Shown piece after piece: positions 1 through 64,000 of a stretch of 64,000 nt of DNA (within the stretch, counting starts at the first letter, position 1; each line of letters begins with the position of its first letter). The translations under genes and the position numbers were made by a program. This stretch comes from Pseudomonadota bacterium (lineage in GTDB: Bacteria > Pseudomonadota > Alphaproteobacteria > CACIAM-22H2), in the NCBI GenBank assembly GCA_052387815.1, contig JBQTIU010000028.1:38506-102505 (forward strand), in the 5' to 3' direction. The notes below the pieces were generated by a model that made no database searches, was not told where the DNA came from, and was given only the letters and a program-made list of their open reading frames with translations.

Positions 1-582
1 GCGCTCGTCGCCGGCGACGCGCTGCCGCTGGCCCAAGACCGGGCGCCGGACGGACCCGACATGACGCTCGAGCGGGCGGCGCTGCCGGGGCGCGGACTGC
101 CGATCCGCGTCGTGCTGGGGCCGCAGGACGACTATTTTTCGCCGGCCGCCATCCGCGCCTTTCTCGAGGGCGAATACGTCATCACCGCCGAGGCCGACCG
201 CATGGGCTATCGACTCGACGGGCCGAAGATTCCCCACCTCGGGGACGACAACATCATCTCCGACGGCATCGTCGCCGGCAGCATCCAGGTCCCCGGCAAC
301 GGCCTGCCGATCGTGCTGATGGCGGACTGTCAGACGACCGGCGGCTATCCCAAGATCGCGACCGTGATCAGCGCCGATTTGCCAACCCTCGCGCAAAGCC
401 GGCCGGGGGCGAGGCTGCGCTTCGCCGCGGTGACGCTCGCCGAGGCGCAAGCCCGGCGCGCCGAGGTCGAGGCCGCCATGGCGGGCCTCCCCACGCACCT
501 GCACCCCGCGGTTATCGGCCGCGAGGCGCTGACCAGCGAGGCGCTGTTGTCGGCCAACCTCATCAGCGGCGCCTGGGCGTGA
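1..582 (+). CDS. pxpC: Biotin-dependent carboxyltransferase family protein (5-oxoprolinase subunit C / allophanate hydrolase subunit 2-like), 5' end outside window
   Basis: Frame open from base 1; motifs GPQDDYF, DRMGYRL, GSIQVPGNGLPIVLMADCQTTGGYPKIATV typical of PxpC/KipA. Confidence 0.85.
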   Translation, partial: ALVAGDALPLAQDRAPDGPDMTLERAALPGRGLPIRVVLGPQDDYFSPAAIRAFLEGEYVITAEADRMGYRLDGPKIPHLGDDNIISDGIVAGSIQVPGNGLPIVLMADCQTTGGYPKIATVISADLPTLAQSRPGARLRFAAVTLAEAQARRAEVEAAMAGLPTHLHPAVIGREALTSEALLSANLISGAWA

Positions 583-1634
583 CCCACATCCTCATCCCCG
601 ACGCGCAGTTCGCCGGCCCGCCCGACCTCGAGCGCCGCCGGCTGGCGCCGTTCGGGCGCGTCCGGCTGTACCGCGTGCAGCAAGGGGATAGCGTCCCCGA
701 GCGGGCCTGGCGGCGGGCCGGCGCGGTCATCGCCTATCGCGACATTCGCTTGACGCGGCGCGAGATCGGGCTCTTGGACTCGTGCCGGATCGTGGTGCGG
801 GCCGGGGTCGGGGTGGACAACATCGACGTCGAGGCGTTGAGCGCCCGCCGCATCCCGGTCTGCAACGTGCCGGATTACGGGATCTCCGAGCTCGCCGATC
901 ACGCCCTCGCCTTGATGCTCGCCCTCGCCCGCGGCGTCGTCGCCTATGCCGAGGCCCTGCGGGCCGATCCGGTGGCCGGCTGGCGGTGGCAGGCGGCGCC
1001 GACCGCACGGCGGCTCAAGGGTATCACCTTCGGGGTCGTCGGGCTGGGCCGGACCGGCACCGCGGCGGCGCTGAGGGCCAAAGCCTTCGGCATGGCGGTC
1101 GCCTTCTACGATCCCTTGGCGCCCGCGGGGCAGGACCTGGCGCTGGGCATCGAGCGGGTCGAACGGCTCCGCGATCTCCTTTCGGTCGCGGATGTGCTGA
1201 GCCTCCACGCCCCGCTGTTACCGGCGACCAGGCGGATGATCGACCGGCGGGCCGTCGAGGCGATGAAGCCGGGGGCCTTGCTCATCAACATCGCGCGCGG
1301 CGACCTCGTCGACCTCGATGCCGTTTACGAGGGGCTGAAGGCCGGCCGGATCGGCGGCGCCGGGCTCGACGTGCTGCCGGTCGAGCCGCCCGATGCGGCC
1401 CACCCTTTGATTCGCGCCTGGCTCGACGACGAGGCCTGGCTGCGCGGCCGCCTGATCCTGACGCCGCACGCGGCGTTCTACAGCAAGGACAGCCTCGCCG
1501 ACATGCGGGCCAAGGCGCTCGACACCCTGGTCGCGTTCCTCGGCGAAGGGCGGCTGGTCAATTGCATCAACCAAGCGGCGTTCGCCGCAGCGATCGCCGT
1601 TGTTGCGAAGAGGCAGAGCACCCCCCGATCGTGA
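579..1634 (+). CDS. D-isomer specific 2-hydroxyacid dehydrogenase (CtBP-like)
   Basis: GVGVDNID, CNVPDYG, Rossmann GLGRTG, INIARG, GLDVLPVEP, TPHAAFYS; GTGA overlap with upstream gene. Confidence 0.9.
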   Translation: MTHILIPDAQFAGPPDLERRRLAPFGRVRLYRVQQGDSVPERAWRRAGAVIAYRDIRLTRREIGLLDSCRIVVRAGVGVDNIDVEALSARRIPVCNVPDYGISELADHALALMLALARGVVAYAEALRADPVAGWRWQAAPTARRLKGITFGVVGLGRTGTAAALRAKAFGMAVAFYDPLAPAGQDLALGIERVERLRDLLSVADVLSLHAPLLPATRRMIDRRAVEAMKPGALLINIARGDLVDLDAVYEGLKAGRIGGAGLDVLPVEPPDAAHPLIRAWLDDEAWLRGRLILTPHAAFYSKDSLADMRAKALDTLVAFLGEGRLVNCINQAAFAAAIAVVAKRQSTPRS

Positions 1635-1646
1635 TATAGACATCGC

Positions 1647-2783
1647 ATGAGCCAAGCGAGCCAAGCGAGCCAAGCCCGCGGCGAGGCCGGCCGGCCCGAG
1701 GCGGCCGGGTGGACGCCGATCCCGGTGTCGGTGATCACCGGCTTTCTCGGCGCCGGCAAGACGACGCTGTTGAGCCGGCTGCTGCGCCACCCCGGCATGG
1801 CGGAGACGGCGGTGATCATCAACGAGTTCGGCGAGATCGGCCTCGACCACCGGCTGGTCGAGGCAGTGGATGCCGAGACGCTGGTGATGACCAGCGGCTG
1901 CCTGTGCTGCACGATCCGCAGCGACCTCGCCGACACGCTCCGGGAGCTGTACTTGAAGCGCGTGCGGGGCGCCGTGCCCGCCTTCCGGCGCGTGGTCATC
2001 GAAACCACCGGGCTTGCCGATCCGGCGCCCATCCTCCACACGCTCATGGACGATCCGATCCTCGAAGCCTATTACCGGTTGGACGGCGTCGTCGCCACCG
2101 TCGATGCCGTCAATGCCGATTGGCAGCTCGACTCCCAGTTCGAGTCGGTCAAGCAGGCGGCGGTCGCCGACCGCATCGTGCTGACCAAGACCGATATCGC
2201 CGAGGAAGAGGCGGTCGCCGGGCTCAAGCGGCGGCTCGAGGCCCTCAATCCCGGCGCGCCGATCCTCGTCGCCGTGCACGGCGCAGTGGACCCGGAGCGC
2301 CTGTTCGACGCCGGCCTCTACGATCCCAAGACCAAGACCATGGACGTCCAGCGCTGGCTCAACGCCGAAGCCTTCGCGCGCGCCGACGATCGCGACCACG
2401 GGCATGACCGCGACCGCGACAACGGCAGCAAGCTCGACGTCAACCGGCACGACGAGCGCATTCGCGCCCACTGCCTGGTCATCGGCGAGCCCATCGAATG
2501 GGAGCCGTTCACCCAGTGGCTCGGCGCGTTCGCGCGTCACCGCGGCGAGGATCTATTGCGCCTCAAGGGGATCCTCAACGTCGCCGGCGAGGACAAGCCG
2601 ATCGCCATCCACGGCATCCAGCACCTGTTCCACCCGCCGGCCCGCTTGCCCCATTGGCCCGACGCCGACCGCCGCTCGCGCCTCGTGTTCATCACCCGCG
2701 ACATCGCCCCGGGGCCGCTCGAGCGCTCGCTCGGCGCCTACCGCGACCCAGCCTCGCGCGATGCCTGGCGGCGCGAGGGCTGA
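1647..2783 (+). CDS. CobW/COG0523 family G3E GTPase metallochaperone
   Basis: GFLGAGKTT Walker A, NEFGE, GCLCC metal motif, ETTGLADP, C-terminal LRLKG/CobW_C. Confidence 0.92.
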   Translation: MSQASQASQARGEAGRPEAAGWTPIPVSVITGFLGAGKTTLLSRLLRHPGMAETAVIINEFGEIGLDHRLVEAVDAETLVMTSGCLCCTIRSDLADTLRELYLKRVRGAVPAFRRVVIETTGLADPAPILHTLMDDPILEAYYRLDGVVATVDAVNADWQLDSQFESVKQAAVADRIVLTKTDIAEEEAVAGLKRRLEALNPGAPILVAVHGAVDPERLFDAGLYDPKTKTMDVQRWLNAEAFARADDRDHGHDRDRDNGSKLDVNRHDERIRAHCLVIGEPIEWEPFTQWLGAFARHRGEDLLRLKGILNVAGEDKPIAIHGIQHLFHPPARLPHWPDADRRSRLVFITRDIAPGPLERSLGAYRDPASRDAWRREG

Positions 2784-2802
2784 CCCCTCGCGCCGGGCCG
2801 GC

Positions 2803-4329
2803 TCAGAACTTATACGTGAGGGTGACTTCGCCGAGATAGATGCTGCGATCGGTGCGGTCGGCGGCGCCCAGGGACTGCTTCATGCCGGTGCCCGGCCGAC
2901 CGACGCCGAGCGCGCCCAAAACGCTCAGATTTTCGATCGGCGTCGTCCACTGGGCGTAAAGGTTCGCCTCGTCCATCAGCTGGTCCGATCGGATCGCGAC
3001 GCCGGTCACCGGGTCGATCACCTGGCCCTGTTCGGCGAAGGCGAACCGGTACAGCACCAGTCCGATATCGAGCACGTTGTCGAGCGGCGTCATGCGAAGA
3101 TGGACCTGGTTGACGTTGACGTTGGAATTCGCGCCCACATACTGGCTGTAGATCTCGCCATGGGCCCAGGTGCCGATGCCGCGCGGGCCGGTGTTGTTGA
3201 ACAGGGGATCCCAGGACTTGTCGGTGCGGTCGGCGGGGTTCGGATCGCCGCTGAAATGGGCGTAGCGATAGGAGAGCCGCGGCGCCCAGGGCAGATCGAA
3301 CTGGTATTGCGGCTCGGCGTACCAGGCGCCGGCGCGCACCTTGCGGTCCGTGGCGCCGTTGCGCTGGATGGCTGCCTCGCCGTAGAGCTTGAGGCCGGGC
3401 AGCGCCGAAAGGAAGGCGCCGCCCAGGCGCAGGGAATAGACGCCGAGCCCGTCGCGGTTGGCGGATTGGGCGCCGCCGGTGCCGCCGCCGGCGAACGAGA
3501 AGTTGGAACCCGGCCCGGTGCTGTCGGCCTTGTAGATGCGCATCGCGGTCGCCCCGACATACCACTGGCGCGCGTCGTAGTCGGCGCGGCCGCGATCCTC
3601 GCGCGCGGATTGGAACCACTCGATATTGGCGCCGTAGAGATCGCTGTCGGCGACGTCGTTGGCGCGCATGGTCCTCTGGTCGGTGCGGCTGGCGAGGTGG
3701 AACAGGTCGGCGCGGACCGGCTCGGTGTTGATCTTGAGGATCGCGGTTTTCTCGAAGGCGGCGCGTGGCCCCAGGTAATAGGCGGCGCGGCCGAAGCCGT
3801 CGACCGTGCCATCGATGATCAGGAAGCCGTCGCCGACGGTGAAACTCTGACGGCCGGCCGAGATATCGATCGCGTCCTCGCCGAGCGCCTCGAAGGTCTT
3901 GCCGGATTTCCAGCCGAGGACGGCATTCTCGACCTCGAGGCGTTCGGGCCGGTTGGAGGTGCCCGAGAGCGCCTGGCCTTCGCCGTCGCCGCGGGTAGCC
4001 GCGCCGACCGCGCTCAAATTTCCATAGAGCGAACCGCCCTCGCCGAAGTCGAATTCGGCCAGCAACGAAGGTATGACGAATCCTTCGGTCCATTGCCGGC
4101 CGCCCTTGCGGGTGCCGTTCAGGCCGACGCTGCCGATGCCGAAATTGGCGTTGCCGACCGAAAAGGCGCCAAAAGCGACGGTCAGGTCCATGTTGAGCGT
4201 CAATCCGCCACCCTCATATAGCTTGAACGATGGCTCCTGGGCCTGCGCCCCCGGGACGGCGCCCACGACCAGGCCCGCCGCGATGGCGAGGCGGCCGAGC
4301 CCCACGAGCGTGGATGAACGCATCCTCAT
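2803..4329 (-). CDS. Outer-membrane beta-barrel protein (alginate export-like family)
   Basis: Signal peptide (AQA-QE), GRQ motif, YRYAHFSGD, amphipathic strands, C-terminal YKF. Confidence 0.7.
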   Translation of the reverse strand: MRMRSSTLVGLGRLAIAAGLVVGAVPGAQAQEPSFKLYEGGGLTLNMDLTVAFGAFSVGNANFGIGSVGLNGTRKGGRQWTEGFVIPSLLAEFDFGEGGSLYGNLSAVGAATRGDGEGQALSGTSNRPERLEVENAVLGWKSGKTFEALGEDAIDISAGRQSFTVGDGFLIIDGTVDGFGRAAYYLGPRAAFEKTAILKINTEPVRADLFHLASRTDQRTMRANDVADSDLYGANIEWFQSAREDRGRADYDARQWYVGATAMRIYKADSTGPGSNFSFAGGGTGGAQSANRDGLGVYSLRLGGAFLSALPGLKLYGEAAIQRNGATDRKVRAGAWYAEPQYQFDLPWAPRLSYRYAHFSGDPNPADRTDKSWDPLFNNTGPRGIGTWAHGEIYSQYVGANSNVNVNQVHLRMTPLDNVLDIGLVLYRFAFAEQGQVIDPVTGVAIRSDQLMDEANLYAQWTTPIENLSVLGALGVGRPGTGMKQSLGAADRTDRSIYLGEVTLTYKF

Positions 4330-4489
4330 CGATTCCCCCGACCCGATGTTTTTCCGACGTCGCGATCGACTCGATCATCATATAACCCGATTCGGCGCCG
4401 AATGAATACCCCCGCTCGGCCCCGGGATTTGCGTCCCTCGCCCGCGCCGGAGTAGAAGCTCTGCCCGCCATCCGCCAAGGACTCGACCC

Positions 4490-6172
<1,683 letters not shown>

Positions 6173-6190
6173 GTAAATATAAAAAAATTA

Positions 6191-6922
6191 CTAGCGCGCG
6201 GCCCCGGTCTTGTCGCGCAAGGCGGCGAGCAGGCCTTCGACCTTGCCGCCGGAGCGCTGGATCGCGGCGGAGAAATCGTCGCGCTGGGTGATCGCCATGC
6301 TCACCCCTTCGACCACCACGTCGTATATCTTGAAGCTCTCGCCGTCGCGCCGCAGCCGCCAATCGACCCGGATCGGCGGTCCGTTCGAGCGCTCGAACTC
6401 GCTGAACACCAGCACGTCGCCGTCGCTGTCGGCGCGCGTGTGGGTGACGCGCAAGGCCTCGCCGGCATAGTCGACGAACCTGGCGGCATAGGTCTGGACG
6501 ATGAGGTCCTCGAACAGTTTGACGTACTCGGCCCGCTCCTTCTCGGTCGCCAGCCGCCAGTAGCGGCCGAGCGAGAAGCGCGCGATGGCGGGGACGTCGA
6601 AGCCCTTGTTGAGCAGCCCCTGGAAGCGGTGATTGCGCTCGGCCGCCTCGAGGTCGGCGGCGGTCAGCCGGGCCACCGCCTGCCGGGCGAGGTCGGTAAT
6701 GAACGCGCCGGCTTCCGGCACCGCTTTCGGCGCCGGCGGCTGCACGGCGGATTTCTGCGGCTGCGCCGCGCCCGCGCTGGCAACTCCCACGGTAATGAGG
6801 ATCGCGGCGACGAAGTTGAGGATATAGGCGGCGATCAGGATGGCCGCGCTGGCAACTCCCACGGCTCGCACGGCAAAGAGGATCGCGGCCCCGAAGGCCA
6901 GCAGGAAGCGACGAGAGGACAT
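6191..6922 (-). CDS. mlaC: MlaC/Ttg2D family phospholipid-binding periplasmic protein
   Basis: FDVPAIARFSLGRYWR, VDWRLR, KIYDVVVEGVSMAITQRDDF; follows mlaA. Confidence 0.9.
   Translation of the reverse strand: MSSRRFLLAFGAAILFAVRAVGVASAAILIAAYILNFVAAILITVGVASAGAAQPQKSAVQPPAPKAVPEAGAFITDLARQAVARLTAADLEAAERNHRFQGLLNKGFDVPAIARFSLGRYWRLATEKERAEYVKLFEDLIVQTYAARFVDYAGEALRVTHTRADSDGDVLVFSEFERSNGPPIRVDWRLRRDGESFKIYDVVVEGVSMAITQRDDFSAAIQRSGGKVEGLLAALRDKTGAAR
6772..6864. repeat. 21-bp direct repeat within the mlaC 5' region
   Basis: CCGCGCTGGCAACTCCCACGG at 6772-6792 and 6844-6864 (72-nt spacing). Confidence 0.85.
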
Positions 6923-6925
6923 GGC

Positions 6926-7738
6926 CTATTTCAGCGCGCTTGGCGTGGGCCCGTCAATCGCCGCCGTACCCTGGGACACGGCCGGGCCTGGGAAATTGGC
7001 CCCCGGCGCGCGGTTGCGGATTTCCGAGTCGCGGCGTTGGCGGACAACGCTGCGCACGCGGGCGTAATAGTCGACCGCTCCGCGCTCGAGCTCCTCGACC
7101 GTTTCGATGTTCCGGGCGCGGGTGTCGATCGCGGTGATCGTGCTGCGCGCGGCCGGGATCAGGGTGTCGTTGTCCTTGTGGCGCGCGATCAGGTTGATGG
7201 GATCGACGAAATAGTCGATCGCGGTGCCGAAGGCGTCGCGGACGTTCGACGGCCCGAAGACCGGCAACACCAGATACGCGCCCTCCGGCATGCCCATCAC
7301 GGCGAAGGTCTGGCCCGAATCTTCTTCATGGAGCGGCAAGCCCAAATGGGCAGCGACCTCGAACAGGCCGAGGACCCCGAACGTCGAGTTGACGAAGAAT
7401 CGCGCGACCGCGACCAAGGCCCGTTCCAACTGGCCCTGGAAGAAGTCGTTGATCGCCGTCCACGGCATGCGCAGGTTGGACATCGCATTGCGCACGCTGT
7501 CCTGCACCGGATCGGGCAAGCCGATGCGGTACCAGGTCGCCGTCGGCTTGAACAGCAGCTCGTCGAGGAACCGGTTGACCTCGAAGATATACCGGTTGGC
7601 CGGCTCGAAGGGGTCGTTGGTCTCTTCGACTTGCGCGATCTTCTCGGGCGAATCGAGGATGACGCAGCCCGGCAGCGACAGCATGCCGGTCAACACCGCC
7701 GCCAGGGGCCAATTCGACGTGATCTTGAAGCGAGTCAT
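6926..7738 (-). CDS. mlaA: VacJ/MlaA family lipoprotein
   Basis: Lipobox LPGC, NDPFEPANR, NSTFGVLGL, EDSGQT, YLVLPVFGPSNVRD; start placed at ATG 7738. Confidence 0.93.
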   Translation of the reverse strand: MTRFKITSNWPLAAVLTGMLSLPGCVILDSPEKIAQVEETNDPFEPANRYIFEVNRFLDELLFKPTATWYRIGLPDPVQDSVRNAMSNLRMPWTAINDFFQGQLERALVAVARFFVNSTFGVLGLFEVAAHLGLPLHEEDSGQTFAVMGMPEGAYLVLPVFGPSNVRDAFGTAIDYFVDPINLIARHKDNDTLIPAARSTITAIDTRARNIETVEELERGAVDYYARVRSVVRQRRDSEIRNRAPGANFPGPAVSQGTAAIDGPTPSALK

Positions 7739-8055
7739 GGACGGCTTGAAGTCGTTGTTCTGTTGATCGATCCACCGTATACGCCGCGCCCGCATGAACC
7801 TACAGTGTCGCCCGTCACAACCCGCGACCCTTGCGCGGCCCGCCATCGGGAGCATCGGGCCGAACGCCGAACGTATGCTTCAAGGCGACCCGGAACCTCC
7901 GAATCCATCCCTGGCACGTTAGTTTTTAGCTACCACAAGCGGATACCACGGACCAGGGTCGAGCGACAAAACCGTGTTGATACTAGCGCACTGTTGCAAA
8001 TATGCATCAACCATCGCTGCTGGTATTTTTCATTGCGTATATCTACAAATACATA

Positions 8056-9983
<1,928 letters not shown>

Positions 9984-10012
9984 GCCGCGAGGGGCAAGCC
10001 CGGGACCGCGTC

Positions 10013-13000
10013 ATGGCTGGTTTCCTCGATGCCTTGCTGGACGAGGTGCTGCTGTGCGACGGCGCGATGGGCAGCCGCGTGCAGGCGCTCGATCTCGACG
10101 TCGAGCGCGATTTTCTCGGCCACGAGAACTGCACCGAGATCCTGTGCCTGTCGCGGCCCGACCTCGTGCGCGCGATCCATGCGAGCTACCTCGAGGCCGG
10201 ATCGGATCTCGTCCAGACCAACTCCTTCGGCGGCTCGCCGGTGACGCTCGGCGAATTCGGGCTCCAGGACCAGGCGTTCGAAATCAACCGGCGCGCCGGC
10301 GAATTGGCGCGCCAAGCCATCGCCGAGCGCGCCGATGACGGGCGGGCCCGGTTCGTCCTCGGCTCGGTCGGCCCCGGCACCAAGCTGCCGAGCCTCGGCC
10401 ACATCGATTACCAGACCCTCGAGGATGCGCTCGCCGTCCAGTGCGCCGGCTTGATCGCCGGCGGCATCGACGCGTTCATCATCGAGACCTGCCAGGACAC
10501 CCTCCAGATCAAGGCCGCGGTCAACGGCGCCAAGCGCGCCCGCGCGGAAGCCGGCAGGGATGTCCCGATCATTGTCCAGGTGACGGTCGAGACCACCGGC
10601 ACGCTGCTGGTCGGCGCCGACATCGCCGGCGCGGCGACCGTGATCAAGGCGTTGGATGTGCCGGTGATCGGGATCAACTGCGCGACCGGCCCCCAGGAGA
10701 TGGCCGAGCACGTCAAGTGGCTCGCCGAGAGCTGGCCCGGCCTCATCTCGGTGCAGCCCAATGCCGGCCTCCCCGAACTCGTCGAGGGGCGCGCGCGCTA
10801 CCCGCTGGGGCCGGCCGAGCTCGCCAAGTGGCTCGGGCGCTTCCTCGCCGAGGACGGAATCAACGTCGTCGGCGGCTGCTGCGGCACCGAGCCCGCGCAT
10901 ATCGCGGCGCTCGATGGCATGCTGCGCGAGCGCGCCGGCGGTGGCGCGCGCCGGCCGGCGCCCAAGCGGCGCCAACCGGCGTGGGTGCCGTCGATCGCCT
11001 CGCTCTACGGCCAGGTGCCGCTGCGCCAGGAGCGCGCCTACCTGTCGATCGGCGAGCGCTGCAACGCCAACGGCAGCCGCCAGTGGCGCCGCCTCCAGGA
11101 GGCCGGCGATTGGGAGGGTTGCGTCGAGATGGGCCGCGAACAGGTGCGCGAGGGCTCGCATGCGCTCGACGTCTGCACGGCCTTCGTCGGCCGCGACGAG
11201 GTCAAGGAGATGAACGAGGTGGTGTCGCGCATGCGCGGCGCGGTCACCGCCCCCCTGGTCATCGACTCGACCGAGCTCAAGGTGCTCGAAGCGACCCTCA
11301 AGCTCTACGGCGGCAAGCCGGTCCTCAACTCGATCAACTTCGAGGACGGCGAGGGGCCGGCCGCGGCGCGGCTCGGGCTCGCGCGTCGCTTCGGCACCGC
11401 GGTGGTGGCGCTCACCATCGATGAGGCCGGCATGGCCAAGGATGCCGAGCGCAAGGTTGCGATCGCCAAGCGCCTCCACGATTTCGCCTGCGGCCGGTTC
11501 GGCCTGCCTGCCTCCGACCTCCTGATCGACCCCTTGACCTTCACCATCGCCACCGGCAACGAGGACGACCGCAAGCTCGGCCTGTGGACGCTCGAGGGCA
11601 TCGAGCGCATCCGCGCCGAGCTTCCCGACTGCCAGATCATCCTCGGCCTGTCGAACATCTCCTTCGGCCTCAACCCGGCGTCCCGCCACGTCTTGAACTC
11701 GGTGTTCCTCGACCACGCCATGCGCCGGGGCTTGACCGGCGCCATCGTCCACCACAGCAGGATCATGCCGCTGCACAAGATCCCGCCCGCCGAGATGGCG
11801 GCCGCCGAGGACCTGATCTTCGACCGCCGGCACGACGGCCACGACCCCTTGCACGCCTTCATCGCCCTGTTCGCGGACCGCGCGGCGGAGGGCAAGAGCG
11901 AGCGCAAGCGCGCCGACGCGGTCGAGGAGCGCCTCAAGAACCGCATCGTGGACGGCGACAAGCAGGGGCTCTCCGAGGACCTCGCGCTCGCCATGAAGTC
12001 CTACAAGCCGCTCGACATCATCAACACCTTCCTGCTCGACGGCATGAAGGTGGTGGGCGAGCTGTTCGGCGCCGGCAAGATGCAGCTTCCCTTCGTGCTG
12101 CAATCGGCCGAAACCATGAAGGCGGCGGTGGCCACTCTCGAGCCGTTCATGGAGCGCGTCGAGGGCCAGCAGAGGGGGACCATCGTCGTCGCCACCGTCA
12201 AGGGCGATGTCCACGACATCGGCAAGAACCTGGTCGACATCATCTTGACCAACAACGGCTACAAGGTGGTCAATCTCGGCATCAAGCAGCCGATCTCCAG
12301 CATCCTCGCGGCGGTGCAGCAGCACCGGGCGCACGCGGTCGGCATGTCGGGCCTGCTCGTCAAATCGACCGTCGTCATGCGCGAGAACCTCGAGGAGATG
12401 ACTCGCCAAGGCATCGACATCCCGGTCCTCTTGGGCGGCGCCGCGCTCACGCGCCGCTACGTCGAGGAGGACTGCCTCGCCTCTTACGGCGCGGGACGGG
12501 TCGCCTATGCGGGCGACGCCTTCGACGGGCTCGAGCTCATGGACAAGATCGTCACCGACAAGTTCGACGCCCATCTCGAAGAGCGGGCCGCCAAGCGCAA
12601 GGGCCGGCCCGCGGGCCCGAAGCGCGCGGCGAGCCAGGCCGCCAAGCCGATGCGGCCCGTGGACAGCGAGGAAATCCGCTGGCGCCGCGCCGAGCTCGCG
12701 GCCGGCGTGCCGGTGGCGGTGCCGCCGTTCTGGGGCGCGCGGGTGATCGAACAGGTGCCGATCCGCGCGCTGCTGCCCTTTGTCAACGAAAACATGCTGT
12801 TCCAGTTCCAGTGGGGCTTCCGCAAGGCCGGCAAGAAGCTCGACGAGTACAAGGCCTGGGCGCAGCGCGAGGTCAAGCCGATCCTCAAACGCATGGTCGA
12901 GATCTGCGAGCGCGAGGAGATCCTGCGCCCCAGCGCGATCTACGGCTATTGGCGCTGCGCCGCCGACGGCGACAGCGTGGTGCTGTTCGCCGACCAGGGG

Positions 13001-13504
13001 ACCGGCGAGGTCGCCCGCTTCGCGTTTCCGCGCCAGAACCGCGAGGGCGGCCTGTGCATCGCCGATTTCTTCCGCGACCGCACCGCCAACGAGCGCGATG
13101 TGATCGGCCTGCAGCTCGTCACCGTGGGGGCCCGCGCCTCCGAGGTGGCGCGGGCCTGGTTCGCCGACAACCGCTACCAGGACTACCTCTACCTGCACGG
13201 GCTGTCGGTCGAGCTCACCGAGGCGCTCGCCGAGTACACCCACAAGCGCATCCGCGCCGAATTGGGCTACGCCGGCGAGGACGACCGCGATCTCGACAAG
13301 ATGCTGAAGCAGAGCTATCGCGGCTCGCGCTATTCCTTCGGCTACCCGGCCTGCCCGAACCTCGCCGACCAGGCGCAGCTGCTCGCCCTCTTGGAGGCTC
13401 GGCGCATCGGCGTCGAGATGTCGGAGGAGGACCAGCTCCACCCCGAGCAATCGACCTCGGCGATCGTCGTCCTCCACCCGCAGGCCAAGTATTTCTCGGT
13501 GTGA
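10013..13504 (+). CDS. metH: Cobalamin-dependent methionine synthase
   Basis: DGAMG, NCATGP, GGCCGT, GERCNANGS, KGDVHDIGKN B12 motif, RYSFGYPACP. Confidence 0.97.
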   Translation: MAGFLDALLDEVLLCDGAMGSRVQALDLDVERDFLGHENCTEILCLSRPDLVRAIHASYLEAGSDLVQTNSFGGSPVTLGEFGLQDQAFEINRRAGELARQAIAERADDGRARFVLGSVGPGTKLPSLGHIDYQTLEDALAVQCAGLIAGGIDAFIIETCQDTLQIKAAVNGAKRARAEAGRDVPIIVQVTVETTGTLLVGADIAGAATVIKALDVPVIGINCATGPQEMAEHVKWLAESWPGLISVQPNAGLPELVEGRARYPLGPAELAKWLGRFLAEDGINVVGGCCGTEPAHIAALDGMLRERAGGGARRPAPKRRQPAWVPSIASLYGQVPLRQERAYLSIGERCNANGSRQWRRLQEAGDWEGCVEMGREQVREGSHALDVCTAFVGRDEVKEMNEVVSRMRGAVTAPLVIDSTELKVLEATLKLYGGKPVLNSINFEDGEGPAAARLGLARRFGTAVVALTIDEAGMAKDAERKVAIAKRLHDFACGRFGLPASDLLIDPLTFTIATGNEDDRKLGLWTLEGIERIRAELPDCQIILGLSNISFGLNPASRHVLNSVFLDHAMRRGLTGAIVHHSRIMPLHKIPPAEMAAAEDLIFDRRHDGHDPLHAFIALFADRAAEGKSERKRADAVEERLKNRIVDGDKQGLSEDLALAMKSYKPLDIINTFLLDGMKVVGELFGAGKMQLPFVLQSAETMKAAVATLEPFMERVEGQQRGTIVVATVKGDVHDIGKNLVDIILTNNGYKVVNLGIKQPISSILAAVQQHRAHAVGMSGLLVKSTVVMRENLEEMTRQGIDIPVLLGGAALTRRYVEEDCLASYGAGRVAYAGDAFDGLELMDKIVTDKFDAHLEERAAKRKGRPAGPKRAASQAAKPMRPVDSEEIRWRRAELAAGVPVAVPPFWGARVIEQVPIRALLPFVNENMLFQFQWGFRKAGKKLDEYKAWAQREVKPILKRMVEICEREEILRPSAIYGYWRCAADGDSVVLFADQGTGEVARFAFPRQNREGGLCIADFFRDRTANERDVIGLQLVTVGARASEVARAWFADNRYQDYLYLHGLSVELTEALAEYTHKRIRAELGYAGEDDRDLDKMLKQSYRGSRYSFGYPACPNLADQAQLLALLEARRIGVEMSEEDQLHPEQSTSAIVVLHPQAKYFSV

Positions 13505-13530
13505 GCCGCGGGGCAGCGCCCTGGCGAGGA

Positions 13531-14466
13531 TCAGCGCTGGCCGGCGAGCAGGCGGCGATAGATCGGGCCGGCGAGCGCGGGGACGAGATACATCGGGAAC
13601 TGGTTGCAGGCGAGGTAGAGGGTGAGATCGCCTTCGGCGGCGGTCCCGAGGACCGCGACCAGGGTGGCCAGATTGCGGTTGCCGCTGGCCAGCCCCGCGG
13701 TCAGGCCCTGGCGGCGACCCAGGCCCCAGAAGATCAGCGCGCCCAAGACCTGGAGGGCGTAGTTGCCGAGGACGGCGCCGGCGAGGAAGGCGAGCAGGTG
13801 CCCCGGGCGGTCGATGAGCGTCGCCAGCAGGCCGTCCATCAGGCCGATGCCGAAGACGATGAGCGCCAGCACGCTGACGCCGCCGATCGCCGGCCCGGCG
13901 CGCTCGATCCGCTGCGGCCCGACCCAGCCCCGGATCGCCAGCGCCACGACCGCAGACCCGCCGATCAGCAGCGCGAGCCGGCCCATGAGCGCGCCGACCC
14001 CGATCTCGAGCTCGATGCCGAGCAGGAGGAGGGCGAGCGGCGGCTGGACGAGCGGCTGCAACAGCGAGGTTGCGACCATGACCAGGAGGGCGAGGGACGC
14101 ATCGAGCCCGATCATGAGGGCGAAGGCCGGCACGGCGATCAGCACCGGCGAGGAGGCGTTGAGCACCAGGGCGGCCTCGAGTCCGGGCGGCGCCTCGATG
14201 AGCCCGAGGAGGGCCCACATGACCAAGGGCGCGCCCAACAGCAGCCAGAGGACGACGACGAGCGCGCCGGCCGGCCGGCGGGCATGGGCCGCCACCTGCC
14301 GCCAGTCGATGCGCAAGAGCGTCGAGGTCAGCAGCACGAAGATGGCCGGGGCCAGCAGCGGCCGGCACAGGGCGGCGAGCCGGGGAACCACCAGCCCGAC
14401 GAACAGCGCTGCGGCGAGCAGGGGTCCCGCCCGCCGCTCCAGCCAGCCGAAAAACGGTGCGATCAC
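13531..14466 (-). CDS. Bile acid:sodium symporter (BASS)-like membrane transporter
   Basis: Many hydrophobic segments, SGNRN motif, NQFPMY; GTG start with GGAGG. Confidence 0.7.
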   Translation of the reverse strand: MIAPFFGWLERRAGPLLAAALFVGLVVPRLAALCRPLLAPAIFVLLTSTLLRIDWRQVAAHARRPAGALVVVLWLLLGAPLVMWALLGLIEAPPGLEAALVLNASSPVLIAVPAFALMIGLDASLALLVMVATSLLQPLVQPPLALLLLGIELEIGVGALMGRLALLIGGSAVVALAIRGWVGPQRIERAGPAIGGVSVLALIVFGIGLMDGLLATLIDRPGHLLAFLAGAVLGNYALQVLGALIFWGLGRRQGLTAGLASGNRNLATLVAVLGTAAEGDLTLYLACNQFPMYLVPALAGPIYRRLLAGQR

Positions 14467-14546
14467 GCCTCCCCCCACGCCGATGCCGACGGACCGAGGC
14501 TGTCCGCTTGTATAATGAACCACGACCGATCGCCCGAGGCCAAACC

Positions 14547-15044
14547 ATGCCGCCCGCCGACCCCATCCCGGCACCCCTCGACCGGCACCGCGAAATCGTC
14601 CGGCCCGAGTGGATCGACTACAACGGCCACATGAATATGGGCCATTTCATCATGGTCTTCGACCGCGCCACCGACACCATGATGGATTATCTCGGCCTCG
14701 ACGCGGCCTATCGCGCCACGACCTCGTGCAGCCTGTTCGTCGTCGAACTGCACATCGTCTATGCGGCGGAGCTGAAGTCGGGAGATCCCTTGCGCGTCAC
14801 CACCCAGGTGCTGGGGCACGACGACAAGCGCGTCCATTTTTTCCACCGCATGCTCGACGCGCGCACCGACTCCCCGGCGGCGGCCACCGAGATGCTGGGC
14901 CTGCATGTGAATCTTTCATCCCGGCGTGCCGCCCCCTTCCCGGCCGAGGTGCTGGCAAGGGTCGCAGGGCTGGCGGGCGCGCATGCGCGCCTGCCGCCGC
15001 CGGCCGAGGCCGGCCGCACGGTGGCGCTCAGACGCAAACCCTAG
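14547..15044 (+). CDS. Hotdog-fold acyl-CoA thioesterase
   Basis: VRPEWIDYNGHMN, FVVELHIVY, DDKRVHFFH. Confidence 0.88.
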   Translation: MPPADPIPAPLDRHREIVRPEWIDYNGHMNMGHFIMVFDRATDTMMDYLGLDAAYRATTSCSLFVVELHIVYAAELKSGDPLRVTTQVLGHDDKRVHFFHRMLDARTDSPAAATEMLGLHVNLSSRRAAPFPAEVLARVAGLAGAHARLPPPAEAGRTVALRRKP

Positions 15045-15067
15045 GCCGCCCGCGCGCCGCCGCCGGC

Positions 15068-15480
15068 TCATCCCGGCGCCAAGTTGCCGTGGAGGCCGAG
15101 CGGGAGCGGATACGGTGGGCGCGCGACGGCAAGCGGCCGGTCGGCCACGCGCCGGGCATCGAATACGGCGAGCTGCATCGCCCCCCCGCGCATCGTCGAG
15201 CCCGATGCCGAGCAGCCAGCCGTGGCCGTCCGCCGCTCCGGCGGGGCGTGGCACGAAGACGTGCTGCTCGGGGATGAGTGTCGCCGGAAATCGGTAGATG
15301 TCGCGCACGCCGCTGTCGAGGTCGCGCCGCGCGATCGCCTTGAAGAACGGGTGCGTCGTCGCAGCCGCGTCGTTCCCCAGCGTGAAAAGCTGGCGGTTGC
15401 GCCGACCGAACAGGCGCGGGTAGGTGCGCGGGAACTCACGGATGTGGCAGAGCAGCGCGCGGGGCGGAAAACCCGCACGA
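15068..15480 (-). pseudogene. Carotenoid oxygenase (RPE65/CCO) family C-terminal remnant, frameshifted
   Basis: One frame gives PEQHVFVPRPAGAADGHGWLLG, another gives LAVFDARRVADRPLAVARPPYPLPLGLHGN; the shift is at the C7 run 15181-15187; N-terminal part absent; 5' boundary approximate. Confidence 0.75.
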
Positions 15481-15669
15481 TGCTCGCCGTGCGCACATTC
15501 GGGAAGCAGGCGGGACCTGGACGACCAAATGGCGCTTGCGGCGCCCCCCAGTCCGACGTCCACGACGCACTTCCAGATCCCAGGCCCCAAATAGTCTCTC
15601 GCCGGGCAACATGCAATGCAGCCTACCGCCGCGCCGCGTGCAGCTTAAGCGCGCGGCGCTAACGCGCCG

Positions 15670-16674
15670 CTAATAGGTCGATTTCAGCCGCAGATGACCG
15701 AGGCGGTTGGCCGAGCGCACATCGACGGCTTTCGACTCGGCGCCCTGGAGGACGTTGAGCGTCACCGTCGCGCCCGCCGCGCCGTGCGCCCATACCTTGC
15801 GGTAGAAGTCGGCGAGGCCCGTCACTGGCTGGCCGTTGACGCCCAGGATCACGTCGCCGGCCTTGATGCCGGAGCTGTGGGCGGGCCCGTCCGGCGTCAC
15901 GCGGGCGACGAACAGCCGGCCGCGGAACTCCTCGGCGTTGATGCCGAGCCACGGCCGGCCCGGCCCCGACACTTGCCCATCGGCGATGAGGTCGCCCAAG
16001 ATCGGCCTCAAGAGGTCGATGGGCACGAACATGTTGCCGGGGAAGTGGGTGCCGGCCCCGGTCGCATCGCCGACGATCAGCGAGCCCACGCCCACCAGCT
16101 TGCCGTCGCCACCGATCAGCGCGGCGCCGCTCCAGGTCGGGTGCGGCGGGGAAGTGAAGATCGCGTTGTCGAGCAGGTATTCCCACGAGCCCGTGAACTC
16201 GCGCCGGGCGACCACGTAGGCCGGGGCCGCCATGTCCTTGCCGCCGTGGCTCGCCACCAGCACCAGGTCGCGCTCCTTGAGGTCGGCCGACTTGCCGATT
16301 TGCAGCGGCTTCACCCGCAAGGGCTCGATGCTCCTGAGCAGCCCGAAGCCGGTCTCGTGGTCGTAGCCGGCGGTCTGGGCCGCCACGGTGCGGCCGTCGT
16401 GGGTGGTGACCTCGGCACCGCTCGCCTCGACCATCAGGTAGCCGATGGTCAGCACCAGGCCGGTCCCGTCGATGACGATGCCGCTGCCATGGCGCTCGCG
16501 CCCCAGCGTCGCCGCCGTGCGGGCATCGCCGGGGACCCAGGTGTGGACTTTCACAACCGCCTGGAGGAGATCGTTGATCGACGGCGGCTCGGCCGCGCTC
16601 GCCGGCGGCGGGGCCAGGAGCAGGCCCGCGGCCGCGAGTGCGATGCCCGTCAACGGGAATTTGGGTTTGCGCAT
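15670..16674 (-). CDS. HtrA/S1C-like trypsin-fold protein with PDZ domain (catalytic triad degenerate)
   Basis: Signal peptide, GSGIVID, GKLVGVGS, RPWLGI, GPAHSSGIKAGDVILGVNG PDZ. Confidence 0.85.
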   Translation of the reverse strand: MRKPKFPLTGIALAAAGLLLAPPPASAAEPPSINDLLQAVVKVHTWVPGDARTAATLGRERHGSGIVIDGTGLVLTIGYLMVEASGAEVTTHDGRTVAAQTAGYDHETGFGLLRSIEPLRVKPLQIGKSADLKERDLVLVASHGGKDMAAPAYVVARREFTGSWEYLLDNAIFTSPPHPTWSGAALIGGDGKLVGVGSLIVGDATGAGTHFPGNMFVPIDLLRPILGDLIADGQVSGPGRPWLGINAEEFRGRLFVARVTPDGPAHSSGIKAGDVILGVNGQPVTGLADFYRKVWAHGAAGATVTLNVLQGAESKAVDVRSANRLGHLRLKSTY

Positions 16675-16797
16675 CGGTGCCTCTCTCGAAATGAGCGTCC
16701 ACTATGAGCCCGCGCGCCCGCCAAGTCCATAGGCGCGCGAAGGCCAAGCCCGCCGGTCCCTCGTCGCCCGCCTTGGGTGCGCATGTTATGCTCGGGC

Positions 16798-19047
16798 ATG
16801 GCGTCGCCGCATCCCGAGTCGGCTCCGGATTCCCGCCCCTTCGGCCATCTCGACGCGCTCAACGAGCGCCAGCGCGAGGCCGTGGAGGCGCTCGAGGGCG
16901 CGCTCCTCGTCCTCGCCGGGGCCGGGACCGGCAAGACCCGGGTGCTGACCACGCGACTCGCCCACCTGCTGGCGACTCGCCGCGCCTGGCCGTCGCAAAT
17001 CCTGGCCGTCACCTTCACCAACCGGGCGGCGGCCGAGATGCGCGCCCGGGTCGCGGAGTTGATCGAGGGGATGGCCGAGGGGCTGTGGCTCGGGACCTTC
17101 CACGCGCTCGGCGCGCGCATCTTGCGCCGGCATGCCGAGCTGGTCGGCCTCAAGCCCAATTTCACCATCCTCGATGCCGACGACCAGGTCCGCCTGGTGA
17201 AGCAACTCCTCGAAGCGGAACGGATCGACGATCGCCGCTGGCCGGCGCGCGCGGTGCTCGAGGTCATCGAGCGCTGGAAGGACCGCGGGCTCGCGCCCGA
17301 AAAAGTGCCGGCGGAATCGGTCGGCGAGGTGGCGGACGGGCGGGCGCTCGACCTCTACGTCCGCTACCAGGAGCGCCTGCGAACCTTGAACAGCGCCGAT
17401 TTCGGCGACCTCTTGCTCCACAACCTGACGCTGTTCACCACCCGCCCCGAGGTGCTCGCCGAATACCACCGGCGCTTCCACTACATCCTGGTCGACGAGT
17501 ACCAGGACAGCAATGTCGCGCAATACCTGTGGCTGCGCCTCTTGGCCCAGGGCCATCGCAACCTCTGTTGCGTGGGCGACGACGACCAGTCGATCTACGG
17601 CTGGCGCGGGGCCGAGGTCGGCAACATCCTGCGTTTCGAGCGCGATTTTCCGGGCGCCAAGGTGGTGCGGCTCGAACAGAATTACCGCTCGACGCGCCAC
17701 ATCCTGGGGGCCGCCGCGGGGCTCATCGCCCACAACCAGGGCCGGCTCGGCAAGACGCTGTGGACCGCCGCCGAGGGCGGGGAGAAGGTGATCGTGCGGG
17801 CGGTCTGGGACGGCGAGGACGAGGCGCGCTTCGTCGGCGAGGAGATCGAAGCCCTGCAGCGCCACGGCCGGGCGCTGGGCGGGATCGCCGTGCTGGTGCG
17901 CGCCGGCTTCCAGACCCGCGAGTTCGAGGAGCGGCTGATCGCGCTCGGCATCCCCTACCGCGTGATCGGCGGCCCGCGCTTCTACGAGCGCCAAGAGATT
18001 CGCGACGCCATCGCCTATTGCCGGGTCGTGGTCCAGAGCGCCGACGACCTCGCCTTCGAGCGCATCGTCAACCTCCCGCGCCGCGGCATCGGCGATGCAA
18101 GCATGCAGACCGTTCATCGCCTGGCGCGCGCCGAGGCTCTTCCGCTCACCGCGGCGGCGCGACGCCTGGTCGAGGGCGATGACCTCAAGGCCGGGGCGCG
18201 GCGCGCGCTCAAGGGCCTGATGGCCGATTTCGACCGCTGGTCGGCCGCGCTCGCCACCGCCCATCACGCCACGCTCGCCCAGACCATCGTCGAGGAATCC
18301 GGGCTGATCGACATGTGGCGGGCCGAGCGCGGCCCGGGGGCGCCGGCCCGGCTCGAAAACTTGCAGGAACTCGTCGCCGCGATCGAGGAGTTCGAGACCC
18401 TGCCGGGGTTCCTCGAGCACGTCAGCCTGGTGATGGAGAACGCCGAGCGTCCGCCCGGCGACATGGTCAGCCTGATGACGCTGCACAGCGCCAAGGGCCT
18501 CGAGTTCGACACCGTGTTCCTGCCGGGTTGGGAGGAAAACTTGTTGCCCCACCCCCGCGCGCTCGAGGAAAAGGGCGAGGGCGCGCTCGAGGAGGAGCGC
18601 CGCCTCGCCCATGTCGGCTTGACGCGGGCCCGCACCCGCGCCGTGGTCTCCTTCGCCTTGAGCCGGCGCATCCACAATCTTTGGCAGTCGAGTCCGCCCT
18701 CGCGCTTCGTCGGCGAACTGCCGGGCGAGCATGTCGACCACGCGAGCCAAGTCGGACTGCGGGGCGCGGCGCGGCGCGGCGCGGCCCACGGACTGGCGGA
18801 TCATGCCGGGGCGTTGGTCGCCTCGTCTCGCTTCGGCCGGCCGGCGAGCGGGCCGCCGATCGAGGCCGGTGCGTGGTCGGTTTCCACGCGCACCCCGCCC
18901 GCGCGCCCGTACGCGGCCGGCGAGCGCATCTTCCACGCCAAGTTCGGCTATGGCCGGGTGGTCGGCGTCGAGGCGGGCAAGCTCGAAATCGAGTTCGAAC
19001 GCGCCGGGCGCAAGAAGGTCATGGACTCCTTCGTCGAACCGGCGTGA
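16798..19047 (+). CDS. uvrD: UvrD/PcrA ATP-dependent DNA helicase
   Basis: AGAGTGKT, VDEYQD, GDDDQSIYGWRGA, LEQNYRS, TLHSAKGLEF, EERRL, C-terminal Tudor-like FHAKFGYG. Confidence 0.96.
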   Translation: MASPHPESAPDSRPFGHLDALNERQREAVEALEGALLVLAGAGTGKTRVLTTRLAHLLATRRAWPSQILAVTFTNRAAAEMRARVAELIEGMAEGLWLGTFHALGARILRRHAELVGLKPNFTILDADDQVRLVKQLLEAERIDDRRWPARAVLEVIERWKDRGLAPEKVPAESVGEVADGRALDLYVRYQERLRTLNSADFGDLLLHNLTLFTTRPEVLAEYHRRFHYILVDEYQDSNVAQYLWLRLLAQGHRNLCCVGDDDQSIYGWRGAEVGNILRFERDFPGAKVVRLEQNYRSTRHILGAAAGLIAHNQGRLGKTLWTAAEGGEKVIVRAVWDGEDEARFVGEEIEALQRHGRALGGIAVLVRAGFQTREFEERLIALGIPYRVIGGPRFYERQEIRDAIAYCRVVVQSADDLAFERIVNLPRRGIGDASMQTVHRLARAEALPLTAAARRLVEGDDLKAGARRALKGLMADFDRWSAALATAHHATLAQTIVEESGLIDMWRAERGPGAPARLENLQELVAAIEEFETLPGFLEHVSLVMENAERPPGDMVSLMTLHSAKGLEFDTVFLPGWEENLLPHPRALEEKGEGALEEERRLAHVGLTRARTRAVVSFALSRRIHNLWQSSPPSRFVGELPGEHVDHASQVGLRGAARRGAAHGLADHAGALVASSRFGRPASGPPIEAGAWSVSTRTPPARPYAAGERIFHAKFGYGRVVGVEAGKLEIEFERAGRKKVMDSFVEPA

Positions 19048-19095
19048 GGGCAGGCCCCGACGTCATCCTCATCATCTTCGAGGCCCGCAACCCCG

Positions 19096-20673
19096 ATGTG
19101 GCGAATCGGCTTGGCCGCCGACGCGCGCTCGCACAGCCATTTCATGGCGGCGCTCGACGGGCTTTGCGACGCCGTCTCGGCGTTCGAGACGGCGGGCGGG
19201 CGATGGCGGATCGAGGCCCTCGCGCTGGCCGCGCCGGACCGCAGGGCCATCGCCAAGCGCCTGGCGCGGGCCGCGGCGAGCCTGGGCCAGCCCGAGCCGG
19301 TCGCGGTCATCGAGGCGATGCCGGCGGTCGACTGGCTGGCCGAAAACCGCCGGTCCTTTCCGCCGTTCAGCATCGGCCGCTATTTCATCCACGCAACCCA
19401 TGGACGCGCCTGCCCGCCGGCCAGCGCGACCGCCATCGCGCTTGACGCCGGGGCCGCCTTCGGCTCGGGCGAGCACGCGACCACGCGCGGCTGCCTGTTG
19501 GCGCTCGACCGTCTCGCGCGGACCGGGCGCTGCCGGCGGGCGCTCGATCTCGGTTGCGGATCGGGCATCCTCGCGATCGCCATCGCCAAGACCTGGCGGC
19601 GGTGCCGGCAGGTGGCGGCCGCCGATAGCGATCGCGACGCGGTCCGCATTGCGGCCGAGAACGCGGTGCGGAACGGGGTGGCGCGGCCCATCGAGGTCGT
19701 GCTGAGCGCCGGATTCGCCGGACTGTCGGCGCGGCGGGGCTATGACCTCGTGGTCGCCAATCTCCTGGCCGCGCCCTTGTGCCGGCTCGCGCCCGACATC
19801 GCCCGCGCCATCCGACCGCGGGGCATCGCGGTTCTATCGGGCCTGCTCGGGGCCGAGGAAGCGGCGGTGCTGGCCGCGTATCGGACGCAGGGGCTTTGGC
19901 TCCGCCGCCGGATCGCGATCGCGGGCTGGCATACCCTCGTCGTGGCGCGCGGCCGGGCCACGTCATGCGAACGGCGGCCGGCAAGGGGCTGCGGTCGCGA
20001 TCGATCGGGCCGCCGGCGATCAGGCGGCGATGTTGGGCCGGTTGGCGTTGCTCGGAGGCGCGCTCTCCGCCGTGCCGACGAGGCCCCGGAACGGCACATA
20101 GCGACCCGCCGCCACCGCCGGAATGTCGCCGCGCGAAAGGCCGATATCGGCGAGCGCCCGGTCGTCGAGCGACATCAGCTCGTCATAGGCTCGCTGCCGG
20201 CGCCGCCAGGCTCGATAGCGCGCCGCGATGCCGGCGAACAGGCGCGCCATCGCGCCCCCCACCCGGCCGGTCCATTCGGCGACATAGGCGGCGCGCATGG
20301 CGCGCGCGGCGTGCAGGATCGCTTCCTGCCGGTTGGCGTCGTATTCGAACATGAGGTGTCCCCCGCGGGCCGCCATCAGGCCGCAACTGGCAGTTCGTTC
20401 GCGTTGTGGGCCGGGCCGCTCTCCTTGATCGTCCAGCGCCTGCTGTCGTCGCGCGGCGCCAGGCCCGCCGCCACCTGGGCGATGGTGCCGCGGGTCAACC
20501 CGATATCGGCAAGCAGCCGGTCGTCGAGCGCCTCCAACTCGGCAATGGTGGCCTTCCTATTCGACCAGGCCTTGATGGCGCCGAACAGGCGGGCTAGCGC
20601 CTGGCTGGCCTGGACCAGGATCTCGGCGGCTCGCTCCGCGCGCTGGCGCTCCGCCTCGAAACGGACGCCGTAA
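19096..20673 (+). CDS. prmA: Ribosomal protein L11 methyltransferase; homology ends near 19950 but the ORF continues to 20673
   Basis: DWLAEN, AFGSGEHATT, LDLGCGSGILAIA, ANLLA, LSGLL, WHTL; no in-frame stop at the expected end. Confidence 0.85.
   Translation: MWRIGLAADARSHSHFMAALDGLCDAVSAFETAGGRWRIEALALAAPDRRAIAKRLARAAASLGQPEPVAVIEAMPAVDWLAENRRSFPPFSIGRYFIHATHGRACPPASATAIALDAGAAFGSGEHATTRGCLLALDRLARTGRCRRALDLGCGSGILAIAIAKTWRRCRQVAAADSDRDAVRIAAENAVRNGVARPIEVVLSAGFAGLSARRGYDLVVANLLAAPLCRLAPDIARAIRPRGIAVLSGLLGAEEAAVLAAYRTQGLWLRRRIAIAGWHTLVVARGRATSCERRPARGCGRDRSGRRRSGGDVGPVGVARRRALRRADEAPERHIATRRHRRNVAARKADIGERPVVERHQLVIGSLPAPPGSIARRDAGEQARHRAPHPAGPFGDIGGAHGARGVQDRFLPVGVVFEHEVSPAGRHQAATGSSFALWAGPLSLIVQRLLSSRGARPAATWAMVPRVNPISASSRSSSASNSAMVAFLFDQALMAPNRRASAWLAWTRISAARSARWRSASKRTP
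20020..20352 (-). CDS. DUF1127 domain small protein
   Basis: WRRRQRAYDELMSLDDRALADIGLSRGDI. Confidence 0.9.
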   Translation of the reverse strand: MFEYDANRQEAILHAARAMRAAYVAEWTGRVGGAMARLFAGIAARYRAWRRRQRAYDELMSLDDRALADIGLSRGDIPAVAAGRYVPFRGLVGTAESAPPSNANRPNIAA

Positions 20674-20702
20674 TAGCCATTGGGTCGATCATCGTAGCTC
20701 AT
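20376..20702 (-). CDS. DUF1127 domain small protein
   Basis: ATIAELEALDDRLLADIGLTRGTI; ATG 20702 preceded by GGAG. Confidence 0.9.
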   Translation of the reverse strand: MSYDDRPNGYYGVRFEAERQRAERAAEILVQASQALARLFGAIKAWSNRKATIAELEALDDRLLADIGLTRGTIAQVAAGLAPRDDSRRWTIKESGPAHNANELPVAA

Positions 20703-20822
20703 CGTCTTTGCTCCCGTTGTCTTGCTATTTAGGCCGGCCCGCTGAGGTTGGGCCGGCCATGGGGCCGCGCCCCTCCGTGTGCCATTGAAATTAGAACGGC
20801 GGGCTCGAGTTTGGAGTGACAT

Positions 20823-20851
20823 TGCTGCGACGCAGCATTGCAAAATTTGCA
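20823..20851. promoter_or_regulatory. Two adjacent palindromic operators (PhaR-like CTGC-N3-GCAG; LysR-like T-N11-A)
   Basis: TGCTGCG-A-CGCAGCA (20823-20837) and TGCAAA-A-TTTGCA (20839-20851) upstream of the DUF1127 pair. Confidence 0.5.
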
Positions 20852-20944
20852 TGGAATAAAGCGTCAGCGTTGAGCGTGGCTTGCACGGCCACAGAGGAAA
20901 TAGATGTAATAAAACAAGTATCTTCCATCACAGTTTCGCAATAA

Positions 20945-21024
20945 TCTTTCGTCACCAAGCAGCGTTATATTTGCATGGTCTGAAGCCCGCCCGGACCCGG
21001 GTCCGGCTACGGGCGGGTTGCGCC
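20945..21024 (+). repeat. 80-bp direct repeat, left copy
   Basis: Matches 25434-25513 with one mismatch (T21008 vs C25497). Confidence 0.95.
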
Positions 21025-21037
21025 ACCAGGGTTCCCC

Positions 21038-21858
21038 GAGCTCGTCCGGCTGCGCGCCGGCGATTTCCGCGCCTGGCTGGCGGCGCGTCGGGCCGACGGC
21101 CGCGTCGCGGCGTCGAACGCCCGGGCGCTCGCGGTGGTGCGCAACTTCTTCGGCTGGCTCGACCGGCAGGGCCTGGCGCACAACGCCCGAGCTCGCCACG
21201 TTGCGCACGCCGAAGCTCCCCCATGCCGTGCCTAAGCCCCTGGCGATCGCCGACGCCGAGGCGGTGCTGGAGGCGGGCGAGCGGGCGGGCGAGCCGGCGT
21301 GGCTCGGGCGCGCGCGACCGGGCGGTCCTGACCCTGCTCTACGGCGCGGGGATGCGCATCGACGAGGCGCTGTCGCTGAACCGGCGGGTGCTGCCGCTCG
21401 GCGAGACGCTGAGCGTCCTCGGCAAGGGGCGCAAGCAGCGCCTGGGGCTGCTGCTGCCGGCGGTGCGCACCGCGATCGAGGCGTACGTCCGGCTGGTGCC
21501 GGGGAACAAGGGCCCGGACGACCCGCTGTTCCTCGGGGCGCGCGGCAAGCGCCTGCAAGCCGGCGTGGTGCAGCGGCACCTGCGCCGCATCCGCGCCCGG
21601 CTCGGGCTGCCCGACACCGCCACGCCGCCCGCACTGCGCCACAGCCTCGCCACCCACCTGCCGAGCGCCGGGGGTGACCTGCGCGCCATCCAGGAGCTGC
21701 TCGGCCACGCCTCGCTGTCGACCACGCAGCGCTACACCGAGGTCGACGCGGCGCGGCTCATCGAGGTGTTCGAGGCCGCCCATTCCCGGGCGCGCGGGGA
21801 GAGGCATCACCAACCTTCGATATGTGGCGGCCTTGTACGCTGTCGACCGTTCGGGTAG
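21038..21858 (+). pseudogene. xerC: Tyrosine recombinase XerC fragment, 5'-truncated with two +1 frameshifts
   Basis: Frame 2 GDFRAWLA...RNFFGWLDRQG; frame 3 LRTPKLPHAVPKPL; frame 1 RDRAVLTLLYGAGMRIDE, GKGRKQR, LRHS, IQELLGHASLSTTQRYT; HALR motif reads PALR. Confidence 0.9.
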
Positions 21859-21877
21859 CTTGGGGAGCACTGCTGAC

Positions 21878-21969
21878 CAAAGGGGAGTAGCCTTACTGCA
21901 CGTGCCGTCAAGACGGGAGTTTCTCCCCGGCCGTGCAGGCAGCGCGACAGCGTTGCAGCAAGACCTTTG
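21878..21969 (+). ncRNA. yybP-ykoY manganese-sensing riboswitch
   Basis: CAAAGG/CCTTTG P1, GGGGAGTAGC, CCGTCAAGAC loop, GCAAGACC; sits upstream of a P-type ATPase operon. Confidence 0.85.
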
Positions 21970-22111
21970 CCAGGATCGGTGAGTCATATGGGTCTGCCTT
22001 CACTCGGGTGAAGGCCGACCGGTGTCGGCTTGCCGGTGGATGACCCATAGCAGCCGTCGGCACAGCGCCGGCGTTCTGCGTGGCGCTCTACCAACTGGAC
22101 GGAGGCTGGCT

Positions 22112-22549
22112 ATGTTGAAGGCGCTCGTTCCCGTTGATGGCTCAGCGAATTCCATTCAAGCCATCCGGCACGTCATCAAGCTCATCAAGGACCGGGAACC
22201 TCTCGAAGTCCACCTGCTCAATGTGCAACCCTCGCTCGATGGTGAGACAACGAGATTTGTCTCCCACAGGACGGTCGAGGAGTTTCACCGCGAGGAGGGT
22301 GTCAAGATATTGCGGCCAGCCTGCGACCTGCTGGATGCCGCCGGGATTCCTTACCATTGTCACGTTGGGGTGGGTCGTCCGGCCAAAGTCATCGCTCACT
22401 ACGCCAACGATCTGCACTGCGACAAACTCATCATGGGCACGAGGGGCCTTGGCACGATATCCCAGCTGCTCCTCGGATCTGTAACTCATGAAGTGATTCA
22501 TCTTATCGATCCGGCGATCCCGGTGACGTTGGTGAAAAAACCTCGCTGA
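22112..22549 (+). CDS. Universal stress protein (UspA family)
   Basis: LVPVDGS, GRPAKVI, LIMGTRGLG, LLGSVT, IPVTLVK; GGAGG RBS at 22101. Confidence 0.93.
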   Translation: MLKALVPVDGSANSIQAIRHVIKLIKDREPLEVHLLNVQPSLDGETTRFVSHRTVEEFHREEGVKILRPACDLLDAAGIPYHCHVGVGRPAKVIAHYANDLHCDKLIMGTRGLGTISQLLLGSVTHEVIHLIDPAIPVTLVKKPR

Positions 22550-22587
22550 CGGCGGGGGCGGATGCAATGCGAACTGGGAAGACCGTC

Positions 22588-25299
22588 ATGGATCATGACA
22601 CGAACGGCAATCTCGCCGCGGTCGCTAACGCCGGCGTTCCCGCGTGGCACGCGCTGTCGTTCGAGGAAACCGCCGAACATCTGAATGCGTCCCCTAACCT
22701 CGGGCTTTCGCATGAGGAAGCAGCCCGCCGCCTCTCCATTCACGGCCGCAACGAGATTCGTGAGGAGGGGCGACGCAGCGTGTGGAAAATTCTTCTCGGT
22801 CAGTTCACCGATTTCATGATCATTCTTCTGATCTTGGCCGCGGCCATCTCTGGAATCGTCGGCGAGCCCGAGGATGCCATCGTGATCCTGGCGATCGTCG
22901 TGCTGAATGCGTTGATCGGATTCATTCAAGAATACCGCGCCGAGCGCGCATTACAGGCTCTGAGAAAGCTGGCGGCGATCCGCGCCAAGGTCATTCGGGA
23001 CGGTCATATCACCACCATTCTCGCACCTGAACTGGTGCCTGGAGACGTCGTCCTATTGGAGGCAGGCAGTGGCGTGCCTGCCGACCTTCGGCTCATGGAG
23101 GTCATACAACTAAAGATCGAAGAAGCGGCACTGACCGGGGAATCCCAGCCGGTCGAGAAAAGCACCGCTTCGCTAAGCGATCGAGAGTCGCCGTTGGGCG
23201 ACAGGATAAACATGGCCTACACCGGAACGATCGTGACCTACGGTCGGGGCCGCGGCATTGCCGTCAGTACCGGCATGCGGTCGGAGCTCGGAAAAATCGC
23301 CACCCTCCTGGCGGCCACGGAGGAGCCCAAGACGCCCCTGCAAAGGCGTCTCGCCAAGTTCGGCAAGCAATTGGCTCTGGCCGCGATCGGAATATGCATC
23401 TTGGTCTTTATCGGCGGCGTGGCGCGGGGCGAATCGATTTTGCTGATGTTTCTCACCGCGGTCGCCCTAGCCGTGGCGGCCGTTCCGGAAGCCTTGCCGG
23501 CGGTGGTGACCATATCCTTGGCGCTTGGGGCCCAGAGAATGGTCGGCAAGAATGTCTTGATCCGCCGGTTGCCCGCGGTGGAGACGTTGGGCTCGGTGAC
23601 GTACGTCTGTTCCGATAAAACCGGAACGCTCACGGAAAATAAAATGCGTGCCGAGGCGTACTTCATAAACGGCGGTATCCTTGACGAGGTATCGGAAACG
23701 GTCGTTCAGCAACCATCCTGCCGTTTGTTGTTCTCGGCGCTCGCGCTAAACAACGATGCCAACACGGATAAAGACGGCAGGGTGATCGGTGACCCAACGG
23801 AAGCAGCCCTGTACGGCGCCGCGCGACTTGCCGGCTACGACAAGACGGCACTGGAACGAGACATGCCCCGCATCGCGGAGCTGCCGTTCGATTCGGAGCG
23901 CAAGTGCATGACCACGCTGCACCGCGGGCATACCGGCGTGGTCGCGTTCACCAAGGGTGCGCCCGAAAGGGTGATCGAGCGATGCGCGATGTGCCTGACG
24001 GATGCGGGATTGGGTCGAATCGACGTAAGATCGCTGATACATCAAGCCGACCAGATGGCGTCGCAAGGCCTGCGCGTGCTTGCCGTCGCACATCGGGAGT
24101 GGCCGGATCTCCCAGCGGATCTGTCGCCGCACTTTGTCGAACGCGACCTGGTGTTCATTGGCCTGGTCGGTCTCATCGACCCCCCTCGGCCGGAGGTGGC
24201 GGCCGCCGTGGCGGAATGCAAATCGGCCGGCGTCACACCGATCATGATCACCGGGGACCATCCGTTGACGGCGCGTGCGATCGCATCGCGTGTAAATATC
24301 ATCAACGACGGCGGCCTCGTCGTGACCGGTCGACAGCTGGCGCAGATGACCGGCGATAGCCTGGCCGAACAGGTCAACGACATCGGCGTTTACGCCCGGG
24401 TCGACCCGGAGCAGAAGATAAGAATCGTGCAAGCGTTGCAGGACAAGGGTGAATTCGTTGCCATGACCGGCGATGGCGTCAATGACGCGCCGGCATTGAA
24501 GCGTGCCGATATCGGCGTTGCGATGGGCAATATCGGCACCGATGTCGCCCGAGAAGCGTCGCATATGGTGCTACTCGATGATAACTTCGCCAGCATCGTG
24601 GCCGCTGTACGCGAGGGGCGGCGCATTTACGACAACATCCGCCGGTTCGTAAGATATGCATTGGCCGGTAATACCGGCGAGATCGTGACGATCGCCGTGG
24701 CACCGTTTCTGGGTTTGCCGCTGCCGCTCCTGCCGATCCATATCTTGTGGGTCAACCTGGTCACCGATGGACTGCCGGGGTTGGCATTGGCCGTGGAACC
24801 AGCCGAGAAGGGGATCATGCAACGACCCCCGCGGCATCCCAGGGAAAGCATTTTTTCTCGCGGTTTGGGAATACAAGTCGTATGGGTCGGGCTCTTGATT
24901 GGGGGCTTGTCCATTTTCACCCAAGTGTGGGCGATGGGGAACGGGTCGGAGAACTGGCAGACCATGGTGTTTACCACTCTGACGTTCGCCCAGCTATTTC
25001 AGGTGATGGCGATACGTTCGGATCGCGAGTCGCTCTTCCAGCAGGGACTCGGATCCAACTTGCCGTTGCTTGGCACAGTGGTGCTGACCACGGCCCTGCA
25101 ATTGGTGGTGATTTATTCTCCATTCCTGAACGACCTGCTTAAGACACGGCCCTTGAGCCTGGACGAGCTGGCGTTCTGTTTCTTTGTGCCGAGCACGGTA
25201 TTTGCTGCCATCGAGGCAGAGAAGTGGCTCACTCGGAAAGGTTGGAGCCATCGTCATGCAGCGAGCCAACTGGCGGAGCGAGTGCGCTGCTCTCGATGA
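22588..25299 (+). CDS. Cation-transporting P-type ATPase, type IIA (Ca2+/Mn2+; YoaB-like)
   Basis: TGES, VPEALP, DKTGT, KGAPE, MITGDH, GDGVNDAPAL, ILWVNLVTDGLP; alternative start 22567. Confidence 0.95.
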   Translation: MDHDTNGNLAAVANAGVPAWHALSFEETAEHLNASPNLGLSHEEAARRLSIHGRNEIREEGRRSVWKILLGQFTDFMIILLILAAAISGIVGEPEDAIVILAIVVLNALIGFIQEYRAERALQALRKLAAIRAKVIRDGHITTILAPELVPGDVVLLEAGSGVPADLRLMEVIQLKIEEAALTGESQPVEKSTASLSDRESPLGDRINMAYTGTIVTYGRGRGIAVSTGMRSELGKIATLLAATEEPKTPLQRRLAKFGKQLALAAIGICILVFIGGVARGESILLMFLTAVALAVAAVPEALPAVVTISLALGAQRMVGKNVLIRRLPAVETLGSVTYVCSDKTGTLTENKMRAEAYFINGGILDEVSETVVQQPSCRLLFSALALNNDANTDKDGRVIGDPTEAALYGAARLAGYDKTALERDMPRIAELPFDSERKCMTTLHRGHTGVVAFTKGAPERVIERCAMCLTDAGLGRIDVRSLIHQADQMASQGLRVLAVAHREWPDLPADLSPHFVERDLVFIGLVGLIDPPRPEVAAAVAECKSAGVTPIMITGDHPLTARAIASRVNIINDGGLVVTGRQLAQMTGDSLAEQVNDIGVYARVDPEQKIRIVQALQDKGEFVAMTGDGVNDAPALKRADIGVAMGNIGTDVAREASHMVLLDDNFASIVAAVREGRRIYDNIRRFVRYALAGNTGEIVTIAVAPFLGLPLPLLPIHILWVNLVTDGLPGLALAVEPAEKGIMQRPPRHPRESIFSRGLGIQVVWVGLLIGGLSIFTQVWAMGNGSENWQTMVFTTLTFAQLFQVMAIRSDRESLFQQGLGSNLPLLGTVVLTTALQLVVIYSPFLNDLLKTRPLSLDELAFCFFVPSTVFAAIEAEKWLTRKGWSHRHAASQLAERVRCSR

Positions 25300-25433
25300 T
25301 GGACGATGGTTGCTCAAGAAATAGCGTATGATGAAGTGCCAAGCGATTGGTCGGGGTTCGCGAGTCCGGTTGGCAGCCCCGCCCCGCCGCCGCTACTCGC
25401 GCGCCGGCCCGCGCCGGCGGATCAGCATAAGAT

Positions 25434-25513
25434 TCTTTCGTCACCAAGCAGCGTTATATTTGCATGGTCTGAAGCCCGCCCGGACCCGGGTCCGGCCACG
25501 GGCGGGTTGCGCC
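25434..25513 (+). repeat. 80-bp direct repeat, right copy (65 bp upstream of the aminopeptidase P start)
   Basis: Matches 20945-21024 with one mismatch; contains the 16-bp palindrome CCGGACCCGGGTCCGG. Confidence 0.95.
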
Positions 25514-25578
25514 GCCGAGGGCCCGAGCCTAGCTTGTCGCCTCACCCTCGCAAGGGGTTGAAAAGGAGGAATCCTTAG

Positions 25579-27678
25579 GTGGCGAACGATTCGGCGTGCC
25601 GGTTGAAATATCAGGGCGATGCGGCGCTCGACCGGCTCTTGGCGAAGGCCGGGTCGCCCTATGGGGCGGCGGCGGCGCGGGCGCTCCTTGCCGGCGTGGT
25701 CGCCGCGCCCGAGCCGGACGGCAGACCCGCGGCGGCGTGGATGTCGCTGGTGGCTGCCGATCCCGGCCCGGCCCTCCAGGCGCAGCTCGCGGCGCTCAAG
25801 GCCGAGCTGGCGAGCGCGGGCGGCGACTCCGCAACGGCGCGGTGGACGCCGGCGCGGCTGGCCGAGTTCCGCGCCGAGCTGACGGGGCGCAATCTCGCCG
25901 GCTTCGTCCTGCCGCGCGGCGATGAGCACCAGGGCGAATACGTGGCGCCGCGCGCCGAGCGGCTGGCGTGGCTGACCGGGTTCACGGGCTCGGCGGGCCT
26001 TGCGATCGTGCTCCAAGAACGCGCCGCGATCTTCGTCGACGGCCGCTACACCCTCCAGGTGCGCGCCGAGGTCGATGTCGGCCTCTTCGAGCCGCGCCAC
26101 CTGATCGACGAACCGCCGGCCGACTGGCTCGCCGCCGCCGTGCCGGCCGGTACACGCATCGGCTTCGATCCCTGGCTGCACACGGCCGAGGGCATCGCCA
26201 AGCTCAAGGCCGCGTGCGCCAAGGCGGACGCCGAGCTCGTCGCGGTCGAGGGCAACCCGGTCGACGCCATCTGGAAGGACCAGCCGCCGCCCCCGATCGC
26301 CCCCGTGGTTCCCCACGACCTCCGTTTCGCCGGCCGCGCCGCCGGCGACAAACGCGCCGAGCTCGCCCACAAGCTCGCCGCCGACGGCTTCGCGGCGGCG
26401 GTGCTCACGGCGCCGGATTCGATCGCCTGGCTGCTCAATATCCGCGGCGGCGACGTGCCGCACACGCCGTTGGCCCTGTCGTTCGCGATTCTCAACCGGG
26501 ACGGCGGGCTCGACCTGTTCATCGATGCGCGCAAGCTCGCGCCGGGCACGGCCGCTCATCTCGGCACCTGGGTCCGGGTGCATGCGCCCGAGGCGCTCGG
26601 CCCCGAGCTCGACCGCGCGTGCCGGGCGGCGAGCCGCCCCAAGGCGCGCATCCTCGTCGATGCCGCAACCGCGTCGGTGTGGATCGGCGAGCGGATCGAG
26701 AAGGCCGGCGCCGAGGCGGTGCGCGGGCAGGACCCGTGCGCGCTGCCCAAGGCGTGCAAGAACGACACCGAGCTCGAGGGCGCGCGCCTGGCCCACCGGC
26801 GGGACGGCGCGGCCATGGCCCGCTTCCTCGCTTGGCTGGCCGGGGAGGCGCCCAAGGGCGCGCTCGGCGAACTCGACGCCGCACGGCACCTCCTCGAATG
26901 CCGGTGCGCCGGCGAGAACTTTCGCGACTTGAGCTTCACGACGATTTCGGGCGCCGGCCCGAACGGCGCCATCGTCCATTACCGCGTCACTGCTGCGACC
27001 AACCGCCGCCTCGCGCCCGATATGATCTACCTCGTCGACTCGGGCGCCCAGTACCTCGAGGCGACCACCGACGTGACCCGCGCCGTGGCCATCGGCCGGC
27101 CGACCGCCGAGCAGCGCGACCGCTTCACCCGCGTGCTCAAGGGCCATATCGCAATCGCCACCGCCCGCTTCCCCAAGGGCACCACCGGCCCGCAGCTCGA
27201 TATCCTCGCCCGCCAGGCGCTGTGGGCGGTCGGGCTCGACTACGACCATGGCACCGGCCATGGGGTGGGAAGCTATCTCGCGGTCCACGAAGGGCCGCAG
27301 CGCATCGCCAAACTCCCCAACCCGGCGGCCCTGCGGCCGGGCATGATCGTGTCCAACGAGCCCGGCTACTACAAGGCGGGCGAGTACGGCATCCGCACCG
27401 AGAACCTGGTGGCGGTGCGCGAGGTCGAGGTGCCGGTCGCGCCCGGCGATGCCGAGGGCGGGCGCAAGATGCTCGGCTTCGAGACGCTGACGCTGGTCCC
27501 CATCGACCGGGCGCTGATCGAGGTCGCGCTCCTGGGCGCGGACGAGCGCGCCTGGCTCGACGCCTATCATGAGCGGGTGCGCGAGACGATCTCGCCGCTG
27601 GTCGATGCCGCGACGGCCGGCTGGCTCGCCGCCGCCACGCGGCCGCTGCGCGCGCAACGGCGACACTCGACGCCATGA
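25579..27678 (+). CDS. Xaa-Pro aminopeptidase (M24B) with ~90-aa N-terminal extension
   Basis: DEHQGEYV, WLTGFTGSAG, DGRYTLQ, DSGAQY, DVTR, HGTGHGVG, VHEGP, NEPGYY, GIRTEN; AGGAGG RBS before GTG 25579. Confidence 0.95.
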   Translation: MANDSACRLKYQGDAALDRLLAKAGSPYGAAAARALLAGVVAAPEPDGRPAAAWMSLVAADPGPALQAQLAALKAELASAGGDSATARWTPARLAEFRAELTGRNLAGFVLPRGDEHQGEYVAPRAERLAWLTGFTGSAGLAIVLQERAAIFVDGRYTLQVRAEVDVGLFEPRHLIDEPPADWLAAAVPAGTRIGFDPWLHTAEGIAKLKAACAKADAELVAVEGNPVDAIWKDQPPPPIAPVVPHDLRFAGRAAGDKRAELAHKLAADGFAAAVLTAPDSIAWLLNIRGGDVPHTPLALSFAILNRDGGLDLFIDARKLAPGTAAHLGTWVRVHAPEALGPELDRACRAASRPKARILVDAATASVWIGERIEKAGAEAVRGQDPCALPKACKNDTELEGARLAHRRDGAAMARFLAWLAGEAPKGALGELDAARHLLECRCAGENFRDLSFTTISGAGPNGAIVHYRVTAATNRRLAPDMIYLVDSGAQYLEATTDVTRAVAIGRPTAEQRDRFTRVLKGHIAIATARFPKGTTGPQLDILARQALWAVGLDYDHGTGHGVGSYLAVHEGPQRIAKLPNPAALRPGMIVSNEPGYYKAGEYGIRTENLVAVREVEVPVAPGDAEGGRKMLGFETLTLVPIDRALIEVALLGADERAWLDAYHERVRETISPLVDAATAGWLAAATRPLRAQRRHSTP

Positions 27679-28502
27679 CCCGCGACCAAGCCATCCGCAT
27701 CCTCCACGACCATGCCGGCGAAATCCGCGCTCGCGGCGTGACCCGCTTGGCGCTGTTCGGTTCGACCGTTCGCGGCGGAGCTCGCGCCGACAGCGATGTC
27801 GACCTCCTGGTGGATATCGACCGGAGGCGAAAATTTTCGCTGCTCGATCAGGCCGGCCTGCAAATATTTCTGGGGGAGATGCTCGACTGCGAGGTCGAAG
27901 TGGCGACGCGCGACGGCCTCAAGCCGTTCCTCAAGGACAACATCCTCGCCGAAGCGGTTGAAGTCTTTCCCGAGCTCGGGCGACGCAACGATGTGGAGGG
28001 AGAATCAGACATGCCGCGCCGCAATCCGCGCCAGCCACTCGAGGACATGCTGGAGGCCGTCGATGCCATCGACCGCTTCCTGGCCGGCAAGTCGTTCGCG
28101 GATTACCTGGCGACGGACATAATGCGGGCGGCCGTCGAGCGGAATATCGAGATCATCTCCGAGGCTTCGCGTCAGATCCCGAAGGACTTGACCGCCCGGC
28201 ATCCCGGGATTGCCTGGAAGGACATCGCCGGCATCGGCAATATCCTTCGCCACGGCTACGAGATCATCGAGGATGAGCGAATCTGGGCCGTGGCGCGCGG
28301 CCGTCGAAGCGATGATCCGCGACGGCGAGCGGCGCGGCGGGAGGAGGGGCGGCTTTTGATTCCGCCTCCGCGTCATTCCCCCGGTAGGGGCGAGGCCGCG
28401 AGGCCGCGAGGCAGCGCCTCGCGCCTCGCCGGTTTGCAACCCGCCCGCGTGGGCGGGTTAAAAACCCGCCCCTACCACGGCAATGGCGGTGGCATTTCGT
28501 AG
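27675..28502 (+). CDS. In-frame fusion of MNT nucleotidyltransferase (MntA-like) and HEPN/DUF86 (HepT-like); C-terminus frameshifted
   Basis: LFGSTVRG..SDVDLLV MNT motif; second domain from ATG 28011 with AVERNIEIISEA, IAWKDIAGIGNILRHGY. Confidence 0.85.
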   Translation: MTRDQAIRILHDHAGEIRARGVTRLALFGSTVRGGARADSDVDLLVDIDRRRKFSLLDQAGLQIFLGEMLDCEVEVATRDGLKPFLKDNILAEAVEVFPELGRRNDVEGESDMPRRNPRQPLEDMLEAVDAIDRFLAGKSFADYLATDIMRAAVERNIEIISEASRQIPKDLTARHPGIAWKDIAGIGNILRHGYEIIEDERIWAVARGRRSDDPRRRAARREEGRLLIPPPRHSPGRGEAARPRGSASRLAGLQPARVGGLKTRPYHGNGGGIS

Positions 28503-28549
28503 GGGCGGGTCTGTGACCCGCCCGGACGGGTCTTGAGACCCGCCCCTGC
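28384..28549. repeat. Cluster of GTAG-type REP palindromes
   Basis: GTAGGGGCGAGGC..GCCTCGCC (28384-28430), GGGCGGGTTAAAAACCCGCCCCTAC (28451-28475), GTAGGGGCGGGTCTGTGACCCGCCC (28499-28523), degenerate inverse copy (28524-28549). Confidence 0.8.
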
Positions 28550-28573
28550 GCATGATCGTCAGCCTCCCATGCA

Positions 28574-28897
28574 TCAGAAATTGGCGCCGAAGGCGAAGCG
28601 CTCGCCCGGATAAGCCGCGGCGAAGCGGTGGAGGTCGAGGCACATCTCGATGAACCCTTCCTCGTAGTCGAAGGAATATGCGTCCGCCATGGTCTTGAGC
28701 TGGCGCATCTCCTTGGCCGTCAGCACGAGGACGGAACCCTCGCCGGCCGCGGACGGCTCGAGCCTTCCGAGCTCGAAGAACTCGACCACGTCTTCGAGCG
28801 CGTAGTCGCCGCCTTGGTAGTGATGGACGAGCACCGGTTCGCCGTCCGGTCCCGCCGCGTAAACTCCTTCCCTGGCGCCCGTCGTCTCGTCGCCCAT
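28574..28897 (-). CDS. Hypothetical acidic protein (107 aa)
   Basis: Host-like codon usage, start 10 nt downstream of the ligA stop, protein-like composition. Confidence 0.7.
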   Translation of the reverse strand: MGDETTGAREGVYAAGPDGEPVLVHHYQGGDYALEDVVEFFELGRLEPSAAGEGSVLVLTAKEMRQLKTMADAYSFDYEEGFIEMCLDLHRFAAAYPGERFAFGANF

Positions 28898-28907
28898 GGC
28901 GCGGCCC

Positions 28908-33549
<4,642 letters not shown>

Positions 33550-33605
33550 GGCCGGAAACTATACCGAGGACGCGGCCGCATTTCCAGGCATCGGCCCATG
33601 AATTG

Positions 33606-33641
33606 GGGTCAGACTCGATTTAATTAAATCGAGTCTGACCC
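33606..33641. repeat. Perfect 36-bp palindrome (GGGTCAGA/TCTGACCC-type REP-like)
   Basis: GGGTCAGACTCGATTTAATTAAATCGAGTCTGACCC equals its own reverse complement. Confidence 0.9.
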
Positions 33642-33657
33642 ATTTTTCCCATTTTTA

Positions 33658-34578
33658 CTAGTCGTCGCCCGGCACCGGTGCAAGGGCCTTGGGCGTGCGG
33701 CGGACGGTTTCGCGGTGGAGAATGTAAAGGCCGCTGGCGGCGACGATGACGGCGCCCGCGACCATGGGAAGCGTCGGCACATCGCCCCAAACCAGGTAGC
33801 CGAACAATACCGCCCAGATCATCGCCGTGTAAGTGAACGGGGCGGCAACCGCCGCCGGGGCGAAGCGGAAGGCCTGGATCCACATGAACTGACTGGCGCC
33901 CGAGATGAGGCCGGCGGCCGCCAGCATCCCGGCATCGACCCAGGTCGGCGTGACCCAGCCGAAGGGCAGCAGCAGGACGCTCAACAGCGAGGCGGTCGCG
34001 ATCTGGTAGAAGACCGTGGTGGTGCTGGACTCGGTCACGCTCATCCGGCGGACGATGATCGAGACCAGCGCGACCAAGACCGCATTGGCAAGCACGAGGA
34101 GCGCGCCCAGCTCGATCATGCCCGCCCCCGGTCGGACCATGATCAGCACGCCCGCGAAGCCGACCAGGACCGCCGTCCAGCGATGGATGCGGACCTGTTC
34201 GCCGAGCAGCGGGATCGACAGCACGGTCAAGAACAGCGGCGAGGAAAACGACAGCGCCACCACATCGGCGAGCGGCATCAGGCCCAACGCGATGAAGGAG
34301 CAGAACATGGCGGCGAACTGCATGAGCGAGCGCAAGGCATGGAGCCCAAGCCGCTCCGTCCTGAGGGCGGAGATGCCGCCATGGGTCATGACCAGGACCA
34401 GGCAGGGCAGGAGCGCGAAAACCGAGCGGAAGAACACGACCTCGGTGACCGGGTAAACGGCGACCAGCCACTTGATGAGGACGCTGACCACGGAAAACAG
34501 CACAACGGCCGCGACCATGTATCGTATGCCGCGCCAGATATCGTCGCGGGAGGGCGTCGGCATCACGAAGTTCGGCAT
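33658..34578 (-). CDS. DMT/EamA family transporter
   Basis: About ten hydrophobic helices, FFRS, MPLAD, LLGEQV, APFTY. Confidence 0.92.
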   Translation of the reverse strand: MPNFVMPTPSRDDIWRGIRYMVAAVVLFSVVSVLIKWLVAVYPVTEVVFFRSVFALLPCLVLVMTHGGISALRTERLGLHALRSLMQFAAMFCSFIALGLMPLADVVALSFSSPLFLTVLSIPLLGEQVRIHRWTAVLVGFAGVLIMVRPGAGMIELGALLVLANAVLVALVSIIVRRMSVTESSTTTVFYQIATASLLSVLLLPFGWVTPTWVDAGMLAAAGLISGASQFMWIQAFRFAPAAVAAPFTYTAMIWAVLFGYLVWGDVPTLPMVAGAVIVAASGLYILHRETVRRTPKALAPVPGDD

Positions 34579-34787
34579 CTGCTGAGGTCCAGGATCGGAG
34601 GCGGTCGATCACCGGGGATCGATGTCGTGGGGCAAGTCGATGACCCGACGGTCGATGACCCCGCCTGCACCTAATATCCGCCGATGGCCACACCCGCGCC
34701 CAATGCGTTTATTGCAAGGCTGGGTTTCGCCTTTGCGCGCGCCAGTTGACGAAATCTTGACCCTGGAGCGGGGCCGGGGCGGGCGAG

Positions 34788-35747
34788 TCAATCGCCGGCG
34801 GCGCGGTAGCCGGATTGGGTGTGGTGGAGGGAGCGCCGGGAAGCAGCGTCCAGCCGGTCCTCGGTCAAGTCGACATAGCGCCACGCCTGGGGCCGGGCGA
34901 ACACGGCGCGCAAGACCTCGTGGTTGAGCCGGTGGCCCGAGCGCACGCCCCGCACATGGCCGAGGATCGGCGCGCCGGCGAGGTAGAGGTCGCCCACGCA
35001 GTCGAGCACCTTGTGGCGGACGAACTCGTCCTCGTAGCGCAGGCCGTCCTTGTTGAGGATACGGTCGCCGCTGATCACCACGGCGTTGTCGAGCGAGCCC
35101 CCGCGCGCCAGGCCGGCGGCGCGCATTTTGCCGATTTCGTGATCGAAGCCGAAGGTCCGCGCACGGGCGAGCTCGGCCTTGAAGACGCCGGCCGCAACCG
35201 CGAGGTAGTAGTCCTGGCGGGCGACCAGCGTGTCCCTGAAATCGATCTCGAAGCTGATCGAGAAGCCGGGGGCGGGCGTGAGCGAGACGCTGCGATCCTC
35301 GTGCTCGATCGTCACCCGGCGCACGATCTCGATCGCCCGCCGGGGGGCCTCCTGCTCGAAGATGCCTGCGCATTCGATGAGGAACACGAACGGCTCGGCG
35401 CTGCCGTCCATGATCGGCACTTCCGGACCGTCGATGTCGACGATCGCGTTGTCGATCTCGCAACCATAGAAGGCCGCCATCAGGTGTTCGACCGTGCCGA
35501 CCCGCACGCCGTCCCCGTTGCCCAAGGTCGTGCACAGCCGGGAATCGACGACGTGGTGCCAGTCGGCGGGGATCGCCCGTCCGTTCGACCCTGCGGGGGC
35601 GGCGATATCGGTGCGGCGGAAGACGATGCCCGCCCCGGCCGCCGCCGGGTGGAGGGTCATCGATACCTTGGCGCCGCTGTGCAGGCCGGCGCCCCTGCAG
35701 CGGATCGATGTCTTCAGGGTCTTCTGACGGACGGCGCGACCTGCCAT
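34788..35747 (-). CDS. lpxC: UDP-3-O-acyl-N-acetylglucosamine deacetylase
   Basis: [31 protein letters not shown]. Confidence 0.97.
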
Positions 35748-35895
35748 GGTCTGGACTCCTCAAGGGGTTCGGCGGTTGTTGTGCCTTGAACCCAAATCCG
35801 CCAGGCGCTTCCGAGGGGGTGTTACCAACCGCCCGGGAAGCACTCAAGTCACTCTTTATTACAGATTGTTACGATCGCGGCTTCAGGTCATTGAT

Positions 35896-37452
35896 TTAGT
35901 TTGCTTGTCGACGCAGGAAAGCGGGAATGTCGAGGAGGTCGTCGTCGATCTTGGCGGGGGCGATGCGGTCGGCCGCATCGAGTCCGCCACGACGCGGTTG
36001 GACCGGGACCGGCGCCGGGGCCGCCGGCGGGATGACCCGCGCCGGGGTGGGTTCGGCGGCTTGGCTGCGGGCCCGGCCGGTGCCGGTGACGCGCTCGAAC
36101 AGGCTCGGACCTCGGTGCCGCTCCTTGACCGGCGGGGGCGCATTCTCCATCGCCGCGGCGGCAAAGGGGTCGGCGGCCTTGCCCGCTTCGACGCGCGCCG
36201 GCCGGGCGGTGGGTTCGACCGGCTGGGGGGCGATGAAACTCGCGCCCGCCTCGGCGGCCGGGACCGCGGTGGCGGAGGCAACCGTGGCCGGCGCGACGGC
36301 GCCCGTCGGCTCGGGTGCGAGCGCGCCCGCCGCCGGGGCCACGGCGACGGCCGCAACCAGGGCGGGCGTTGCCACCTGCTCCTCGCTCTTGAGCGCCGCC
36401 GACCCTGCGGTGCGCAGCCCCGGGCGGGCGGCCGGGCGGCTCGAGACCAGGCTGATCACGGTCGGACGCGGCTCGGCATGGGCGAGGGCGTCGATCCCGG
36501 TCGACACTACGGTGATCCGCATCTTGCCGGTCAGCGACTCGTCGAAGGTTGAGCCGAAGATGATGTTGGCGTCGGGATCGACTTCGTCGCGGATCCGATT
36601 GGCGGCCTCGTCGACCTCGAACAGCGTCATGTCGGGGCCGCCGGTGATGTTGATGAGCACACCGCGCGCGCCCTTCATCGACACGTCGTCGAGCAGCGGG
36701 TTGGAGATCGCCTTCTGGGCGGCGTCGAGGGCGCGGTTGTCGCCTTCGGCCTCGCCCGTCCCCATCATCGCCTTGCCCATCTCGCTCATCACCGTTCGGA
36801 TGTCGGCGAAGTCGAGGTTGATGAGCCCCGGCATGACGATCAGGTCGGTGACGCCGCGCACGCCCGAATAGAGCACGTCGTCGGCCATCTTGAAAGCGTC
36901 GGCGAAGGTCGTGCGCTCGTTGGCGACCCGGAACAGGTTCTGGTTGGGAATGATGATGAGCGTGTCGACGACCTTTTGCAGCTCGTCGATCCCCGCCTCG
37001 GCGATGCGCATCCGGTGCTGGCCCTCGAAGTGGAAGGGCTTGGTGATCACGCCCACCGTCAGGATGCCGTGCTCGCGGGCGGCGCGCGCGATCACCGGCG
37101 CGCCGCCGGTGCCGGTCCCGCCGCCCATGCCGGCGGCGATGAACGCCATGTGCGAGCCCGCCAGGTGCTCGGCGATGTCGTTGATGGCCTCCTCGCAGGC
37201 GGCCCGGCCGATATCGGGCCTGGAGCCCGCGCCCAAGCCCTGGGTCACGCTCAGGCCGAGCTGCACGCGGCGCTCGGCCAGCGTCTGCGAGAGCGCCTGG
37301 GCGTCGGTGTTGGCGACCACGAAATCCACGCCATCGAGCTTGGCGCGGATCATGTTGTTGACGGCATTGCCGCCGGCGCCGCCGATCCCGATCACGGTGA
37401 TGCGGGGCTTGAGTTCGGCGGGGGTGGTGGGCATCGATAGGTTGATCGTCAT
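35896..37452 (-). CDS. ftsZ: Cell division protein FtsZ (long alphaproteobacterial linker)
   Basis: GGAGGNA, GGGTGTG, NLDFAD, C-terminal [11 protein letters not shown]; GGAGG RBS. Confidence 0.98.
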
Positions 37453-37547
37453 GTTGGCCTCCAGTTGCGATGCGGTTTCAAGATTGCGCCGGGCGGCCGC
37501 CCGGACACAGGGGGGGTGGGTGGGGGTGCTACTCGATGCGGGGACGC

Positions 37548-38798
37548 TCACAGGTTTTGGCGCAGCCACAGGCCGAAGCGGCCGAACAGTCCGCCCTCGG
37601 CCTGCGGGCCGCCGGCGGGTTGCGGCGCCTCGGCGTTCTTCTGCGTCACGTAGGCGAGCAGGCCAGCGCAGGCGGCGAAAGCCGGTCCGCCGGTCTGCTC
37701 GGCGAGACCCTGGATGCGCAGCGGCCGGCCCATGCGCACCTGCTTGTCGAGGACGAGCGCGGCGAGCTCGCGCACGCCCTGGAGCTGGCTCGCGCCCCCG
37801 GTGAGCACGACGCGCCGACCGGCGATCTTGTCGAAGCCGCTCGCCTCGAGGCGCGAGCGGACGAGTTCGAACGTTTCCTCGAGGCGGGGCTGGATGATGC
37901 TGACGAGGATCGATTTCGGGACGTGGTTGGGCTGGGTCTGGTCCTCCTCGCCGACCAGCGGCACGTCGATGACCTCGCGCTCGTCGGCGGGCGAGGGCAG
38001 GGCGCTGCCATAGAGCGTCTTCATCCGTTCGGCGTGGGCGAGCTTCGTCGACAGGCCGCGGGCGATGTCGTGGGTCACGTGGGCGCCGCCCAAGAGCACG
38101 CATTCGGTATGGACCAGCCGGCCGTCGTAGAACACGCCCAACGATGTGGTTCCGCCGCCCATGTCGATCACCGAGACGCCGAGATCCATCTCGTCCTCGA
38201 CCAGGCAGGCGAGGCCCGCGGCATAGGGCGAAACGACGAACTCCTCGATCTTGAGGTGACAGCGCCCGACCACCGTTGCCAGGTTGCGTGTCGGCCCCGC
38301 ATTGGCGCTCACCAGGTGCATGTTGACGCCCAGCCGCTCGCCGCACATGCCGCGCGGATCGCGGATTCCGCGGCTGCCGTCGATCGTGAAACCGATCGGG
38401 ATCGCGTGCAGGAGACGGCGCTCGGGCTTCTCCTCGACGCCGACGCCCTGACCGAGCACGCGCCTCATATCGGCATCGCCCACCTCGTGACCGGCGATCG
38501 CCACTTCGAGGTTCACCGTGCGCGAGCGCAGGTCGCCGCCCGCCAGGCTGACGATCACGGCGCCGAGCGTTTCGCCAGCCATCTGTTCGGCGGCGCTCAC
38601 CGCGTTGAGGATCGAGGCCTCCGCCTGGTCCATGTCGACGATGGTCCCGCAACGCACGCCTTTGGAAACCTGATGGCCGATGCCGACCACCCGCAAGGCC
38701 CCCGCCTCGGCGCGCGCCACGAAACAGGCGACCTTGGTCGACCCGACATCGAGGGCGGCGATCGGTCCGCTGCGCGATTTCTTGCTGGCTTTCCGCAA
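37548..38798 (-). CDS. ftsA: Cell division protein FtsA
   Basis: [30 protein letters not shown]-terminal amphipathic WLRQNL. Confidence 0.96.
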
Positions 38799-38819
38799 GG
38801 GGGTCTCCCGATTGCGCGC

Positions 38820-39680
38820 TCAGGCCGGCCGGCCGGGCCGCTTGGGCGGCGGGACCGGCGGCGGCGGGCGGACCACGCGCACGACCAGCCGGTCGGGCAG
38901 CCTGAGGTCGACACTGATGATGTTGCGGGCGAGCACACGGTCTTCGCGCTCGAGCTCGGCGAGCCTCGCCCACGCGGCGCCGGCATTGCTCTCGGGGAGC
39001 TGCACGTCGATGCCGTTGTCGAGGCGCACGTTCCAGCGCCGCCCCCCGACGCGGACCGCCGCCGCCACCCGCTTGTCGAGATCGGGTTCGCTGGCGAGCA
39101 GGCCGAACAGCGCGGCGGCGTGGGGCGGGGCATCTTCGCCGACCAGGATCGGCAGCTGGGCGAAGCGGGCGATGGCGACGCCCCGAATCTCCCGGCCGTC
39201 GCGGCCGATGAGGGCGAGCCGGCCGTGGCGCTGCCACAGCGCCAGGGGCTGGCGCTCGACGAGGCGGACACGAACCGTATCCGGGAGAAGGCGCTCGACC
39301 GCGGCCTCGCGCACCCAGGGCAGCTTTTCGAGCTCGGCCTTGGCGGCGTCCGGCCGCAAGGCAAGGATCGGCGCGCCGCGCCGGATGCCGAGCGCGGAGA
39401 GCACGTCGGCGGCCGGAGTCTCGACCCGGCCTTCGACGAACACCTCCTCGACCGACAGGCCGAGATCGGCGCTCGCCGCCAGGGCCTGGCCCGCGGCTCG
39501 GCCCGCCCACTCGCCGAGCCGCGGGGCGCCGTCGCGCATGAGCTCGTAGACCGGCCCGGCGGCGGCGGCGAGGCCCGCCAGCACCGCGACCGCGACCAGC
39601 GTGCGGGCCTTGGGGCGCTTGCGCCAGCGCCCGAGGATCGCCTTGCGGCGGGCGGGATTCAGGCGACTTGGCGCTCGCAT
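38820..39680 (-). CDS. ftsQ: Cell division protein FtsQ/DivIB
   Basis: Single TM, POTRA (LEKLPWV..VERLLPD), [12 protein letters not shown]. Confidence 0.93.
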
Positions 39681-40588
39681 GTCGCGTTCTCGACCATCCA
39701 GGACACCAGCGCGCCGAAGGAAATACCCGCTTCGGCCGCGATTTCCGGCACCAGGGACAGCGCGGTCATGCCCGGCTGGGTGTTGACCTCCAAGAGGTAG
39801 AGGCGGCCGGGCGGACCGCCGGTGTCGTCGTAGCGCAGATCGGCGCGGCTGACGCCCCGGCAGCCCAGCGTGCGATGGGCGAGAAGGGCGAGCCGCAGCG
39901 CCTCGTCGTACGCCGCCCCGGGCATGGGCGCGGGCACCAGGTGGCTGGCCTTGCCGGGCGTGTACTTCGCCGCGTAGTCGTAAAAGCCGTTGCGGGGCCG
40001 GATCTCGAGCACGCCCAGCGCGCGTTCGCCCATCACCGCGACCGTGATTTCGCGGCCGGGGATATAGCGCTCGACCAGCACCTGGCCGCCGAACGGCCAG
40101 GGTTCGCACGCCCAGGCGGCGAGGTCGCAGTCCTCGAGGACGATCTTGACGCCGACGCTCGAGCCTTCGTTGAGCGGCTTGATGACGAAGGGCGGGTCCA
40201 TGACTCGGCCGGCGATCACCTCGGCGCGCGCCACCACGCGGCCCTCGGGCACCGGGATGCCGGCCGCCGCGAACAGTCGGCGCGCGGTCGGCTTGTCCAT
40301 GGCCAGCGCCGAGGCGAGCACGCCCGAGTGGGTGTAGGGGATGCGCATGAGCTCGAGGACGCCTTGCACGCAGCCGTCCTCGCCGAAGCGGCCGTGCAGC
40401 GCATTGAAGACCGCATCGGGCCGGCTCGCGAGCGCATCGAGGAGGGCGCGCACGTCGTTGCCGACATCGATCGCGCGCGCCTCGTAGCCGGTTTCGGCGA
40501 GCGACTTGGCGACTGCCGCGCCGCTGACCAGCGACACCTCGCGCTCGGCCGAGATGCCGCCCATCAACACCAGGACCCGCTTCGCCAT
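39659..40588 (-). CDS. ddl: D-alanine--D-alanine ligase
   Basis: [45 protein letters not shown]. Confidence 0.97.
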
Positions 40589-40599
40589 CGCCCCGTCCC

Positions 40600-41559
40600 T
40601 CATGCGCGGCTCCGGCCGGCGGGCGGGACCGCCGTCCCGATCACCCGGATTTCCCACTCCAGCATCACGCCGGAGCGCTCGAACACCCGGCGCCGGACCT
40701 CCTCGCCGAGCCCTTCGATGTCGGCGGCGGTGGCCGAACCGGTATTGATGATGAAGTTGCAGTGCTTCTCGGATATCTCGGCGCCGCCCACCGCCAGGCC
40801 GCGGCAACCGGCCTCCTCGATCAGCTCCCAGGCCTTGCGGCCTTGCGCGCGCGGGTCGGTCGGGTTGGCGAAGGTCGAGCCGCCGGTGCGGGTGCGCAAG
40901 GGCTGGCTTTCCTCGCGCGCGGCGTTGATCGCGGCGATGCGGCGCTGGATGTCGAGCGGGGTTCCGGGCCCGCCTCCAAGTTCGGCGGCGACGAAGATCC
41001 AGTCCTCCGGCACGCCGCAGGTCCGGTACCCGAAGGCGAGCTCCGCTGGCGCGAGGACGTGCCGCCGGCCGCGCCCGTCGAGGGCCTCGGCCGACAGCGT
41101 CACGTCCTTCATTTCGTGCCCATAGGCGCCGGCGTTCATGCGCAAGGCGCCGCCGATGGTCCCCGGCACGCCGGACAGGAACTCGAGGCCGGCGACGCCG
41201 GCATCGCGCGCGACCAGCGCCACGTTGAGATCGAGCGCGCCGGCGCCGGCGCGCATGGCCGTGCCCGCGGGCGCGATGCCGGCGAAGGCGCGGCCGAGGC
41301 GCACCACCACCCCGTCGACGCCGCCGTCGCGGACCAGGAGATTCGAGCCCACCCCGACCGCCGTCACCGGGACATCCGCGGGCTTGTTGGCAAGGAATGC
41401 GGCCAGATCCTCGGCGTCGGCCGGGCGAAACATCACCTCGGCCGCGCCCCCGACGCGGAACCACGTGATGCCGGCCAAGGGAGCGTTCTCGGTGTACCGG
41501 CCGCGCGCCTTCGGCAGACGATCGAGCAGGCGCTGTTGGGATCGGGGGATCGCCGTCAT
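40600..41559 (-). CDS. murB: UDP-N-acetylenolpyruvoylglucosamine reductase
   Basis: WFRVGG, GSNLL, PGTIGG, MNAGAYG, GSTFAN, KHCNF. Confidence 0.97.
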
Positions 41560-43010
41560 CGCTTGTCTCCGCCCGCGTTGGCGCGGCGCACGGGCGCCGT
41601 GCCGGGGCCCGCCAGGCGCGCCAGTTCGCCGGGCAAGGCGGTGGCCCAATTGGTGATGCTGCCGGCCCCGAGGCAGACGATGAGGTCGCCTTCCTTGGCG
41701 GTCGCGAGCACCGTGGCGGCGAGCTCGCCGGGGTCGGCCAGCGGGATCACGCGGCGGTGCCCATGGGCCCGCAGGCCGGCGACCAGGGCATCGCGATGGA
41801 CGCCCTCGATCGGCGCCTCGCCGGCGGGATAGACGTCGGCGACGATCACCGCCTCGGCGTCGTTGAAGCAGGTGCAGAATTCCTCGAACAGGTCGGATAG
41901 CCGCGTGTAGCGGTGCGGCTGGACGACGGCGACGACGGCGCCCGAGGTGGCGCTGCGCGCCGCCTTTAGGACGGCCGCGATCTCGACCGGGTGGTGTCCG
42001 TAATCGTCGATGACGGTGCGGCCGGCGCCCACCCCGGTGCGGGTGAATCGGCGCTTGACGCCCTTGATGCCAACCAGGGCCTTGCGAATGGTGGCGTCAT
42101 CGAGACCCATTTCGACGGCCACCGCGATGGCGGCGAGCGAGTTCTGGACGTTGTGCTCGCCGACCAGCGGCAGGCGAAGGTCGCAGAGAGTCCGCAGATC
42201 GCCCGCCCGGCCGGCGATCAGCGCCGTGAACCGCGCCCCGGCGGCCGACAGCCGCACCTCGATCGCCCTCACGTCGGCCTGCGGGCTGAAGCCGTACGTG
42301 ATGATCCGGCGGTCGGCGACCTGCGGGATCAGCGCCTGGACCTCGGGGTGGTCGAGGCACAGGGCGGCAAAGCCGTAGAACGGGAGGTTGGAGACGAAGG
42401 TCTGGAAGGCTTTTCGCAGGGCGTCGAAATTGCCCCAGTAGTCGAGATGCTCGGGGTCGATATTGGTGACCACGGCGATGGTCGCCGGCAGCCGGATGAA
42501 GGTGCCGTCGCTCTCGTCGGCTTCGACCACCATCCAGTCGCCGGCGCCGAGCCGCGCATTGGTGCCGTATGCGTTGACGATGCCGCCGTTGATCACCGTC
42601 GGATCGAGCGCGGCGGCCTCCAGCATCGCCGCCACCAAGGCTGTCGTCGTGGTCTTGCCGTGAGTGCCGGCGACCGCGATCGACCACTTGAGCCGCATGA
42701 GCTCGGCCAGCATCTCGGCCCGGCGGACGACCGGGATCAGGCGCTCGCGCGCCGCCGCCAGTTCCGGGTTGTCGGCTTTGACCGCCGAGGACACCACGAC
42801 CACCTCGGCGCTGCCGAGATGGGCCGCGTCGTGGCCGATGGATATGGGAATGCCGAGCGCCGCAAGACGCTTGACGTTGGCGGTGTCGCTCAGGTCGCTG
42901 CCCTGCACCTTGTAGCCGAGGTTGTGCAGGATCTCGGCGATGCCCGACATGCCGATGCCGCCGATGCCGACCAAGTGGAGCGTCCCGATGGATGGCGGCA
43001 GCGACCTCAT
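41556..43010 (-). CDS. murC: UDP-N-acetylmuramate--L-alanine ligase
   Basis: [30 protein letters not shown]. Confidence 0.97.
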
Positions 43011-44143
43011 GCGGCCTCCCGGGCAAAGCTCTCGGAATCGGTGCCGCCGTTCGCCGGTGCGAGGCGGGCCATGAGATCGGCCAGGCGCTCGCCGGCGTCC
43101 GGCCGTCCCAGGCCCTGGGCGGCCGCCGCGGCGCGCGCCAGGGCGCCGGGATCAGCGAGGAGGGCGATGAGCCGGTCGGCCAGCGCGCGGGGCGTGAAGT
43201 CGGCCGCCGGGATCACCCAGGCGCCGCCGCCCTTCTCCAGCGCGCGGGCGTTGGCGGCCTGGTGATCGTCGGTGGCGAACGGGTAGGGGACCAGGATGGC
43301 CGGCCGGCCGACGGTCGCGAGCTCGGCGACGCTCGAGGCGCCGGCGCGGCAGATCGCGATCTGCGCCAGCGCGAGGCGGGTCGGCAGATCGTCGAAGAAG
43401 GCGGCGAGCTCGGCGCTCACCCCGAGCGCCCCATAAGCGGCCCGCGTCGCCGCGAGGTCTTCGGGCCGGCATTGCTGGACGACGTCGAGCCGCGGGCGCA
43501 GGGCCGGCGGCAGCGCGGCGATGGCCTCCGGCACGACCTTCGCGAATACGCCGGCTCCCTGGCTGCCGCCGGTGACCAGCACGCCGATCCGCCCGCTCCC
43601 CTGGGGCGCCACGTAGGGCAGGTTGCGGGCGGCGAGGAACGCGGGACGGACCGGGTTGCCGGTCAGCGTCGCCCGGGCCGCGGCGAGGAATTGCACCTCC
43701 GCGAACGACGTCGCCACGGCATCGACCCACCGCGCCAGCAGCCGGTTGGCGCGGCCGAGCACCGCATTCTGTTCGTGGATCGCGGTCGGGATGTGGGCGA
43801 GGAGCGCGGCGATGAGGGTGGGAAGCGAGGGATAGCCGCCGAAGCCGACCGCCGCGGCGGGGCGGAGTGCGCGCAAGAGGGCGCGCGCCGCGAACAGGCT
43901 CCTCGCCAGCGCGATCCCGCCGCCAAGCTTCGCGGCGGGCCCGCCCGACAGCGCCCCGACCGCCAGGCGATAGGTCTCGATCGTCCCCAGGACACCGCCG
44001 AAAGCCGCGCCGCGGCGGTCGGTGACCAGGATCGGACGATAGCCGCGCTGGATGAGCGCCGAGGCCACGGCTTCGGCGGGAAAGACATGACCGCCGGTGC
44101 CGCCGGCGGCCAACACGATCGGCGGGCTGGTCCGCGCGCTCAT
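43007..44143 (-). CDS. murG: Undecaprenyl-PP-MurNAc-pentapeptide GlcNAc transferase
   Basis: GGTGGH, GFGGY, HEQN, TGNPVR, GGSQG, RAGAS, HQAANA. Confidence 0.97.
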
Positions 44144-45273
44144 GGCCGGTCCTCGGCGCCGAAGCGCGTGCGGGTGAGCGCCAAGACCATGCCCATGCCC
44201 AACGACAGCGCGAGCAGCGAGGACCCGCCATAGCTGATGAAGGGCAGGGTCATGCCCTTGGTCGGGATGAGGTGGAGCGAGGAGCCCATGTTGATGAGCG
44301 CCTGCAGGCCGAACTGCAGCAGCAGCCCGGACACCGCGAGCAGGACGAAGAGATTGGAGTCGGCAAGCGCGCGCGCGAAGCCGCGCAACACGATGAAGGC
44401 GAACAAGCCCACGACGATGAGACAGACGAGGAGTCCGAATTCCTCGCCCGCCACCGCGAACACGAAATCGCTGTGCGCATCGGGCAGCACCGACTTGACG
44501 GTGCCCTCGCCGGGCCCGCGGCCCAACAGCCCGCCGCGCCGGAAGGCGTCGAGGGCGGTGTCGATCTGGTAGCTGTCGCCGGAGCTCGGATCGAGGAACC
44601 GGTTGATGCGGCTGGCGACGTGCGGGAAGACGAAATAGGAGGCGACCAGGCCCGCAAGACCCGCCCCGGCGAGGACGAGCGCCCAATACATCCTGAGCCC
44701 GGCGAGGAAGAACTGGCCGAACCACACCGCCGAGACCACGATCGCCATGCCGATATCGGGCTGCAGGTAGAGGGCCGAGACCACGACCGAATAGAGGCCG
44801 ATGGCGATGGCGAAGCCGGGAAAGCCTTCGCCCCGGCGCTGCAAGGTGAACAGCCAGGCCGCGAGCACCGCGAAGCTCGGCTTGACGAACTCCGACGGTT
44901 GCACCGACATGCCGAGGAGGTTGATCCAGCGCCGGGCGCCCTTGATTTCGGCGCCGGCCACGAAGGTCGAGGCCAGCAGCGTCATGGCGAGGAGGAAGGC
45001 GATCAGCGCCAGCCGCCGGACGTTCTTCGGGGACAACACCGAGGTGGCGAGCAGGATCGCGATCGCCGGGGGCAGGAGGGCGAATTGGCGGCGGACGAAG
45101 TGGAACGGATCGAGGCCGATGCGCGTGGCGACGGCCGGCGTCGCCGCCATGGCGAGGACCGCGCCCAGGCCGATGAGGCAGCCGAGCGCCGCCAGCGTCC
45201 AGCGGTCGACCGTCCACCACCAGCGGCCGAGGATCGAGGTGTCGGTGCGTACGAGGTTCATCCGCCCGCTCAT
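44140..45273 (-). CDS. ftsW: Peptidoglycan polymerase FtsW
   Basis: [37 protein letters not shown]; ATGA overlap with mraY. Confidence 0.96.
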
Positions 45274-46358
45274 CGGAGCTTGAGGGTCGACAGCCCGGCG
45301 AGCGCCAGGATCGAGGCGATGATCCAGAAGCGGATGACGATGGTCGGCTCCGCCCAGCCCATCTTCTCGAAATGATGGTGCAAGGGCGCCATGCGGAAGA
45401 CGCGCCGTCCGGTGAGCTGGAACGAGATCACCTGGACGATGACCGACGCGGTCTCGAGCACGAACAGGCCGCCGACGATGGCGAGGACGATTTCGTGCTT
45501 GGTGGCGACGCTGATCGCCCCCAGCGCCCCGCCCACCGCCAGCGAGCCGGTGTCGCCCATGAACACCATGGCCGGCGGGGCATTGAACCACAGGAAGCCG
45601 AGCGAAGCGCCGACCAGCGCCGCGCACAGCACGACGAGCTCGCCGGTGCCGGGGACGTGGTGGATCAGCAGATAGTTGGAGTAGATGAAATTGCCGACGA
45701 AATAGGAGATGGCGGCGAAGCAGCCGGCGGCGATCATCACCGGCACGATGGCGAGCCCATCGAGGCCGTCGGTCAGGTTGACCGCGTTCGAGGCGCCGAC
45801 CATCACGAAGACGGCGAAGGGGATGAAGAACCAGCCGAGATCGAACAGCACCGACTTGAAGAACGGCACGGCGAGCGAGGTCGATAGGGGCGCGCGCATG
45901 ATCGAGACGATCCACAGCACCGCCGCCAACGAGACCGCGATCTGGAGCAGGAGCTTGAGCCACGCGGACAGGCCCTTGGCATGGTGCCGCGTGAGCTTGA
46001 GATAGTCGTCGGCGAACCCGACCGCGCCGAAGCCGATGGTCACCGTGAGCACCGCCCACACGTAGCCGTTGCGCAGATCCGCCCACAGCGCGGTCGACAC
46101 CGACAGGGCCAAGAGGATGAGCACGCCGCCCATGGTCGGCGTGCCCTGCTTGGTCAGCAGGTGGCGCTCCGGGCCGTCGGTGCGGATCGGCTGCCCTTCC
46201 TTCTGCGTTCGCTTGAGCCAGTCGATGATGCGCCGACCGAACACGAAGCTGATCAGGAGCGCGGTGAGGACCGCGCCCCCGGACCGGAACGTCAAGTAAC
46301 GGAACAGGTTGAGCGGCCCGAACTGGTCGGACAGCGGCACCAGAAGGTTGAACAGCAT
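45270..46358 (-). CDS. mraY: Phospho-N-acetylmuramoyl-pentapeptide transferase
   Basis: [38 protein letters not shown]. Confidence 0.97.
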
Positions 46359-46365
46359 CGGGACC

Positions 46366-47793
46366 TCAGCCGTTCGCCGCGCGCCGCTCGGCGCGGCCGC
46401 CATCGCCCGCGTGTTCGAGCAGCGCCTCGACCACCCGGCCCATGCGGCTGCCGGCCGAGCCCTTGACGACCACCACGTCGCCCGGCCGCACCGCCGCCTG
46501 GACGATCGTGGCGAGCGCGTCGGCGTCGGGGGCATGCCCGCCGCAGAGCGGCCCGGGCAGCGCGTCGCGCAGGCGCGCCATCAAGCCGCCGCAGGTGAAG
46601 ACAACGTCGATGCGGCTGGCGATGAGCGCCGCGGCGAGGTCGGCATGCAGGGCGGGTGCCGCGGGTCCGAGTTCGAGCATGTCGCCAAGGACCGCGATAC
46701 GCCGGCCGCCGGCGCCGGGCCGGGCGGCGGCCAGGACCGCGAAGGCGGCGCGCATGGAGACGGGGCTGGCGTTGTACGAGTCGTCGATGAGTTCGAAGAC
46801 TTGCCCGTGGTGCTCGACGACATGACGGCGGCCGCGGCCCTTCGGGACCACGAAGCGGGCGAGGGCGGCGGCGGCGGCGGCCGGATCGGCGCCGAGCGCG
46901 GCGACGGCGGCGAGCGCGGCGAGGCTGTTGAGCGCCCAGTGCCGTCCGGGCGCGCCCAGGCGGTAGGTGAGGGGGCGCCCGCCGACCAGCGCCGAGACGC
47001 GGGCTGCCGTCGGCCCGGCGTCGACATCGATGAGCCGCGCCTCGGCCTTGGGGTCCGCCCCGAAACCGACGATGCGCGCCACCCCGCACGCCTTGGCGCG
47101 ATCGGCCAGAAATTCGTACCAGGCGTTGTCGCGGTTGAGGACCGCGACCCCGCCGGCCGCGCCCTCGAAGATTTCGGCCTTGGCCCGGGCGATGCCGGCC
47201 ACCCCGTCGTTGGGGAAGTTCTCGACATGCACCGCCTCGATGCTGGTGACGACGGCAACCTCGGGACGGACCATGCGGCCCAAGGGCGCGATCTCGCCTT
47301 CGTGGTTCATGCCGATCTCGACCACCGCATGGACGGCATCGGCCGGCAGTCGTGAGAGCGTCAGCGGCACGCCGATATGATTGTTGTAGCTGCCGGTGCT
47401 GGCGTGGGTTGGGCCCTGGTCGGCCAGCGCGAGGGCGAGCATGTCCTTGGTGCCGGTCTTGCCGACGCTGCCGGTGAGCGCGATCACCTTGGCCTTGGCG
47501 CGCGCCCGCGCCGCCTCGGCGAGGCGCCGCAGGGCGGCGAGCGTATCGGGGACGACCACGACTCGGGCCTCGTCCGGCGGGCTCGCGCGCTCGGCCAGCG
47601 CCGCGACGGCGCCGGCGGCGAAGGCGGCGGCGAGATGATCGTGGCCGTCGTGGCGCGGTCCCTTGACGGCGACGAACAGGTCGCCCGCTGCGAGCGTGCG
47701 ACTGTCGATCGACACGCCGGTCGCCGTCCAGACGGCCGGCGCCTGGATGCCGAGCGCGGCGGCGACTTCGGCTGCGGTCCACAAGGCGCTCAC
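46366..47793 (-). CDS. murF: UDP-MurNAc-tripeptide--D-Ala-D-Ala ligase
   Basis: [44 protein letters not shown]. Confidence 0.96.
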
Positions 47794-49265
47794 GACCCGC
47801 CCCCTGGCGCGGCATCGGCCGCGGATACCGCCGCCTGCGCCACCTCCATGTCGTCGAACGGATGGACGCGTCCACCGACGATCTGGTCCCGCTCGTGGCC
47901 CTTGCCGGCGATGACCAGCATGTCGCCGGCCTCGAGGTCGGCCACCGCTTGGCCGATCGCCTCGCGGCGCGAGCCGACCTCGAGCGCACCGGGGCAGCCG
48001 GCGAGGATCTGGCGGCGGATCGAGGCCGGCTCCTCGCCGCGCGGGTTGTCGTCGGTGACGATGACCCGGTCGGCGAGTCGCCAGGCGATGGCCCCCATCA
48101 TCGGCCGCTTGCCGGGGTCGCGCTCGCCCCCGCAACCGAACACCACGACCAGCCGGCGCTGGGCGTGCGGGCGCAGTGCCGCGAGCACGGATTCGAGCGC
48201 GTCAGGCGTGTGCGCGTAGTCGACATAAACCGTCGCCCCATTGCGGCGCCGCTGGGCGCGCTGCAGTCGCCCGGGCACGCCGGTGAGCCCGGCCAGCGCC
48301 GCCGCGGCGGCCGGCGCCGCGGCGCCGCTGGCGATGACCAGCGCGAGGGCGGCGAGCGCATTCATCGCCTGGAACGCGGCGACCAGCGGCAAACTCACCT
48401 CGAGCGGATGCCCGGACACGGTGAGCGCCAGGCGCTGGCCGGAGGCCAGCGGCTCGAGGCGCTCGAGGCGGATGTCGGCGCCGCGCCGGCCGAACCCGAT
48501 CACGCGGTGGCCCCGCGCCCGGGCGAGCGCGGCGAGCTTGTCGAATTCGGGCGCGTCGGCGTTGAGGACCGCGGTTCCGCCCGGCGCCATGACCTCGGCG
48601 AACAGGCGGCGCTTGGCGGCGAAATACGCCTCCATCGTGCGGTGGTAATCGAGATGGTCGCGCGTCAGGTTGGTGAAGGCGGCGAGGCCGACGCGCACGC
48701 CGTCGAGCCGGCACTGCGCGAGGCCGTGGCTCGAGGCCTCGATGGCGAGATGGTCGACGCCCGCACCGGCGAGCGCGTCCAAATCCTTGTGGAGGGCCAC
48801 CGGATCGGGGGTGGTGAGCGCGCCGGGCCTGGTCATGCCGGGAGCGATAACGCCGAGCGTGCCCAGGCTCGCCGCCCGGTGGCCGAGCCGCGTCCACAGC
48901 TCGCGGGTGAAGGCGGCGACCGAGGTCTTGCCGTTGGTCCCGGTGATCGCGGCGATGGTGCGCGGCTGGCGGCCATAGAAGCGGGCGGCGAGCAGCGCCA
49001 GGGCGCGGCGCGGGTTGGCGCTCTCGAGCCGAACGATGTCGGGCGGCAGCTCGGGCCGCGGGCCCGGCCCGTGGAGCACGGCGATGGCGCCGCGCCCGCG
49101 CGCCTCGGCCACGTAGCGCCGGCCGTCCGTGTTGAGCCCGGGGAGGGCCGCGAACAGGTAGCCGGGCCGAACCTGGCGCGAATCGGCGGTGAGCCCGGCC
49201 AGCTCGAGGTCGGCGCGCGGGCCCGCGATGGCGATGTCGGCGTCGATCAACTGGCGCAAACGCAC
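47790..49265 (-). CDS. murE: UDP-MurNAc-dipeptide--meso-DAP ligase
   Basis: TGTNGKTS, TTPD, EASSH, DHLDYH, DYAHTPD, DDNPR, AGKGHE. Confidence 0.96.
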   Translation of the reverse strand: MRLRQLIDADIAIAGPRADLELAGLTADSRQVRPGYLFAALPGLNTDGRRYVAEARGRGAIAVLHGPGPRPELPPDIVRLESANPRRALALLAARFYGRQPRTIAAITGTNGKTSVAAFTRELWTRLGHRAASLGTLGVIAPGMTRPGALTTPDPVALHKDLDALAGAGVDHLAIEASSHGLAQCRLDGVRVGLAAFTNLTRDHLDYHRTMEAYFAAKRRLFAEVMAPGGTAVLNADAPEFDKLAALARARGHRVIGFGRRGADIRLERLEPLASGQRLALTVSGHPLEVSLPLVAAFQAMNALAALALVIASGAAAPAAAAALAGLTGVPGRLQRAQRRRNGATVYVDYAHTPDALESVLAALRPHAQRRLVVVFGCGGERDPGKRPMMGAIAWRLADRVIVTDDNPRGEEPASIRRQILAGCPGALEVGSRREAIGQAVADLEAGDMLVIAGKGHERDQIVGGRVHPFDDMEVAQAAVSAADAAPGGGS

Positions 49266-49305
49266 GTCTTGAGGCCTCCCGAGGCCCCGTCCCCGCGCCC
49301 CTCGA

Positions 49306-51006
49306 TCAGCGGACGGCAACATGGATGAAGAGCTGGTCGCGGAGGTCGGGCAGGGTTTCGTCCACCGGCTCGATGCCGAGGACGGGGGCGATGCGGCTGA
49401 CCACGCGACCGATGATCGGAGCCGCCACCCAGCCGCCGGTCGCGTAGCCCAGCGTCGACTTGTTGCCCTTGGGCTCATCGAGCATCGCCAGGACCACGAG
49501 CCGCGGCCGGGTCATCGGGAAGGCCCCGACGAAGGACGAGATCAGCGCCGTTTTCCGGTAGCGGCCGTCGATGATCTTGTCGGCCGTGCCGGTTTTGCCG
49601 CCGACCAGGTAGCCTGGCGCCTGGGCGGGCCGGCCGGTGCCGCGCTCGACCACCAGGCGCATGAGGCGCCGCATCTGCTCGGAGGTTAAGGGCGAGATCA
49701 CCCGCTCGCCACGCGCCGGCTCGAAATCGGGGCGCTTCAGGATGGTGGCGGGACGCATGATGCCGCCGTTGACGATCGCCGCGGCGGCGGCGGCGAGCTG
49801 CAACGGGCTCACCGACAGCCCATGGCCGAACGCCACCGTCAAGGAGTTGATCTCGCGCCAGGGGTGGGGGACGATCGGCGCGCCCACCTCGGGGAGCTCG
49901 ATCGCCGCCGGCTTCAACAGGCCGACGCGCCCCAAGAAGTCGCGCTGGCGCGCGGTGCCGACCTCGAGCGCCATCTTCGCCGCGCCGATGTTCGAGGAAT
50001 ACATGAAGATCTCGGGGACGGTCAGGTAGCGGTTCTGGCCGTGGTAGTCCGAGATCGTGAACCGCGAAATCTTGATCGGCTTGCTGGCGTCGTAGCCGCT
50101 GCGCAGGGTGACGGTGCCGAAGTCGAGCGCCATGGCGGCGGTGAAGATCTTGAACGTCGAGCCCATCTCGTAGGTGCCGAGCGTGGCGCGGTTGAAGCGC
50201 GCGTTGGGGTCGGCCGGGCCGGGGTTGTTGAGGTCGAAGTCCGGCAGCGAGACCATGGCCAGGGCCTCGCCGGTGTCGACGTCGAGGACGATGGCGGTCC
50301 CCCCGATCGCCCGGAACTCCTCGACCGAACGGGCCAGTTCCTCGCGCACGATGTGTTGGATCCGGATGTCGAGCGACAGGCGCAGCGCTTCGTTCGACTG
50401 TTTGAGCTGGTCGTCGAAGGACTGCTCGATGCCCGCCAGGCCGCGATTGTCGATGCCGCTGAAGCCGACGACGTGCGCGCCCAGATGCCCGTGCGGATAG
50501 ACCCGCCGTTCCTCGCGCTGGAAGAACAGCCCGGGGATGCCCAGCCGGTTGACCGCGTATTGCTGGCGCGGGCTCAAATTGCGCCTGAGCCACACGAAGC
50601 TGCGCTCGGAGGACAGGCGTTCCTTGACCTCCTTCTCGGTGAGGCCGGAGAGAACGCGGGCGAGCTGCGCCGCCGCGTCGGCCGGATCGAGGACCAGCTT
50701 CGGGTTGGCATAGAGCGAGGCGGTGGCGAGCGAGGTGGCGAGCAGCTCGCCGTTGCGGTCGACGATGTCGGCGCGCTCCAGCTCGAGGGCGCCGGGCCTG
50801 GCGGCCTGGGCGAGCCGCGGCTCGCGGGCCTCGCGCAAGATCGTCACGTCGATCAGGCGGACGGCGACGACCCCGAAGGCGAGCGCGAACAGCAGGCCGG
50901 CGATCACCAGGCGGTGGCGGGCGGTCTCGATCGCCTGCTTGGCGGTGCCCTCGAGCCGGAGCCGGTGCGGGAGCGAGCGCAGGACGTCGCCGAAGCGGGT
51001 CGCCAT
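49306..51006 (-). CDS. ftsI: Class B penicillin-binding protein FtsI (PBP3)
   Basis: RADIVDRNG, STFK (SxxK), SSN (SxN), KTG. Confidence 0.95.
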   Translation of the reverse strand: MATRFGDVLRSLPHRLRLEGTAKQAIETARHRLVIAGLLFALAFGVVAVRLIDVTILREAREPRLAQAARPGALELERADIVDRNGELLATSLATASLYANPKLVLDPADAAAQLARVLSGLTEKEVKERLSSERSFVWLRRNLSPRQQYAVNRLGIPGLFFQREERRVYPHGHLGAHVVGFSGIDNRGLAGIEQSFDDQLKQSNEALRLSLDIRIQHIVREELARSVEEFRAIGGTAIVLDVDTGEALAMVSLPDFDLNNPGPADPNARFNRATLGTYEMGSTFKIFTAAMALDFGTVTLRSGYDASKPIKISRFTISDYHGQNRYLTVPEIFMYSSNIGAAKMALEVGTARQRDFLGRVGLLKPAAIELPEVGAPIVPHPWREINSLTVAFGHGLSVSPLQLAAAAAAIVNGGIMRPATILKRPDFEPARGERVISPLTSEQMRRLMRLVVERGTGRPAQAPGYLVGGKTGTADKIIDGRYRKTALISSFVGAFPMTRPRLVVLAMLDEPKGNKSTLGYATGGWVAAPIIGRVVSRIAPVLGIEPVDETLPDLRDQLFIHVAVR

Positions 51007-51323
51007 CAGCGGCTCTCCCGCCCCGCGCTCGGCGGCGCGTCCTCGGGCGGGCGGGCGGGCAGATCGGCCGCCCTGCCGAGCTGGGTCGGGCGCATCGGAC
51101 GCAGATCGAGGTGGCGGCCGGCGAGCTCCTGCAGGCGCTGGGGCTGGTTGACGTAGCTCCATTCGGCGCGCAGCACGTGGATGGCCTCGAGCTCGGCCAG
51201 GACCGCGCGGTCGAGGCGGAACAGCTCGTCCTCGAGCGCCTTGACTTCGTGCTTGAGGTGGAACAGCCCGTAGCCGAGGACAGCGGCGAGCGCCAGCCAC
51301 AAGCCGGTCGACAGGCGGATCAT
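51006..51323 (-). CDS. ftsL: Cell division protein FtsL
   Basis: Short TM plus coiled coil with AEWSY; between rsmH and ftsI. Confidence 0.88.
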
Positions 51324-52342
51324 GGCGCGCCCCCCGCATGGCCTTCGCCCTCGCCCGGCCAGGCGGGCGCCGCGGTGCGCGCGCCGACCCGCAGCCGGGC
51401 CGAGCGGGCGCGCGGGTTCAGCGCCGTCTCCTCGGCGGATGGCCGGATCGCGCGCCGTTCGACGAGGCGGAAACTCGGCCTCCTGGTGCTGCCGGCAGGT
51501 CCGGGAAGATGGCGGGAGCCGGGGCTAGGAGCATCGCTCCGTGCCCTGAAAAAGTTTTTGACCTCGCGGTCCTCGAGCGAATGGAACGAGACCACCGCGA
51601 GCCGACCGCCGGGGCCGAGCAGCCGCTCGGCGGCGGCCAACCCGCGCCGCAGCTCGCCGATCTCGTCGTTGACGTAGATCCTGAGCGCCTGGAAGGTACG
51701 GGTCGCGGGATCGATGCCGGCGGCGGGTCCGCGCACCGCGCCCCGCACGATCTCGGCAAGCTCGAGGGTGCGGGCGATCGGCCGCAAGCGCCGGGCGGCG
51801 ACGATCGCCCGGGCGACGCGCCCGGCATGGCGCTCTTCGCCGTAAGAGCCGATCAGGCGGGCGAGCTCCGCCTCGGACAGGCGGTTGACGAGCTCGGCGG
51901 CGGCGGGACCGTCCGCCCCCATGCGCATGTCGAGCGGTCCGTCGGCGCGGAAGGAGAAACCGCGCGCCGGGTCGTCGAGCTGCGGGGTGGAAACGCCGAG
52001 ATCGAGGGCCACGCCATCGATGCGCGCGATGCCGCGGGCAAGGAGCAGCCGGTCCATGTCGCCGAACCGGCCGAGAATCAAATCGAGCCGGCCGGAATAG
52101 CGAGCGGCGAGCGCGCCGCCCCTGGCGATCGCCGCCGGGTCGCGGTCGAGGGCCCAGACCCGACACTCCGCCGCTTCGAGCAGGGCCCGCGAAGTGCCGC
52201 CGGCGCCGAAGGTGCCGTCGACATAGACGGCGCCGTCGCGGGGGCCGATCGAGCGCAGAACTTCGCGCAGCAGCACCGGGGTATGCGCGGCCGGGGCCGG
52301 CATCGATCGTGGTCCGGCGGCGGTCGGGGCGGCGCTCAACAT
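51320..52342 (-). CDS. rsmH: 16S rRNA (cytosine1402-N4)-methyltransferase
   Basis: [45 protein letters not shown]; start could be 52303. Confidence 0.96.
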
Positions 52343-52346
52343 CGCG

Positions 52347-52802
52347 TCAGCGCCCGGTCTCGGGTGCGAGGCCGCCGCCCGTGGCGCGCGCCGAGGCGCG
52401 CATGTCCGCCTGGTGCGCTTCGAAGGCCGCGGTGTCCCAAATTTCGAAATAGTTGAGGCGGCCGACGAACGTCGCCCGGTCGGTAATGCCGGCATGGCGG
52501 GCGAGCTCGGAGGGCAGCACGACCCGGCCCTGGCCGTCGAAGGGCAGCCGCGCCACGTCGGGAACCGAGGCGAGCGCCGCATCGATCGGCGTCTGTTCGA
52601 ACACCGCCAAAGGATTGCGCTCGGCGCCGATCCGTTCCATGAGGTCGATGCCGCAGGCGCGGATGGCCCGGCCGGTGAGCGAGGGAAAGGCCACGATGCC
52701 GGCAAAGGTCTGCTGGGCGAGGGCGTTCCGGTAGTCGGCGGGAACCGATACTCGGCCCTTGCGGTCGACCTTGAACGTAAACTTGGACAGGAATAGCGCC
52801 AT
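52347..52802 (-). CDS. mraZ: Transcriptional regulator MraZ
   Basis: [10 protein letters not shown] and [10 protein letters not shown] repeats, FEIW. Confidence 0.95.
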
Positions 52803-52935
52803 CCCATCCCCCAACACCGGGCTCGCGAAGCGGCCGAGGACCGCCCCGATCGCACGACACAAGCCATTGATTCAAAGCCAAAAGACAGGCTTGGCCGCGG
52901 TCCCTCAGTCGCCCAATGCGGCGATACCCTGCCTG

Positions 52936-52980
52936 TGGGACATCATGGGATAACATGGGTTTTTATGGGCGTCAATGGAA
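52936..52980 (-). promoter_or_regulatory. dcw promoter with MraZ-binding repeats
   Basis: TGGGA/TGGGA/TGGGT/TGGGC/TGGAA at exact 10-bp period; minus strand TTGACG-N17-TATCCC overlaps them. Confidence 0.8.
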
Positions 52981-53088
52981 ATACACAATAAAATTCAAGG
53001 GTCAACCGGTTTTGGGCGGGACTGCCGCCTGAATCGGTTGCGCCCAGCTTTCGGCCACTACTTTCAACCTCGATTATGGCAGGATTTT

Positions 53089-53103
53089 GTTCTGTTAATG
53101 TTC
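53089..53103. promoter_or_regulatory. Candidate alphaproteobacterial LexA (SOS) box
   Basis: GTTC-TGTTAAT-GTTC in an AT-rich intergenic region. Confidence 0.45.
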
Positions 53104-53199
53104 TTATCGGGCGGGGGCCGCATAAGGCTCGGGGCTGTTCATTCCATCCCGCTGATTTGCACCCAAAAATACGATCAAGCCGCGGCGCTGGAAAATTGC

Positions 53200-53607
53200 G
53201 TGCCAGATGGCCTGTAAGCCGGGTTCTGTCCGCACCCCTTGGAGGGGAACGCGGGATGGCCATTCCTCTACGACGCCTGTTGCCAGGCGCCTCCAGCGAC
53301 CTACCCGGGCGACGGCGCGGAAACGCGCCGGTCCGGGAAACCCCGGACGTGCCGCCCCTATTTGGTCTTGCTCCGGGTGGGGTTTGCCGTGCCACCCCCG
53401 TTGCCGGGGGCGCGGTGCGCTCTTACCGCACCTTTTCACCCTTGCCGCCGGATGTGAGGTCCGGAGGCGGTATGCTTTCTGTTGCACTTTCCCTGGGGTC
53501 GCCCCCGCCGGGGGTTACCCGGCACCCTTGTTTCCGTGGAGCCCGGACTTTCCTCGCCGGCGTGCGCTTCCCGCCCTTGCCGGCGCGGCCATCCGGCCAT
53601 CTGGCAC
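53200..53607 (-). ncRNA. rnpB: RNase P RNA (class A)
   Basis: GAGGAAAGTCCGGGCTCC, GAAAGTGCAACAGA, AACCCGGCTTA; P1 helix GTGCCAGATGGCC pairs 53200-53212 with 53595-53607. Confidence 0.97.
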
Positions 53608-53664
53608 CGACCTTAGGTAAGCCCCGGCGAGGGCCGCGTCAATCGCTGGCGAGGCGTGGCTCGC

Positions 53665-53972
53665 TCATGCCCCCGCCTCGACTTCGGCCTCGACGCGCGC
53701 GGCCAGCATCGCGTTCCGCCACGGCAAGATCGTAGCGCGCCTGGAGGGCGAGCCAGAACCGTCCCCCGGTGCCGAACTAGCGGCCAAGCCTGAGCGCGGG
53801 TTCGGCGGTTCGCGCCCGCTTGCCGTTGACGATCTCGATCATCCGGCCCGGCGCCACGCGCAACGCCCGGGCCAGGGCGTTCGCGGACCGCCGACGCGCA
53901 TCGATTTCATCCTCGAGAAGCCGGCCCGGATGGATGGGGATCGTGGGAGTTGCCGCAATGGCAATCGACGAT
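53665..53972 (-). pseudogene. higA: Decayed HigA antitoxin with a trace of the HigB C-terminus
   Basis: IHPGRLL...SANALARALRV...ALRLGR*FGT..FWLALQARYDL; internal TAG 53777-53779, later frameshift; upstream IVDCH resembles HigB-terminal IVDYH. Confidence 0.8.
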
Positions 53973-54032
53973 ATGGGTCGCCTCGCAGTCCTCGGCGACG
54001 ACATCGGCAAGCGGTGACCGGGCGCGCCCGCC

Positions 54033-54803
54033 TCATGGCCCGCACAGGCGCAGGAGCGCGGTGAGCCTGGCCGAGGTCTCGCCGTCGAGGCGGCCGTCGA
54101 CGCGGGCCGGGCGGAAATGCCGTTGGAACGCCGCCAGCACGCGGCCGGTGGCGTCGTCGAGCACGCCCGAGGGCGGCACCTCGTAGCCGAATTCCGCCAG
54201 CCGCGCCTGGATGTCGGCCACCGCCTCGTCGCGCTCGCCGGGCCCGAAATCGTGCATCACGCGCCGGCGCTGCGCGACGCCGAACGGCCACAACCCGATG
54301 CCGGCGCGCGCCAGTTCCTCCCAGTCGAAGCGCTCGCCGGGATCGGTCTTGCGCAAGGGCGCGATGTCGGCGTGGCCGACCATGTTGCGCGGCGGGATCG
54401 GGTGGCGCCGGAGAATGTCGCCGGCAAGCTCGATGACCGCGGCATATTGCGCGCGGCTGAAGTCGCGGTAGCCGAACTCGTGGCCGGGATTGACGAGCTC
54501 GATGCCGATCGAGCGGCCGTTGATGTCGCGGAGCCCCCGCCAGGACGACTGGCCGGCGTGCCAGGCCCGGCGGTCTTCGGCGACCAAGCGGAAGATGCGC
54601 CCGTCCTCCTCGACGAGATAATGCGCGCTCACCTTGGCGGCCGGGTCCAGCAGCCGCGCCAACGCCGCCTCGCCGGTCGGCATGCCCGTGTAGTGGAGGA
54701 CGAGCACGTCGATCGGCGTTCCGGGGGCGCGGGCGTCGTGGTTCGGCGAGGCGCGGTCGATCGGCGTCAACACGGTATCGAGGGCGGCGACGGCGAGCCG
54801 CAC
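54033..54803 (-). CDS. N-acetylmuramoyl-L-alanine amidase (Amidase_2, AmiD/AmpD-like) with peptidoglycan-binding domain
   Basis: SPN, LHYTGM, VSAHY, RAWHAG, SIGIE, GHADIAPLRKTDPG, AFQRHF. Confidence 0.93.
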   Translation of the reverse strand: MRLAVAALDTVLTPIDRASPNHDARAPGTPIDVLVLHYTGMPTGEAALARLLDPAAKVSAHYLVEEDGRIFRLVAEDRRAWHAGQSSWRGLRDINGRSIGIELVNPGHEFGYRDFSRAQYAAVIELAGDILRRHPIPPRNMVGHADIAPLRKTDPGERFDWEELARAGIGLWPFGVAQRRRVMHDFGPGERDEAVADIQARLAEFGYEVPPSGVLDDATGRVLAAFQRHFRPARVDGRLDGETSARLTALLRLCGP

Positions 54804-55376
54804 TCAGGCGGCCTCGACCGGGACGTTCGCGTAAAGCTCGCCCAAGGGCCGGTCGAGCCCCACGCTGTCCAATCGCACCCGGGCATCGGGTTGGCGATAG
54901 AGGTCGACGAGCCAGCGATCCCCATCCTGACGCCGATGGATCTCGCAGTAGGAATACCGGGAATCGATGAGGACGATTTCCTTGACGCTCGGCATCGCCC
55001 GGTAATCCGGCAGTTTCACCCGGCGATCATCGTCGGCCGTGGACGGCGACAGCACCTCGACGATCAAAAGCGGGTCATCGATCTGCTGCTGTCCGACCGC
55101 GACAGGCGTGCAGGTGACCACCATGTCGGCCTGGTGGAACGATCTCTTGTTGGAAACGGATCGGATGCCCGCCTCGAGCCACACGGCACACCGCGGGTGG
55201 GCGGAAAGAGCGGTGGAAAGGTGCCCGGCCAGATTGCCGGCGAGAATGCCATGCGCCCCCGATGGCGGCGCCATCGCCACCGGCACGCCGTCGCGGAGCT
55301 GGTACCGGGTGTCGCGATCGCCTTGGAAGGCCAGAAACTCGGCGACCTCCATCCGTTTGCGCACGCTCTCGGCCAT
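54804..55376 (-). CDS. Uma2 family (PDDEXK) endonuclease
   Basis: AMAPPSGAH, ADMVVTC, VEVLSPST, KLPDY. Confidence 0.9.
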   Translation of the reverse strand: MAESVRKRMEVAEFLAFQGDRDTRYQLRDGVPVAMAPPSGAHGILAGNLAGHLSTALSAHPRCAVWLEAGIRSVSNKRSFHQADMVVTCTPVAVGQQQIDDPLLIVEVLSPSTADDDRRVKLPDYRAMPSVKEIVLIDSRYSYCEIHRRQDGDRWLVDLYRQPDARVRLDSVGLDRPLGELYANVPVEAA

Positions 55377-55686
55377 GGAGATGCTCTCGCGCTGTCTGCG
55401 ACGCTTGGAATGATACGTCGCGACGCCGGCAATCGCAAGGCGGCGGCCGGGTCGTGCGTTCCTGCTCGAATGCGGCGCCGCGAGCGCCATCACGGAATCC
55501 GCCCGCACCTGCACGACAAGGGGCGATCCATGTGCGAAGGTTTCGCGGTTGTGTTAGCTTGACCGCCAAGAAAAACACCGTCCTCGGGGAGGGATCGATG
55601 GCGTCGCGCCGCGGTCCCGGAGGGCCTTCCGCATGGCCGTTGCCGCATGAGCGAGGCGTAAGGTGCAAGCGCGCGTGGGCTCCAGC

Positions 55687-57702
55687 ATGGCGAACGGCGC
55701 CGTTCTGCTCGAGGTCGACGGCGTCCACGTCCATTTCGTCACCTCGCGCGGGGTGGTGCGCGCGGTCGAGGGCGTCGCGTATCAGGTCCGGCCCGGCGAA
55801 ATCGTGGCGCTGGTCGGTGAATCGGGCTGCGGCAAGTCGGTCTCGGCCCTCGCCATCATGCGGCTGCTCGCCAAGCCGGCGGGACGGATCGTCGCCGGCC
55901 GCGTGCGGTTCGAGGGCCGCGATCTATTCGCGCTGTCCGAGGAGGAGATGCGCAAGGTCCGCGGCCGCGACATCGCGATGATCTTCCAGGAGCCGATGAC
56001 CTCGCTCAACCCGGTTCTCCCGATCGGGTTGCAGATCATGGAGCCGCTCCTGGTCCACCTCGGCACCGACCCGGGCCAGGCGCGGGGCCGCGCGGTCGAG
56101 CTCCTGGGCCTGGTCGGCATCCCCGATGCCGAACGCCGGCTCGACCACTACCCGCATCAGTTCTCCGGCGGCATGCGCCAGCGGGTGATGATCGCGCTCG
56201 CGCTCGCCTGCAATCCCAAGCTCATCATCGCCGACGAGCCGACCACCGCGCTCGATGTGACCATCCAGGCGCAGATCCTCGAGCTGCTGCGCGACCTGTC
56301 GTCCCGTCTCGGCATCGCGATGATCATCATCACCCACAACCTCGGCATCGTCGCGCGCTACGCCGACCGGGTGAACGTGATGTACGCGGCGCGCATCGTC
56401 GAGCAGGGAACGGCCGACGACATCTTCGCCCGACCGCGCCATCCCTATACCCTCGGCCTCATGCGCTCGGTGCCGCGGCTCGACCGGCCGCGCGCCAGCC
56501 GGCTGCAGACCATCGAGGGCCTGCCGCCCGACCTGCTCGACCCGCAAGCGGGCTGCCGCTTCGCCCCGCGCTGCCCGCATAGAATCGCCAAGTGCGAGGA
56601 GGCCCCCAGCCTCGACGAAGTCGAGCCCGGCCACCGTTCGGCGTGCTGGCGCGCGGCCGAGATCGCGGCCGGGCGCCTGGCGGCGGCGCCGACGGCCGCC
56701 GCCGCGGCCTTTGTCCCTGGGCAGGGCGCTAGCGCGCCGGTGCTGTCGGTCAAGAACTTGAGCAAGGTTTTCCGGGTATCGGGCGGCCGCTTCGGCCGCC
56801 CGGCGGGGGTCGTGCGGGCGATCGCCGACGTCTCGTTCGACGTCTTCCCGGGCGAGACCTTGGGCGTGGTCGGCGAATCGGGCTGCGGCAAGACCACCCT
56901 CGGCCGCACCATCCTCAAGCTCGAGGAACCGAGCGCGGGGGCGATCCGCTACGCCGGTCGCGACCTCGCCAACCTGTCGGCGGGCGAGCTCACGGAACTG
57001 CGCCAGCGCATCCAGGTGATCTTCCAGGACCCTTACAGTTCGCTCAACCCCCGCATGACCGTCGGCCAGACGATCTCCGAGCCGCTTTCCGTCTACCGGC
57101 TGGTCCCCGATGACGCCGCGGCCAAGGCCAAGGTGGCGGACCTGCTGGCGCGGGTCGGCCTGTTCCCCTACATGGCCGAGCGCTACCCCCACCAGCTGTC
57201 GGGCGGACAGCGCCAGCGCGTCGGCATCGCCCGCGCGCTGGCCATGAATCCGAGCTTCATCGTCTGCGACGAGCCGGTCTCGGCGCTCGACGTCTCGATC
57301 CAGGCCCAGATCATCAACCTGCTCGAAGACCTGCAGCGCCAATTCGGGCTCACCTACCTGTTCATCGCCCACGACCTCGCCGTCGTGCGGCACATCGCGA
57401 CCCGCGTCGCGGTCATGTATCTCGGCCGGGTCATGGAGCTCGCCGAGCGCGACGAGCTCTATGCACGCCCGCTCCACCCCTACACGAAAGCGCTGCTCGA
57501 CGCCGCCCCGGTGCCCGATCCGGCGCTGGAACGGGCGCGCGCCGCACGCCCGCTGGGCGGCGAGCCGCCTTCGCCCTTGACGCCGCCATCGGGATGCGTG
57601 TTTCATACCCGCTGCCCCCTGGCGACGGCCGAATGCAAGGCGGCCGTCCCCGGGCTGCGGGAAGTACGGCCGGGCCATTTCGCCGCCTGCATCAAGCTTT
57701 GA
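55687..57702 (+). CDS. Dipeptide/oligopeptide-type ABC transporter, fused DppD/DppF ATP-binding protein
   Basis: Two GESGCGK Walker A motifs, [16 protein letters not shown], two HPYT and C-terminal Cys motifs. Confidence 0.95.
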
Positions 57703-57760
57703 CATCGGCGCGCACAGGCGAACGATGTCGAACCCGATGCGAACATGGAGGATGAAAGCC

Positions 57761-59344
57761 ATGACTCTCAAGCTTCTCTTGTGGTCGCTCGCGCTCGCCG
57801 GGCTGGCGACGGCGCCGCTGGCGGGCGCGTCCGCGCAAACGCCCAAGCGCGGCGGCACGCTGACCTTCGCGGTCAGCGCCGAGCCGCCGAACTACGACTG
57901 CCATGCGAACACCTCGTTCGCCTTCGTCCATCCGGTGGTGCCGCATTACTCGACCCTCTTGAAGTTCGACGGCGCCACCTATCCGAAGGTCGTCGGCGAT
58001 CTGGCCGAATCCTGGCAGGTGTCGCCGGACGGCCTCGCCTACACCTTCAAGCTCAAGGGGAACGTCAAGTTCCACGACGGCTCGGCGCTGACCGCCGCCG
58101 ACGTCAAGGCGAGCTACGAGCGGATCGTCAAGCCGCCCGCCGGCGTGATCTCGATTCGCACCGCCTCTTACGATGACATTGTCGCGATCGAGACCCCGGA
58201 CCCGCGCACGGCGGTCTTCAAGCTCAAGGCGCCCGACGCCTCGATGCTGGCCAACTTCGCCTCGCCCTGGAACTGCATCTACAGCGCGGCCAAGCTCGCC
58301 CAGGATCCGAAGTTCCCCGAAAAGAACATCCTCGGGTCCGGCCCGTTCCGATTCGTCGAGCACGTCGCCGGATCGCATTGGGTCGGCCAGCGCTTCGACG
58401 GCTATCACGTCGCGGGACAGCCGTATCTCGACGGCTACCGCGCCGTGTTCATGACCGGGGCGGCGTACATCAACGCGCTCCAGGGCGGCCAGGTGATGAT
58501 CGAGTTCCGCGGCCAGTCCCCGCCCGAACGCGACCGGCTGGTGGCGGCGCTCGGCACCAAGGCCGTGGTGCAGGAAAGCCCGTGGATCTGTAATCTGATC
58601 GTCAGCTTCAACACGGAAAAGAAGCCGTTCGACGATGCCCGCGTGCGCCGCGCGCTGTCGCTCGCCATCGACCGCTGGCAGGGCTCGGAGGCGTTGTCCA
58701 AGATCGCCATCGTCAAGGGCGTGGGCGGCCTCCTGCGTCCCGGCTACGATCTGGCCGCAAGCGATGCCGACCTCGCCAAGCTGCCTGGTTACGCCAAGGA
58801 CATCCGGGCCTCGCGCGCCGAGGCGACCAGGCTCCTCAAGGAGGCGGGTCAGGAGAAACTGAGTTTCAAGTTCACCAACCGCAACATCCCGATGCCCTAC
58901 ACCGCGATGGGCGTGTTCCTGATCGACCAGTGGCGGCAGGTCGGCGTCGCGGTCGAACAGCAGCAGCTCGACTCCAGGCTCTACCTGTCGGCGCTCAGCG
59001 GCGGCAATTACGAGGCCGGGCTCGACTTCAACTGCGACTTCATGGACGAGCCGAACGTGCAGTTGATCAAGTACCTGTCGGCCGACAAGTCGTCGATCAA
59101 CTACGGCCGCTATGTCGACCGCACGCTCGACGAGCTGTACGAACGGCAGAAGCGTGCGACCGACCCCAAGCAGCGCTACGCGCTGGTGCGAGAGTTCGAG
59201 ACCCGCGCGCTCCATGAGAGCTATGCCTTCTCGACCCTGTGGTGGCACCGGACGATCGTGCACTCGGCGCAGGTCAAGGGCTGGGAGATCACGCCCAGCC
59301 ATTATCTGAACCAGGACCTGGCCGACGTGTGGCTGGACCAATAG
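57761..59344 (+). CDS. ABC transporter substrate-binding protein (family 5)
   Basis: Signal peptide, PKRGGTL, GDLAESW, KFHDG, GSGPF, PFDDARVRRAL. Confidence 0.93.
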   Translation: MTLKLLLWSLALAGLATAPLAGASAQTPKRGGTLTFAVSAEPPNYDCHANTSFAFVHPVVPHYSTLLKFDGATYPKVVGDLAESWQVSPDGLAYTFKLKGNVKFHDGSALTAADVKASYERIVKPPAGVISIRTASYDDIVAIETPDPRTAVFKLKAPDASMLANFASPWNCIYSAAKLAQDPKFPEKNILGSGPFRFVEHVAGSHWVGQRFDGYHVAGQPYLDGYRAVFMTGAAYINALQGGQVMIEFRGQSPPERDRLVAALGTKAVVQESPWICNLIVSFNTEKKPFDDARVRRALSLAIDRWQGSEALSKIAIVKGVGGLLRPGYDLAASDADLAKLPGYAKDIRASRAEATRLLKEAGQEKLSFKFTNRNIPMPYTAMGVFLIDQWRQVGVAVEQQQLDSRLYLSALSGGNYEAGLDFNCDFMDEPNVQLIKYLSADKSSINYGRYVDRTLDELYERQKRATDPKQRYALVREFETRALHESYAFSTLWWHRTIVHSAQVKGWEITPSHYLNQDLADVWLDQ

Positions 59345-59386
59345 CGAGAACCCGGGCGGCCACGAGGCCACCCGGGCCCTCCCGCG

Positions 59387-60340
59387 ATGCTGAGTTACGC
59401 CGCCCAACGCATCCTGTTGATGATCCCGACGCTGCTCGGGGTCGCGCTCCTGGTGTTCTTCATGCTCCGGGTCATGCCCGGCGACATCGTCGAACTCAAG
59501 CTGCGCGGCGACGGCGCCTCCGTCACCCAGGAAGTCCTCGCTGCCGAGCGGGCGCGGCTCGGGCTCGACCAGCCGCTCCCTGTCCAGTTGTTCGACTGGC
59601 TCGCCGGCATGGCGACCTTCGACCTCGGGCGGTCGATGTGGACCGGCCGTCCGGTCGCCTACGAGATCGCCATCCGTTTCGAACTCTCGCTCCAGGTCGC
59701 GCTCATGGCGACGGTGCTCGCGGTGTTGATCGCGCTTCCCCTAGGGACGTTGGCGGCGCTGTTCCAGGACACCTGGGTCGACTACGTGGTCCGCGTGCTG
59801 GCGATCGCCGGCTTGGCGGTGCCCTCGTTCTGGCTCGGGATGATCCTCATCTTGGCGCTTCTGCTCGGCTTCTCCTGGCTGCCGCCGATCACCTTCACGC
59901 CGCTCTACCAAGACCCGGTCACCAACCTCTCGCAGTTGATCTGGCCGGCCTTGGCGGTCGCCTACCGGTATTCGGCGGTCGCCACGCGCATGACCCGGTC
60001 CGCGCTCCTCGAAGTGCTGCGCGAGGACTACATCCGCACGGCGCGGGCCAAGGGGCTGTTCGAGCGCCTGGTGGTGTCCCGCCATGCCATGCGCAACGCG
60101 CTCTTACCGGTGATCACCGTCATCGGCCTCGAGTTCGCCTTCCTGATCGGCGGCCTGGTGGTCACCGAACAGGTGTTCAACTTGAACGGCATCGGCAAGC
60201 TGTTCGTCCAGGCGGTGACGCGGGGCGACTACACCCTGATCCAGGGTCTGGTGATGCTGGTCGCGACCGCCGCCATCCTCGTCAATCTCGCGGTCGACCT
60301 GCTCTATGCGCTGTTCGACCCCCGCATCCGGTACCGCTGA
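59387..60340 (+). CDS. ABC transporter permease (DppB-like)
   Basis: MPGD, GLDQP, PSFWLG, EDYIRTARAKGL, DPRIRY. Confidence 0.95.
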   Translation: MLSYAAQRILLMIPTLLGVALLVFFMLRVMPGDIVELKLRGDGASVTQEVLAAERARLGLDQPLPVQLFDWLAGMATFDLGRSMWTGRPVAYEIAIRFELSLQVALMATVLAVLIALPLGTLAALFQDTWVDYVVRVLAIAGLAVPSFWLGMILILALLLGFSWLPPITFTPLYQDPVTNLSQLIWPALAVAYRYSAVATRMTRSALLEVLREDYIRTARAKGLFERLVVSRHAMRNALLPVITVIGLEFAFLIGGLVVTEQVFNLNGIGKLFVQAVTRGDYTLIQGLVMLVATAAILVNLAVDLLYALFDPRIRYR

Positions 60341-61233
60341 TGGCCGTCCCGGTCGCACAGGCGGTCCCTCGCGTTCCCGCCCGCCATCCTCCGGCGGTCG
60401 CGTTTCTCTTGACCCAGCCGCTCGGCGCCGTTGGCCTGCTGGTCATCGTCGTCATGAGCCTGGCCGCGATCTTCGCCGACCTCGTCGCCCCCTACGACCC
60501 GCTCGCCGTCGACTTCGGCGCCATGCTCGGCCCTCCGTCGGCGAGCCATCCCTTGGGCACCGACAATTTCGGGCGTGACGTGCTGAGCCGGGTCATTTAC
60601 GGCGCCCGCACCGCCCTTGCGGTCGGGCTCGTGTCGGCGTTCTTCGGCTCCAGCCTCGGCGCCGTGATCGGCGTCGTGTCGGCCTATTTCGGCGGGCGGA
60701 TCGACCTCGTGATCCAGCGCTTCGTCGACATCCTGCTGTCGTTCCCGATCATCGTGCTGGCGATGGTCGTGGTCACGGTGGTGCGCAAGGTTTCCGTGCT
60801 CGGCATTGACGTCAACCTCATCGTCGCCATCGCCATCCCGATGGTGCCCAAGGTCGCGCGCGTGGTGCGATCCTCGGCGCTTGCCATTCGCGAGATGCCC
60901 TATATCGATGCCGCGCGGGCGGCCGGATACTCGCATCGTCGCATCATCTTCCGCCACATCACCCCCAACGTGGTGGCGCCTTATCTCATCATGCTGACCG
61001 CGTTCGTCGCCCAAGCGATCCTGCTCGAGGCCTCGCTGTCTTTCCTCGGCCTCGGCGTCACCGAGCCGACCCCCTCCTGGGGCCTGATGCTGTCGGGCAC
61101 CGCCGCCGATTTCTACCGCGAGGCGCCGTGGATGATCATCTTCCCCGGGCTCGCCATCAGCCTCGCCGTCTTTGCCTTCAACCTGTTCGGCGATTCCTTG
61201 CGCGACTGGCTCGATCCCAAGCTCAAGGTGTGA
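60340..61233 (+). CDS. ABC transporter permease (DppC-like)
   Basis: HPLGTDNFGRD, YIDAARAAG, EASLSFLGLG, GDSLRDWLDP. Confidence 0.95.
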   Translation: MAVPVAQAVPRVPARHPPAVAFLLTQPLGAVGLLVIVVMSLAAIFADLVAPYDPLAVDFGAMLGPPSASHPLGTDNFGRDVLSRVIYGARTALAVGLVSAFFGSSLGAVIGVVSAYFGGRIDLVIQRFVDILLSFPIIVLAMVVVTVVRKVSVLGIDVNLIVAIAIPMVPKVARVVRSSALAIREMPYIDAARAAGYSHRRIIFRHITPNVVAPYLIMLTAFVAQAILLEASLSFLGLGVTEPTPSWGLMLSGTAADFYREAPWMIIFPGLAISLAVFAFNLFGDSLRDWLDPKLKV

Positions 61234-61244
61234 CAGAGGCGCGC

Positions 61245-61282
61245 GCCGACCGGGAGCCCGACGTCGGGCTGTGACGGTCGGC
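61245..61282 (+). terminator. GC-rich stem-loop after the ABC operon
   Basis: GCCGACCG...CGGTCGGC enclosing AGCCCGACGTCGGGCT; no adjacent U-tract. Confidence 0.35.
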
Positions 61283-61400
61283 CGCTTCGAGGCGGTGGGC
61301 GGGATGACGGGCTTTTCTTTGCCCATGTCCGCACCCGAAAGTCGGTCCACATGATATGCCGTGCGGGCGATCCGCCGCCGACCAAGGGGTGCGCACGACC

Positions 61401-61792
61401 GTGCCGGCGTCAGCCGACGAGCAATACCCTGCGCACCATGATTTGAGCCGGCGCCCCCGGGGCCTGCATCTGAGGCGGCGCAAGGCGATGTCGTGGAATT
61501 CACCGCCCGGCGCACCGAGAAAACGTCGGAGAGGCCGCATGGGGTCGGCTACGCGTTGGTGTTCCGGCCGCAAGCGGGCGGACCGCCTTATGTGCGTTTC
61601 GACAACGCCCACCCGGTCGAGCATCGCGGCGGTCGTTATGCGAGGAGCCCGCGGGCTTACGATCATTGGCACCGGACGACGAAGGATCCGGGTCGACCTT
61701 ACGCATTCATGACGGCGGCGCAGCTTCTCGATGACTTTTGGCGGGAAGTCAAGAGAGGGATGGTCGAGAAGGGAATACCAAATGACCTATAG
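61401..61792 (+). pseudogene. DUF6516/TumE-like toxin with a degraded 5' end
   Basis: RPHG..YAL, RFDNAH, DHWH, LLDDFWREV in 61493-61792; expected N-terminus out of frame with a stop at 61439; 5' boundary approximate. Confidence 0.65.
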
Positions 61793-62234
61793 GACCGGAA
61801 CGATCGGTGAATTCGCGACCTGAGCCAAGCGGGTGGTGCGCGACCCTGCGGCCGCCAAGGTCGCACCGAAGAGATGGTTCGACAGCGCGGCGACAGCGCG
61901 GCGCGCGGCCGAAGGGAACCCGTCCGCGGAAGCGATGGTGAAACTGCTGTCGCCGGAGAACCTGGCGCTCTTGCAAGCGATCCGCCGCCACAAGCCGGAG
62001 TCGATGCGGCGATTGGCGCAAGTGACGGGCCGTAAGGAGTCGAATCTCTCGCGGACGCTGAAGAAGCTTGAACGGGCGGGCATCGTGCGTTTGACGGCGG
62101 GGCATGGCCGTACCCGCGTGCCGACAGTGGTCGCCCGCAAGGTGCGCCTGGAGATCGATCTGGGCGGCGCGGACAGCGCGGTTGCGGTCGAGGGGACGCC
62201 GCGCTCGCGCCAGCGGGCCGGATTTCGCGCCTGA
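61782..62234 (+). pseudogene. HVO_A0114-like/MarR HTH antitoxin with a premature stop
   Basis: ATG 61782 MTYRTGTIGEFAT*AKRVVRD (TGA 61821) in frame with LLSPENLALL..PESMRRLA..GRKESNLSRTLKKL. Confidence 0.75.
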
Positions 62235-62355
62235 AACGGTGGGCCTCGCGGTCGCCTGGTGGGAGCAGTTGGCGCTGCGGCCCGCGACCCGACCCTCCGC
62301 GCCCGCCCGATCTCCCGCGGCTCGCGCGACCCGCTTGGCCACGCGAGCCGCGGGT

Positions 62356-63171
62356 TCATGCGTCCGCGGCCCAGGCCGCGAGCTCCTCGCGGCCCTCGAG
62401 CATGTCGTCGAGCGACCCGAACGCCGTCATGTAGTGCCCGCGGAACCCTGAGGATTCGAGGCGCCTGAACAGCGCCCGGAAATCGATGTTGCCCTCGCCG
62501 GGCTTGAGATGGAGCTCGCGGTCGCCGAGATTGTCGGCGAGCCGCACTTCGCCCAGGCGGGCGAGACCCAGGTCATCGAGGAAGCCGCCGATCCCTTCGG
62601 GAACCAGATGGGCGTGGTTGACGGTGAACGACCAGCCGAGATGGGAGGAGCCGATGCGATCGAAATAGGTCCGGCATTCCCGCAGATCATACGCCAGGTA
62701 ATGGACCTCGGCGTGGTCGGGTTCGCGGTTCAGGTTCTCGAGCAGCAGCTTGGCGCCGGCCTTCTCCGCATATTCAGCCGCCCGCGCCAGCCGCTCCAGC
62801 GAGGCGGCGAGGCGCGCGTCGTAGTCCGCGGTGAAGTGATAGCCGGCGTGGACGACGATCCATCCGGCACCGAGGCGCCCGGCGACATCGATGTAGGTCT
62901 TGAGGTAAAGGTCGACCGCCTCGCGCACGAAGGGCGAGGTCTCGGCGATGTTGACCGCGGACAACGTGTGCAGACCGAGGCGCACGCCGTGGCGCTCCAG
63001 CGCCCCTCGGATGCCCGACGCCCTCTCGGCGGTGAACGATTCGAGCGCGTTCGGCGCCAGGTCGATCTCGACGTCGATGCAGCGGACACCGTTGGCCGCC
63101 GCCCAGGCGATGCCGTCCTCCAGCCTCAAGCGCCGGCCGATATCGACCCCGATCCGCTCTTTGAGACTCAT
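62356..63171 (-). CDS. Sugar phosphate isomerase/epimerase (xylose isomerase-like TIM barrel)
   Basis: GLHT, VVHAGY, LLLENLN, ADNLG..ELHL.PGEGNIDF; ATGA overlap with tctA. Confidence 0.85.
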   Translation of the reverse strand: MSLKERIGVDIGRRLRLEDGIAWAAANGVRCIDVEIDLAPNALESFTAERASGIRGALERHGVRLGLHTLSAVNIAETSPFVREAVDLYLKTYIDVAGRLGAGWIVVHAGYHFTADYDARLAASLERLARAAEYAEKAGAKLLLENLNREPDHAEVHYLAYDLRECRTYFDRIGSSHLGWSFTVNHAHLVPEGIGGFLDDLGLARLGEVRLADNLGDRELHLKPGEGNIDFRALFRRLESSGFRGHYMTAFGSLDDMLEGREELAAWAADA

Positions 63172-64000
63172 GTCCCGACCGTGAGCCGTCGGCGCTTGCG
63201 CCACAGCCGGTAGGCGAGCGGCCCCAGCAGGGCGGCGGCGGTCGCCAGCAGCAAGAGGGCGGATACCGGGCGCGTCACGAAGATCGCCATGTTGCCATGC
63301 GAAAGCGTCAGCGACTGGCGCAGCGCGTTCTCGAACAGCGGCTCGAGGACCAGCCCCAGGACCAAGGGCGCGGCGGGAAAGTCGTACTTTTTCATGTAGT
63401 AGCCGAGCACGCCGAGGCCCGACATCAGCCACACATCGTCGAGGCTGTTCGCCTGGCTGTAGACCCCGGCGATGCACAGGGCGAGGATGATCGGGTAAAG
63501 AACGGCGTAGGGGATGCGCAGCAGGAACGCGAACAGGCCGGCGAGCGGCAGGTTGAGGACGAGCAGAACCGCGTTGCCGATATACATGCTGGCGATGACG
63601 GCCCACACGAGGTCGGGGTGCTGCTCGAAGAGCTGCGGCCCCGGGCGCAGCCCGTACATGATGAGGGCCCCGAGCATGATCGCGGTCGTGTTCGACCCCG
63701 GAATCCCGAGCGCGAACATCGGCACCATGGCGCCGGCCGAGGCGGAATTGTTGGCGGCCTCGGGCGCCGCCACCGCCTCCATGACCCCGGTCCCGAAGCG
63801 CTCCGGGTGTTTTGAGACTCGTTTCTCGACCGCGTAGGCGATGAACGAGGCGATCGTCGCGCCGGCGCCGGGGAGGACCCCGATCACATAGCCGATCGCC
63901 GTGCCGCGCAGGATCGCCCAGCGGCAAGCGAGCCAGTCGGCGCGGTTCGGATAGATGTTGCGAATCCTGGTCTCCACGACCACCGCGGGTAGGTTCTTCT
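63168..64000 (-). CDS. tctA: Tripartite tricarboxylate transporter permease TctA (5' end outside window)
   Basis: GVLPGAGATIASF, APEAANN, LGIPGS, GLRPGP, APLVLGLVL. Confidence 0.93.
   Translation of the reverse strand, partial: KNLPAVVVETRIRNIYPNRADWLACRWAILRGTAIGYVIGVLPGAGATIASFIAYAVEKRVSKHPERFGTGVMEAVAAPEAANNSASAGAMVPMFALGIPGSNTTAIMLGALIMYGLRPGPQLFEQHPDLVWAVIASMYIGNAVLLVLNLPLAGLFAFLLRIPYAVLYPIILALCIAGVYSQANSLDDVWLMSGLGVLGYYMKKYDFPAAPLVLGLVLEPLFENALRQSLTLSHGNMAIFVTRPVSALLLLATAAALLGPLAYRLWRKRRRLTVGT

Follow-up and report, generated by a model that had tools for sequence, protein, structure and literature searches.

The locus considered here raises the question of whether the leader of a two-gene operon, encoding a universal stress protein (USP) and a P2A-type ATPase, is a Mn2+ riboswitch of the yybP-ykoY class and, if so, whether the two genes behind it form a dedicated manganese-efflux module, as a first-pass annotation of the same DNA had proposed. 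The locus lies in a stretch of 64,000 nucleotides, referred to here as the window, and its features are collected in Table 1. Taken as a whole, it is probably best explained as an acquired operon for inducible divalent-cation efflux, comprising a riboswitch that lacks hairpin P2, a USP and a PMR1/LMCA1-like pump.

Table 1. Features of the riboswitch-USP-pump locus, in window coordinates (SD, Shine-Dalgarno; MFE, minimum free energy).
Feature	Position	Strand	Evidence or remark
Divergent tyrosine recombinase (Xer-like), probably in inserted block	20881..21858	+	Pfam Phage_integrase 2.1e-28
P2-less yybP-ykoY (Mn2+) riboswitch aptamer, very likely; three-way junction	21878..21969	+	R1 118 bits; covariation; RF00080 9.6 bits
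P1 5′ strand CAAAGG	21878..21883	+	Partner is CCTTTG, 21964-21969
L1 5′ motif (GGAGUA) and 2-bp P1.2 strand (GC)	21884..21891	+	Agrees with Rfam consensus GGGGAGUAGC
4-nt linker CUUA, replacing hairpin P2	21892..21895	+	Rfam alignment of G009 homologue; L1-L3 spacing
P3 arm: P3.1 (CUGCACG.GCCG / CGGC CGUGCAG), L3 bulge, P3.2 (GGGAG/CUCCC)	21896..21938	+	Covariation
L3 bulge, asymmetric, 7 nt, UCAAGAC, between P3.1 and P3.2	21908-21914	+	
P4 hairpin GCAGCGC-GACA-GCGUUGC	21939..21956	+	Covariation, helix 5
L1 3′ strand AGCAAGA (21957-21963) and P1 3′ strand CCUUUG	21957..21969	+	Contains AGA
Putative anti-SD CCUUUGCCAG, overlapping P1	21964..21973	+	MFE pairing with SD region
Spacer hairpin GCCTTCAC-TCGG-GTGAAGGC	21996..22015	+	Without U tract
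Low-GC island	22000..25500	.	GC 0.58-0.63, flanks 0.70-0.77
Putative anti-SD partner CUGGACGGAGG, including SD GGAGG (22101-22105)	22095..22105	+	Conserved in 5/5 cassette leaders
USP gene, first cistron, 145 aa, predicted nucleotide-binding type	22112..22549	+	Pfam Usp 4.4e-23
P2A-type cation ATPase, second cistron, 910 aa	22567..25299	+	Pfam Cation_ATPase_N/C, E1-E2_ATPase, Hydrolase

All the motifs that the first-pass annotation had reported lie where it had placed them, and the two P1 strands pair. Read directly from the window, they are GGGGAGTAGC at 21882-21891, CCGTCAAGAC at 21905-21914 and GCAAGACC at 21958-21965. The L1 loop is closed by P1 and has GGGGAGUAG on its 5′ side (21882-21890) and a 3′ strand (21957-21963) bearing the AGA that is called invariable at this place (excerpt of PMC6649816). 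The asymmetric L3 bulge of the P3 arm holds the C-A corresponding to the metal-contacting residues C40-A41 of the aptamer (excerpt of PMC6649816). Every stem is intact, the metal-site nucleotides of L1 and L3 are unchanged, and the stretch folds better than 200 of 200 shuffled versions (z -3.3). The four-way junction with both P2 and P4 is incomplete: P4 is there and P2 is absent, with CUUA in its stead. The spacing between the L1 and L3 motifs is 14 nt, as against 27-29 nt in two P2-bearing copies (L057 and L096).

The scan that the first-pass annotation had called for, with a significant match as its touchstone, went against it. Searching the window by Infernal with the Rfam Manganese model RF00080 gave no match at the gathering threshold of 45 bits, an operational cut-off and not a structural definition; the element scored 9.6-9.8 bits (E 0.5-3.3), with only its 5′ GGGGAGUAGC motif aligned. 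The low score has a structural reason, namely that P2 is missing. The model does work in this family, where 17 of 61 genomes exceed the cut-off, and of the P2-less copies other than the window's none in 20 reaches it. A homologue 79% identical to the window element (G009) is aligned by RF00080 over the whole model with P2 deleted, at 26.3 bits (E 6e-5 to 3e-4), and the deletion removes 19 model positions of this first hairpin.

Because the Rfam score fails, the identity of the riboswitch rests on comparative evidence. R1, a covariance model purpose-built for the P2-less form, scores the window aptamer at 118 bits and matches a Nitrospirota MAG (L091; 42 bits, E 1e-8) upstream of a pump 57% identical to the window's. 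The L1 5′ motif is invariant in this and three further homologues (G009, G422, G133), all found independently of the search pattern. A pattern scan of metagenomes returned at least 119 exact matches to the P2-less form, and all 80 loci fetched from metagenomes match R1 end to end. Across 84 matches, 94.9% of cells are paired (31-44% in slid controls) and 542 are compensatory (67-137 in slid controls); 21 of 30 pairs show changes on both sides, and the observed covariation score was reached by none of 500 shuffles. Since the loop motifs and four P1 pairs were preset in the pattern used to select the 80 metagenome sequences, and the proposed structure served as template for their alignment, independent tests come only from P3.1, P3.2, P4 and the two outermost pairs of P1. 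Over 82 distinct sequences, both-side changes occur in 12 of the 15 pairs of P3.1 and P3.2 (helices 3 and 4) and in all seven pairs of P4 (helix 5), and the outer two P1 pairs covary (CG/UA and AU/GC), the inner four being those fixed by the pattern.

P2-less copies lie mostly in the 5′ leaders of Mn-efflux genes. The 71 first ORFs called behind them include 31 encoding TerC, five encoding P-type ATPases (by Pfam) and one encoding GDT1, and a P2 ATPase is detected downstream by tblastn in 11 of 80 loci. TerC, to which the Mn exporters Alx and YkoY belong, is a standard target of Mn riboswitches. Homologues and covariation thus bear out the class assignment despite the sub-threshold RF00080 score: the leader at 21878-21969 is, with high confidence, a real yybP-ykoY-class riboswitch in a minimal three-helix form (P1/L1, P3/L3 bulge, P4), for which Mn2+ is the presumed ligand.

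A chance resemblance, or the relic of a dead riboswitch without regulatory role, would also account for a score of 9.6 bits, and might be expected where the cassette is foreign DNA in its host genome and the USP next to the related G009 copy has decayed. It is, however, highly improbable given the state of the locus. The 64-kb window has a single instance of the composite motif GGGGAGTAGC-N9-19-CGTCA-N40-70-AGACC, and none of 100 dinucleotide-preserving shuffles contains it; the stems are whole, and both downstream ORFs, USP and pump, are intact. Furthermore, the aptamer and a pairing between anti-SD and SD are kept in five cassette leaders whose spacers have diverged.

This pairing points to how a functional riboswitch might act on the genes behind it. 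The first-pass annotation had noted a hairpin in the spacer, but control looks translational. As a terminator, the hairpin was rejected: it has no U tract, a search of the leader (21859-22111) found no terminator-like site, and the spacer is not conserved. A sigma-70-like promoter was also looked for and not found. Mean column identity over the five cassette leaders is only 62%; they have kept the aptamer and the pairing of anti-SD with SD, and the spacer is not conserved. In the MFE folds of all five, the SD region is paired with the P1 3′ strand and anti-SD, with duplex energies of -9.9 to -14.5 kcal/mol. These folding models suggest that the leader is likely a translational ON switch operating by SD release. 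Mn2+ would dock L1 against L3 and so hold P1 shut, whereupon the SD site would be free and translation could begin. In the nearest-neighbour model, forcing P1 costs 15-19 kcal/mol, which is too large for a simple equilibrium switch; the switching decision would probably be taken during transcription. Translation of the USP, as first cistron, would in turn promote expression of the pump, presumably by coupling over the 17-nt gap between the USP stop and the pump start and by protection of the transcript.

The second cistron has the complete P2A domain set, with Cation_ATPase_N, E1-E2, a HAD/P-domain with DKTGT (visible as CSDKTGT in the translation) and Cation_ATPase_C. The best of 22 NCBIfam models is the PMR1-type TIGR01522, at 756.5 bits; as this is below the cut-off of 798.3, we term the pump PMR1/LMCA1-like and not an equivalog. 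Its best solved relatives are Listeria LMCA1 (PDB 6zhf, 4e-195) and human SPCA1 (PDB 8iwp and 7yag, 5e-173), and the P2A identity given by the first-pass annotation is well supported by these similarities and by the model. The M4 Glu and M6 Asn/Asp, which we take to be the cation site, are invariant in 38 relatives. The M4 motif reads P-E-A-L-P in the window pump, in all 38 aligned clade members and in the cassette pumps of G133, G422 and G009, and P-E-G-L-P in the family pump of G001, P0018 and L160.

PMR1-type pumps carry both Mn2+ and Ca2+ in eukaryotes. The proposal that the window pump exports Mn2+ rather than Ca2+ is unsupported, since a same-strand Na+/Ca2+-exchanger gene lies directly upstream of 22 of its 72 nearest relatives, and the experimentally studied precedent, MgtA of Streptococcus pneumoniae, exports both ions (excerpt of PMC6649816). 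For these two reasons dual specificity is the safer reading. Mn2+ is likely to be among the substrates, and the pump would move Mn2+, probably together with Ca2+, out of the cytoplasm. Of the 80 nearest pump loci, 77 lack the L1 motif upstream. The exchanger neighbours could also belong to a system of Ca2+ homeostasis, in which a variant aptamer would sense Ca2+ and the ATPase would export it, as does the Ca2+-ATPase LMCA1, the closest solved relative; in vitro, the affinity of the pneumococcal mgtA aptamer for Ca2+ is some 50-fold higher than for Mn2+ (excerpt of PMC6649816). In cells, however, mgtA is induced by Mn2+ and not by Ca2+, and read-through is far stronger with Mn2+ (same excerpt). 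With TerC behind 31 of 71 P2-less copies, unaltered metal-site nucleotides in L1 and L3 and a PMR1 type as best family model, a locus devoted to Ca2+ is improbable, and a Mn2+-responsive operon is the preferred reading.

The riboswitch-USP-pump cassette was acquired horizontally, as a low-GC insertion. Identity of the window pump to the pumps of the family does not exceed 49%, whereas it reaches 56-65% with pumps from other phyla. The recombinase gene beside it matches the XerC model TIGR02224 with its catalytic half only (176 bits, cut-off 335); a recombinase adjoins the M24 peptidase gene in none of 19 relatives' loci, and PrmA is the upstream neighbour of that gene in nine of the 19. MntP, GDT1 and a canonical riboswitch were sought in the window's genome (94.8% complete) and none was found, and this genome carries one TerC-USP fusion (G000:C12). 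Elsewhere in the family, canonical riboswitches stand before GDT1 in four of ten ORFs called and before MntP in one of ten.

There remains the USP. A G-x2-G-x9-G-(S/T) motif defines the nucleotide-binding (UspFG/MJ0577-like) USP type, and the window protein has a Usp domain with G-x2-G-x9-G-S at residues 109-123. Its standalone relatives number 444 at E <= 1e-15, and 116 of 119 standalone homologues retain the motif. Among 120 listed longer relatives (155 at E <= 1e-10) are 104 TerC-USP fusions and two P2-ATPase-USP fusions, re-checked with Pfam; P0018 is 44% identical to the window pump and 45% to the window USP. The fused USPs are a sister subtype, in which the nucleotide motif is present in 20 of the 104 TerC fusions and neither of the two ATPase fusions among those listed. 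The 21 closest genomic homologues include 17 behind a TerC domain and two in a cassette. Members of this USP subfamily hardly ever occur other than next to Mn-exporter-type proteins or in fusion with them.

Whether the USP is a partner of the pump, as the first-pass annotation had suggested in describing a two-gene module, depends on which of the two genes is followed. The fusions and neighbourhoods of the USP subfamily speak for it, and the order riboswitch-USP-P2 pump recurs in G422, G133 and the metagenome contig L198, where the USPs share 61-64% identity with that of the window. From the side of the pump the proposed co-occurrence fails, as a USP is rare beside its closest relatives: one case in 72 loci upstream, on the opposite strand, and one in 68 downstream by Pfam, with one further case by phmmer. 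The USP may accordingly be a passenger behind a riboswitch that controls the pump as proposed, either a co-induced stress protein of general use or a mere translated ‘leader cistron’ that conveys riboswitch control to the pump, without any physical or regulatory tie to the exporter. Two pump lineages carry the leader-USP module in front of them, the window pump being only 41-46% identical to those of the other cassettes. In G009, where the riboswitch persists and the pump ORF (977 aa) is intact, the USP is reduced to 30 recognisable codons within an 82-codon ORF that keeps its start and, as calculated from coordinates, ends about 12 nt before the pump start codon, so any translated ORF may suffice; in L091 a Zn-ribbon ORF holds its place. 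Against a passenger stand the 19 of 21 genomic homologues that adjoin TerC or sit in a cassette, the 106 of 120 listed longer relatives that are fusions to TerC or a P2 ATPase, and, in L083, a USP that closely follows a related pump. An association as narrow as this is unlike a general stress protein, and we consider the passenger a serious possibility of somewhat lesser probability, with the chance of a functional tie between USP and pump at about even. The USP would then most likely bind nucleotides and assist or regulate the exporter, rather than being a bystander.

More speculatively, and on present evidence doubtfully, the subfamily could be a dedicated cytoplasmic regulatory subunit common to P2A ATPases and TerC, two unrelated classes of Mn2+ exporter, free and nucleotide-binding in riboswitch cassettes, and elsewhere fused and in most cases devoid of the motif. 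If so, Mn efflux would be under two controls, Mn2+ sensing by RNA and gating by a protein responsive to cellular energy or a second messenger, and a USP clade would gain a defined biochemical job. The association with Mn exporters gives a vaguely understood family a specific hypothesis, one amenable to bench experiments, and the recurrent USP appendage offers a new handle on the regulation of TerC proteins, whose mechanism is poorly understood. As for the RNA, the P2-less form is widespread yet falls below the Rfam cut-off, so that Mn regulons are under-called, which an Rfam-type model covering this form would mend.

A riboswitch-controlled P2 pump is already known in S. pneumoniae mgtA (Martin et al. 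2019, excerpt of PMC6649816), and the pairing itself is not new. There too, the yybP-ykoY aptamer is reduced to a three-way junction with the metal-site nucleotides of L1 and L3 kept, and serves as an ON switch for an LMCA1-related P2-type ATPase. The pneumococcal RNA, however, has kept P2 and replaced P4 by UNAAA, whereas the window RNA has kept P4 and lost P2. Its platform is a transcription terminator, in contrast to the likely SD sequestration without terminator in the window, and its pump gene comes first, with a glutathione S-transferase gene behind it, whereas a USP gene comes first in the window (pneumococcal details from the same excerpt). The riboswitches of Lactococcus lactis yoaB and Escherichia coli mntP/alx (described in PMC6649816) share the loop motifs, the L1-L3 docking and the target class (P-type ATPase, TerC or MntP) with that of the window. 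They are four-way junctions recognised by Rfam, in contrast to its 9.6 bits.

Among the proteins, LMCA1 and SPCA1 resemble the window pump over its full length, and the pump has the DKTGT phosphorylation motif, the M4 Glu and the M6 Asn/Asp. The USP domains of TerC-USP fusions (‘YjbE family integral membrane protein’ in one source) are 35-47% identical to the window USP, but lie covalently behind TerC and lack the nucleotide motif in 84 of the 104 listed, whereas the window USP is separate and retains it; the L1 motif was found in none of the 17 fetched flanks of genomic TerC-USP copies examined. Finally, the sensor kinase KdpD has a USP domain that binds c-di-AMP (excerpts of PMC4686210 and PMC8214093) and, as the cassette may do, offers a USP module through which a nucleotide signal controls a P-type pump system. 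In Kdp the USP forms part of the kinase and works through transcription (same excerpts), whereas the window USP stands alone and is presumably expressed along with the pump, to which it is fused in relatives.

The leader of the USP and pump genes carries the hallmarks of the yybP-ykoY (Mn2+) riboswitch class, and direct reading found every feature named by the first-pass annotation where it had been placed (see table). The window has a single copy of the composite motif, and none of 100 shuffles contains it. On its face, however, the Infernal check by the Rfam Manganese model, RF00080, fails: no match reaches the gathering cut-off of 45 bits, whether the leader, the window or the entire genome is scanned, and at permissive settings the score is 9.6-9.8 bits, with only the 5′ GGGGAGUAGC motif aligned. 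On structural and comparative grounds, this failure is not taken as a refutation of the riboswitch identity.

Features of the riboswitch, leader and cassette genes, with positions in the window
Feature	Position	Basis
P1	CAAAGG 21878-21883 with CCTTTG 21964-21969	direct reading
GGGGAGTAGC	21882-21891	direct reading
CCGTCAAGAC	21905-21914	direct reading
GCAAGACC	21958-21965	direct reading
Hairpin in leader spacer	21996-22015	direct reading
USP ORF	22112-22549	Pfam Usp, 4.4e-23
P-type ATPase (pump) ORF	22567-25299	full P2 domain set

RF00080 is functional in the family of the window's organism, where it gives matches above cut-off in 17 of 61 genomes. One of these 17, G009, carries two elements: a canonical copy scoring 74 bits, and another, 79% identical to the window leader, that scores 26.3 bits across the whole model. 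The alignment of the latter skips the 19 positions of P2, the first hairpin, while the P3/L3 arm and the next hairpin are aligned. By eye and by a pair-by-pair check, the window aptamer comprises P1 with loop L1, a 2-bp P1.2, P3.1, L3, P3.2, P4 and the 3′ L1 strand. A 4-nt linker (CUUA) occupies the place of P2, and the L3 bulge between P3.1 and P3.2 is 7 nt long (UCAAGAC). None of 20 P2-less copies exceeds the RF00080 cut-off, 11 of them scoring 24.8-36.7 bits, and the three cassette-type leaders gave no match to the model at E <= 0.01. In the printed RF00080 alignments, the first 25 positions of the model, including the P1 5′ strand, are unpaired, and the counterpart of the 3′ L1/P1 strand falls within a long, weakly conserved loop; RF00080 therefore seems to reward P1 and the 3′ L1 motif only weakly. 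The literature (Martin et al., PMC6649816) allows for a P2-less form; the three-way-junction member from S. pneumoniae characterised there is one without P4, not without P2.

A covariance model purpose-built for the P2-less form (R1) from two copies, those of the window and G009, finds a third copy (42 bits, E 1e-8) in L091, a locus of a Nitrospirota MAG, where a 57%-identical pump lies downstream. Two weak R1 matches in genome G008 (E about 1e-3) are without the L1 core motif and were dropped as probable false positives. A metagenome pattern scan keyed to the short L1-to-L3 spacing gave at least 119 matches, and R1 matched over its full length in all 80 fetched loci (E 5.5e-4 to 2e-27). Covariation was assessed on an alignment of 84 matches, 82 of them distinct, in which the proposed structure pairs 94.9% of cells, compared with 31-44% when partners are slid. 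Sliding the partners also lowers the number of compensatory cells, from 542 to 67-137. Of the 30 pairs, 21 change on both sides, and the observed covariation score was reached by none of 500 shuffles. Since the loop motifs and the inner four pairs of P1 were part of the search pattern itself, and the alignment was fitted to the model, the independent tests are P3.1, P3.2, P4 and the two outer P1 pairs, all of which covary.

TerC, a classic target of the Mn riboswitch, accounts for 31 of the 71 first ORFs called behind P2-less copies, followed by P-type ATPases (5), peptidase M48 (5) and GDT1 (1); by tblastn, a P2 ATPase lies downstream in 11 of the 80 metagenome loci. The genes behind P2-less copies are thus those of the classic Mn-riboswitch regulon. 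From the structure, the homologs, the covariation, these targets and the literature, the window element is therefore filed, despite its RF00080 score, as a member of the yybP-ykoY class in a form missed by current annotation.

Several P2-less loci have further features. A TFIIB-type Zn-ribbon ORF stands first behind the riboswitch in one of the 71 loci, and another lies between riboswitch and pump in L091; to our knowledge, neither this type of gene nor peptidase M48 is usually listed as a target of the Mn riboswitch. Guanidine-I riboswitches above cut-off are present in two metagenome loci (L137 122-224, 87.6 bits; L142 829-932, 81.3 bits), where they share the strand of the Mn riboswitch and lie some 500-1100 nt ahead of it. 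In three others (L190 1996-2100, L146 1865-1974 and L177 1996-2108), the P2-less riboswitch lies just upstream of a divergently transcribed TerC-USP fusion gene, and in L190 and L177 a short LysR-type HTH ORF follows it. Loci of this type may hold a riboswitch-to-regulator cascade.

A terminator-type switch via the spacer hairpin was rejected on three counts: the hairpin has no U tract, the leader yielded no terminator-like site, and the spacer is not conserved. In the ligand-free MFE fold, the P1 3′ strand and the next bases (CCUUUGCCAG, 21964-21973) pair with CUGGACGGAGG (22095-22105), which holds the Shine-Dalgarno sequence. This pairing recurs in all five cassette leaders (window, G009, G422, G133 and the metagenome contig L198) despite spacers at 62% mean column identity, and survives sequence changes: CCUUUGUCAG pairs with CUGACGGAGG in G422, and CUGGUGGAGG is found in G133. 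Such pairing has the logic of a translational ON switch, in which a metal-stabilised P1 would free the Shine-Dalgarno sequence. In the nearest-neighbour model, P1 can be forced only at a cost of 15-19 kcal/mol, so the choice between the two pairings is probably kinetic and made during transcription. The pump start lies 17 nt past the USP stop in the window. In G009, riboswitch and pump are intact and only the first 30 codons of the USP are recognisable (53% identical); this decayed first ORF retains its start and, as calculated from coordinates, ends about 12 nt before the pump start. Both layouts fit a mechanism in which the pump would be controlled via translation of the first cistron.

The best family model for the pump is the PMR1-type P2A model TIGR01522 (756.5 bits, just below the cut-off of 798.3), and among solved structures it is closest to Listeria LMCA1 and human SPCA1. 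The M4 motif P-E-A-L-P (23485-23499) is invariant in 38 aligned relatives (pump-clade alignment A8) and shared by the cassette pumps of G133, G422 and G009; the M5/M6 residues N702, E705, N730 and D734 are likewise invariant in 38 aligned relatives. Going by SERCA-type pumps, we take the motif and these four residues to be the cation ligands. The motif reads P-E-G-L-P in the family pump of genome G001, in the pump-USP fusion protein P0018 and in locus L160. The pump had been proposed to export Mn2+ rather than Ca2+. Riboswitch control argues for Mn2+ as its ion, but exclusivity is harder to maintain: a Na+/Ca2+ exchanger gene is the same-strand upstream neighbour in 22 of the 72 nearest pump relatives, the L1 motif lies upstream of the pump in only 3 of 80 nearest-relative loci, and pneumococcal MgtA exports both ions (PMC6649816). 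The pump is read here as a Mn2+ exporter that probably handles Ca2+ too.

The first-pass annotation had also cast the USP as a possible dedicated partner of the pump. Within the pump clade this partnership looks weak: by single-sequence phmmer backed by Pfam scans, a USP lies upstream of pump relatives in 1 of 72 loci, on the opposite strand, and downstream in 1 of 68, plus L083, behind a related pump (phmmer). Co-folding of USP and pump (residues 34-888; alignments A7 and A8) returned no answer (score 0.00), which is evidence for neither side. The other cassette pumps are 76-83% identical mutually and only 41-46% to the window pump, which suggests that a leader-USP module was joined to two pump lineages or that the pairing is very old.

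Viewed from the USP, the opposite holds: its subfamily adjoins or is fused to Mn-exporter proteins. The standalone subfamily numbers 444 proteins at E <= 1e-15, the top 120 at 59-73% identity, and 116 of 119 standalone homologs retain the motif G-x2-G-x9-G-S. A sample of 401 genomes of the class held 21 homolog loci besides the window's own: in 17, one of them in the window's own genome, the USP immediately follows a same-strand TerC domain; two (G422 and G133, USP 64% identical) repeat the order P2-less riboswitch, USP, P2 pump; and two have neither beside the USP. L198 adds a further cassette copy (USP 61% identical), and order-level sets of 3 and 50 genomes added none. Longer proteins with a close USP relative number 155 at E <= 1e-10, and among the 120 listed there are 104 TerC-USP, 14 USP-only and 2 P2-ATPase-USP proteins. 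P0018 (1121 aa) joins a complete P2 pump, at 44% identity to that of the window, to a C-terminal USP domain, which is 45% identical to the window USP and whose first residues match the N-terminus of the window protein. Members of the subfamily are thus found on either side of P2 pumps or as part of them, and fused to TerC as well. Fused USP domains are a sister subtype, mostly without the nucleotide motif (present in 20 of 104 TerC fusions and neither ATPase fusion). For a direct functional tie between USP and exporter, we consider the case evenly balanced. The copy elsewhere in the window's own genome is a TerC-USP gene (G000:C12:9240-10354; L255, L261) whose USP domain shares 52% identity with that of the cassette. 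No other TerC gene was found in this genome, and the L1 motif is absent from the fetched flanks of the TerC-USP gene.

The cassette is foreign DNA. Its GC content is 0.58-0.63 over 22000-25500, compared with 0.70-0.77 on both sides, and within its own family no P2 ATPase (41 of 50 family genomes have one) is more than 49% identical to its pump, whereas those of Binatia, Nitrospirota, Methylococcales and Thiobacillus reach 56-65%. The downstream M24 peptidase gene is present in 48 of 50 family genomes; of 19 loci examined, 9 have PrmA directly upstream of it and none has the recombinase there. A XerC-M24 adjacency as the ancestral state was rejected on this count, and the roughly 4.9 kb from PrmA to M24 therefore looks like an insertion, which contains the cassette and a divergent tyrosine recombinase (176 bits to the XerC model, cut-off 335). 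Direct repeats flanking it were sought, and only matches of 12-20 nt spanning the insertion were found, none convincing. Between PrmA and the recombinase gene, GC dips to 0.58 over 20500-20999, which may be the left edge of the insertion. The PrmA ORF itself (19096-20673, +) encodes 525 aa, of which only residues 37-284 form the PrmA domain. Directly 3′ of the M24 gene, a 275-aa ORF (27675-28502, +) with nucleotidyltransferase (MNT-like) and HepT-like RNase domains looks like a fused toxin-antitoxin pair, and a full-length bacterial class A RNase P RNA lies at 53199-53604 (-; 292.8 bits).

No canonical Mn riboswitch, MntP or GDT1 was found in the window's genome (94.8% complete), and the cassette may therefore be this organism's inducible Mn exporter. 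Of 10 ORFs called behind canonical riboswitches of its relatives, 4 are GDT1 and 1 is MntP.

In the titles and abstracts searched, we found no description of USP-TerC or USP-P2 pump modules, of a USP as the first riboswitch-controlled cistron, or of the near-exclusive tie of the window's USP subfamily to TerC and P2 pumps. As a riboswitch, the element adds a member to a known class, with structural variation of a known type, in a P2-less form that escapes current annotation. A P2 pump under riboswitch control has been studied before. The cassette is real and well supported, and represents a known kind of regulatory unit with one new, testable component.
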